A stretch of 64,000 nucleotides of DNA from Aplysia californica (taxonomy: Eukaryota). The position numbers and the translations under genes were made by a program. Position 1 is the stretch's first letter, and the number at the start of each line of letters is the position of its first letter. Where the stretch lies: NCBI RefSeq assembly GCF_000002075.1, contig NW_004797831.1, positions 62,001 to 126,000 on the forward strand, written 5' to 3'. The notes under the pieces were generated by a model that did no database searches, had not been told where the DNA came from, and saw only the letters and a program-made list of their open reading frames with translations. This document shows positions 1-64,000 of this stretch, piece after piece.

Positions 1-1640
1 TTGTACACATGATCTCAACATGGGCAAAAAAAGGAAGCCCAGATCCTTGAAAGTGAGATATTATACAAGACAAAAAACAAAGGAGATAAAACTGGGAATC
101 CGCACTGGCGTAATACAGTACTTTTTTTCTTCTGCATAATGTAGAAATATAAATTGATAGAGGGTAATTTCCAATGATTTCAAAATACAATGAAACCTAA
201 AATAAAAGGATGCAACAACTCAGAATCATTTATGATTAAATTTATAGAAATCTTTGTAGACCATCACTGGTAACATAACAACACTATTTTATCACTGGTA
301 TGAATAGCAACACAGAATGCTCTTATTCATAATAAAATCCTGAAAAGAAAAGCTCCAAGAAAGAACCGTTACAAGGAATTCCTGAAGGCCAAAATGCCCA
401 CACTTAATACAACGACAGTACATATGTTCACACAAACAAGACTATATTTTCTCCACTTCATCTGCCATTGACTTGTCTCGGAGATCTTAAAAATATCCCT
501 ATCCAAGACAAAAACCTTTGCATGCATGCTAGGTGAGTGATAGGGCGAAACACAATCTGAAACCCAGACAAATTTAGTTCTGGAAGAGTATGATCAAAAT
601 TAATGGCGGTAAATTTTTTCTTTCACATCCGCACCCCCATGCACTGCTTTTGGTTGTGGAACGAACACACATATAGCCAATAAAATTGTCGCATATCAAT
701 TACTTTCAAGAAAATTTCAAACATGAAACATCTTAGATTTTTTGTACCTCAGAATGGGGCTACCCTCTGAAATCTCCAAGATTTAAAAAAAAGGTGAGAC
801 ATAAGCACTTAGGTCCAGTGCAATATAGTTCTAATAAAAAATCAACTAAAATTTAAAAACAATTTGTGATGGTTTTAAAGTCAAAATTTGTGCAAAACGG
901 GATAAAAAAGAACTTTAAAAGTTCAGTACAATACCCAGGCACGAGATGGGAGTGAAAGTAAAATATTAGCTTAACTGTTTGAAACATTGTTTCTGTCATT
1001 GTAATCTCATTTATCAGGAGTATATATTATGTCATCTGGACTATTTTGACAATAGAATACAAAGAAGTGATAACTGTGACAAGAAATACATCATGTAGTT
1101 GTGCGATATGGTAAAATGTATATATAACACATGACCTTTAGCTGCTCTTGAAGTCATTCAATGAAAGAAAGAAAAAGTAAATAAAATAAAATTACCACAA
1201 AATGTAAATGCATTAACTATCCATTCCTTAGAATTATATTCATCAACAAACAAGATAATCTGCTAATTAGAGGCATACTGCTGTAGGTTGGTGCTTTTTC
1301 TCTGATCTATGCTTCCGTTGTCAAGGGCGAGATTCTATAAATGCATCGTAGAGAAGTTAGCTGGATTGACCAATGGACTCCTCAGATAACAGATAAAAAT
1401 AGCAAGTAACCTGGGTGTTCAAAAGATTTTTATAATTTTAATACAGGAAAATGTTTTTGTAAAATTTCAATGATAATGACCACATAAATAAAAATAATAG
1501 GCTAATAATAATAATAATAGTAATAACAATAAAAAATTATTATAACATAACAGCAACAGACAAATAACACACTTTTAAACACAGATTTTCAGATCTTAGA
1601 GAGGAGGCACACACGGTTAATGTTAACAATTTCTGTAACT

Positions 1641-4600
1641 TTAACTAGCTCTCAGATCTTCTGGGGTGTCTGGCTGCCTGAAGGCGTCCCCAGCAATGAC
1701 GGCCGGTAACTTGATCAGCTCTTCATACACCCTCATTATCACAGGGTAATTCTTAACGTCAACACCAAATCTGAAACAAAACAGACGTGTCAAAAATAAA
1801 TGTTAAAATATGTACACACACACACGCACGTACATATATATCTATATATCACAACAAACAAACTTTGAAAAGCTGTTTTGAATTCAAATTACAGAGATGC
1901 TTCTTAAACTTTCCTCATTTGAATCAGAACTTCTTTGAAAAAAAAAAGTATTCTTTTTAAAGAAACCACCACCTATCACTTTCATTTGGATTTAGTTACT
2001 GAGAGGTAATACTGGAAGTTAAGACAAAGAGAAGTTTGCTAAAACTCTCACTCATTTGGTTTTTAGTTGAAGTAAGAGTGGCACTAGCAACACAAGAAAT
2101 AGGTCATGAAAGTGACAAAGATTAGAGGTATCACTGTAATAACAAGAAAGAAACGTACAAAGAAAAGAAGGAGGAGAGATAAGGACAATAGATATTCGAT
2201 AGGAAAAAAGGAGCAAACTACACCAGAGCACCGGCTAAAAACCGACTTTGATTTGGTGGTGTATATTGTACTCTTGATTTGTCGGAACAGCAACAGAACA
2301 ATGCTTACCTTTGTGCTCCATACACTTGGGGTATAAGGCATAGGTCGGCCATTGTCATCTGGTTGCCATAGCAATACTGGCCAGCGGTTTTCTCAAGCAT
2401 TGCCTCCAGAGCTGAAGAAAAGTAAACACATTTTCAGATCTCAGTTCATTCAGAGACTACCATCCTGGCTACTGGGATACAGACAAAAGATAAATTGGCA
2501 GAAGTCTTCTATCATTTCTAAACAATTTTACAGGTGAGCCAGAAAACTGAATGTTGTTGTTACCACGAAACAAACTCTTTGCAAACATCCCCAGTCAATA
2601 TTTAAAAAAATACAATTTTGATAATAACTTCCTTATTTACCTTTAGATTATAGTAAAGGTTGATTTTTTTTTTTTTCAAATTAAAGGAAATATTGTTTTG
2701 TTGGTAACAACATTCAGTTTTTGGTCTATCCTGAAAAATTGTACAAACTGCATGTTACTGTACTTTTAAGAATGACAGCAGAGATGGAGTTTGAAGGTTT
2801 CTTGCATTTCCTTGAGAGGTTAATTTCTTCTTTGTCCAACACATTGAAGGAGGACAGAATGCTTTTGTATGCTGCTGAACTCTAACAACATATTAAACAA
2901 ACATACATCAATATACATGCCAGAACACTCCCCCCTCACCTGCACTCATGTGAACTTATGCAGTTGCAAGCTCTGTAAAACTCTTACCAAGGGAAAAAAA
3001 CAACACTCCCACCTCTCGCACACAAATATATACAGCATTTACTTATGCACATACACACTATTTTTCTGTATCATTATGTAAACAAACACGATGATACATG
3101 CAAGGCTTGGCCCACTCACACTCTGCCAGTACAGATGTCATAAATTCTAAAGCACTGGCTCAAAACATATTCCAAAGGGTGAAGGTAAGATCCATACAAA
3201 TTACAAATACTCGTAATATTCAATGCCATTCGTGTTAACTCTGAAAAGCCCATATTTCCTTTCCCCTCAATTTGTCTTTTTTTTTTCCTTCTAAATAGGA
3301 CCCATAGAAAAAAAAAAAGAAGAAAAATAGAATCAGTGCTTTACAGTAAGAAAGTAGACTAACATACAATAAGTAGTGCAGGAAAAAAAAATCTGAATAA
3401 GTCACTTACCCTTAAAACCTTTTGTAATGTAAAAGTTGGCCCATTCCACCTTGGTGTCACCAATCTTCTGAAGGACGTTCAAGTTCTGCAGTGGTTGGAT
3501 TCCGCTGTTGATGACCTCAGATAAAGCTCTCACCTGGTGACAGTTAGAAAATCAGAGAATTTATCAGGAAATGATCGAAAGCTGAAACTCCCTCCAGAAA
3601 AAACTGAGAAAAACAAAGAGCTCGTTAGAAAATGTCAGCGTGCAGAAGTGACTAACCAAACAGTTTCAATTTCATAACGGCAAGGATGCTGATTCGTACT
3701 GCCTTGAACTGGTATGCAGTAGTCTTCTATGGTCATACTTAGGTCTTCTTTCCAGCTCTTGTTTTTTACATATGCACGAGGATAAAAGGATGAAGTTAAT
3801 GAGAAAAAGGAAAGTGTCTTTAGTTTTAGTAAGAGTTTTACGAATTTGCAACACAATAAGGTAATATAAGTGCCAAAGATTAGAAGTGTTTCAGGAGAGT
3901 AACAAACACAAAAAAGAAGGAGGAGAGATCAGGACGAAAGAAATTTATAGGAAAGAAGGAGCAAACCACATTACACCCGCCAACCACCTATAAAGTGTCT
4001 TTAAGGAACATTTAGAAGATTAGAGAGTGAGGAGAACAGAGCAAGAGGTAGCAGTAGGCTAGTACTTGTAGGAAGCATCTAAAATCACTCCTTACAAAAA
4101 AAGAAGACACCAGCTGTTGAGACTGCATATCAATGTGGATTCAGAAATCAGACAAAAACTGTTTTGCTAAATGTGGCATGATGACAGCCATACTTCACTA
4201 TCCCCATAGTTGAGAATGCAAGGCTCAAGACTGGTCTTTAATGTTTCAACAATAGCATTTTATAGGTCAGTTGTTTGCATGCACTAACTCCAAAATGTTA
4301 TTGCAGTTTCTTCATCCGTGGTATCAGTTGCATGTGGTCCTGAAATATTTGGTCGAAATTTTGAAAAAGGGAGAAAAGATTCACAGTTCAGGTATAATTT
4401 GTAAAAGAATGAAATAGTTTTTTTTCCTCCTGCATAATTTTGCTTTCTGTCATAAAACAAAAGCCCACCCAATGACACTGCACACTAACTCCTTCATTCT
4501 GCAGAGAAAAAAAAAAGGAGACTTTCTGTACCTGAGCTCTGCCTGCAGCATCTGGAGGCAACAGAGCTGGGGTTGGGTTTCTCTCCTCCAAGTACTCCAT

Positions 4601-7600
4601 TATCGCTAGCTGGAATGGATAAAGGGAGGCAGCATAAGGGAAAGGACAAAGCACATCAAACAAATGCAACAAAACACTATGACAGCATTGGAAAAAGATC
4701 ATCGTATGAACTCCTGGGATAATATTTATTTAGTACCTGTAAGTTTGATTCCAGAGTCCATGTACTAGATCTAGTATCATGTACCTTTCAATGCATGATA
4801 TATACACCTACAAAAAGTAACAAATCAGATATTTTTCAAGTCATACCACATTAAATTCACCTTGCAGTCTTTCCTTCACTTTCATTTCATAAGTGCCCAC
4901 CTTTGAACCTCGCAAGGCATGATAATTTGCCTCACAGCAAGGAATGTAATGCAAATATACTTATATTAAAAAGAAGTCCTTTTAATTTATCTAAGAAAGC
5001 CACAACAACATCACTTTAAAAAAAAGTTAGTTTAGTGAAAGTTTTACGGCGCCCGCAACGGCATAAGGTCTTATGAGCGCGCATATCATTCTTCGACAGT
5101 TAGCCAGCTTACAACAGGAAAATGAAAGTGGTATTTCTTTTCATGAACGATAAAAAGCAATAGTGTAATCAATGAACTGTCAATTTTACAAGTTAACGAA
5201 TCTGCTCAAAAGACGCTGTACCGCTAATTTCTGTTGTTGTTTTGTTTCCCTCATTTATTATTATAAATATCTGCTTGCCTGTACTAAAACTGTGTCCTCA
5301 TACATCAAATCTTCATTCTTTCCTCATTATATTGGTGGGTACTAAAAGCGTGCGGCTTGAAACCTTTCTTTTTCAAAGATGAAAATGCTAACATATTATA
5401 TTATGAATACTTTCAATCAAAACGTGCGGCAACAGAATGTGGAATAGGCATTATGATTATATGACTTGCATAGTTTAGCAGTCAGTTCAAGCACAACTCT
5501 TAGTGGTTATTCTAGCTACAGTAAGCCCAGATTTACAGCAACAAAATACTTACAGACTGTGTGAGGGTGAGACCATCAATGATCAGAGTCGGGAGCTGAC
5601 CCATGGGGTTCAATTTCTTGTATTCCTCTGAGTGCTAGTGAAATTTAAAAAAAGAAAACCATGACATAGAGACACACTTCACCACACGTCAACTAGCGTA
5701 AAGTTTTCATCAAAATAAAACGGAATCTGTTTGAACTGAAATCTATTGGATTTTCAGATTTTCTTTGCTTTAGCCGTCTTTTCAGTTTAGAGAATTTTGC
5801 TCAAATAGAAGAAGAAAAAAAATCAGGGATTGTATTTCCTTTCTGTTTACTGCTGTTTTTGTATCAACTGTGTTCAATTTAATGTGCTCTCCACTGTATT
5901 TGTCACCACACACAGTCTTTGACTTAAATCTTCCTAATGGACTGACGCATAAAAATACCTGCCCATTCCTTGTCTCTTTATCTCAGACTTGCTGAGATAG
6001 TTCATGCAAATACCCACCAGTGGGCCAATCAGTCCTGTGTAGGGGATTCACATGTGAAGTGCTCCCAGCCCTGCATGGTACTAATGTAGGTTATATTCTT
6101 ATATAGTCTGTTTATATTTCTTTGGGCAAGGAAGAACCCTCTCAAATTCTTACCAGTTTAACACTGAAGACATACTAAACTGCAGATTCAAAACAAAATC
6201 AATGACCGTTATACTATAGGAAGACCATGTCTCTATCTCGTCATCCCCAACCAATCATATCTTTCCCCTTGGTCCATAATAAAGTCAGGTTTATGCTAAT
6301 TTGCTAATCATATTTTCTTTAAAAAAAATTTTTTTTTTTGGGGGGGGGCGCTGAAATATCCTTGCCATGTAGGCCTACACAATATTGATTGTTACACAGT
6401 TAAGTCACAAGCAGGACACATCCACTAAATTACAAAAAAAACCCAAACAAACAGCAAAACTTCTAACAAATCAATTTTGACTTTCAGTCATGTTTAATAC
6501 TTACTTGTTCTCCACCATTTTTAAGAAGATGAACAGCTTTGTATTCATACTTGATGTCTTTCAAGGCCAGAGCTGTTATAAACAGAAAATGTAACCAAAA
6601 TGTCAGTACAAGAGCAAACATATTATAGCCTACACTGTTGAAACAGCAGGAGAAATTTACTAAAATCAATTTGCATAAAAATTTTGAAAACTTTGTTACA
6701 AAAAATAGCCCAAATTCATTTTACCTGACTCACAGGTTCACAATAAAATGAAATCATCAAAATATTTAAGCCAACAAGTTTCTTTTTCTAAAAACTTAAA
6801 TTACAAATGCACATTAAAAATATCTATGTGTAACTGTTGGAAGGAGTCTTTGGATTTCTTCAGTCACAATGGTGCATTTCAATTGAGAGCCCCCATGCCT
6901 CTCTGAAGATACATATATGGACATCACACTGTGCCCACAAAGAATAGTCTACATAATAATTTAATATAGCCTTTCGAGTGATTATTTATTTTTGTGCACT
7001 GACTTTCCATTGAAGCATAGCCAGATTGTCCTTTGTTCAAAACGCATGCTAAGTACAAATGTACGCATATCAAGCAGCAGCAAGTTACTCAGTAGGGAAA
7101 AAAAGTGAGAATACATCAATAGATTTCTATGACAGCACAAACTTACCAATACGAACCCTCCAGGAAGCAGAACTTCTGAAGTAACCATAAAGCACAACCT
7201 GAAATTTTCATACACAAAATCATTTTGAGCAACCTTTATATTTTTGAATTCACATTGTTCACATGATATACTACAGTGGAGTCTGCTTAAACTGACATGT
7301 GGGATCACCAGATTTTCTTGGGTTCAGTTAATTGTTTTTTTCGGTTTAATTAGATCTAGATTATAGAGTAGAGGTTGGTCAAATAGAAAAACCCGTGTGC
7401 AAGTTGCGCACGTTAAAGATCCCTTGGTGGTCTAAAATCGATAAGAGTAGGCTTCGGCCGCCACCCGGGCCAAATTAAAAATTTCCTACCAACTGAAAAT
7501 ATTAGGTGTGTCCTGCGCGCTCATATGACCTTTATGCAGTTGCGAACGCCGTAAAACACTTTACAAAAAAACAAAACAAAATAGAAAACAAAATTGAGGC

Positions 7601-8419
7601 ATTTCTTTTCTTTCTATTTACTGCTGTTTTCTGATTCACTGTCTTCAGTTTAAACAGACTCCACTGTAGGTCTATAATGCAGAATCTATAGATCTAGATC
7701 TAGGATCTATATATATCAATTTCACACCTCAACTTTAAAAAACCAACTACAGTCACAAAATGGAAACAATTATATTTGAATCTTACAGCCGAGAGCCATG
7801 CCATTATATTCAAAGTACTAGATCTAGATCTTGTAAAGTAGTACAACTAGGCTACATTACATCAACAATAATACGTTCACTGCGCCCTGAAAGTAATTTG
7901 CAATTTAAGAATGATCTTGTTGCTTACTTCATCCCCTGGATCCTTTTCCCTTTTGCTCCTTTTTTTCACCCCCTCCCACCCCTCTTCCCTCCTTGTTGGC
8001 CTTCTTCCATTCTTCCTTGTTTCTTCGAACGACTTTTATTTTCAAATTGTCAAGTGTTGCCAGGTCAGCACACGGAAAGAGGATCGAAGTCGTGTTCCGC
8101 GCACAGGGCGAGAAAGGCTTTTTTGTCGACTGTGCCACTGTGGCTGTTTTGCTCTGCATTCCTTCGCCCTCCGTAAACTCTGTTGCATTATTTTTCATGC
8201 AAGTATTCATGTGCTGTTTCCTCATTCACTTTGAGCGACCAAGTGTTTCAGTCGTGCTTCTTTGCCAACAGTGGATGATTCAGGGCGCGTGAATGTAGCC
8301 TGCAAACTACGTTCAGCCTTGCAGGGCGCTGATTTGCAAAACAGTCGTAGGCCTATCCTATAGCAACAAACTTGAAATGATGCCTATGCATTTTACGTAC
8401 AACGTACCTTATCTGCCAT
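1641..8419 (-). CDS. GSTZ1: Glutathione S-transferase zeta / maleylacetoacetate isomerase, paralogue 1 (215 aa, 8 coding exons)
   Basis: Exons 8419-8408, 7198-7147, 6572-6505, 5634-5554, 4609-4532, 3533-3410, 2411-2309, 1770-1641; all GT-AG with consistent phases, 648 nt. Protein [32 protein letters not shown]...[10 protein letters not shown]...[12 protein letters not shown]...SGIQPLQNL...[10 protein letters not shown]...[12 protein letters not shown], carrying zeta-class signatures. Confidence 0.95.
2531..2733. mobile_element. Tc1/mariner-type MITE
   Basis: TA-CAGGTGAGCCAGAAAACTGAATGTTGTT ... AACAACATTCAGTTTTTGGTCTATCCTG; imperfect TIR. Confidence 0.6.
7274..7666. mobile_element. Tc1/mariner-type MITE hosting the SINE above
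   Basis: TA-CAGTGGAGTCTGCTTAAACTGA ... TCAGTTTAAACAGACTCCACTG-TA; a degenerate second copy lies at about 5720-5897. Confidence 0.75.
7391..7577 (+). mobile_element. 5'-truncated SINE with a Meta-domain-like motif and the shared 3' tail
   Basis: Contains GCACGTTAAAGATCCCTTGGTGGTC and the tail GCGCTCATATGACC..GCAGTTGCGAACGCCGTAAAAC followed by A-rich sequence. 10-bp TSD AAATAGAAAA. Related reverse-strand fragments occur at about 9232-9480 and 13362-13550. Confidence 0.7.
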
Positions 8420-10149
8420 GATCTAATCGTACACACAATAGATCTATAGAGAGAGAGCAGCGTGTAACTTAGTGTAAATGCAAGACGCTGTAGTGTAGTC
8501 AGTAATGTCCTCCCGGTCTAGCAGATCGTATTTCGCCAAGTGTCACTTTTACTGCACAACGCCGCACAACCCATGACCAGTATAATTATGATGGCAGTTT
8601 TAGAAGTTTAAAATGTTCCATTTCTTTCAGCGCTTTTAAAACGTTAAAGAAACTTATCGCAATTTAAATTCCCGAACGAATTGCATCATGTTCTAAATGA
8701 ATGGAAACACAGGACTTGCCCCCACTCCTACGTGAGTCAGTGGAGTAAACAAAAATATTCTAAAAATCTCATTTTAATTCTGTCACATGTCTGCGTATGA
8801 CAAGGAATCATGGCATGAAAAGAGAACACAAGAAAATGTCGCACCCTGACCCCTCTGAGGCATCAGTTTTGAATGTCTTATTGCAACATTACACATAATC
8901 AAGTGCTACCCCAGGGTAGTGGAGCTACTTTTTCAAATACACAATGTAATGATAAGTCAAAATAGTACAGGTTGACTCAAGGTGATGGCTAATTTTTCAC
9001 AGCTCAGAATAATTCCATTGTTTTTCTTTGCATTCCTCTGACTAGAAACTAAACTGCAGCTGATTCTTCAACCTGTAATGCAACTGATTTTTAAGTACGC
9101 GACTGTTTTTCCTACTTCGTAGGCCTCCTTGCCTTCAGGCAGCCACACTCCATTTCAAAACTTATTATTTTTAATACAGACTAGAGTATGCCAATTTTCA
9201 CTTTTGACAGAAATTAATTTTGAGTTCTGTTCGGGTTGCGGCCGAAGCCTACTAGTTATTGACTGTAAGCTGTAAGACCACTAATGGATCTTTAAAAATA
9301 AGCGCAGTTTGCAGGCTAAGTGTTTGATCTAAGATCACGGTGTGGCTTAAAAGACATTAATAGGAAGGAGTCAAAAATAGTGGTAGAAAGAATTAAGAGA
9401 AAGGGAGAGAAGAACGGAGGAAATCGGGGTAAAAATGAAAGTAGAAGGCAGATCAAGAAAAAAACCCAGAAAAGAAGGTTAGAGGAGAACATTTCGGAGA
9501 AGAACATTTTTTGCTGCTGGCAGGTTTCAATCCTTTTGACTGAGAAGTGATGAACTGTACCTCTCATCCTTGTGTTCAGATTTACATGTATTTTCCAACC
9601 CACTACATTCTTTGCCGATGCTAAAAGAGTGGATCTTTTTATAAATAAATAAAGGCTGATGTAAAGCAATTAAGACTTTGCTATTGAAGTTGACAGTTTA
9701 GTAGAAGTTTCACGGCGCTCGCAACTGCATAAGGTCATATGAGCGCTGAAGTTGACAGGAAACTTGTCCAACCAGTAGTCTTGTCCAACAAGTAGTGTTG
9801 AAGAACAATAAAGCACAACAGCATGAGCCATGAGCTGCTGTGACACAGCTATAGTAGAAGGCCTGACCTTGTGTCAGTTATCAACGTTAATTCATTCAGC
9901 CATTAGTCAAAAAAGGTGATTAAAGTAACTTGAAGGCACTACATTCACGTATAAAAAAATATTATTCTAAATGGTCTATCTTCGTTTCTTTTTCTCTTTT
10001 CCTTTCTTGGCACTAGACTATATATTTTGTTCTTGACTGCATTTGTGAATGTGTTGGTTTTTTTTTTTAACATAAAAAGAAATCAACAAAGAGTCATAAT
10101 GGCAAAGTCTTTAATTTCAATCATGTCGCGATAGTAGAGGAATCTACAA

Positions 10150-10292
10150 NNNNNNNNNNNNNNNNNNNNNNNNNNNNNNNNNNNNNNNNNNNNNNNNNNN
10201 NNNNNNNNNNNNNNNNNNNNNNNNNNNNNNNNNNNNNNNNNNNNNNNNNNNNNNNNNNNNNNNNNNNNNNNNNNNNNNNNNNNNNNNNNNNN
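10150..10292. other. Assembly gap between the GSTZ paralogues
   Basis: Run of N. Confidence 1.
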
Positions 10293-11943
10293 TGAGTTCT
10301 AATACAGTTCTTTCAGTGTGCAGCCAGTAAGGCAAAAAGAAGTAAACACAAACATTTCTTTCACCCATCATGGAGCTTTCATTAGAGATTCTCACCATAG
10401 ATATAGATATACATCTCCCTCAAGACAATAAGTAGGAACAAGAACAAATTTCAAATTGACATTAATCAATAAAAAAAAAAAAAATGTAGTCAACATGAAC
10501 ATACACAGAAAATAATTCTTTAGATTAAAATGAAAACTTAAACAGTCGAGTGTGAATCAATTTACATTATATATATATATATATGTAGCGTTTTCTTGCA
10601 ATGTGTAGGCCTGGACTGTGCTAACAACATGAGTAGAAGTAAAAAAAAATCATAAGGGCTTACAAGACTCATGTTAGCCTAACCATAACAGCAGTTTTGT
10701 ACCATCCTGAAGTCAGCTGTTAGGGAAATTTGACTGACCCAGAAACTCCTCTAGGCTAAGGGCTGAATTAACATGACTCATACGTTTATTATAAATCAGA
10801 ACTAGATGCTTATCAGAAAACGATCCTTTTTATAGTACATCTTTTAAAATAAGGCAAAAATAGACTTGCGAAAATATCAGGATTTCAAAACTAATAAATG
10901 TAAAATTATGGCACTATGGATCACCACGACAACATGAGGAGGACAAAGATCAAGACCGTGAACAAATTGTGAGGTAGCAACATGGGTCGCACCAAACTCT
11001 TAGACATTGGAAGTCACTAACCAGCGGTGAAATTGCGCAACTACGGCAGCTAGTCTTCTTAGTAGTCGCTTAGGGAAATTCAGAATAATTTTTTATTTAT
11101 TCAGTCCAGTATTGTATTGGAAGTCAGAAAAGGAAGCAGATATAAAATGTGTGCTCTAAAAATATCGTACTTGAAAGCAGTTTACTGCGTGTACTTGTGT
11201 AATTTGCAGGGTTGAGAGCCCAGTAGTTTAGTTTTAGTCATAGTTTTGTGGTACTTTCAATACAAATAGGTCATCATATATTTTAAGCATAAAAGATATG
11301 AGGTAGATCGAGGTGTTACTGGAGAGAAACATACCTTCATCAATTTGTCTTATTTTTTCTGAACATCTAGGTGCGTACGGTAATACATGTTTGTAGCTTG
11401 AAAATTATCTTCATTACCATGAAAATGTAACTGTATGCTTATTTTCAACAAAACTTTCTGCCACAAAACAAGGATATGCTTACAACTTGGGAGAGAAAAA
11501 ATGTAATTGAAGATGTTTTACGCCTCATCCACACAATTCAGATCATTTAGGAAGCTATTATACACGATAAAAATAATCAGGAATAAATGTAGTTTGAATG
11601 TACTCAATAGAATACATTGAAAAGCTGAACTAGAGGAGGTAAGGACTCGCAAAGCCAACCTTCCTCCACATAGCCCTCGATCTCCCAGTTCTCAGCACTT
11701 TGAACGATTGGTTGTCAGGCAATTATATCATGATCCTGTACAAAAGAAGCTTCCAGACCTATCTCTTTACTGACAGCTTCAGTATGATCTTCTACTTAAA
11801 CGTTTGCAGTAGGCTATAGCAAAAAAAACCAAAATATAAAAATGCCATTTACTAAGAGAAAAAACAAAACAAGTGTTCCTAAAAAAATTCATTTCCCAAA
11901 GGGGGCATGAAGGCACCATAAAGTGTTAAATGCAAGCTAATTT

Positions 11944-14900
11944 CTAATCAATTCTTTCAGCATCTGGAGTGTCTGGCTGTCTGCGGGCATCAGCAACTTT
12001 GAACTCGGGTAGTTTATTCAGTTCTTCATACACTCTGCTCACAACAGGATACTGGGTCACGTCAACAGAAAACCTGGGAAAATGTAAAAAGTAATTACTG
12101 GCATACAACACTGGTGAAATTAAGCAGGTATGCATGTACAGTATGAATATCGTCATCATTGTATAAAACTTTCCTTTCTCAAGTATTTATTTCTCTGTCC
12201 TTACATATTGGCTATTGTTACAGGGAGCAACATCAAATACTTTTAGCAGCTCTTAAAACTTTCCTTGAGGAAAATACCTATAACGTGCCATACCAATCAC
12301 TGTGGAGCGCATGTCAGTGTGCTATGGGCTGCTCAACTTATCCTTGTGAAACGCATGTATATATGCATTCAGTAAAACTGTGATCGAATTCAAGAAAAGT
12401 ACGAAGGCTCACTTACGAATACTACTCCCAGTAATAAAGTATAGTTATTTCTGAATGCTTGTTATCTACTTTTGACTTAAGACAAAGAAACCACACTTTA
12501 ATTGTGATTTATGCGCTACTCCTGCTAACCATGTTAGTCAGTCACGCTTGCTCTGGAGTTCAACATGGCTTCATGCAGCAAAATGACTCACTTGAAGACT
12601 GCAAAGCAAGTGTCTTAGTTGATTTTTCCTTTAAAAAATCTTCATATTTGAATTAAAATTTTCCATTCAAGACAAAGGGCCAAAAGAAAGACAGGCAGCT
12701 GGGAGGGGCAAAGTCCATACTGTGGAGAACAGTTTCCAGAGACTAGATAAAACACAAATAAACTTTTTTGTGTTTGTGTTTTGTTTTTCAATGTACAAAG
12801 AACAAATCAAGACTGTAGCTGATACAGGTTTACTTTGGTGACAGCATGATTCAGCAATTAGTGGATTTTGAGTGAAGTTGTTTCGTCTAGAGCCTTCTAA
12901 AGAGTTCCTAGATATGATGCCATACCAGAATCAAGTCTTACACAAGATTTACTACACTGCAGCAGCAATAGAATCTCACTGAATTAGAAACGAAAACTAG
13001 CATTGATCTAAAACTTGGAAACTAAGCTGAAACCTTCTGTAACCTTTTCTTGAATGTATATTGGTGTTGTTACAAGAAAAATGTGTAACTCTATTACAGC
13101 CTGCCTTGCAGGATGAGCAAGTTTACGTTTGGAGCTACTCATTTGTCTTGAGCAGCGGCAATATATGCAGTCGACTCCGCTTGTGCTGAACTCGCTTGAG
13201 TTGATCTTCCGTTACGTTGATCTTTTTCACGGGTCCCAGCACCTCTTTTTCTATACATTTCCCAACAGTTAAGTTGAACTTTGGAAGAGTTGATCTTTTT
13301 TTCCCTCCCCCGACAACATCAGCACAAGCGGAGTCGACTACACTACACATTAGCATAGTTGGAGTTGTGGCCCAAGCCTACTGTTATTGACTGCAGGACC
13401 ACCAAGGGATCTTTAAAAACATGTGCAGCTTGCAGGCTAGGTGTTTGATCTTACCTACCCTAAGATCAGGGTGTGGCTGAAAGACAGCAGTAGGAGGGAG
13501 CCAGGGATAGCTGCAGAAAACACTAAGAGAAAGGGAGAGAAAAACAGAGGCCTACCTTGTGAGAGCACTGAACACTTGAGGAACAAGGCAAGCGTCCGCC
13601 ATAGTCACCTGGTCCCCATAGCTGTACCTCCCTGCGGTCTCCTGCATCAAGCTATTCAGCGCTAAAGTAAGGAAAATAGAGTGGGATAATATCATTTTTT
13701 TTAAAAAGACCTTGAACATTAAAAAAATTAAGTTCCACTCTTTTTAAGATAATCAAAGAATGACAGCAGCAAATTTGATTTTATAATAAAAAATGAAATG
13801 TCAAAATCATGTAATGTTTCGCTGCAATAACATTTTTTCTTCTTAATCATCCTATCACCACTCTGATATTACAGAAACATATTTATCGAACTACAATGAA
13901 AAGAATGAAATAAACTTCCATCTGACCAGACATGGCGATCACTGTCACAGGGAACTTGTAATAAACCAGAATGTCAAGACTATGACTCACTCTTTTGCCG
14001 GTGATCTCATCTACATGTTGCAATCACACATAAAATGTATATCAGTACACAGTTTTATAGACAAAAACAGAGAATTTTAAAAAGACAAATCAAGTTTTAT
14101 GTACCCGGTATCATACTTAATTGTGTCATCCCCAGCAGAAAAAAATTCCCACAAAGGTATTCTAATATAAAACTACATGCACTTGACCTTTCTTCAAAGG
14201 AGTATTTGGTTTAAAAAAATTAACATCAAAATGATGCTATTTTAAATGCGAACACTCACGGCAAGTTGAACCTCCCCCCCCCCCAACCCCCCCAGCAAGC
14301 TTTCATGTTTCTGGTATGACACCCACCTTCAAGACCTCTAGAGACATAAAAGTGTCCCCAGTCTTTGTGCGTCTCCTGAACTTTCTTGATAACACCCACT
14401 GTTTGATATGGCTGAATGCCGCTGTTGACCACTTCCGACAGGGCCCTCACCTAAAACACAAATCATATCTCCATAAAAACACATTACGTAAAACCAAAGG
14501 TCACAACATATTAACGAGTGCATGGAGCACCAGAGAGGGGAATAAATGAATACAAATCAAAATAAAACAAGCAGAATAAGAATCTTGCTGGCATCTCGCA
14601 AAACTTCAAGGTTCTATAAAAGAGTAAAATGAATGTAGGTTTCAAACGAGCAGGTAAATTTACTTCCTCTCAAAGGAATTTCTATTGCTAGAAATCCATT
14701 GAACGAAGATATAATATAAGATATAATGTAAGAAGTACACACATACACACACACACAAATATATATAACATATGTGTGTGTGTACTTCTTTACATACATT
14801 GTGAATGCGAAGAAAAAATTAATTTGGGAGCGGACAGCGAGTTTATCTTGTTTACTATGAAAGAATTCACTTCCTTTTCAATCTTTCATGTTTCAATCTT

Positions 14901-17900
14901 TCATGTACCAGATCACACCATCATGTATACCTTAGCTCTGGCCACTTTGTCTCTTGGCAGAAGAGGAGGAGACGGATTTCTTTCCTCCAAGTACTCCATA
15001 ATTGGTATCTATCTCAAAGAAAAACAGACAAAAGTAAGATAATGCAGTGTTGGAATAGAAATCAGGAAATTATGCATAATTCAGAAAGGCATTTTTTTGT
15101 TGTTGCTTCTTTTTCCAGAATAATGAAATAATATGAAGGTTGATATTCTATTCAATGAAAACATACAGCGTAACTCTTTACTACTGTGGTGCACATTTCA
15201 CCAAACGGTAGCAGCAATGAAGATAAATAGGATAAAGTAGGCCTCAGACAAACCCTTTCGCAGCACAAAGTAATATTATAAAAACTGCTGAACATTCTCC
15301 TCCAATAACCAATATATAAATCGACATCTGAATTCACAAGTCTAATAATTAGACACCCTGATTGCAAATGTTTCTGCCCCTTTTTTCCCCCCAACATTGA
15401 TCTCTCATGCTAGGTACAAAACCTGTGATGTAGTCTCCGAATTTGAAAAGAATAGGGCTGAACATGGAGCTAGCGTGTTGTAAGAGGCAACTAAACAGCA
15501 ACACAAAATAAGACACCTGGTCCTCCGGGTGGGGGTTTGAGTGAAGGACTGGCACCTCTACCCCATAAAACAAATCTGTCACCATAGAAACATTCGGAAG
15601 AGGAAACAACCAGTTAGAAATCTTGGGTCTGAGCAATATCTTTTGACTATGCAAATATCTTTTTTTATGGCTGACTTTAAGCATCAACTTTGTCTGCTAA
15701 GAAATACGTTCGAATACACTCTTTAGTTTAGTAGTTTTAATAAGAGTTCTACGGCACTTGCAACACAAATAGGTCATATAAGTGCCCAAGATTAGAAGTG
15801 TCACAAGAGAGTAACATACACAAAAAAGAACGAGGGGAGATAAGAATGATTGACGTTTGATTTTAAGAGAAAGAAGGAGCAAACCACACCAGAGCATCCA
15901 CCAACCACCCACTAATACACTCTGATATTAGCATAAACTGATGATGAGGCCAGTGTGCTGAGTAGGTGTTTTAATGAAAGAAAAGGGCAACGTGGTCAAA
16001 AGACAATGCTTTGGACTTGATTGATGTATACAAAAAAATATCAATGACTTTGGGGGGGGGGGGGGCTACACCTGAAGGCTATCTCGCTTATTACTGGACC
16101 GAATTTTACCACATTCATGTAAGGAGTTTTAAAATCCGCAATCAAATTTGAGAAAACAGTTTGTTTCCATGGATACGGCGGCCATATTGGATTTTGTTGA
16201 CATGTCTTACGTAATGAATACCGCACTTGTCGCTCTTGGAAATTGATTGTTTTTTTGCATGCGTGTTAACACATATTAGATCTAAAAATTTGTCTGTTGT
16301 TTTTTTCCTAAACGAATTAGAAAATTTTTTATGAATTTTTTCCTGAGGTAGCATTCAAGTTTTTTAAAAATCAGTGAAAATCCACACTCCAGACACCACC
16401 AACAAAAATCTATTCCATATATCAAAAATTCAACAGACAAATTTTTAGTATTACATCTTCTCTTCATTCTGTGAAAATTTAATGAAGATTGGATGAAAAA
16501 TGGTGGAGTTATTTAAAAAAGTATAGAAAAAAGTCGCGTTTTGAAAAAACGGACGATAAAGAAAAATAAAATATTGACTTTATGAAGAAATGGTGGTGAC
16601 AAACATTCCCGGTATGGGAAAAAATACGTTTTTTTTTTGTTCTTATGCGATGAAATAGTTGTAAGAGTGGCTGAGGAAGCTAAAAATGCCTACAACTCAA
16701 ATTTCATAATTTTGTGCCGAATCTTGACTTTAGGGGTGTAGCCCCCCCCCCTTAAGTGCAAAGAGGACGGCAACAGACAACTCAAAGACAAAGCATAGGA
16801 GGAGCTTGTTAGTTACGAGAAAAACTTTGACACAAATGCTGTAAGGAACAGTGTCATTACAAAATGATCCTTGTATGATCTGCGTATTGCCAGGAATATC
16901 AATGTTGTAGTCAATCTCTCATGTGGCAAAATTGTCTCACTCATCATGGTATTCTGTTTGTTTGTCCAGGGACTCACGATGAGCAGCAGCTTGATGAACG
17001 TGCTGTCGTCCATTCGTAAATCAATCCGTGGGTCTGAAGAATAATCCATCAATTCACGAAGCAAGTTGATGTTTGAGTGTTTAGACCTATGGAGAAGCCA
17101 CTTTTTGGACCAAAGCCTCTTTTGCTTCTTTTTCAAATATAGACCCATAGCTAGATTTGTGGTTTGTCGTCACAATGGTATGCACTAGGTTTGCACAGTC
17201 CTGGCCAGTGCCGTGTTTGTGCACTCGGCCCAGGTCATCTCAGCGGGCCTCAGGACAAAACTCAAGGCGGCCTCAAGGATCATCCGAAGGACGGCCTGTG
17301 TTGTGTGTGGCCCGCATAACAGTCCAAACATTAATAAACCTCCAAACAAAATCATGCGACTTAGCAGCACTCACAGACTGAGAGAGGTGCATCCCATCGA
17401 TGAACAGTGTCGGCAACTGACGCATTGGATTCAACGCTTTGAACTCATCAGTCAGCTGTGAATTAAAGAGGTGCAAGGTATACAGTTGATCAGGTAAAAC
17501 TTGAATTCGTCTCAACAGTATCATTGTTTCTAGTTTATCGCAGTCAAAGTCACAAAAGTAGGATTGGTGTTCTGCTGTTGTAATTAAGTTGTATACAGTA
17601 TAATACGGATAGGTCAAAAACAGAAGACTCGAAATTTTCACTTCAAAGAAAAAATTGTAAATTTATGCACTTATAAGAAAAGAGGATTAAAAAGGACTTA
17701 TTGTTGAACGAGTCATAGATTATGAAATCACCAGACTAGCTTTTATCATTATAACACCATGTATTTTCATTCAAAATGGAAATGTTTTCTGTGCGTAAAT
17801 AACAGCAAAAAAAACCTATAAGACTTTGAATTTTTTTCAGTCATGCTGTAGACTCACACTCTGTCAGTTGATGGCAAGCATCTCTTGCAACACTCACTAC

Positions 17901-20900
17901 CAATAAAGTACAGAACACTATTATCATCATTGCCTTTCTCACCCTGGATCAGGATATAGGCTCTGCGCTAGCCGCTTGATGTTATTTCAGGTCTCCCCAC
18001 TTATCTGTACATTTATTTTTGTGACTCTTCTCTGGGTCCTACGTGGTCTTCCCCTTGATTATTACCATAAGAACCCCCCCAGGTTACCAGGATCAATTAT
18101 TGTCAACTACTGGGAAAGAGATCACTTGTCTCAGCCAGCTTGTAACCACACAGTGTGCCTTTGTGTGGAGTCTACAAGCCTCGACCGTACTTCAATTTTG
18201 AAAATAAGATGAAATAAAAAAGAAAGAATAAGCTTCCCCTTTAAAAAGAATAGAAATTTATCTAAAGTCATCACCTACATGCTCTCCCTTTACCAAGCTG
18301 AGAGATACTTTCTTATGTTCCAGACCTTTCAGTGCCAGCGCTGAAAATACAAGCGGGATGTATGATGATTAGCTTTCTTTCTTACCAATAACAGGAGCAT
18401 CTTGAAACAAACTAGACTCAACAGGTTAAAAAATATTGAAATGGGTTGGAATGAAGACTTTTATAAATTCAGAAAGGCTAAGGTAAAGGAATAAATCTCC
18501 TTGAAATTGGCATGATTGCTTTCAGCAATGTTTCCTGATGACAAAATATTTGAAATTAAAACTTGCACTCAGGCCTTGGGAGCTCTTCTGTACATTCTAA
18601 GTTGGACAGCACTCGTTTTTTTTCAAAGAAAAACTGGGAAGAAAATTATGAAATTAAACAAACCTTTTTTGTGAAACGACCATCGACATCTTTATTTGAA
18701 TAACTGATTTATCGCGAAAATACCAGAAACTGATTTTGACAACTCAGTGAAATGACGCTGATGATATCCAAAAAGTCCATTCTCTGACACGGTGAAATTA
18801 ATCAAATGAGATGGAATGTGAGGGTGGGGGTGGGGGTCTTTTATCTGTATCCCCCCCCCCCCGATGAAACTCTTGCCTGTCAAGGCCTACTACACCAGGT
18901 ACAATTCCAGATTCTTGTAGTAGGCAAAGTTGTATGATTTAAAAAAATTTCCATCAGTTTTTTTGCAAACCTGGTCCTGTGACAGATGGGGCCTCACACT
19001 TTGTGTTTTCCAAAAAAAAAAGGTACCAAAACTTTGAAGGTCCCATTTGCATGCAGGGCACTTTGAAGACACCTTTGGTATGCCGAAAGCCAAAAAGAAG
19101 CAAGCCTGTCAAAGCTCGCAGCAAGGACCAAAAAAAATTTGTATGGTGAATTCGTGAAACTTTGATCAGAAAAATTTGTTTAGAAAGCTTTCGCAAAAGG
19201 CAATATATGCACATGGCTGCTGTAAAGAAAAGAGGCAATTTAATATGCTCAAAAGGGAATGTAGGCCATCCACACACAAATTAGTGGAAATGTGGCAAGC
19301 ACTACAATTACTCTTGAGTAAACAGGAAAGAGTTAATTAAAATGGAGGAGGAGGGAGAAGGAGGAGGAGGAGGAGCAGCAGCAACAGAAGCAGCAGCAGA
19401 AGAAGAAGAAGAAGAAGCAGCAAGAGAAGTTGTGACAAGGAAATCTTTTGTTTTGCCTTATTCAAAATTCTCCTACTTCACTTAGAAGGAACAAAAATCA
19501 AACTATACCTATACGAAGTCTCCATGAGGACGAACTTTTGTAGAACCCATACAGTATAATCTGAAACAGAAGAAATGTTTCCACAAATCACTTTACAAAA
19601 CAAAATGGCAACTAACCAATTTTTCAAACACAACTGAGTCCAAACTAAGAAAAAGCATCAGCACATTTCAGAGTAGAAGAAAACAAAACAAACAAAAAAC
19701 TACTGATCTTGGGCTCAGTGCACTGTTTAGCTTTATAAACTTCAGAAGAAATTTCTTTTTAGTAAATGAATGATTTGACATTGTTTCTTAAATATCAACT
19801 ACATGATGTGCGGAAAAATGTACATTACATTAATAATGTTATAACTGTTGTGTAACCTATCAGGATTTAGACAGTACCTCTTCTTTTAAATTAGTGGTCA
19901 CTTTACGGTGAGAAGTGTACAAGAGGACAAAAATAAAACAAAGCCCTTTCAAGGTACTCTTTCTAAATCTATTTGTACCCATAGACTGAACAATATATCA
20001 CAATATGTAGGGTTTTATTGACAGATCCAACATCAGCAACAGTGGCATATCTACCTCTGCCATTAACTATCATATATCATACGGACAGTAACAACACATC
20101 TAATAATACTCGCAGTGGTGTTCCACCCCAACTCTGATCCCTTAGTAAATGAAAGTTTCTTATAACGAAAACAGCAGTCGAAACCGCTTTGATCGTACGT
20201 AATGAACACACAGTGATCAGCTTGGCGGCTTGATCGTTTTTCCAAATCACTGTTGTCACCGCTTACAACTATAGCAACCTAACAGCCAATCAAATGTCTT
20301 TAGGGCTCAGCAAAGGATAAGCCCATTCCCACGGACCGTCCTTAATGAAACTCTTCTTGTAAAAAGATAGAAGATTTGAAAAAAGAACACTGCGCAGAGG
20401 GCTCACGCTCTCCTATCCCTGAAAATGGGGTGAAAGTTTGCGACACACTTTCCGCCAGTGACACAGTTACCTATGCGCTCATTGGGCCTTTGTTAGGTGC
20501 GTTCTACTTCTACTTTTCGCGACTGCCTTATCCAGGTCATCGACGGAATAATGGTTGAAGTGCTGTGTGTGTGCATGTTTGTGTTTGTGCTGCTGAAATT
20601 TAACAGTAATCACGTCAAACCAGATGAAATTACAGCAATTTTGTAGGGGAAACTGCTTCGTCCCCACAATCCAGAAGAATGTGACTTAATTAGAACAAGA
20701 TGATGGAAGACAAATAGGAGACTCTTCTCTTTTGAATGGATCTCAAAATGCTGCGGTTCACCGTGAAATATAGAAAAACTATCACTGTGTTCTTATTCTG
20801 CTACTTTATGATAATAAAGAAGTGGAAGCAACCGAAGCCCTACACAACTTTTGATCCACCCGCCGCCACTGAATCCTCGTGTTCTTTGCAAACCCCAGGG

Positions 20901-22078
20901 AACAAAAGGGCTCTAACTATAAGTATATGGACCAGAATCTAGGAATTAGCCTAGAGTGAGAATAAAGCCTGAGAAAGTGGGTTTTTGGTTAGAATATTTA
21001 GTCAGATATGGCGGAAAACACAGCAGAGGGCAAAATGGCACTTTCTGTATTCTGAACAATTTTTCTCAGAAATGGGATAACTGTGTGTGTGTATCTTTAG
21101 TTGATATCGTAGAGTGAAGTTTCGAGAAGCTGAGACAGCAAAATTTTTGTGAAGTTTTACATTTTTGGGCAGCAGATTGGAATACATTCAAGACATTTTC
21201 ATGTGTTTTCAGTGATACTAATAAGTTTTAGTGGTTTTGTTGACATATTTTTGTATGGTTAGTTTTGGCTTGTTACCCGCGTCTGTGGAATTGTAGTTAT
21301 AAAAGGGGTTTAAATTCCCTGTCGCAAGCAGGAGACCTGAATACAGTCCCCAGTTGGGAAAATCTTTATTGAGTTGAGCATCTCGGATCGTTCTTCCTGC
21401 TCGGGTGCTGAGTTGTGTCTCTCAGCCCGTATGTTGGTCCTGACAATTAAGCAGGATCAGAAGCCTGCGTCCTTGATGATCGAAATTGTGTTGATGGGGC
21501 CATAAAAAAAAATGTTGGCTACTTACACTTAAAAAATTTTAAATGGTATATTGGGGTTAATTTTCACAGAAACTTGCTTGAACTTTCAAAATTCTTGATT
21601 GAACAAAGAATTTAAACAATATAGCCTACATGAAACACTAAAAATGTCGATGTTGTAGAATCTAGATCTAACTAATCTAAGTCTTTTTTATACTGTTTAC
21701 ACTGAGCCAGAGTACCAAGCAGAGATAAAAATTTGTCTAGTTTTTAACCTTTGTTGTGTTATTTTTCTATCACAAATCATTACTCATGAAAAGCAAGACA
21801 ATTTAATAAGCCTTGGCCAAAGCATTTTTTTTTTTGGTGATGTGATGTTGAAAGTGAAAGTTGTATCTCTGTTGGCTATAATAGAGATTTAGGTAGATCT
21901 AGGAGGGTGTAAAAAACGAAAATTCTCAAAATTTGGACTTAAGTGGATTGCTTGCGCCAGCAACGATATGAGGTAGAGCAATGTAAAATTATGGAAAGCA
22001 AGCCGTTATGTTGATCAAATAGGCACAGACAGAAGCCTAGGTAGATAGGGGGAAAAACTTTACCTTCTCAGCTGCCAT
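11944..22078 (-). CDS. GSTZ1: Glutathione S-transferase zeta / maleylacetoacetate isomerase, paralogue 2 (215 aa, 8 coding exons)
   Basis: Exons 22078-22064, 19560-19509, 18340-18279, 17455-17375, 15008-14931, 14450-14327, 13661-13556, 12073-11944; intron positions and phases match paralogue 1, 648 nt. Protein [31 protein letters not shown]...[10 protein letters not shown]...SGIQPYQT...[10 protein letters not shown]...[12 protein letters not shown]. The 15-nt first exon is the least certain part. Confidence 0.92.
13168..13340. mobile_element. pogo/Tigger-like MITE
   Basis: 22-bp TIR CAGTCGACTCCGCTTGTGCTGA / TCAGCACAAGCGGAGTCGACTA. Confidence 0.75.
16052..16751. mobile_element. Kolobok-like non-autonomous DNA element
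   Basis: TIR (G)nCTACACC...GGTGTAG(C)n with TTAA on the right; the left TTAA is degraded. Confidence 0.55.
16813..17335 (-). mobile_element. Degenerate PIF/Harbinger transposon fragment with a partial transposase reading frame
   Basis: ORF 16813-17148 ([66 protein letters not shown]) fits the Harbinger transposase N-terminal pattern LRMxxxTF..PxxxKxxTxMRxxIxPxERLxxTLxFLATGxSYxD. No DDE core is present. It lies in an intron of GSTZ paralogue 2. Confidence 0.75.
19345..19425. repeat. GAG/GCA/GAA trinucleotide low-complexity tract
   Basis: Read directly from the sequence; intronic. Confidence 0.85.
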
Positions 22079-22821
22079 TGTCCAGTTTAAAAACACAAAG
22101 CAATCAGCAAGTCAAGTTGCAGTTCGTGCAGGTTATCGTTGTAATGTAAAGCAGCACAATACGAAATTCTGCTGGGGCACCAGGGCATTGGCCTACTGCT
22201 AGGTACGTCGCGAGGATGCAATCCCTGAATTTGAACGATGACTGCTTACCGTCCGTGCCTCTTCTGCTCTCAAATACTTCGTTTTGAAGCACCGAGCTAA
22301 ACCAAAGATAGTGGGAGGCTAAACTTTGGAAAAATTGAGTTGAATGTCATCTTCTAGGCTTAAATGTTCGATATATGTAATACCAGACCTAAAGTTCGGA
22401 AAACTCGTCTTCACCTCTGACCTTTGAACTAAGCAGACAGAAATAACCATAGATTATAACAGGCATGGGTAGATCACTGACACCAGTGGATTGGGGAATC
22501 CCGAAATGATGCCAAAGAGACTTGCTGGTGGGCGGCAGGAAAAAGGCACTGTGTGTGCCTGGAGTCTTCCCCATATCTGCAGGCCTATGTCAATGCTTTT
22601 AATACTGGAGACAGGAATAATGTTCCTTTCAGTTAGTTAAGTTAGTATGTGCCCAATCTAAATCAGCTAGTATAAGTATAAGGCTGGTGTGCTGATCAGT
22701 TCAGTGGGCAAGGGGGTTATGAAACTAGAATTCTCAGGCCCTTGGTGGCGGGCTATTACGGGACCCATGAGCTATTACTATAGTGGAGCTATTCAGCTGT
22801 TCAAAAATCTCCCCCCTCCCC

Positions 22822-23064
22822 ATAGTGGTTTGGCCCTCAGACTCGCAACCATAAGGTTGTGGGTTCGAATCCCGGCAGGGACCTGACAATATGTCCTTGG
22901 GAAAGGCACTTTAGACGAATTTTCCTCACTTCACCCAGGTGGGAATGGACACCAAGCTATAGACGGTGAAAGATCTTGTTAGTTTGTCAGTGTTTGAGCG
23001 CTTAATGAACTGCCAGCACTGTATGCTTCCCGTGAAGCTGAGGATGTTTCGGAGTGTACTATGA
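22822..23064 (+). mobile_element. Truncated copy of the same CORE-type SINE
   Basis: Colinear with 58203-58443 (GGTTCGAATCCCG, GTCCTTGGGAAAGGCACTTT, CTGTATGCTTC). Confidence 0.85.
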
Positions 23065-23218
23065 CAAACACAAGGTGTGACTGTTATCACAAGCAAATAC
23101 AACATGTAGGGGCCTACATAGAAACAGGATGCAGCTTAGCATGGCATTTCCCAAAGAAAGATTTAAAAATTAATTTTTGTGTGCAAGATTTCTACCTACG
23201 GCACTTGCAACACAAATA

Positions 23219-23374
23219 CAGTATAACACAGATAGCTCGAATTCGTCGGGACCGGCCTAGATAGTTCGAGGGATCCATAGTTTGAGGGATATCTTACATA
23301 GATAAAAAAGAAAAAAAACCGCGGGATCGCAGGCACAGTTCGACGAATGTGTTCGACCTATCTGTGTTATACTG
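23219..23374. mobile_element. pogo/Tigger-like MITE inserted in a type A retroposon; other copies at 48544-48713 and a fragment at about 17595
   Basis: TIR CAGTATAACACRGATAGSTCGAA preceded by TA. Confidence 0.75.
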
Positions 23375-24089
23375 TCGTTCGTTCATATAAGTGCTAAAGA
23401 TTAGAGAGTAACAAACATGCAAGGATAACTCAAACACGTTGAGATTGACAAGTGTGTTCGACATACCCATAATTCGATTTACTGATAAAGAAACATAAAA
23501 GAGATATCAGTTGGGGAATTGCAAATTGTATGAGCTATACGTGATTTTGAGTTTTTCATGTTCGTGTCATCTGTTTTTTTAGTAGAGGTTTTACGGTGCT
23601 CGCAACTGCATAAGGCCATAAGAGCACCAGTAACAAACATAAAAAAGAAGAAGGGGAGATAAGGTCGATACATGTTTGATAGGAAAGAAGAAGCAAACCA
23701 CACCAGAGCACCCGTCAACCACCCACGTGTCATCAGTGTCCGACTGCACAAAGAAAAGAAAGAGGGGAGATAAGGGTGAGAGACGCTTGACAGGACAGAA
23801 GGACAAAACCACACCAGAGCACCCGCCAACCTCCAGCAAAAATAGAAGATGGAACCAAAAGAAGTTATTCAAATAAATTACCAGGCACTATGACAATTTT
23901 ACAATTTTATTTGAAAAGTGAACAATCCCATTTCAAAAGCAACGTGAGGTAGGCTACATTTATGCAAAAGAAATGCGCTCCCAAAGCAAAGAACTCCCAA
24001 GCATTTTCATTTTTTGTTGACACCTCATAAGATGGAGGCACTCACATTCACAGGCATCAGCATGAGTAGGCCTACTCATGCACTCATGT

Positions 24090-24630
24090 TTTAGTTTAGT
24101 TTTAGTAGAGGTTTTACGGCGATCGCAACTGCATAAGGTCATATGAGCGCCAAGGGGTGGATGTCAACAAAGTAGTCCTTACAGGAAATCAGACTTACTT
24201 TGCTCACCTCTCTAGCTTCAACAGCACAAAGTCTGCTTCGACTATCAAGGCACCCCAGTAATAGTTTGTTTGTTTTAGTAGAGGTTTTACGGCGCTCGCA
24301 ACTGCATTAGGTCATATGAGCGCCAGAAGATTAGAGGTGTTACAAGAGAGTAACAAACATAAAAAAGAAGGAGGGGAGATAACGACGATAGATGTTAGAT
24401 TGGAAAGCCTCACAAGAGTGTGACAAACATACAAAAGAAGTAGAGGAAAAATGACAATAGTAAGGATTAGGAAAGAAAAAGCAGCAGTTTCCTGTTGTAG
24501 ATCAGGCACAGTTATGAGCATGACATTGATGAATCAGCCCATTTACAATTCTACTGTGAATGAACGAGAAATGTCCCCCCTTTGGGAATGGCCTAAAGAC
24601 ACTTCAGTCAGTGGCACCGCCCCGGGGGGT
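24090..24630 (-). mobile_element. Type B non-coding retroposon (shared tail, CCCCCCGGGG 5' end), with a type A copy nested at about 24265-24408
   Basis: Colinear with 27537-27930 apart from the nested insertion. Confidence 0.75.
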
Positions 24631-25349
24631 GCCCTCATGTTTAGAAAGTATAAAATACATTTGTTTATATGATTATAACTTGTAATATGAAGAAATGTGC
24701 ACCCTTTTATTTAAGTGTATAACAGCTTGTTTGCTTGACCGCAGTGAGTATCTAAGGTGCATCAAAATTATCAGTAATTTCAGAACCAGTAGGCATGGTC
24801 ACTGAAACAATCATAAAATTTGAAATTGGACCAACATCAATTTTGATTTATTGAAGAGCCATCTATGACCAGGTCCTGTTTTGGCCCAACACAGAAATTT
24901 TAAAGAAAGTTCTAAAGCTAAGTGTCAGCAAAATTTACCAACAATGTGATATAATTCCCGAAATATGACAGAAACACAAATTACTCACACACCTTATGAC
25001 AGGATTCAAGTGTCATTGGGGTAATATCCCTCGCACAAGAGAAAAATTTCACTTTACCATAGGATTAGATCTAGGCGTTTTGTGCAAAAATACACAAATG
25101 TAAGATCATAACACACAAGAGCAAGAATACACAAAGAATACTCACTAATAACACTTTCTCTTTTAACAATCTCCCCCCCCCCCCCATAAAAAAACAGGCA
25201 CAATTGTTAATTATTATTGAACAAAGACATCATAAATTTACTAATTCATGCAATGTTGACAATAATGAAAGGAATTTTAAGTAATGACTCTCACTATCTG
25301 AGAAAAAACCTGACCACCCTTGCATAGATTTGATTATGACAACCACTTA

Positions 25350-25530
25350 TCTGTCCCTGTGGTTTTATGCACCATGCATAAGTTAGCAAAATGTGATCAT
25401 TTTTTGCATAATTTCTGATTATTTTCCTTAATCATTCTTTGTTAAAATTAACAGAATCGCAAAATTTCACATTTTTAGGCTCAGTATGCATAATTTCAGA
25501 ATTTTTCTTGCATAAAACGATGGGGACAGA
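25350..25530. mobile_element. MITE with 4-bp TSD (copy 1)
   Basis: TIR TCTGTCCCYGT.GTTTTATGC; TSD CTTA; highly similar to 53680-53863. Confidence 0.8.
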
Positions 25531-27358
25531 CTTATGCTAGTGCCACTCATTAAGAAGATGCACAACTCAGCACAGTACAATTCAAACTATTCTATTATAT
25601 TATAAAACATCTAATAGTGGTATAACATATATATATTATATATATTCATCTATTGTTCAGAATGTCAAAGAGATTTATAAAAAGAACGGAATGTGAGTCT
25701 TTTCTTTGGTCATTTTGTCAAGAGGTAGCTAAAAATATCTTTCAGCATGATGGACGAATAAATGCTATGGTTTAATTCACGAAAAAACCTGGGCCGTAAA
25801 GTGCTGAGGAAGATCAAAGACCTACAGTCGCACGTCCCAAATGAAAGAGAAAAAAGAAGCATTTACCAATGAACGACAGCTTCAACTTAGGAAAATATAT
25901 GACAATAACTGGCAATAATATAAATAAGATAATTTGAGATTCAACTGTATACTGACGTAAAATAAGTTGAAAAAATTGACACTCATTATATTGCAATTCA
26001 GAACACAAGTAACAAGAATGGTAAGCTTAATCAGTTAATGTATATTTCAAATTCCTACCAACAACTTAAAGAGTCCTGGAAAGATTTTCTACTCCCAGTC
26101 CCACTCACAACTTAAGACAACACTAAGTCCAGCAAATAGGAAGCACTCTGAAAGACGTTAGAGGTTCTATTGCTGCAGCAAAGTATTGCACATGGGACAA
26201 CTTTCATTGCCTGAGACTCTTCATGTTTGTGGTACGTACATTTAAAAACTTCCACCTTCACACAGCATTAGAAATATCATAGAGAACCCCAGAGACCTTC
26301 CTATGTCATGTGTGTGTTTGTAGTTGGGATGTCTCACCCCACCATATCAACTCCCTCTTACAAGCCAATGCTTGAGAATAGGAACTAAGCAGAATAGATA
26401 AATAAAGCTTTACGCAAAATAGTGATAACTGCAATAATACTTAAATTGAGTACATTACATGCCAAATACCTAAGAATTGTAACTATAAAGTAAAGAGAAA
26501 AAAACTTTTTGTTTACATACTACAGCAGATTCTGCAGCAAACACGTTTAATTTGATATTCCTGATCACATCAAAGGATTTTAAATTTCCGCTTACCCCTT
26601 TTATTCTATTAAGTGCAGCTTTCCTTAATATGACAAAAAATTCAAGCAGATCTGGTTCACACAACCAAATTCATCATACCTCCCGCCAGAATCCCCCTCC
26701 CTTTCCTTTTCTTCCCCTACTCACAGTAGCCTGATGTTGTCAATACATGTCACACAACTCACATTCAACAGGTTATTGTTTGTTTTATAGAGGTATTATC
26801 TTTATAATTTTCAGCTATGATTTATAAATTCCATCTTATTCTTTGTTCTTATACATTGATCAAGGTTGAAAATAAGGTTTCCCTTGCACGTTTATATGAC
26901 CAAAACAAAACAAACAAGTTTCCCCTTTTTTCCAATTCCGAAAGTTAACAGCTCCGCACTTGTTATTAATGGCGAAAGATAGGTAACACTACACAAGGAG
27001 TTGCATGTTATCTTGTCAGTTCCAGTTGTAATAAACAGTTGGACAGGAGCCGCCATCTCCTTTTTAAATTCTTTTCATTAAAGCGCTCTGCTAAGTACAA
27101 ATTCTGCTGAACATGAACAAATTCTCTGGTCCTAGGAAGCTCATATTATGAGGGGATGGTTTTATTTGTATATTATAAATCCACACAAAATAAATAGACA
27201 CAAACAAGCAACAACAAAAAAGTGATCAGTTTGGCCAATTCAACTTGAAAAAAAAAAAAAGAAAAAATTCAGTCAGGAACAACTTCAGTATTAGTATATA
27301 AGTTACGCATGGCATCAATAGAAAGAAAAAGAACCCTCAAGAAGGGGGCTAAGGCTGT

Positions 27359-27533
27359 ATCATAAAGTTGTATCATACATACATGAATCATAAAGTTGTA
27401 TCATACATACATGAATCATAAAGTTGTATCATACATACATGAATCATAAAGTTGTATCATACATACATGAATCATAAAGTTGTATCATACATACATGTAT
27501 CATGAAATTGTATCATACATACATGTATCATGA
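27359..27533. repeat. 28-bp minisatellite, about 6 copies
   Basis: Unit ATCATAAAGTTGTATCATACATACATGA. Confidence 0.95.
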
Positions 27534-27536
27534 ACA

Positions 27537-27930
27537 TTTTTTTTAGTAGAGGGTTTTACGGCGCTCGCAACTGCATAAGGTCACATGAGCGCCAAGGGGT
27601 GGATGTCAACAGAGAAGTCTTTACAGGGAATCAGGCTTACTCTGCTCACCTCTCTAGCTTCAACAGCACAAAGTCTGCTTCGACTATCAAGGCACTACGG
27701 AAATAGCGGGTCACAAGAGTGTGACAAACATACAAAAGAAGTAGAAGAATATGACAATAGTAAGGATTAGGAAAGAAAAGCAGCAGTTCCCTGTTGTAGT
27801 TCAGGCACAGTTATGAGCATGACATTGTTGGATCAGCCCATTTACAATTCTACAGTGCATTAGAACGAGAAATGTCCCCCCTTTGGGTATGGCCTAAAGA
27901 CACTTCAGTCAGTGGCACTACCCCGGGGGG
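27537..27930 (-). mobile_element. Type B non-coding retroposon, uninterrupted copy (about 390 bp)
   Basis: Same body as 24090-24630; flanked by TATCATGAA on both sides (possible TSD). Confidence 0.75.
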
Positions 27931-28472
27931 ATATCATGAAGTCTGGCCTCTGAACAAACTTAATAACAAACTACTGAGACAGTCTTTAACATTATAAGTT
28001 TGCCCACACACTACTGCCCCCCCTCACACACACATACACAGTCTTCGCAGTACTATTTATGCCCCCCCTCCAAAAAAAAAAAAAGTCTCGTTTACGCAGT
28101 AAGTAGTAAGCTTTCGAAATGAGAAGAGCCTGGGTCACTTGAAAATATAATAAATTGTTGTATTTAAAATCTCAACATTTAGCAATGGACATATGTAGTT
28201 CTTTTAATAAAGTATCTTGTATTCTACAACTGTACAAAGCATCAGCAGAAAGTCAGATATTCAGGGGAATTATAACAGATAATTAATAAAATTAACTCTC
28301 AAATTAGTAAACAAATATTCTCAACACTCATCACAAATGGCAATTGTTAATTGTAAGATCTTTTTTTCACAGCCACTGATCTATAATCTAACTCAAATAT
28401 TAAAAAAAACCCCAAAAAGCAGTCAGTAATACGTTTAACGACATAACAGTGCAGAATAAAATATAATGGGCT

Positions 28473-31400
28473 TCACACTTCGATGTTTGGGTCTGACTGC
28501 AGGCCGTACTTCTTCCACATTTTTTCCTCATTCCTCAGGGAACTTTTCTCTGTCCTCGTGTGCCAAACAAGAACCTGGGGGTGAAAAAAAGGCAAACGCT
28601 AAATAAATATATATATTATATTTTAAATTATAAAAATAACTCTATGGATAATTGAAAGCGATGAAGATTGACAATTTTACTACAAAGGAGCACAAGCTTC
28701 AATGAAACCTCCACAGCATCAAATCTGTCATTTTATTTGAAATCTTTAGTTTTAAAAATTCCTTCAGTTAAACAAGTCACTATCTATATAAACAAACCCT
28801 GATTCACTCTAACAAGTCGTAAGTCTATTCCTTGCTTTGTTGGGACAAATTTATTTTGAAATATAATGTATACATTAGCATTTTCCACATAAAAGAGAAA
28901 GATTTGGAGCTACAAGTGTGAATTACACACCAAAATGTTAAGAAAAGAAGAAGAAAGATTTGATATGTGAGGACAGTTGTAGTACAGGCAAGCTGAAATG
29001 AGGAAAACAGGAAAACACAATAATGCAGAATCTGTTGAGTGGACATGCTGGTTTCAAAGAGTTAATTAAGACATTACATCCTATTATTATTATTAGTTGT
29101 AAAATGAAAATACTGTGAACAACAAAAACAACTTAAAATATACCCCCAGACAAAAATTGTATACAGCATGAGAACCTCATTTTGAAAGTGGATATAAACA
29201 TTTACAAGAATGAGTTTATGATGCAGTTTTCCTGTAGTAAATGACAATTAGTTTGCAGAATTCTTTTATAGAGTTAAAAACCTGGCCAGATGGTAACGGT
29301 TCACATTCAATAGAATCAAAACATATATATATTGTTAAATGCTAGGCTATGTTTTAAGCTTAACACTTAGTTTCAGGAATCATGGCAAACACAAGACTGT
29401 TTTACCCAAAGCTCCTTCACGGACCTTAAAGAACTGTTTTAAACGTTTTAACTCTCTTCATCCTGACCATCCAACAAGGGACAACCTGTAGGTCCTGAGA
29501 CTGAAGTGGGAAATGATCAGGACTTTAGCAGACATATTTCAAAATGCTGTAACATATTATTCAGGTGTTGCATTTTTAAAAACAGATGAACCCACCCAAG
29601 ACGATGATAATCCATTGTTGAAGTGAAAAGGGGTCATCTCAGACAGGTGGTCCTCTTGAAAATTGTCATTATAACAATATATAGAAAAAAAAGTACGGGT
29701 GGAAGTGTGAAGTGGTCATTTGACTTGTTCAGGTGGTTGTTCGAGCAGGTTTGACTGTATAAGTTTTGTCTTGGTAAAAGAGGGAGTAAATAGAAACGCG
29801 AAAAGTACCCATCCTTTGTCTTTCACATTTATCTTTCACAGACTGAAAATTTAGATTTTAATAACGTCTCTGTGGCCCAGAAGAAAAACAGAATTTTTTT
29901 CTTAGCTGAAACAATTAAAAATGAAAATATAATACACCAAGCAGTTGACATTCAAACAGGTAGCCGTCAATACCTGTATCTCAAAATTAAGTTGGTTCAT
30001 CAAAGTTAAAGGCAAAACAAAAAGGGAAAAAAAATCCCANNNNNNNNNNNNNNNNNNNNNNNNNNNNNNNNNNNNNNNNNNNNNNNNNNNNNNNNNNNNN
30101 NNNNNNNNNNNNNNNNNNNNNNNNNNNNNNNNNNNNNNNNNNNNNNNNNNNNNNNNNNNNNNNNNNNNNNNNNNNNNNNNNNNNNNNNNNNNNNNNNNNN
30201 NNNNNNNNNNNNNNNNNNNNNNNNNNNNNNNNNNNNNNNNNNNNNNNNNNNNNNNNNNNNNNNNNNNNNNNNNNNNNNNTCATGTACTTGCACTTAACTG
30301 TAGGTTTCTCCTGGGATTTTATCATATCAGTTACAGGTTGAATCATGTGTAGTATATATATATATGAGAACTCACTTCAGAGCACATGTTTGCCTTTGGC
30401 TCTAGATCATCAAGGGTGACTCCCAGCCCTGTGAGGAAGGTGGATTCCTGATAGCCTCTCTCAACTTCATTAGAAAATCCAGCGCCTGGATGCGAGTGGA
30501 TCAGAGCCAGGTTCACAGCAAAGCCAGCCATGTCCATGGGGAACGGGCGGGTCGGTTTGAAGTAGGTAAACCATCCTGTCACCTGAAGAAATAACAATGC
30601 ATTTTCTACACACCAGCATAAAAGAAGGAAAGAAAATCTTTTCAACTATATTGCAAAATAGCCTGTTCGCCTATCAAAAAGTACAAAATACTCTTTCGAA
30701 ACATACTTCTACAAAACTTAAAGAGTGAGACTTTGATAATGGCTCATAATAACAACAACAAAAAAATGAATCATAAATCAAGAACCAGACATTTCACAAT
30801 CAGTAAAAGCCCTAAACATTTGGAACCTAATAAATAGTGGGGGTCTGGGGGTCGGGGACTGTGTTCAGTATTTCAAAGGGATGAGCCCAATCAAATTTGG
30901 AATAACAAATATATTTTCCCACTATCCCGGTGCCAACTTCATAAACTTGTTCTCCCTAAGTCTTCTCAACAACCCCCCCCCCCCAAAAAAAAAACCCCAA
31001 CAGAATACTGGTTAAATAATTATAGACAAAGAAATACAAATGTCAAGTTTGGGAAAGAGACAACATAATAAGACTACTTTTCATATGATTCTTACCTGTA
31101 CGACAATTCAATAAGTATGTTCACAATAAGTAGAAAAACTTTAACATCATGGAATTATGAATATATAAAGGAAAACAAGTACATTTACTGAAGCATAGAC
31201 AAAATTCACCCACACTGTATTAAACTTACTTTTCCGTCTGTCACAATAGGGGTTTCATACCGTAAATAACCCACAATGCCAACAGGCCAGACTGATACTT
31301 TCTTCGTGAATCTCATCTGTAAAAATATTGATAAATAAGCATATATATTATGTATTCCTCATATTGGTATTTCAACACATGTATCTAAAGGCAACAGATA

Positions 31401-33311
31401 TCTGAATTCAAAGTATCTTTCATCAAAAGGAATAAATGGCTAAAATACAAGCTGTTTAAAGAGTGTGAAAACATATTTAAATAAAAGTAAAAGGTAATCA
31501 AAAAAATGTCTACAAATGTATAAATAACAATAATGACTACATAATGATACTCCTAAAACCTATACCAAATAAAGTCTCCCAAATCAAAAGGAAAATAGAA
31601 ATAAAAAACTAAAAAAAGAGATTCAGATACCCTAACTGATGCTAAATCAAGGAACATTGAAAAGCAAAGATTCCATTGAAACTCATATGATATGATGAAA
31701 GAAATATTTAAAGTCCATTGAACTGGAACACAACATAACGAGTCCTTTCATTTCAGGCAAACAGAAATTGAAATCTCCCCCCCCCCCTCAAAAAAAAAAA
31801 TTAACTTCAATACATACAATATGAATAGTCAATCAGTATGAACATTATTTTGAGTATCAGGTGAGTAAGAATAGTTTACCTCCTCGAACAACCGCAAACT
31901 GTAAGTGTTATCATCATCAACAAAGAACAAGACGCCTGGTTGTTTCTTGGTATTGCTCCTCAACCAGGCAAGACCAGCATTGCGCTGCAAAACACCCCGA
32001 GGCTTCAGCCAGCTGGGGTCATTGGAAGCTAGTTTGAAATGTGCTGGTGTAGCAACATTTAAATGAGTATAGTTGAAGCCCGTCTGTTTTAAGAAACGAG
32101 CCACGAGATTTGTTTTTGCATCAGCGTCTTCGATGACAATCCAGTGTATGTTTTTCACGTGCATCAGTGTTTGGCTCAGGCGGGTCAGTTCCGCCTTTTG
32201 TTCCATCCGAGTGTATGTCGGTGTAATGAGGTAAATGACTGGAAGCCCTGGAACCCACTTAGACTTTCCGTCGGAGGACAAGGAAGACAACTGCTGCTCC
32301 GCCTCTTTCAATTTTTTCTTGAGGATAAACTGGTCATTTTTCAGTTCCTGGTTCTGTTCATGATAGTTGTCCAGTAATCTCTTCGTAGCTCTCAGCTCCT
32401 CACTTTCACATTCTCGAACTGGAAAGAGTAAAAACTGTTCTGTTCAACTTTCAAAAGACAAAAGAGTACTTCTAATGAATTTCCATGTAAAAGCAGCCCT
32501 CAGATAAAGCAATAATACCTATTTACTATAATAATTACTTTTAAACAAAAAAGCTATACTGTACTACCGCAAGAAAACTGATGTTAAAAAACCCCGAAAC
32601 ACACTAAAAGAAACCTCAGAAACTATAGTAAACTTCTAGCTTCACTCACTATTGATGTAAGGGGTTTTAACAAGGATGTTAGACCCACCACCCAAACCTA
32701 GACCACACAAAGTAAGTTGCAATGAAAAGAAAACCACAATTCAGAGGACATTAAAATTCAGGCAATCATCTGCACTGAACATTTGATGCTACAAAAACCT
32801 CTATAATGCAGACAAGTAAAGTAGCAAAATGAGCACACACTGGATAAATAGCTTAAACAAATGTAAATATATTTATTTTAATCCGAAAAAAATAATACTT
32901 CACACGATTTAATCCACCTGCATCTGTTGGAAATGTATATAAATAGTTTTACAGCTTTTAGACACCCCATAATCAAACCCATTTTCAAACTTTGGCCAAA
33001 ACTGGCACCGATATATCTGGCATGGGAAATGAACTCCAGAATTCACTTCTTTTTTCACAAAACATGATTTATCTCTCATTTAACAACAAGCACTAACTTT
33101 TATTCTTTCTCTTTTACAAAATTTAGGTGAAGAAAAGAAATAATTTTTCTCAAGTTCAGAAAAGTCACATTTTGTTATAATTATAATACATTGTCCACAT
33201 CAACTCCAAATACTCACATGTATCATAAATCATCAGCACCACAAAGAAAGCCATGGCCACTACGCACCAAAAAAGGAAGCGAGAGGGTGTACACACACGT
33301 CTCAACTGCAT
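28473..33311 (-). CDS. B3GAT3: Galactosylgalactosylxylosylprotein 3-beta-glucuronosyltransferase (GT43, B3GAT/GlcAT family; 342 aa, 5 coding exons)
   Basis: Exons 33311-33218, 32418-31880, 31316-31230, 30582-30376, 28574-28473 (1029 nt). Type II anchor [18 protein letters not shown]; motifs [35 protein letters not shown] (DxD), [30 protein letters not shown]. The family is certain; the exact vertebrate orthologue is not. Confidence 0.92.
30040..30280. other. Assembly gap in the last B3GAT intron
   Basis: Run of N. The flanking exons join as [19 protein letters not shown], so no coding exon appears to be missing. Confidence 1.
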
Positions 33312-34075
33312 ATTAGAATGTCTGTTGGAGTCATACAACAATAATTTGGCTACTTCTTGTCAACTGGTAGTCTGTGAGGTAGCTGCGTCAGCCATTTTCA
33401 CTGCAAAATGAAAAAATAAATAAATTTATAAACAAGAGAAAGAAAATCAGAACTACTCAATTACAGAGCTAGCATGTTCACTCATCAAGAAGTGCAAAAT
33501 ACTCTTTCAAAACATACTTCTACAAAACTCAAAGGCTCACTTTGATTTTGATGATGGTCCATAATTTTTAGACAATGAATCGTGATGCAAATATAATGGC
33601 TTACCCTGCTTTGAACATCGCCTAAAATGGTTTGGACATTGTCAAGACCACTACCAGACAGTATAATAGCCAAAGCGTACAACCAGAGAGCAGATGGATA
33701 CAGAGAGAGGCAGGCTCGGGAAAAGATGGATTAAGGGGGAAAGAAAAACATTAGACAAAACAGTAACCATGCAACAGGCAATACAACAAAACATTAGACA
33801 AAACAATAACCATGCAACACGCAAACAAGAGGAAGACTTTTTCTTCTCTCCTCGACATGGTAAGGCCACAGTGGCTCGGAAAAGTAAAAAGTAAACTAAG
33901 AACAACTTGTGAAAGATGTCCAGATATAATAATTAAAATGATAAACTAGTACTAGTTCTGTTACATTTATTTAGTATTTTTAAAAATAGTCGTAGCAGCC
34001 ACTGAACAAAAAAGATAAATACTTTTCTTATATTTAATCAGTATAGTATAGCATATAATATATAATGAGAAGCAT

Positions 34076-34478
34076 CGAGGTGGAATCAGGTGGTCGTCAA
34101 AATAATGAAATTGAAGGAGCCAGCATTTTTTCCATTGCCACCAGTTTGGCAATTTCTATCAATTTTTTTCTCTCGCTTTTTAACACTTTTAATGTCCATT
34201 TACAAACACATGTCTGAGTCAATTTTACCAAAAATTGTTGATTAAAGGCACAACAAATGTAAATTTTTACTTTTCAAGGACTCTCAAGCTATGGAAGTCA
34301 CCACACTTTTCTCCTAATTTTACCTCAGAAACCAGGTGACCTCCCACCTCTTTCAATCGCACATATCTCAACTTCTATTCAAGATAGAAGGGTATTTTCT
34401 TCACCAAAAGCAAGACAAACAAACAAGTTTTAAGATGCTACCAATAACTCCAAGCCCCAACAAGGGCGCCTGATTCCT
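34076..34478. mobile_element. MITE family with consensus TIR GGAATCAGGCGCTCGTC; other copies at about 44888-45160 and 54600-55015
   Basis: Three colinear copies with inverted ends GGAATCAGGCGCTCGTC / GACGAGCGCCTGATTCC; the superfamily is uncertain. Confidence 0.7.
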
Positions 34479-34764
34479 TCCATCCCCACCCCCCAACTCA
34501 CACACACACACACATCCTTAAAAAAAAAAAAAGCCAGATCTATGGCATTCTTAGGCAAGCGACCACAAGAGGTTGGGGCCTCAGAAGGGAATGGTTTGTT
34601 TTCTTCTTTTTGATAGTCCTGTCGAAGACAGCTAGATGATGTAACATGAAGCTACAGCGAACACCTAGCACACTTCTGTGATTGGCCCAAATATAGAGGG
34701 TATATTTCTGCCATCTATTTTTGTCGTCTTCCGGGGCTTCCCTAGCAAGTAGACTAGATCTCAC

Positions 34765-35100
34765 CGTGGTGGGCCCATGCCATGGGCAACGTCACAAGGT
34801 TTCATCGCCGACTGCTTGGGCTGCGTGTGCACGCGCACGCTTGTGTGTGAGTGTGCGCGTGTGTGTACAACTTTGAGGAGAAGGTAAATAAATGGAACGA
34901 GAATTGCTGAGATTGTTTTTAAAAGATAACACAAATTAATAAACCCCCCCCAAAAAACACACAATCTAACTCCCCCCCCAAACAATCCCGGCAAGATCTA
35001 GTGAACAGTTACCAGCAAAGGAACCCAAGAGTCTGGGGGAAACCCCGGAAGACGACAAAAATAGATGGCGGAAATATGTCATCTATATTTGCGCCATAGA
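34765..35100 (-). promoter_or_regulatory. Probable promoter and non-coding first exon of the B3GAT gene
   Basis: CpG-rich patch with a GTGAG donor at 34764 (minus), which could splice to the acceptor at 33401-33402. TGCACGCGCA (NRF1-like) and AGATGGCGG (YY1-like) motifs lie nearby. The upstream boundary is approximate. Confidence 0.5.
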
Positions 35101-35431
35101 TGTACACTATAGGCACTAGATACAGTATGCCCATCTCTCGCCTTACTGCGCGATGTCCACATTCGACAGCAGCGTTCGCCACGTTTTTTGGGGCAAGCTG
35201 TGCAAAGGAGTTAATGGTAGGCCTAAAGCAATATGGGCTAGGCCTAGGCATGTTTTCTCTCTCATACGCGATAGGCGAGGCATGGACCTTGTTGATTTTT
35301 TTTTTACATGAACGCCCTGGCATACTAGAGTCTATATCTAGATTACTAAATAGCATAATACAGCGTTCTTTCTACAACTAAGTTTACAAAAAAATGTATA
35401 ATTAAATAGATAGAGATAGAGATAATTATAT

Positions 35432-36942
35432 GGCCGGCACTATTTCTCTGAACGTTCGGGAAAATAAAGCTAGGCACTATTTCTCCGAAAGTTTGGGAAA
35501 ATAAAGCTGGGCACTATTTCTCCGAACGTTCGGGAAAATAAAGCTGGGCACTATTTCTCCGAACACTCTGAAATCTCACCCTTTCCTGCAAATTTCGGAT
35601 ATTATAGATATTAGATCTATAATTATGGTATAGGCCTACCAAAGATTGTTCGTATACAATATGGTTCAATCGGTCCAAAAAATGTCCGCAGTAAATATTT
35701 ATATAAAGAAATGCTACAATTCCAAACAGTTTTTCGCTACAGATATGACGTGTTGCCTATGAAGGACGTAATGTGTTGTGTTCACTTGTGTGCTGTCTAG
35801 ATCTAGATCTACGGAGGGTTATTGATAACGACACATAGAACTGGCATCTGCGTTTGTCACTGCTGCGGCCAATTTATTGTCCTGACACTGGCAAGCCCCT
35901 TAATGTGTGTGATTCCATAATTTACATGTAATATCCTGTACTTTAAAAAAAAATTATGCACATTTCAGGTTAAAACAGCCAATCTTCTTCGGACAGGTGG
36001 ACACACGCCCTTATTTGTTAATGTTTGTTGTTGTTTATGGGCTGTTTTAATTTTGATTTCTTTCTGTTGTGAAACCTTTCTTTTTCACGTTTTTACACTC
36101 ATCTAAAAATCCCTAGACTAGCTCTTGAAAATTGAAATAGATACAGACCCAAAAATTTGCTCCTGAGTGTGTGTGTATGTATGATGTGCGTGTGTGAGTG
36201 TGTCTGTGTGTGGTAGTAAGTGGAGAGTGAGGAGTGTGTGTAATGTGTGTGTTTGTTTTTCGGGCTTTATTTCAGCCTTTTTTCAGTGACAGTTCAAAGT
36301 ATACAAAAATAGAAACACAGGATCCATTCACTCCAGGGCTCACGAGTCGTTCGTCTCTTTCAGTTTCACACATTCATTCAATTCTCGTGTTCTCTCGGGC
36401 GGCTCATCCCCGTCCGCTTGACTTCCATACCCCACCCCTCCCTCCAGGCACACACAAAGAAAATCTCACTCATTCCCTTGCACCCTGCGAACCATGGACA
36501 GTAATGTAGGCAAAACACTGCCTGAGCTGCATTCCTTTTGTTCGTGAGCTGTGGACCAGGCCAGGGGGGTCGGTGTCGTCGTCTTGTAGTTGCTGTCGCC
36601 TGTGGATACACTCGAACATTCTTCCTTTCACCCGCTCTTTCACTCACACTGTCTCTCCATCCACAGCTCAGCTCTTCATACATTCAAAGGTTGCCCACTG
36701 GTCATGTTTAGTGTGTGTGTACATGTGCATGATGGTGGTGGGTGTATGGTGGGTGTTACTGAAGGTTGTCTGTAGGCGGGCTTGCCATGCGGTGTTCTTT
36801 CCCAGACCAGAGGCAGAATGAAAGTTTGCGCCGAACTCTCGCAATAAATAGGCAAAAAAACACGAGACCGGAAGCCGGAAACCGTTCGGAGAAATAAAGA
36901 TCGGCACTATTTCTCTGAACGTTCGGAGAAATAGTCACTTCG
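35432..36942. mobile_element. Non-autonomous MULE/foldback-like DNA transposon E1 (1511 bp)
   Basis: Exact 9-bp TSD TAATTATAT (35423-35431 and 36943-36951). Inverted subterminal repeats are built from CTATTTCTCCGAACGTTCGG. Confidence 0.85.
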
Positions 36943-37914
36943 TAATTATATAGATCTAGGCTTTAAAAAGAAGAAAAACCCCCCCCTTACTTTAATTCTT
37001 CATCAGCACTTTATCTATGAGGTGGTTTATTTCTTATTGACTGAATCAAAGCGTAGATCTATAGATCTAGGGCCTATAGATCTAAAACTTTTAAAAAGAA
37101 GTATGAAAAGATGTGGGTGTCATGGGAACCTCCCAAACTTCAAGTTGGCCTAACCAGTGAACCACCCCGCCCTCTCTCCTCCCAAATCCCAGTGGCAATA
37201 ATACGAACACCCCCCCCAATCAAATATATGAGTTTTGGCATTAAATTAAATCAAGATGAGCCATAGAAAAGAAATTCCAGAGTTTTTCTGCCATCAGGTG
37301 TAGGAAGGCAATGATCATATAAGCTCTTGATAAAGCAAATATGAAATGACAGACAGGGTGAACGTCTTTCAGACTCAGACTCAGAGGTTCACTTTTTAGG
37401 TTAGGTCTACGACGTGTGATATTATAAATACAGAGATCATTGTGAAGAAACAAACTTGCAAAACACTTACATGGATAAGGCCATCATACTAGATCTACTA
37501 CCGTGACATCTTAATTGAAACAAAATGATTTTAAAATTTCGATGTCTGATGTTCCAACTTCCAACTCTCCGAGGAAAGAACCGAAAGTAGGAACTGAACG
37601 AATGAAACGTTTACAACAAAGGTGAAAGGTCAAAATGAAAACTAGATTTTGAGGCAGTGCCAAGTTGATATTGAATGTGATCGTTCTATTTGTAAATGTT
37701 TTTCTCGACATGTGGGATTATTGCTCTAGAAAATTCACCAAAACATCTTTTGGAAGTAATAAAAAGTGATACAGTTTTTCTTTTGATCCTCTGATCTTGA
37801 CAACACTTTGTAACGAATGCTCCTTATTCGTGCAAGTTTTGAAAGCAGCAGACGGAAAGAAACCTGGTTAGAAAAGGCAGTTGTTTGTGATGGTCACATG
37901 ATCTATGTGACAAA

Positions 37915-39644
37915 ATGTCGTCGGAACGGTTTGAGTCACTTGAGGATGATGTGAATAACATCATAGACAACCTCAAAGAAATTGAAAGGAAAGCTGTTTC
38001 TCTTTCAGGAGGTAGGGTTCGGTAGAAATGTTTTGAAGTTTCCAAGATTGAAGGTTGAAATTGAGACTTGTAGATCTTTTAGTCTTACACTTGATTAGGT
38101 TCCAGAACTGATGGAAGTCTTCAGAGAGACGACGGATCCTAGTTCTATGATTCTGTCCAAAAACTCCTCGCCCCTCCCTCAGCAGGGCCCATCTTACAGT
38201 AACCTTTACAGCCTTCCAGTAGGCCTAACCGATTGCTGATTAGTCTGCCAGTGTTGCGGAGGCTTAAAACTGAGCTTACCCTACCCTGGCTTTGAGTCAT
38301 TCTCTTCAGCTCCTCTCTCCACCCCTCTTCTTTTGTTGTTGTTATTTTGAATTTTGACTTTGTCACTGAACACTGAGCCACCCCACAAGCCAGCCAGAAG
38401 AGTCACTGACAGCACCGATGGGTCAGCCCAGAATAAAGACCCAGTGAGACGCTTTGCTTTCGAAATAATGCAGGTCTATAAAACTATTTTGTCTTTAGGT
38501 TGTGAACTCTCGCAAAAGGAAGAGGCTAGCCGTACTTTATGACGGCTAGACTGGCAGTCTAGCCGTACTTATTTATTCTTAATATGATGGCTGGACTGAC
38601 CATTTACAAAAAGGTAGTGTCAATTGCCACCGAGTGACGCGGTGGCAATTGACAAAAATTGACTTTTTGTCAATTGCCACCAAGTAAATTGGAGCTCTTT
38701 TGTGTTGGTGGGTAGATCTAGCTTATTGTGCTTGAGCTCAGTGTTGTGCGTTCGCCTCTCTGTCCCTCTGTGTGTGTGTGTACTGTGTGTGTGTGTGTGT
38801 GTGTGTTTGTGTGTTTTCCTGACCCCCATCCCCCGATTTATGTTCCCCGATATAACTTGAATTTCTGCTTGAGTTTGTGTGCGTTTGTGACCTTCTACTT
38901 CTAGAATTGCCCGTGCCGGTTCTACACCAAAGTGTAGGCTAAGGCTAGCCTAGATCTAGGCATACGTCTCATTGAAAACACGCCAAGTTGGTACCGTAGT
39001 TCTAGACTAGATCTAGATTTTGGATGCTTGTCCAATGAAATTAGTTCAGAACAAATTGACCCATTAGACACACATTATGTATAATGCTAAAGATAGAGTG
39101 TTGTTTTCAGACTTGACACCGCTTCACTCGGTGGCAATTGATAAAAAGTCAATTTTTGTCAAGGGAGTGTATACAGACCCGGTAACCGGGAACAAAGTCA
39201 CAAAGTATACAGACCCGGTAAAGGGACTCTTTTGTGATTTCGGAGAATTTCAGCGCCCTCTTGGCTCAGGGTAGATCTAGGTTCTTCTAGATCTGTGGCC
39301 TAGATCTAGATAGACAGACTTAAATCTTTGATCTAGTTTTGCGGCTAGCCTAGATCTAAATGAAGATTGTGGATGTCTTTTCGATGAACGATCGTTTTTC
39401 CTCCGTTTTGGAGTTGGAGGAATCACAATTTGAAGAAAAGAACAAGTTACAATGTCATAATTTCAATCAAGCAGTCCCCCCTCTCTCTCTCTCTCTCTCT
39501 CTCCTCTGTGTATGGCTCGCCTTCTCTTTTTCTTTGTTTGTTTCTGTCTTTCTTTGTCCCCACCTATTTCCAACTCTTATCTTTCTCTCGTTCCCTCCTG
39601 CCAACTGGGGCATGTCATACATTTTGCTAACAACCCCCCCCCCT

Positions 39645-39716
<72 letters not shown>

Positions 39717-42700
39717 TAGATTTCTACCGGGTCTGGGGGCTGAAACTTCCCGAAATCACAAAAGAGTTCCCCTACCGGGTCTATATACTTCGTGACTTTG
39801 TTCCCGGTTACCGGGTCTGTATACACTTCGTTTTGTCAATTGCCACCGCGTCACTCGGTGGCAATTGACGCTACCTTACAAAAAATAGGCCTACTGAATT
39901 GTAAATATACATTTTTAGTGTGCAGTACCTAAAGTATTTGTATTTGAGACGAAACCAGGTGACTTAATGACAGTGCATGTATTTTAAACCTCCTGTTTCC
40001 TAATGTTAATAGTAGGGCCTAAGATAGTACGGCTAGACTGGCAGTCTAGCCGTACTTAAGTGAAATTTTTAGTTTGCAATGCCTAAAGTATTTGTATTTC
40101 AGACAAAACCAAAAGGTGCCTTACTGACTTGCATGTATTTGAACCTGAATAATTACTAGATCTAGATCTAATGAGACCTGTGTACTTAACAGGCTTGAGT
40201 CGATAGGGCCAAACCTAGATCTAAGTACGGCTAGACTGGCAGTCTAGCCATACTTAAGTACGGCTAGCCACTTTGCTCGCAAAAACCAAATAAAAACTAG
40301 TTTGAAGAATTGAATCCTTTCACCCAGGCCCAGGCAAGTTCTTCGCCGATATTATTTATGAAGAATTTGGTAAAATTTTACTTTTTTACTCGCATGCAGA
40401 TGCACCGCTTGTGGGTTAAACTAACAAATTTTTTTACAGAGAACATATGGCCACTAGGGATGGGCGTTAGTCGATATTAGCCTATCACGAGTACTGGTAT
40501 CGACTAAGAAATTCAGTTTCGATCAATACCCGGTACTGGTTAAGGAAATTGTTGGAAAACAAAGCACACTACGCTTGTATGACATGATCAAAATGTACTA
40601 GGCCTATTGGAATACTGACGAATAGTATTCTCAGACTTCTGACCGAGGAATGACAAGAGGCCTACTACTACTAGTAAAAATGGCTGCAACTGTACACGTA
40701 CTATAGTACATGTATGTAACTTGTAAGAGTAGACAAAAATTATTTTTACCCATGTTATCTCTGTTACTGTTTAAGGTTTTGAAAGTGAAGGGTCTATCTT
40801 AGTTTCTGTTTAAAAAAATGCTCCGTATTGACTAGTATCGATTAAGAGACTTCCAATATCGAGTATCGGAAAGTTGCCTTTTTTAACCAGGACTGGGTAC
40901 TGGTATCGACTAGGGTGACCTTATTTAGGCCACATATGGCCTAAATAAGCTAAACCCCCCTCCCTTACCTTATTTAGGCCACCTGTGGCCTAAATAAGCT
41001 AAACCCCCCTCCCTTACCTTATTTAGGCCACACCTGTGGCCTAAATAAGCTAAACCCCCCTCCCTTACCTTATTTAGGCCACACCTTTATACAAAGTCAC
41101 AGAAAAATTCCTTTTGTGCTTATTGAGGTACAGTGCAGGGTGATTTTACCTGCAAGGATAATTGGACAAAATGGGCAAAATCTTTATTGCTAAATGTCAT
41201 ATGTAGACAAATCCTATATCATTGTCTTTTTTTTTTTCTTAACTGCTCATGGTTATTAAAGAGTAAGCCAACTAGGTAGAAATTTCGGATTCCTAATACT
41301 AATATTATTATGGGCATTCTTAAAATTTTTTAACTTGTTTTTAGCGCTTTTCTCAATGTAAAACGGATTCCGTAAAAAAACAATGACCTTATCTTTCTTT
41401 TTCAAAGTATTGTGCATATGTTTGTGTGAAACTATATATTTTATGCTTTCATGTACATGAAAAAAGCTAATAAAGGCAAGCAAAATGTTCTTCAGAGACA
41501 TAGATCTAGTAGTAGGCCCACTGAATGTTTTTTACAAACCGGGAAAGATGACCAGAAAATAACAAAATTATTTTATGATCTTCACTTGCACTTGCAATTT
41601 TTTTTATAAATTATAGTCTACCTCATTGTCTTTTTTTTTCATCATTTTTCTTCACTATTCATGACAACTGGCATGTATTGTTTTCAGTTATTATCAAGAA
41701 AGTGGATAGGCGGACTACGGGGTCTATCTAGCCAAAAGGATAGGTGGACCCCGGGGTCTACCTAACAAAATGCTAGGATTTAGGATGTGAACCCTAGAGT
41801 CAGCGTAGTCAAATAAGTAGATCTAGGTTTAACTAAGGATCGGTGGACCCCGGGGTCAACATAGTGAAATAAGTAGATCTCAGTTTATTTTATAGTAGGA
41901 CTGGCGGAGCCCGTGGTCAACGTAGTGAAATTATAAGTAGATATAGGTTTAATTAAGGATTGGTGAACCCCGGGGTCAACGTAGTGAAATCAGTAGATCT
42001 AGGTTTAATTAAGGATTGGTGGACCCTGGGGTCAATGTAGTGAAATAAGTACATGTAGATCTAGGTTTAATTTTAAGGATTGGGGGACCCTGGAGTCAAC
42101 GTAGTGAAATAGGTAGGTTTAAGGTGGACCCCAGGGTCTACCTAACGAAATGCTAGTTATGTTTTTAGAATAGGTGGAACCTGCGGTCACCGTAGTAAAA
42201 TAAGTAGGTTTAATCTAGGTGCCCTGGGGGTCCACCAATCCTTAATTAAACCTTCTTATTCCTCTACGGCTATGGTGACTCCGGGGTCCACCAATCCTTT
42301 TAAAATTAACCCTGCTTATTTCACTACGCTGACCCCGGGGTCCACCAATCTTTAAAGAAACATACTTATTTCACTACGGTGACCCCGGGGTCCACCTGTC
42401 CTAAAACCTAGTATTTCGCTAGGTAGACCCCGGGGTCCACCTTAAACCTGCTTATTTATCACTACGTTGACCCCGAGGTCCACCAATCCTTACTTAAACC
42501 AAACCTTATTTCACTACGGTGACTCCGGGGTTCACATCCTAAAACCTAGTATTTCGCTTTGCAGACCCCGGAGTCCACCTATCCTCTTCAGGACTAAACT
42601 ATTATCAATTTGCAATTTTCATTGATTAGCATTTTTTATATTTTTATATTGAATCAGAGACTCGCTGTCTAAAAAGTCCACTGCTAATGCTATTCTTTTC

Positions 42701-42792
42701 AAAGAAAATGGCACAATTTGATTTTATGACATTTTGAAAAAAAAGAGTTTTAAAAATATCCCGAAAACAACATAAAAAAATGATTATGTAGA

Positions 42793-42879
<87 letters not shown>

Positions 42880-45800
42880 ATTTTATTATGTATACTAAAA
42901 GACTGAGCAGAGGCTTACAATGTAAATTCTGTGCTCTACAAGTAGAGAAAATCTTAAGTTTGCGCAAAACAGATTTTAGAAAAAAAGTTGGATCTAATTA
43001 TTCTAATAAAAGTAAAAGTGATTGTTATGCTGAGATTTGTTATTATTAACTCTGGAAATACAGTTACTTGCTGAATCTAAAAGTAACTAGAACTGTGCAA
43101 TTCGTTTTATTTCAATTCCAAAGCCCAAAGGCATAGCAATAATAAGTTAGATCTAGATCTAGCAGTTGTAGGCTCTCTGGCTGCTTCTAGCAGAGGCCTG
43201 CTACTACTGATTCTAGACAGGGAATCTAGATCTTGCTATCGCCTGCGCTATTTAAGTCAAATATATGGTAAAATAAAAACAAAACTGAATTTTTTGTCAG
43301 TCAGTACATCCCAATTGCCATAGCCGCACGTATTAATAGTTGAATAATGCGATACCGAAGCAACACGTTATCACAGTGTGCAGGGGAGAGCGAGGTGCTC
43401 GGTCGATTCGGTGGTTCGGCTTTTGTAGATCTATGCATTTTTTACGGAAAGCCCTATTACCTAACCCTATTACTAGATCTATTAGTGTTGTGAAAACTTC
43501 AACCTCTACAGCTCAGGCATCAAAAGATGCTGGAAAATAATATTACGTCCTGAAGTTTCATAATTTATTTTTATACAGAATAACACAGTACACAGCCAGT
43601 AGTTTTTATTTCATCGAGTTATAAAAATGGCCTTCGTATAAAAATTGCCACGTTTTCAGAAGCAAATTTTAATAGTTCTAGTTCTACCGAATCGATTTTC
43701 ACGCGAATTCAACCATTTTGATGATCTTTCTTTTCCTTTTAAAAAGATGTAGGCCTGTCGGATGTGGCAGTGCGAATAACACTGAGCTGTTTAGACCCAT
43801 CAAAACACGAGGCTTTGTGGCCGATCACAAAAGTCTACAGGGCTTATCGAGGCCGATTCGCCCTGCTGCGAGCACGTTCACTAAACTGCCTACTAGATAG
43901 AATCTACTACCAAATATTCTCTACACGATCTTTGCTACTACTACTACTACTAGGCCTACTAGCCTACATGTACTACTACGAGACAGTACGAGAGAGTGTC
44001 ACTCAGGCAAAGATAGTGTAACTTTGACTCAGCTACGTAGTGTACACACTTTTTATACCCCAAATTTAACCCGGAAGTCCATTCGGAGGATTTGACCTTT
44101 TCACTTGACCAAAGTGTGCCAAAATGGTAGCCTAGCTTTTGCCCCTCCATGAAGGAAAAATCTGGCCCTCATTCAAACCAATGGGATTGAGCAAAATTTT
44201 GCGTGTTGTGCTTTGTTCTTTACAATATTCATTATGGTTATGATTTATAAGTTGTACACTGAGACAAAACTGTACTAAATGAGAAAGGTGCACCATTATG
44301 AAAGTGGAACGAACTCAGTTGCCTGAAATGGTGTCCCCCGGTAGTTTGAGCATGTGTGGCCTAAATAAGCTAAACCCCCCTCCCTTACCTTATTTAGGCC
44401 ATATGTGGCCTAAATAAGCACTCCCTTTTTCCTATCGACTAACACCCATCCCTAATGGCCACCATAACTGACGCAAATCAATTGAAATGCTATGCAATCA
44501 GGCCTATTGTAATTAGTAGGCCAAGTATAAAAACACCATCTCATTTTACACTAAAAATAATTTATGTTGGATATAAAGTCAAGTTTGTGTTAAACAGATA
44601 AAAATGAACAAGAAAAGGGCTGTAGAAATATCTGCGCTTTGATCTAAATTTGCATGGATGGGGGCATGAAAACAGAACATTTTTAGAAAAGAAGGCATCT
44701 GTACCAATGTAGGCCTACTGTATCTTCTCAAATCTCAGTGCATTTATATTTATGTTTTTATCATATTTTGTTTGTTTGCAGAGGACAGAAAAAATGCCAT
44801 CAGAAAAGCTGAGAGAAAGCTTGAGGAGGCAAATGTTATTGTAAGTACTAAAAAGATACATATATGTAGGCTATGTGATGCAGTGTAGTGAAAATCAGGG
44901 GCTCGTCAAAATAATGAATGTGAAGAAATTGGCATTTTCGCGCAGGTTTGGGAATTTGAATCTAATTTTTGTCTTTTGGCTCAACACCGTTCTTGTCCAT
45001 TGAAGAACACTTTTCTGTGTGGACAGTGTCAACATATTTTTAATATAAGGAAATAACTAATTTATAATTTTTCATCAAAAGCAAGACAAATAAACAAGCT
45101 TTGAGACGATAGAAATAACTCAACAAGCCCAAAAATGGACGAGCGCCTGATTCCACAGTGTCGTGACACCTATTTAAGAAATATAATTGTTCATTCCTCA
45201 CTAAAAATTGTGAGTGTAAGCTTGCGTGCGCATCATGTGTGTGTGTTTAAGAGGAAGATAGGGTGTGTTCAAGCACATGTCTGCATTTGATAAGATACCA
45301 TTGTATTTAGATCTTATTTTGCCCTCATTCTTTATTTTTCGATACTTGGCACTTATGCAAAACTGTGAAATGTTGAAAGCATATGACTGATAAAAATACA
45401 TTTATTTTACAGTTAATGAAAAAGCAATTTCAGTTTGTATATAATATTTGAATTATAAAAAAAAAAGATGTAAAACTAAAAATTTGCTTCATGGGAACTG
45501 AAGACATTTGCACCTTAGGGATGATAGGGGAAGCTTAAAGTCTGTTGCCATTCAACATTTTATCTATGTGAACATTTGTTCTATATCAGCTTTATAATAT
45601 TTATTTCATTCATGTCCAAAAATTTCATATTCTACTGTTATGTTTTTAGGTTCAAGAACTTGAGTCAGAAGCAAAGTTGGCCCCCGTGAACTATCGCACA
45701 CAATTCTTAGGTCGAATTCGACATTATCGAAATGACATTGACCAGCTTGCAAGAAATCTGGTAAGAACAGTTTAGCTGCCTTCTTGTGTTTATATTTTGA

Positions 45801-48800
45801 ATCTGTTTCAAATTTAGGTCCACTTGAGACTGAATTTTAAAATACGTTTTAAATATTCCGCGAGTAGAGGTTTGCTTAGTTTGCTTACTACCAAAATTCT
45901 TCTTCATTCCTCTATTATATTTCAAGAGTATCATTGTAGATTGTAGGTTTTTCAACACATGGTCAATCAAACCTAATGTTCATGCCCTAATTCTATCTCG
46001 GGAGATCGAGCCCTCTGCCTTTTCTTTCTGTTTTATGGTAGCTTTGAACACTTTCCCGCCTCATCTGGCCGATTGGCCATGTTTGCCACCCAGTTTCTTT
46101 GGATTTTCCACAAAATATGACGGCAAAGTGTTTATACAATCTGCTTGTAAATTGGATGTTGGAATTGATTCAGAATTACACTGAAGTAATCATTGTGAAT
46201 TGGGTTTTTTTTTGGGTTTTTTTTTTTAATTTTTAAATTGCTGGACTGTATCTTCAATGTGTGCATAGAACACATCAGACCTGATAGTTTTTCAACCTGT
46301 CTGGTGCCTTCCCTCCTTGGGCTTGCTTTGGTCACACATGGCCGTATTCGTCTATTTGTGTCTCGCTCCTTGCCACAGCAGACCTTTGTCTTCCCTGCTT
46401 TCTGCTTCTACTTCTATGTATTGTTTCAGGAAGTTCTTGACTACTGTCGGGTTTTATGTTTTACATGTATGATATAGGAGGTCTTTCCATACTTTTCTTT
46501 GCCTCTATTTCACCCTGCAGCACATTGTCAACAGATTCGTTGTTGTTGTTGTTGTTGTTGTTTCTGTTTGTGTAGCCAAGGTTTCCTTGGGATTGCTGGT
46601 ATTTAAAAAAATCTTAGCTAAGTATTACGTTTTGTTGACTCTATTAGCATGACAAAAAAACGTACATTTATACTTGAGGTGAGCAAGGAAAATCTTACTC
46701 TTATGAATAAACCTTCAATTTCAACATTTCTGATAAGATGCTGTTAATTCCTATATCATTGATGTCCTGATAAGTAATGATCTCATTGTGATTTTTGTCA
46801 ACAGAAACGAGGCCCTCCTTCAGGTGCTAGTGGCTCAGACAATTATGGTTTCGACAGAGAGGAGGTGAGCATTTTTTTTCATTTTCTTTGCTGCAGTTTT
46901 CAATGGTTTGGTTTAGCCTTCAGGGTGACACTTGTTTGAGAAGATTTGATGTTAGCATGGAAACATAAAGACAGTTGGATCAGCAGAACCATCTTTTTTT
47001 TTCCCTCAGATTGTTATTTATCATTTTTATCAACTGGACTGTGTAAACTGAAGAGTTAGTTTGCTAATTTAATTGCTCGTGCATGGTTTGCCGTGTGAAT
47101 TTGCCTTTGTTTCTGGAGCTGGCTTTCATAAATTCCAGCCTTTATATTTTGTTTCGAATGTGTTTTCAGATTGTTAAAGAGCATTCTCTTTTATTTGAAA
47201 TTGTAGAGACTGGATTCTGCCAACCGGGCAAAGCTGCTACAGGGCCACCAGTCATTACAAAGGACCTCGGACAGCATTGCCAGGTCACATCAGATTGCAG
47301 CTGAGACTGACCAGATTGGGGTGGAAATTATCGATGAACTGGGAGAGCAAAGAGAGACTTTGATACGAACTCGAGAACGGGTAAGTGCAGTCACAGTGCA
47401 GTAGTTGAATAAGCTGTCGTATAGCAATCACAGCAGCGCTAGGTGAAGCTTTTGACATTGTTTTAACACTTGAATAACCCTTGGGCATTTCCTTTGGTAA
47501 TAAAGTTTTGTTCGTTTCCTTTGGAATGTACCTGACTAAAATCGCTCTACTTATAGAGACGTGCCAAGTACTCTGATTTTATCGGAGCCCTCCAATATTT
47601 TTTTTTGCTCGTTGAAAAACTGTGATTGGATTTGCTTAAAATCCAATTTTTTGTCTAGAATTCTGTTTCCGTCAGACTGTGGAGTCTGGTTGAAAACGGG
47701 ATTGAAACATTCCATTCTCAAATTTCATCCTTCTTAGAGCTTTTTCTGCCTCAAAATGCAGAAAATAGGGCTTGGATGATTTCTGAGAGGATGCTGTCCT
47801 ATTCCTAGTTTAAGTTTTTCAAATATCTTTCTGGATATCGTCGCCATTATGATAAGATTGGCTAGATACAAAATTTTTTGTTTTGCTTTTTCTCGCGTAT
47901 ATTTTTTTTTCTGAGACAACTTGTATTGAGGAAATCGTCTTTCTCTTCCACAGCTAGTAGAAACTGATGCAAATCTAGGGCAAAGTAGAAAAATCCTGAA
48001 ATCTATGGCAAGAAGGTAAGATGGTATTTGGTAGCGGCAGTTGATGGTAGATTGTTTGAGGTGTCTAGACTGAACAAAGATTTATTCTGTGGGGCCTCCT
48101 CATTTTGTTTGAAAATGCGTACATTTTTAAAATGTCCTCTTGCATAAGTAGAGTTCGTGGTTTATTTGTTAGGCTGTTGAGCTCGTAACCGAAAGATCAT
48201 AGATTCGAATCCTGTTAGGGGCCTGATGTTGTGTCCTTTGGAAAGGTATTTTCCTTTCTTCACTCAGGTTGGAATGTGTACTTGGCTACAGACGGCAAAA
48301 GATCTTGTTCGAATGTTAATATTGGAGGGCTTAATAGGCTTACTGTATGGTGGTATACTTTCAGGGAAGCAAAGACTGTTTCTTAGTGTTCTTGGGTCTG
48401 CTGGGGTAATAGATGTTGTAAACTGCAGTTTGTTGTAGAACATGAGTATGCGTCATATGAATGCAAGTGCCATTATTTTGCTGCTATTTCGTTGGTTATG
48501 TCTCTAAAAATAACCCATACTTTCTCGAACGGAATTGAATGTACAGTATAACACGGATAGGTCGAACACAGAAGACTCAAAATCACACATCTGTCGAACT
48601 GTACCTGTGGTCCCGTTTTTTTCTTCTTCTTTATCTTTGTAAGATATCCCTCGAACTAGGGATTCCTCGAACTACTGAGGCCGGTCCCGATGAATTCGAG
48701 ATGTCTGTGTTATTCTATTTTCACATTGGTTCATTTTGTGAAATCTTTAATGTTTTTTTTTTTTTTCTTCACGATAATATTATTACATATTTTAGCTTTC

Positions 48801-49040
48801 TTGGAATTATAATTACTTGACTAGAACTGCTTCCCTCCCAAATTTTTCTTACTGCTGAGTCTTTGGCAATTGTCCTAATGTGTAAAGTAGATAGTCTTTT
48901 TGAATTGTTGCCGTGTTTATGTCTTACTTTCTTTTGTCGCGATTTTCAGGGTGATGACCAACAAACTAATCCTGGCTGTCATTATCCTCATGGAGCTGGC
49001 TATTTTAGGAGGACTCACCTACTGGAAATTCTTCTCCTAA
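37915..49040 (+). CDS. VTI1B: Vesicle transport through interaction with t-SNAREs 1B (Qb-SNARE; 217 aa, 7 coding exons)
   Basis: Exons 37915-38011, 44782-44840, 45650-45760, 46805-46864, 47207-47380, 47954-48015, 48950-49040 (654 nt). MSSERFESLEDD... Habc region; SNARE motif LLQGHQSLQRTSDSIARSHQIAAETDQIGVEIIDELGEQRETL...SRKILKSM; C-terminal anchor TNKLILAVIILMELAILGGLTYWKFFS*. Confidence 0.95.
38613..39875. mobile_element. Non-autonomous MULE-like element E3, nested in E2
   Basis: 9-bp TSD TTACAAAAA (38604-38612 and 39876-39884). 45-bp TIR GGTAGYGTCAATTGCCACCGAGTGACGCGGTGGCAATTGACAAAA with one mismatch. Confidence 0.92.
39163..39830. mobile_element. Non-autonomous MULE-like element E4, nested in the right TIR of E3
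   Basis: 9-bp TSD TTTTGTCAA (39154-39162 and 39831-39839). TIR of about 90 bp beginning AGTGTATACAGACCCGGTAACCGGGAACAAAGTCAC. Contains (CT)n/(CA)n microsatellites. Confidence 0.9.
41698..42599. mobile_element. Foldback-type element E6 (902 bp), nested in E5
   Basis: 9-bp TSD TATTATCAA (41689-41697 and 42600-42608). Two inverted arms of tandem ~55-60-bp units containing GGTGGACCCCGGGGTC(A/C)AC and GTAGTGAAATAAG; orientation switches near 42220. Confidence 0.85.
42792..42875. repeat. Compound microsatellite (CT)n(AT)n(GT)n
   Basis: Read directly from the sequence. Confidence 0.95.
48155..48475 (+). mobile_element. Older, degenerate copy of the CORE-type SINE in VTI1B intron 6
   Basis: GATTCGAATCC..GTTGTGTCCTTTGGAAAGG..AAAGATCTTGT..GGTCTGCTGGGGTAAT is colinear with the 58189 copy. 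Confidence 0.7.
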
Positions 49041-49455
49041 TGACGCAAAATGGAAGTTATGTTCCCGTAGGTTGTAATAAATACTCCCCGCTCTATATTT
49101 ATGTGCTGGAAGGACTCGACGGCAGTCGTTGTGAGTCTTCCGTACCAGATGTACATGCTTTCGAATAACGTCCGAGTTATTGTAAAATACTGAATTAAAT
49201 GTTTGTGCCTTGAAAGAAAGATTCTATGTGATTTTGGCGAAGCCAAATGCTAATTGTTGGTGCTTGCTGCAGATAAGCCAGGGTTGTTGCTTAGGCTCTT
49301 CTTTCTGTTTTCAGATATTTCTATTTCTTGTCTTAGTTTGTGTATTATAGGGTGTTTTTTGAGAGTGTCCAAGAACAGAAACCGCTGGCGAACTTAAAAT
49401 GCTGGTGTCCATTTCAAATTTTGCTTTTCAAGAAGTGTGTGGGATTGAATTTCCA

Positions 49456-49915
49456 TTCACTGTGTGGTATAAAGCATACCGATAGTAATGGGTCATGGCA
49501 GACTTTCAGTGTGGTATAAACCATACTGATTGTAATTGATCATGTAAGCCTTTCAATGTGTGGTGTAAGGCACACTAATACTAATAGCAATGGGTTCTTG
49601 TCAGCCTTTTTAGTGTGTGGTATAAACCATACTGATAGTAATGGGTCATGTAAGTCTTTCAGTGTGTGGTATAAAGCACATTGATTGTAATGAGTCATGT
49701 AAGCTTTTCAGTGTGTGCTATATAAACCATACTGACAGTGATAGCAATGGGTCATGTAAGTCTTTCAGTGTGGTATATATAAACTTCACTGATGCAATGG
49801 GTCATGCAAGCCTTTCAGTGTGTGGTATAGACCATACTGATAGTGATAGCAATGGGTCATGTGAGCCCTTCAGTGTGTTGTATATATAAACTTCACTGAT
49901 AGCAATGAGTCATGT
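49456..49915. repeat. Degenerate ~48-57-bp tandem repeat, 9 copies, downstream of the VTI1B stop
   Basis: Consensus TTTCAGTGTGTGGTATAAACCATACTGATAGTAATGGGTCATGTAAGCC. Confidence 0.9.
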
Positions 49916-51811
49916 ACACATGTGGGAAATGGTGGAAGTGATGATGTCCACACTCCAGTGAGCCCAGCTCTCTCTTGTTGATTTTGATGACAAAGTTTGT
50001 TCTCCTGTCTTCGAGTTCGTCTGCTTTGTAAGTATTAGGGACCACAAAAAGTGTAATAAATTCCAAGCAAACTCTTTTTATAGGCTATGCGGAGTCGACG
50101 GGCGCATCCTTGATAGATGCGCTGAATTCTTGCTTATGCCTTCCTGCAGTGCTCAGTCGTTCTAGAAATTTTTTTTTTTTAAAGTGTGTGGAGAGATAGA
50201 GAGAGCATGAGAGTCAAAACACACATCACATATTGTGAAGTGACCATAATCGACACACTTCTTTGAGTATGATTGTTTTTTTCAGAAGAATTATGTCACC
50301 GTCAAGCTGTTCAATTATCTTAAGCCCAGAAAGCAAAGTTTTTCAGGAGAGAGAGAAAAACTTTCATTCTTTTATAATAAATTGTACCCAAATTATGTAT
50401 CTTTTCTTGTTTTGTTTTTTTCTTTCAACATTTAGAATTTGAATTCAGAAAAAAATATTTCTGGAGCTCGTGCAACTGATACCAGTTTAAGAATCAATTT
50501 TTAAAAATATCTGAACAGCTGGCCGATGATACGATGTTTGAAACGTGTGAAGAGAATATCTGAACTCGTACGTGCATTTATGGGTGGAGACTGGGGTGTG
50601 TATAGATGAAAGTTTGCAAAGTGTAAAATACATTTATTGTACATTTTCTCTTAATAATGTATACATGAATCACATTTTGTAAATTCTTCAGACATAAATA
50701 TTTTTATTTGTTATTAAAATGTCCAAAAAAAGAAAAAAAAAGACTTGGATAATTCTTTCTTTTTGTCCTCATACGCTTTACTTATTTTCTGCTAGAATTT
50801 ATGCCCGACAAGTATCACAAGGTATGATGTTGGTCATTTTGAAACTGAGGCATCTGTTTTTCTGTCAGAAAACTGGATTGGGAAGGAAACATTTCTGGAA
50901 GTGGAAGTCAAGGAAAAAATATTAGGACCCGAGAAAGTTTCAAACCTTGAACTTTGCTGCGTAGTAAAATAACCTGTTCTTAGTCTACCATTGCTGCATT
51001 CCTTGCTTCTGTGCTGGTGTGTGATAGAGGCAAAACTTTTCATCTATTTCTTTATGTTAGCATTAGATCTGTATATGATTTTAGAATATAACAATTTGCA
51101 GCATTTCATCATGCAACCATCCCCCAAGTGCAAGAGATAAAATTCTGAGGTGTTGGAGCATTTAGAATGTTTCCAAAACTTTTTTTCCTGAAAAAGCCAT
51201 AGAGAAAAAAACCCTCAACACTAAATCATTTGTTCTGGACTTTGACTTCAGCATCTTTATTTTTTTTTATGCACACAAAAAAAATCAAACAAGTTTGGCT
51301 ACAAGTAATAAGAAAAATGTACTGATTTGTCAAAACCATGTTGGTGCAGCAACTTCATCTCCTGCACTCCACAAAAAATTATAAACAGAAATATAAGAAA
51401 AAAAAACAAAACCATACAAGATCCAAGGCAAAGACCTGTCCTCTACAAGGGGAGATCTGTCACTCACAAACAAAGCAAGGGGGGAAAGGTGAACAAACAT
51501 AAACTTCTCATTTGCTTCTCCTTTTCCTACTCGAGCCACAAGAAAGCACACCCATTGCTCAAGGACATTTGTTCTATGTAGTGTGCTGTGTCTCACTGGC
51601 ATGGTTTAATTTAATTTCACAAATAATCACAAAAAAGTCTTTTCATTTTCACAAATAATCCTTAAAAAGTAATCTTATCAAATAAAATCCCAATATCTTT
51701 GTAATTACAAGGGAAAAAAATACAAATGAACCTGTATTGAGACCTATGAAATAATCTGATAATGATTATACTCTATGAATGTATCTATGTATGTATGTAT
51801 ACACATACTAA

Positions 51812-52181
51812 GGCTGAAAATATACTGCCACGCACAACTGAAGTGCGCCGCGAAACGGACGAGCAGCTAGGTGGGAAGTGGTGATCCCATAGGCCAACGC
51901 GACTCCGTCTGACTGTAAAAAAAATGGCGGCGCTGAGCAGGCGTAAACAGCTCAGTGGCGCCCCCCCTTTTTTGTTTTATCTCCACGGCGTTGCGGAACA
52001 CTTTGATAGCAGGGCGAGCCTGTCCGCACGCGAAGAAGTGCTGCACTCACGCATGTCTTTTTGGGTCCTCACGACTCCTCACGTTTAGTCGTGTCAGTGA
52101 AATCACCAATAAGAAATAAATAGGAGGGCACGATTTTTTTCGTGGCCCACTTCAGTAGTGCGTGGCAGTATATTTTCAGCC
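51812..52181. mobile_element. PIF/Harbinger-type MITE
   Basis: TIR of about 45 bp beginning GGCTGAAAATATACTGCCACGCAC; TAA TSD on both sides. Confidence 0.85.
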
Positions 52182-52783
52182 TAATATGTGTTGGGTAAAG
52201 TCTGTTACCAGTGGCACTTTCAGGACAGGTTCAAAGTCTACAAAAGGGTTAATCAAATGGTCCATGTTAATGTTATTGTTATGCTCTTCAGTAATACTTT
52301 TTACTGTCTTTCTGATTATTGCAACCTATGTGGTGTAAACTTTACCTACATTTATGATAGTTCTAGTCCTCAAAGCAGTGTGGCAGTTATTTCTAAACAA
52401 TCATAGTTTCACAAGAAGCAATGCTTTACCAACAGAAATGATTTGTAAAAATGCTGAAATAAACAGGGGCGGGGGGTGTTTGTAAAAGGAATGGAAAACT
52501 AGACCCAACAAATCACTCTGATTCGGTAATCACCTTCAACATCCAAGTCCAACAAATATTCTTTCTGTCATTATATAAAAGTCTGAACTTTTAACAAAAA
52601 AGGTGCCCACGATAAACCGTGAATGATAAAAATAAAATTTGTTTTCTACCCTCGCAGTCATCTAGTTGCTGACCAAAGAACATTATGTCTGAAACAGTAG
52701 GGCATTCGTGGTGCAAACATACATTTAGTGGTGCAGTGTACCTTTTGCAATAAATATAACTGCAAATGTTAGGTTTTACAAAT

Positions 52784-52954
52784 CAGGGATGCCAAATGAT
52801 TTTTTTAAAAACAACCGCAAAATGAGCGGAGCATCACACCTCACCCAATAAAACGAACCTCGTAAAATCTTTCAATGAGCAAACAAAAACACTTCTCTTA
52901 CCATTCCCCTTTCCTTTGCAAGTGTAGGAAAAAACCCGAGATTTGGCATCCCTG
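52784..52954. mobile_element. hAT-like MITE with a 6-bp TSD
   Basis: TIR CAGGGATGCCAAAT; flanked by ACAAAT on both sides. Confidence 0.75.
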
Positions 52955-53679
52955 ACAAATGCACTCAACCAGAAATAGAATCATTTACAATGCAAGGAAA
53001 TTTAAAATACAAAGGAAATACCTTACTGTTGACCAAATCATTTACACGTGTATATACACATACATTGAATAACATGAAATGAAACGGTGGGGTGGGGATT
53101 CTCACATATTAAGGCAGTAGGTTTTCTAGCAACGACCATGCAGCACCAAATATCTATATATACACATATATTCAACAATGACATCCTCATGCTTATACCA
53201 TTGCCCCCCCCATCCCACTTCCGTATTTTCTGATTTTAATAGATGAGAAAGTGTATCGGCTCAACTCCTGAAATTATTCAGGGCAGTACACGGCCGAAGT
53301 CCACTAAACTTACAAAATAATAGCTCGAAGGCTTTATTTCCATGTTTCCATTGAACTTTCAAAGTTTTGTTTAAAAAAAAAATTTCTTTAATTTCAATGC
53401 TGCCTACATTCAAATGTACATCACAGACAAGTTTCGCTTTGCCTCAGGCTCAGAACTTCATGCATCAGCAAGCTTGTTTCCCTCCTTCAAGCTTTAGGTA
53501 AAACTTTGGACCACTGCATAAACATACTAAAACTGGCACACTTCACCAATAAATCAGGCATTCGTGTTGCTTCTTAACTGAATATGCGCATTTACACCAA
53601 ACAAATTCAAATTAGTTTCCAAGACAATAACAATTCTAAAAAGCGAGGTAACATCGTGATTCCTTACAAGACACATAAA

Positions 53680-53863
53680 TCTGTCCCCGTAGTTTTATGC
53701 ATCCCGCATAATTTAACAAAATTTGATCATTTTTTGTATAATTTTTGATTATTTTCCTTATATATCATTCTTTGTTAAAGTTAACAGAATCGCATAATTT
53801 CAAATTTTTGGGCTCAGTTTGCATTATTTCAGAATTTTTCTAGCATAAAACGACGGGGACAGA
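53680..53863. mobile_element. MITE with 4-bp TSD (copy 2)
   Basis: Same TIR; TSD TAAA. Confidence 0.8.
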
Positions 53864-54046
53864 TAAATAAAAGCATTTGAGGATGATGTAGCCTAAATAA
53901 ATAATACATCCGTTCCACAGCAATCAAAGAACAAAGCAACCCTGTGTGCAATGTGAGACACATTTCTATCAGCTCAACGGTACTCAACCCACATAGTTAA
54001 ACAGACTTACTCAACAGACCAACTTTCCAAGGAATGGGAAGGTTAA

Positions 54047-54442
54047 CCTCCTCCGTGACACAGGGACAGTTTGTGCTTCACAGGGCACAGTTTTGGATCC
54101 TCAGGGAGACAGATCAGCGCTACATTTAGGGGTCAGTTGCCTATAATTAGATCCGGTTGGCAAATACTACTATGTCTAAAAGGGAAAGATTTCTTTGTAT
54201 GTAAGGGAAAGATTTCTTTGTATGTAAGGGAAAATTATTCCAGAATGTGAATCTGCGATTAGTTTTACGAAATGTATCTAATAGAAGCAGTACGCAGAAT
54301 ACAACCTATGAAGAACGGCGTTTCACGGTCCTCGCGCTTCGCAAGGCATGACGAACGGCGTACACCACAGCAGCGCATCTTGGCTTGTTCGGCGAGTAAG
54401 AAAATATGACGAACGACGTACGTCATTTAGGTCACGGGGGGG
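54047..54442. mobile_element. piggyBac-type non-autonomous element
   Basis: TTAA-CCTCCTCCGTGAC ... GTCACGGGGGGG-TTAA. Confidence 0.7.
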
Positions 54443-56806
54443 TTAACTGACCAAGAGGGCCAAAGGTATGTCTCTACAGCTCTGGAAGAAAGATGGGTGT
54501 AACACAAGCATGTCATGCATGATGTACTCAGGTTTGCATGAGTGTTTGATGGTTGTCTTAGTCTGAGAGAACGATGATAGCAATCGGGAGGCAGAGGCAG
54601 CGAGGTGAAATCAGGCGCTCGTCAAAATACAGAAATCTGAGAAACAGGTGTTTTTCCGAAAGTTTAGAAATTTATATCGAATTTATATTTTTGGGCTCAA
54701 CCTCTTCTACGTCCATATAAAAAAACATTTTCGTGTTAATTTTACTGGAAAACATTGATTAAAGGCACAAAATATGTCATTTTCCTGTTTTCAAGGACTC
54801 TTTAGCTATTGGCGTTACCAAACCTTGGCGGTCATTTTCACCTCTAATTTCAACTCTGAAACCAGGCGACCTCACTTCCTTCAATCACAAATATCTTGAG
54901 TTCTGTTCAAGATAGATGGATATTTATTTCATTGGAAACAAGCCAAATAAAACAGCTTTCAGATGATACCAATAACTCCACATGCCCACAAATTGACGAA
55001 AGCTTGATTCCATAGCGCACTTGTCAATAAGGTACAAAGCATTCAGAATTATAACACAATTCATTTTTTTAAAACATGATTTGAATGCAAATGCAATTAA
55101 TAAAAAAAGAATTAGTTGTTAAAAAAAGAATTAGTTGTTAAAAACAAACTAATCAAAGTCATCAAGGAGTTCATCTGTACACGTTATAACAGTATCGTAT
55201 AGGAACAATTGCAATACACTGAAAGGTAGTTCGTTATCACATGAAGAAGACCCAAGCTCCATTCCAATTCGAACACAGCTAAGACCACACAGTATCTAGG
55301 CTTTGGGCTCAGTGGACAGATTAACTAGATCCGAATCAACACCAAATCACATGTAATGTAAACCTCCCCCCAATCTGAGCACCCACGTCTGTGCTCTGAC
55401 GGTTAGGCTTTTTGCTGTTGTAGACATAAGACCTAAGACCACGACTCTATTCCCACATAAGGCAGTCATTTTATCAAATATCTCCATTCCTATCAAACAT
55501 CTATCGTCCTTATCTCCCCTTCTTCTTTTTTATGTTTGTTACTCTCTTGTAACACCTCTAATCTTCTGGCGCTCATATGACCTTAAGCAGTTGTGAGCGC
55601 CGAAAAACCTCTATTAAAACTAAAACTACACAAAAAAATCTCCATCTGTGTACATTGATGATGTCAAATGTCATTGTTAACTGCACGCCTCTGCAAAAAC
55701 AGCTCTCAGTGTGACCACTGTTAACTGCATCCCTCGGCAAGCAGTTACAAAAATGTACAAGTTCTAAGCCTAAGAAAGCAACATTTTACAGGACACAGGA
55801 AAAAACACTCAATCTTTTCACAATTGTATCTCTACATTATTGAATTTTTTCTTGCTTTTTTTTCCCCCCCCCATCATTTAAAATTTGAATTTTGGCAAAA
55901 TATTTCTAGAGCACATGCAACCGACACCACAGATTAAGACACTTCAATATTCCCTTTAAAAATATACTCATTTTGGGCTCAGTACATTTTAAGGACTGGC
56001 TGACAACACAAAGGTTTTCATATAAAAGGAAATTTCACAAATCCTTCAGAAGTTTCTAAATGCGTGGCGAATATTTTAAAGTAGTTTACAAGACAAATCA
56101 GCTGTAATGGAATGGAGCCTTCTACATGATGAAAAGCAGAAACAATGGCAATCAAACTAGGGAAAAATTCTTTTGCATTCTAACCTGTAAGTGGGAAAAT
56201 CATAAAAGCTTCGAAATCCACTTTCTTTGACCTAGAAGTAGAAGCAAATAGCATAATAATGGCAGAATTCCCCTACTGGTGATGATGCCAGTAATATGTG
56301 CTCTTGTTCTAAATGGCACAAACTCAAATGACAAAATCAACATTATTGGAGGAGAAGCCAGAAAAAAGGGGCGGGGGGGGGGGGGGGTCACAACAATATC
56401 CTAAAGTAAAGAAAAGATGGGAGAGGTCAAAACATCTCTCTCTCTCTGAATGAACAGCAGCAAATAAAACATAATATACATGACCAGATATACCTTACGG
56501 AAAATGAAACAGGCAGGGTATGACGTATTCCGTGACACAATTTTTTCGCTCACAGGTGTCGGGAGCGTAAAAACCGATAAAGCAAAATAATGAAAATTAA
56601 AAGCAAATGAGGATCAGACAGCCAGGTTCTCTACCCATCACTTGCATCACTCACCACACCCGCCAGACAATTCCACAGAGTGCTCTCAAACATACTCTGA
56701 ACGCCAACCAGCAGAATCATAGCAGTCCCTGAAGAGCCCTTGTCAAGCATTGTAGTGAAGAGAAGACATAAGAAAAAAAAAGGCATCTTTGCCTATTCTC
56801 TCTAAA

Positions 56807-57160
56807 CAGGGTTCCTGCTATGAACTCCCCACCAAATTCAAGTATATTTAGTAGTTTTTGGGGAGAAATTTTAAAAATTCAAGAAGATTTGGTTGAGAAA
56901 TTCCTGCTGAAAACCTATTTCCAATAGGCTTACACTTGTCGGAAAAGAATCGAAATTTAGATTTTCCGACAAAAATTTTGTTCATGTCCGATCCTGAGAA
57001 ATTCAAGGAGTTATCAAGGAGGTTCCTGAAATTCAAGGAGTTTTCAAGGAGATTTTCCCTTGAATGCAAATTCAAGGAGTTTTCAAGGAGATTTTCCCTT
57101 GAATGCAAATTCAAGGAGTTTTCAAGGACTCCTTGAATTCAAGGAGGCCGCAGTACCCTG
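56807..57160. mobile_element. hAT-like MITE with internal TTCAAGGAG repeats
   Basis: CAGGGTTCCTGC ... GCAGTACCCTG ends, with subterminal tandem AAATTCAAGGAGTTTTCAAGGAG; the TSD is degraded. Confidence 0.65.
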
Positions 57161-58188
57161 TCTATATTAGAGTCAGCGAGTTTCGGGTACTTTGTTGCGC
57201 AATCCTAGAGCAAAAATTCATACAGAATGAAATGCGAAAAAGCTGTCAGATTTAGTTCCAGAGAAATGTGTACTAAACTATACTGGTAAGAGCTTTATGA
57301 AATATAAAACGCTGCGAAAAACCAGGCCCACAGACAGCTATATCACATTTCAACCTTCTCAACACTGAGCCAAGCACCCTGCTTTCCTGGAGGAACAAGA
57401 CACCGTGAACACATTTTTAAAAAAAAGATAAGTTAAAATTCCCAGTATTAACCATGATCTCGATAATAATAATTAAAAATTATACCCAATATTCAAGAAA
57501 GTCAGTTAGATTTTTTTTAAAAAAAAGGATCTGCAGACGATGGCCTCCAACTACCTAAGTGGCAAATTGAAAAATTATCATGAGACGGCTAAAAAAGGGC
57601 ATGTAATGTAGCCAATAAAAACAGAACAATTACACTACTGCACAAGTAAAAATCATGTCCCATTCAGCCATATTGGTTTATACAGAGATAGAAACCGTAC
57701 CATTCGTTTTGTGCCGAGTCACTAAAATGAGTAAAATACAGACTTGGAAAGCTGTGCCAAGTGAAGTGTTTGTCATCTCATTTTCAAAACCTGAACAAAA
57801 CGGGCTATACAATCAAAATAAGGCTGTAAAACTGTCATTAATAAACAAAATCGCTCACGTGAACACATCCCCCCCCCCCCCAACAAACCCCCCCCCCCAA
57901 CAGCACAAAAAGAACCCCCAAAAACCGTCTCTTTTGAACAATGCAATGGTCACTTTTTTTAGTCTTTTAAAAGGCACAGTCGGAGGCAACATTCCCATCG
58001 CCACTTCTCTACGAGTTCACGTGAAAACATTTAGCTGGTGAGCGTCCACAGCTTGTAGCTTCACCAGAGTGCAGGAAGTGTCTATAATTAGAATCACAAG
58101 CCTTGATTTAAAAGAAACCGACACGCAGATACAACTAACACGGGAGAGGTGTAAATGTTCCCCTCATTATAGTCACCAGTAGCCATTA

Positions 58189-58534
58189 GGGTGTCTGTGG
58201 CCTAGTGGTTAGGCTCTCGGACTCGCAACCGTAAGGTCGTGGGTTCGAATCCCGTCAGGGACCCGACGTTGTGTCCTTGGGAAAGGCACTTTACATGCAT
58301 TTTCCTCACTTCACCAAGGTGGGAATGGGTACCCGGCTATAGTCAGCGAAAGATCTTGTCAGTTTGTTAGTATTTGAGCGCTTCATCAGCTGCTTGCACT
58401 GTATGCTTCACAGGAAGCTGAGAATGTTTCGGAGTGTTCTATGGTCTGCTGGGGTAATAATATAGTGTAAAGCGCATAGAGCCTGCTGTTGAGCGGGGAT
58501 ATGCGCTATACAAATGCTATCTATTATTATTATT
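58189..58534 (+). mobile_element. Near full-length tRNA-derived CORE-type SINE
   Basis: A box TGGCCTAGTGG, B box GGTTCGAATCC, CORE-like GTGTCCTTGGGAAAGGCACTT, and an L2/MIR-like tail TGTAAAGCGC...GCGCTATACAAATG..(TAT)n. Confidence 0.85.
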
Positions 58535-60296
58535 TCTTTGCAGGACTTGGTCTACTCGACTGCCCCGATTCCACGACTTTGTGGAAAATTCAAACAGGAT
58601 GAATTTACTTCTTGCCCGCATCTCAGAAAAGACATCATCAAACATCTATTGTCTTTAACGAAAACTGCAGCCTTTCTTTCTCTCTCTCTTCACCCCAGGA
58701 ATTGTACTGTGCCCATAGTATATATGCCCATCCTCTTCTCAGTAAGGTCGTCGGAGCTTTTTTCATTTGACATTTTGGTTACTGTTTATACTACGGCCAC
58801 TCACATGAGATGACTTCAGTCCCAATATCATGCGACAGAACATCTTTTCTTTGGCCTTTGAGTCAATCTTCTTGACCAGCTTCGAGGTAAGTACAGTCAT
58901 ACAACATGGAAACTACATAGAACACTTTTATTTTGTTGTTGCAGCAAGATATACATACAATTTAAATAAATTGCATCCCTTCATTGCACATTTCATCAAC
59001 ATTGCTGTGACGTCCACGAAGCAACAACACAGCTGAAACATTGATGGCCGCAGCAGGACACACAAGCCCAGCGTCCTGATTTGTTACTTGCAACCAATCA
59101 CAGACCATTAGAGTCTTTTACGGAAAATAAAAAACCCCAAAAGCTAAGTAAGCACATTCATACATTCATTTCTGAAGGCCATAAAGGTCACAAATAAAAA
59201 GCATGTTTGGCTTCCGTAAAAATAAATCATTTCCCAACCAGACCACTTCCACTGCTATGACTCTGATTTAATTACAGTAGCTTCCAGTAATAGTACATCA
59301 TTTACTACCATGACCCCCCCCCCCCCCCCTTCTTAATACAAGATCCAACAATGTCGGGTATGCAAAGTCATAAGTTCACAACAAATAGTTCACACGTAAT
59401 ATGATTTATGATGATTCAAACTTCACTTGATGTATCTGAAAACTCCAACAATGCTCCTGTTACGGGATTATAGGATGTCAATAGTTTCCCATGTGTCAAG
59501 CCTAAAATTCTTATGGCTGGTTAAAAAAATAAATTATTATAAGTTCACAACAGGATCTGTGTACAGAATCCACATTATTATGCCAATCCTAAAAAAAATA
59601 TATGGTTTCCATTCGGCCAAGAGTTTTTGATGAAAGTTTATGAAAATCTTATAACAAAATGGAAATTAAAAACTTTCTTTTTGTTTTCCACTCATCTCAG
59701 ACTGACTGATTAATCGCATAGAGATAAATAAGGAAATGAAAACGACAAACTCTCTTCTGTGTGACGACCAAAAAAAAAAAAAAAAAAAAAAGTTTACCGC
59801 CCTCAATCATGACTTGGGGCATATCTGACACGTGAATTATTCAATATTCTCATGAAAAAGGCCTCTATCATAAAATGAGGTATCCCATTATTTTGATAGG
59901 AAAACCCATATGAAGAAAGGAAAAGTAAAAAAAAAAATGGGGCTTGCCAACATTTCATTTTCAAAACCTGAACAGAAGGGGCTATAGATCTACAACCACA
60001 ATGGGGCTGTAAAACTGTCATTAGGAAATAAAATAGCCCTCGACATCACATAACATCGCCCGCCCCCGCGCCCCAACAACCCAACTGCGTCCTTCGAACA
60101 ACGCAATGCAATTAAAAAAGACCAGTACGACAACGAGTATGCATTATAGGATGTGCGACGGCTTACATTCTCTCCCTGTGAAGACTTACATCCATCACAC
60201 TCAGCTCTCGAGACAGCCAACAGGAAGAAGATCAAGGTCAAGACATTTGTGCACGGAGCGAGCAGAGCAGATGTACAACAAGGTCAGTCACTGCCA

Positions 60297-60568
60297 CGCC
60301 ACGCCACCTCATCAAATTGTCTGTCTTCTTCTCGCAATTAGTGTCACGCAACCTCATCAAATCCTGTCCCTCTTCTTCTCGCACTTAACGTCACGCCACC
60401 TCATCAAATCCTGTGCGATTTCTTATCGCACTTAACACTTTGCCGCCTCATCTGGCAGATTGGTGATGTTTACCATCCAGTTTCTTTGGATTTTCCCCAA
60501 AATATAATGGCAAAGTGTTAATGTCACACCACCTCGTCAAATCCTGTCCGTCTTCTTCTCGCACTTAG
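60297..60568. repeat. ~47-bp tandem duplication of the ZFYVE1 stop-codon region (4 copies)
   Basis: Plus-strand unit TCACGCCACCTCATCAAATCCTGTCCGTCTTCTTCTCGCACTTAAYG; the rightmost copy is the real coding end. Confidence 0.85.
60436..60517. mobile_element. 82-bp TTAA-targeting (piggyBac-like) MITE; second copy at 46049-46130
   Basis: TTAA-CACTTTGCC...GGCAAAGTG-TTAA; the empty site is visible in the neighbouring repeat unit (CGCACTTAACGTCAC). Confidence 0.85.
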
Positions 60569-63050
60569 TGCACACCCGCACCGGGTAGTCCCAGCCCCTG
60601 AACGCCACCACGCGCTTGCTCGGGGAACACTTCTCGCAGACTCCGTTCCCGCACACGCGGCAATGGTGGATGGAAAGCCTCGGGCCAAACTTGTCACCGC
60701 ACACGCAGCAAGACGTGATCTCCTCGTCCGGGACCCAGTAGGCTGGCCGGGCCGAGTTCTTAATCATACCTAGCAGACGTGACAAATCATACATGACAGG
60801 ATTTTAAAAATAATTCAGCAATTTGAAAAAAATTGGATCTTATTCATACCTACTAGAAGTGACAAATCATACATGCATACATGACAATTAAAAAAAAAAT
60901 ATTTAAAAATTTAAACATAAATGGAAGCAAGCAAATAATCATCCTATCTCGCTATACGGTGACAATAATCTGTAAAAAAAAGAAAAAAAAGAAGACCATC
61001 TTCTCCAACAGTGTGTGGGATTTTAAGACTCGTGGGAAAGAAACTGAAGAGCAAGAGAATGGGTTGACGGATCAGTCACATTCTGATGACTATTTATTAA
61101 CCAAAAGTTTATACACTGCTGCACTAACAGTCAGTATTTTATTCAGAGCTGGAGCAATGAAAGGACAATGGAATTCAATGTGTGCGCATTATGTTCACGA
61201 AAAGAGTGGAGATTTGTTTTCTTTGCTATATTTTAAAATACAGTAATCGAACGGTGTACAGAACAATTTGTGAGACAATGATAACATTTTTTTTGCAGCA
61301 ATTAACATTTCACTTATGCAACACATACTACTCAAATTATTTTTTAAAAATAAATGAGTTGGAGAGGTCTGTACTTAAACCACAAAAAAAAAAAAAATGT
61401 ACTCACCCATTGGGTAGTCCAGTGCTGAGGCAACAACGGAGAAGGTAGACGAGAAAGCTTCTCCAACCTTGCGAGCTGTGAGTGCTGTCTGCTCAGAGGA
61501 AGTGCTCAAGGCATCTGGAGACAACCAAAGTGTCCAAAGGAATACAGACAAATATTGGAGGAAGTTCATGTTTTACATAGACTAAACATCTTCACACTTT
61601 TCAGCTGGTCGGGACTTGCAGTATCATAAACGCCACAAACAGACATAAACACAGTCAAGCTATATCTTGAACATTTAATTGTCTTCGATTCTGACATCCC
61701 CCCCCCCCTATATTATAAACGTCAAACTTGATACTAGTACCGATATACAGTTGAACCTGCTCTCGCGGCAACCTGTTCAAGACAATCACCTGTACAAACG
61801 ACCCCCCCCACACCCTAAAAGGTATTTTCAAAATATCATAACGACCCTACCCAAGATGTCCACCTGACTAAGACAACCACTTTTCTCCTCTTTTTAGTTT
61901 AGTTTAAGTAGAGGTTTTACGGCGCTCGCAACTGCATCAGGTCATATGAGCGCCAGAAGAATAGATGTGTTACAAGAGAGTAACAAACATTAAAAAAGAA
62001 GGAGGGGAGATAAGGACGATAGATGTCGGATAGGAAAGAAGAAGCAAACCAAACCAGAGCACCCGCCAACCACCCACACTTTTCTCCTCTACAATGGGTG
62101 GCAGTCTTGGACAATTTCGACTGCAAAAACCAACTTCACGACACAACAAAAAGAACGCGAACAGCACATCATAATCATACCTGTGTCTTTTCGGTTGTAG
62201 CACTTGTCACAGACCCTGACCGGCTCCTCCCCCCACCCTCTCTCTGGCACGGGTTTGCGGCGAGATGAGCAATCGGCACAGAAACCTTTGCCACAGGCTC
62301 GGCAATGATGCTTCTGCTCCGAACACGTGAACAGCATCTCACAGCCAGAACATTTCTGGCAGACGCAAAACATATATTGTGAATTTAGTTTTGTTTAAAG
62401 TATGTATAATTGTGCGTTTAATTATGTCTTTATGAATGAATGTTTGCCGTTGTAACAAAATTTCCCAAAGGGAATTAAAAAAAAATGTAATCTATTATCA
62501 TTTATTTACCATTATGAAAATCGTGACAGAACTTTGCTCATTCCTATAACAGAATGTGTTCTACGATGTCCAGCACATCCATACTTGTATACCCCTTTGT
62601 AATCCAAAATTAAAAAAAAAATTTCAAGCACAATTGCCAGTTGCCACCTTGTAGAGGCTTATGATCTTATCACAATCACTTATGAGCTTGAATATATAGC
62701 AGAGAGTTAGTGTTCACCCAAAAAAATTTACTCAAGAAGACACAAATTTCTAGCTCAATTTCTGGACTCCATGCAGTATCTGTTCAGTTTTTAATTCATC
62801 TCCAATCTTCAGTATTTGTATGACGTAATTGCGCTGCAAGCGCCGTAAAACTCCTACTAAAAATCTAAAAGATACTCACTATGATCTCCGAGTTGGGTAC
62901 CCAGTAGGCGGGGTTGATCTTGTCGGCCGTCCACTCACTCAGGACTTTGGTGGGGCCCGAGCTCACGCTGCTGATGGTGTCGGCCAGGTAGTGGAAACCC
63001 TCCAGAACCTTCCGCGCCGCGTTGTGAGTGCCGTCGAGGGTGGAGACACC
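60537..63050 (-). CDS. ZFYVE1: Zinc finger FYVE domain-containing protein 1 (DFCP1), last four coding exons; the gene continues beyond the window end
   Basis: Exons 63050-62880, 62355-62181, 61514-61407, 60769-60537. Two FYVE domains (PAYWVPNSEI..KHHCRACGKGFC..RGWG..PVRVCDKC; RPAYWVPDEE..IHHCRVCG..RGWDYPVRVC) joined by the ARKVGEA linker typical of ZFYVE1. Confidence 0.95.
61893..62078 (-). mobile_element. Type A retroposon fragment (shared 3' tail plus pyrimidine-rich body); representative copy
   Basis: The plus strand reads TTTAGT..AGTAGAGGTTTTACGGCGCTCGCAACTGCATCAGGTCATATGAGCGCCAGAAG...ACCAGAGCACCCGCCAACCACCC. Other copies: about 2060-2250, 3820-3990, 15721-15912, 23190-23420, 23578-23832, 24265-24408 and 55490-55628 (opposite strand). 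Short or tail-only copies: 5028-5085, 9697-9747, 62830-62870. Confidence 0.8.
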
Positions 63051-63317
63051 CTGGTGGGGAACACAGGGGAAAAGATGAACACAAGGGGAAAGATGAGAAT
63101 ACATGTCTGGTGGTGAACACAAGGGGAAAGATGAGAATACATGTCTGGTGGTGAACACAAGGGGAAAGATGAGAATACACTTACAGTCTGGTGGGGAACA
63201 CAAGGGGAAAGATGAGAATACAGGTCTGGTGGGGAACACAAGGGGAAAGATGAGAATACAGGTCTGGTGGTGAACACAAGGGGAAAGATGAACAAAAGGG
63301 GAAAGATGAGAATACAC
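63051..63317. repeat. ~38-bp minisatellite made of the ZFYVE1 3' splice site (6 copies)
   Basis: Plus-strand unit CTGGTGGKGAACACAAGGGGAAAGATGAGAATACAKGT. Confidence 0.92.
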
Positions 63318-64000
63318 GTCAAGCATGCCCACAACCAAATTGGCAGGCAACAGAAATCTTTTTGCTACGTGCTAATTTTGCTATGTAGGTACGTGTCTTA
63401 AATACACACCATACCATAGGCTAAAAACGTGAGATTAAAAGGCCGTTGTCTGTTCTTTTAACAACTGAAAACTACTGGCCCTTTAACATCCAACTAATCA
63501 CAAAACAAGATATTTTCAAGACAGCACGTGGCTCTCATTGTGACCTGAAAAACGTAATTCATACATTCCCTGGAACATTAAAAAAAGTGGGAAACTGTAT
63601 TGGTTTCTTGCATCACTGTAAGATTGTTAAAGAAGCAGATTCTCCTGAAGGAAAGGATGCAACATATATCATTGATACCTGACCGTGACCATGTATGCAT
63701 TTGAACATTGATCTTCAGAAAAGTAGGGAAAACCCTGAGTTCTTTCTTATTATCAACTAGAATTGCTCAAAGTTTTGTGCAGAGTGTTCACTTAACTTAT
63801 CATAGTATCACCAATTGTAATCACCGTGCAGTTGTCTTCTTCTCTGCATTCCCTTGCTAGATCTCAAAGGCAGTGGACTGTTGGGTTGGTTCTTCATTCT
63901 TCAACTGGCAGCCAAATTGATTTTTACGAATTGCGACCGTGTTCCCTATTTCGTATGGCCCATTGCCTTCAGGCAGCTACATTCTGATTTCAAAGGTATT

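What the first reader, a model, noticed from the sequence alone, without database searches (positions are those of the whole stretch)
35432..44432. Six distinct 9-bp-TSD transposon families with one shared end architecture, packed into 9 kb around a divergent promoter
Seen: E1-E6 have apparently unrelated interiors, but all have exact AT-rich 9-bp TSDs. One or both ends of each resemble (G/C)RNAGTG: CGAAGTG (E1, E4), CAAAGTG/GGAAGAG (E2), GGTAGTG (E3), GGGAGTG (E4, and subterminal in E5), GAAAGTG (E6). The outermost bases are often mismatched between the two ends. Each family then carries its own repeated palindrome: CTATTTCTCYGAAC|GTTCGGAGAAATAG, GTACGGCTAGACTG-G-CAGTCTAGCCGTAC, GTCAATTGCCACCG-N7-CGGTGGCAATTGAC, CCCGGT-A-ACCGGG, CTTATTTAGGCCA-N4-TGGCCTAAATAAG, GGTGGACCCC|GGGGTCCACC. 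I saw no element of this type elsewhere in the window. Established: 9-bp TSDs and repeat-rich TIRs mark Mutator/MULE/Foldback elements, and maize Mu prefers gene 5' ends. Inference: this is a radiation of promoter-seeking MULE families with a conserved cleavage motif and swapped palindromic transposase-binding sites, possibly uncatalogued.
Basis: partly seen in the sequence, partly recalled or inferred. Interest (0 to 1): 0.72.

Follow-up and report, generated by a model that had tools for sequence, protein, structure and literature searches.

The report
Gene-start-seeking Mutator-like transposon families
Five families of short jumping DNA, likely moved by Mutator-type enzymes, are piled up in the first introns of two back-to-back genes in this animal genome, and four of the five sit near gene starts across the genome, possibly because their enzyme would read a chromatin mark of active promoters.

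Summary
Real, with corrections. E1-E5 are genome-wide repeat families (about 190-530 exact ends each for E2-E5) with changing, AT-rich 9-bp target duplications (63 exact of 85 scorable E1-E4 copies; 10 of 12 for E5). E6 is no sixth insertion: 30 of 30 best copies lie inside E5 at the same site. Ends are fixed, asymmetric 7-mers outside a family palindrome; CGAAGTG is shared by E1, E2, E4 and by further families found elsewhere. Three long elements with such ends carry decayed MULE/ZSWIM-type transposases, one with E4's own ends; two end in a TAF3-like PHD finger (Rehavkus layout). The elements lie in the first introns of a head-to-head B3GAT-like/VTI1B-like pair, not in the promoter. Genome-wide, E1-E4 and F7 cluster with one another (about 10-fold) and lie upstream of gene domains (20 genes versus 0 downstream within 15 kb); E5 shows no clustering. 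The end layout (nematode Tm1, mosquito Muta1) and the 5' bias (maize Mu) are already described. New are the mollusc-like host, the non-clustering sister family and the PHD lead. No earlier scan note matched E4's sequence.

The parts
35432..36942 (.). E1, 1511 bp non-autonomous element; ends GGCCGGC / CGAAGTG; 37-bp subterminal repeats; TSD TAATTATAT; in intron 1 of the minus-strand gene
38518..40275 (.). E2 (about 0.5 kb without inserts); ends GGAAGAG / CAAAGTG (family: CGAAGTG); TSD CTCGCAAAA; holds E3
38613..39875 (.). E3 (about 0.58 kb without E4); ends GGTAGTG / GGTAGCG; TSD TTACAAAAA; nested in E2
39163..39830 (+). E4, 668 bp; ends GGGAGTG / CGAAGTG; TSD TTTTGTCAA; nested in E3; keeps the ATG-started 5' coding stretch (39360-39446) of the transposase-bearing long copy at G000:C167
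40455..44454 (.). H, low-copy element with TAGGGATG ends and 8-bp TSD ATGGCCAC (hAT-like by recalled traits); host of E5
40913..44425 (.). E5 proper; ends GGGTGAC / GGGAGTG; youngest family; carries E6 in all copies examined
44426..44432 (.). 7 extra bases between E5's family end and the true TSD TATCGACTA (44433-44441); likely donor flank taken along by a displaced cut
   Evidence: mechanism inferred
41698..42599 (.). E6, 902 bp foldback-like passenger fixed inside E5; left end GAAAGTG; TSD TATTATCAA identical in other copies
37471..37583 (-). First exon (as far as contigs reach) of a glycosyltransferase-43 (B3GAT-like) gene; intron 1 = 33401-37470
   Evidence: spliced contigs of runs X1 and X2; Pfam PF03360
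37878..38011 (+). First exon (as far as the contig reaches) of a v-SNARE (VTI1B-like) gene; intron 1 = 38012-44781 holds E2-E6 and H
   Evidence: Pfam PF05008/PF12352; the gene name is recalled
37584..37877 (.). About 295 bp between the two 5' ends: likely bidirectional promoter core, free of these elements
   Evidence: contigs cannot show true starts

Best explanation
E1-E5 are five non-autonomous, multi-copy DNA transposon families with 9-bp target duplications (E6 rides inside E5), likely moved in trans by MULE transposases of the ZSWIM/PHD (Rehavkus-like) type, and E1-E4 lie preferentially near gene 5' ends, likely because they insert there. Shown: ends, duplications, nesting, copy numbers, a long copy with E4 ends and a MULE domain, co-clustering and upstream bias. 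Inferred from Muta1: the transposase binds the family-specific palindromes that start at base 8, cuts at the 7-bp terminal motif and makes a 9-bp staggered cut in AT-rich target DNA; families diverged in the palindrome while keeping the cut-site motif. Inferred: hot spots are open chromatin at the 5' ends of broadly expressed genes; insertions survive in first introns, and later ones land in earlier ones, giving the nests. Untested lead: the C-terminal PHD finger tethers the enzyme to H3K4me3. E5's presence at this locus may be chance or weak bias.
For: TSDs: 63 exact and 12 one-mismatch of 85 scorable copies (116 examined), 60 distinct, 88% A+T; E5 10 exact of 12. Long copies: C167, 4591 bp, E4 ends, TSD TTTCTCTAA, PF21056 and PF10551 above cut-off; C16 and C7 with GCAAGTG and CGAAGTG ends, exact 9-bp TSD, DDE and PHD. 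Clustering: 39 of 116 E1-E4 loci hold another family's end versus 4 of 120 random 3-kb tiles; on C1-C26, 13/48, 17/42, 15/43, 5/18, 17/95 within 5 kb versus 0.6-1.6 shuffled. Gene test: of 321 gene clusters, 20 have an E1-E4/F7 copy within 15 kb upstream and 0 downstream (E1-E4 alone 14 vs 0), symmetric at 20-100 kb. Near-identical E1 copies already sit in the same TAGATCTA-rich flanks. PHD's best PDB match is TAF3.
Against: No long copy with E1, E2, E3, E5 or E6 ends in the 43 transposase stretches scanned, and no intact transposase with any of these ends; the C167 copy shows no PHD. The direct tile test was null: 1 of 20 Ras 5' tiles versus 5 of 80 random (2 of 20 by BLAST). The gene test uses domain exons, not mapped starts; 'downstream' is mostly gene body; the 15-kb limit was set after a first look. 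E5 is not clustered (1 of 35) and its flanks are not TAGATCTA-rich. 9 of 85 copies have no duplication and 1 has 8 bp. The PHD keeps both tryptophans of the TAF3 alignment but has Ser where TAF3 has Met.
Confidence: 0.78

Rival explanations
1. Insertion is random and the 5' bias comes from retention: copies are lost from gene bodies and elsewhere but kept near gene starts.
For: The youngest family, E5 (median pairwise 98%), is unclustered, while older E1-E4 (94-96%) are clustered; no copy within 15 kb downstream of domains suggests loss from gene bodies.
Against: Upstream density is about 6-8 times the 20-100 kb level (15 genes in 0-10 kb versus 8 in 20-50 kb and 9 in 50-100 kb); E1 copies 99.4-99.6% alike already lie in TAGATCTA-rich flanks (6 of the 8 youngest with 2-14 sites beyond background, counts 6,14,2,4,0,12,12,2); other old repeats are spread over the whole window.
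Confidence: 0.12
2. The target is a sequence class, not the promoter: the elements home on TAGATCTA-rich islands or on one another's palindromes, and the islands merely coincide with gene starts.
For: TAGATCTA in 94 of 116 masked flanks versus 27 of 120 random tiles; the elements carry the word themselves (20 of 36 window sites); frequent nesting.
Against: The duplicated targets are just AT-rich, with no TAGATCTA consensus; about two thirds of copies have no other family within 1.5 kb; E5 carries the word but is not clustered.
Confidence: 0.2
3. E1, E2, E3, E5 and E6 depend on a different 9-bp-TSD superfamily and only resemble the MULE-type ends.
For: A partner was found only for E4; foldback-type ends arose with several transposases (PMC3169594, passages).
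Against: E1 and E2 share the exact CGAAGTG end and the following GCTA/ACTA with the C7 and C16 MULE elements.
Confidence: 0.07

Closest known systems
Tm1 Mutator/Foldback family of root-knot nematodes (PMC3169594, passages)
   Same: 9-bp TSD; asymmetric 7-bp terminal motifs outside the inverted repeat; composite TIRs with variable repeat number; mostly MITE-like copies
   Different: One family with a Phantom-type FLYWCH transposase; here at least 11 end types share one heptamer, the transposase is ZSWIM-type with SWIM and PHD, and a 5' bias is measured
Rehavkus group (Repbase; described in PMC6446971, passages and Table S1 part 1; Tribolium preprint 10.1101/2024.12.02.626372, passages)
   Same: 9-bp TSD, subterminal tandem repeats, one ORF with C-terminal minisatellite and PHD finger (C16 element)
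   Different: Listed only for insects and an annelid; no target preference in the passages seen; no sequence available here to place these elements on the tree
Muta1 of Aedes aegypti (PMC5225508, PMC5499845, passages)
   Same: Terminal motif plus subterminal repeats bound by the transposase; 8-9-bp TSD; genic bias (64% vs 29%)
   Different: Phantom clade; symmetric 10-bp palindromic terminus; bias reported as genic within 5 kb, not 5'-specific
Maize Mu/MuDR (10.64898/2026.05.18.725947 and PMC10401008, abstracts)
   Same: Insertion hot spots at gene 5' ends; elements with dissimilar ends can transpose
   Different: Long simple TIRs, MURA/MURB proteins, plant host; targeting determinant stated as unresolved

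Membership tests
MULE superfamily | 8-11-bp target duplication | tested here: met
   63 exact of 85 scorable E1-E4 copies; 10 of 12 E5; E6 rests on one ancestral event
MULE superfamily | Terminal inverted repeats | tested here: met
   Composite TIRs starting at base 8
MULE superfamily | Long copy with the same ends encoding a MULE DDE transposase: E4 | tested here: met
   C167 element, PF10551 33 bits and PF21056 35-40 bits, broken by stops and frameshifts
MULE superfamily | The same for E1, E2, E3, E5, E6 | tested here: inconclusive
   None in 43 transposase stretches of 10-30 kb; related ends on C7 and C16
MULE superfamily | Preference for gene 5' regions (typical, not defining) | tested here: met
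   E1-E4: 14 genes upstream vs 0 downstream; not shown for E5 (2 vs 1)
Rehavkus | PHD finger in the transposase | tested here: met
   C16 and C7 elements, PF00628 31 and 26.6 bits; not seen in E4's C167 copy
Rehavkus | Minisatellite in the C-terminal part | tested here: met
   Proline-rich repeat in the C16 frame and at C52
Rehavkus | Transposase groups with Rehavkus on a tree | not testable with these tools
   The paper's FASTA supplements cannot be read; no Repbase
Phantom/Tm1 | Asymmetric 7-bp termini outside the TIR | tested here: met
Phantom/Tm1 | FLYWCH-type transposase | tested here: not met
   No FLYWCH hit in the fragments scanned or in the full-length relative P0006, which has ZSWIM3_N, MULE, SWIM, PHD
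Catalogued Repbase/Dfam families of this species | Sequence match to a library entry | not testable with these tools
   No such library is held

The most novel reading that the evidence does not exclude
A Rehavkus-like clade in a mollusc aims its insertions at active promoters with a TAF3-like PHD finger that reads H3K4me3, the first built-in promoter tether on a Mutator-type transposase, and E5 is a sister family that has lost or changed this aim, giving a natural control.
Probability: 0.25. Interest if true: 0.72.

Novelty: new variant of a known kind. Interest (0 to 1): 0.46.

Why it matters
How Mutator-type elements find gene 5' ends is still open even in maize (abstract of 10.64898/2026.05.18.725947). 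An animal clade with thousands of copies, a strong 5' bias in five families, a sister family without it and a candidate chromatin-reading domain makes that question testable. The families also reshape first introns of housekeeping genes (6.8-kb intron, about 5.8 kb of it these inserts) and could serve as markers of germ-line-open promoters in a poorly annotated genome.

Tried and rejected
Six independent insertions: rejected. E5's duplication as a false repeat of H: considered, rejected by other H copies. Swapped palindromes: not needed. Ras 5' tile test: null and underpowered; a 40 x 10-kb version could not be had, so 20 x 5 kb were used. CpG o/e and YY1, CCAAT and CRE words do not clearly separate flanks from random DNA; an Ets-like word is raised but may come from element ends. 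Raw RNA reads X21-X23 barely cover the two genes and gave no start sites; no holder is on record as RNA. E1 and C52 share only 64 bp, too little for a partner claim. The E4 coding stretch has no significant match to full-length relatives (E 0.26; none). A hAT-like stretch inside C167 is a recalled resemblance; three searches found nothing. Literature searches listed no description of these families, of a TAGATCTA promoter word or of PHD-guided MULE targeting; the library lacks most subscription papers, Yuan and Wessler 2011 and Marquez and Pritham 2010 were not held, and Repbase Reports are outside it.
Full report
Setting. The window is G000:C561:62001-126000 of a 927-Mb animal genome; earlier scan notes call it a sea slug or sea hare (not checked by me). 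The region was read in full.

Observation. The six 9-mers flank the six ends exactly and do not extend; the palindromes occur only at 35.4-44.4 kb. The anatomy is nested: E1 alone (35432-36942); E4 in E3 in E2 (38518-40275); E6 in E5 in an 8-bp-TSD element H (40455-44454). Interiors are unrelated apart from 15-16-nt words.

Families. Each has many copies (40 candidates scored per search, 30 fetched). Exact end words number 452 (E4), 533 (E2), 191 (E3, one end variant) and 402 (E5); E1's repeat unit occurs 1105 times, several per copy. Of 116 other E1-E4 copies, 31 lacked a scorable pair of ends; of the 85 left, 63 have an exact 9-bp duplication, 12 one mismatch, 1 only 8 bp and 9 none; 60 of the 63 are distinct and 88% A+T. 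For E5, 12 copies had both ends in hand: 10 exact, 1 one mismatch, 1 none. E6 differs: 30 of 30 best hits, the window's included, lie in E5 at the same site. It inserted once into an E5 founder; more distant free copies were not excluded.

Ends. The outer seven bases differ between the two ends in a fixed way: CGAAGTG in 21/23 E1, 17/19 E2 and 22/23 E4 copies, against GGCCGGC, GGAAGAG and GGGAGTG; E3 has GGTAGTG/GGTAGCG, E5 GGGTGAC/GGGAGTG. The inverted repeat proper begins at base 8 with the family palindrome. The window's E5 has 7 extra bases before a true duplication; one E1 copy has 9 extra bases and one E3 copy 12, and E6's odd right end reads as a heptamer plus 9 extra bases, so displaced cuts likely happen. 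A de novo scan of all fetched loci found more families of this build: F7 (8 distinct copies with 9-bp duplications, 7 exact; 1060 exact ends) and single copies F8-F11. Several palindromes start with related words, which favours divergence over swapping.

Transposase. MULE (37 matches) and ZSWIM1/3 RNaseH-like (51 matches) searches gave 43 stretches of 10-30 kb. At C167 a 4591-bp element has E4's ends, the duplication TTTCTCTAA and a broken MULE/ZSWIM-type domain; E4 keeps its first 311 bp at 77% identity, with the ATG-started stretch. Two more elements, C16 (3633 bp, GCAAGTG ends) and C7 (4444 bp, CGAAGTG/GCCGGTG), have exact 9-bp duplications, the same DDE domain and a C-terminal PHD. In C167 and C7 the CGAAGTG-type end lies 3' of the gene. 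A full-length relative (P0006) has ZSWIM3_N, MULE, SWIM and PHD, and five of the stretches match its PHD end. A 9-bp TSD, PHD and C-terminal minisatellite are the traits given for Rehavkus (PMC6446971, passages); its sequence supplements could not be read, so membership stays open. No long copy was found for E1, E2, E3, E5 or E6, and no intact gene with these ends.

Genes. Spliced contigs of two runs place a glycosyltransferase-43 gene on the minus strand with exon 1 at 37471-37583, and a v-SNARE gene on the plus strand with exon 1 at 37878-38011. These runs are guessed to be RNA and contigs cannot show true starts. E1 ends 641 bp inside one gene and E2 begins 640 bp inside the other; all inserts are in first introns.

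Is the site special? First, 39 of 116 E1-E4 loci hold an end of another family, against 4 of 120 random 3-kb tiles (P 4e-10) and 0 of 29 E5 loci, whose fetched flank was only about half as long. On C1-C26, where the exact-end lists are complete, 13/48 E4, 17/42 E1, 15/43 E2, 5/18 E3 and 17/95 F7 lie within 5 kb of another family (shuffled means 0.6-1.6, maxima 4-6; contig lengths partly interpolated), but only 1/35 E5 (mean 1.1). Second, 567 listed copies were set against 321 gene clusters of six Pfam families: 20 genes have a copy within 15 kb upstream of their first matched domain exon and none downstream (P 2e-6); E1-E4 alone 14 versus 0; at 20-100 kb the sides are equal; E5 gives 2 versus 1. 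The limit was chosen after a smaller first look (3 versus 0 at 10 kb); in the four families added afterwards the count is 15 versus 0 (counted by hand). Against this, a direct look at 20 Ras 5' tiles of 5 kb found 1 with an end versus 5 of 80 random. Third, masked E1-E4 flanks carry TAGATCTA at 1.0-2.0 per kb, random DNA at 0.29 and E5 flanks at 0.05-0.14; clusters of three or more were in 7 of 20 Ras tiles and 11 of 80 random ones. Near-identical E1 copies sit in such flanks too, which favours targeting over retention.

Mechanism. By analogy with Muta1, where subterminal repeats bind transposase and the terminal motif governs cutting and joining (PMC5499845, passages), the palindromes would set family specificity and the heptamer the cut. 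Targets are AT-rich 9-mers within hot spots at gene 5' ends, as for maize Mu (abstract) and, more loosely, Muta1 (64% versus 29% genic, PMC5225508, passages). The best PDB match of the C16 PHD is TAF3, followed by ING-type fingers (likewise P0006), and TAF3 reads H3K4me3 (PMC4673829, passages). Both tryptophans align, the methionine does not; that these form the cage is recalled. Tethering by the PHD is a lead only, and E4's own long copy shows no PHD.

Known and new. Asymmetric 7-bp termini outside composite TIRs with 9-bp duplications are described for Tm1 (PMC3169594, passages), and dissimilar ends for maize Mu (PMC10401008, abstract). MULEs are general in molluscs (PMC10294476, passages); PMC13359780 (abstract and section 3.2) uses Rehavkus only as outgroup. 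Eight literature searches listed no account of these families or of PHD-guided targeting; Repbase, Dfam and two key papers were out of reach. Verdict: a real cluster of a known kind of element, in a variant with a measured 5' bias, a built-in contrast family and a testable tether. Interest 0.46.

Noticed in passing
window 32000-44000; masked flanks of L002-L120: TAGATCTA-rich islands go with E1-E4 copies (94/116 vs 27/120) and with several Ras-family 5' regions; they may mark housekeeping promoters in this genome. Origin unknown.
   Followed up: partly
L114:2214-2763, L294:3218-3720 and others: F7, a 0.5-kb family with GAAAGTG/GGCCACC ends and 1060 exact ends, absent from the window, is the largest family of this type found.
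   Followed up: partly
L043:3292-4152, L047:140-3344, L052:421-1490, L087:1998-2568: Four more end types (F8-F11) with the same heptamer-plus-palindrome build; F8 resembles the C7 transposase element.
   Followed up: partly
L238:5900-7000: The 3' half of the long E4-type copy reads like a decayed hAT-type transposase (recalled motifs); three searches did not confirm it.
   Followed up: partly
L152 (G000:C90:1100821-1102347): An E5 copy 100% identical to the window's over 1527 bp: very recent movement, although no intact transposase with E5 ends was found.
   Followed up: no
L211 and L294 (G000:C319:784000-794100): An unbroken 661-aa ZSWIM-type frame without TIRs, possibly a domesticated gene; an F7 copy lies just behind its likely first coding exon.
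   Followed up: no
window 34683-35096: A further small element with 60-bp inverted repeats in intron 1 of the minus-strand gene; no duplication assigned.
   Followed up: no
L007, L011, L034, L059, L081, L294, L357: Several 200-400-bp elements with GG ends and 8-bp duplications recur in the same hot spots.
   Followed up: no
window 22817-23063, 48157-48340, 58197-58443; eight copies of a second repeat from 5031 to 61953: A SINE-like repeat with a tRNA-like head (recalled) and another dispersed repeat spread evenly over the window, unlike E1-E6.
   Followed up: no
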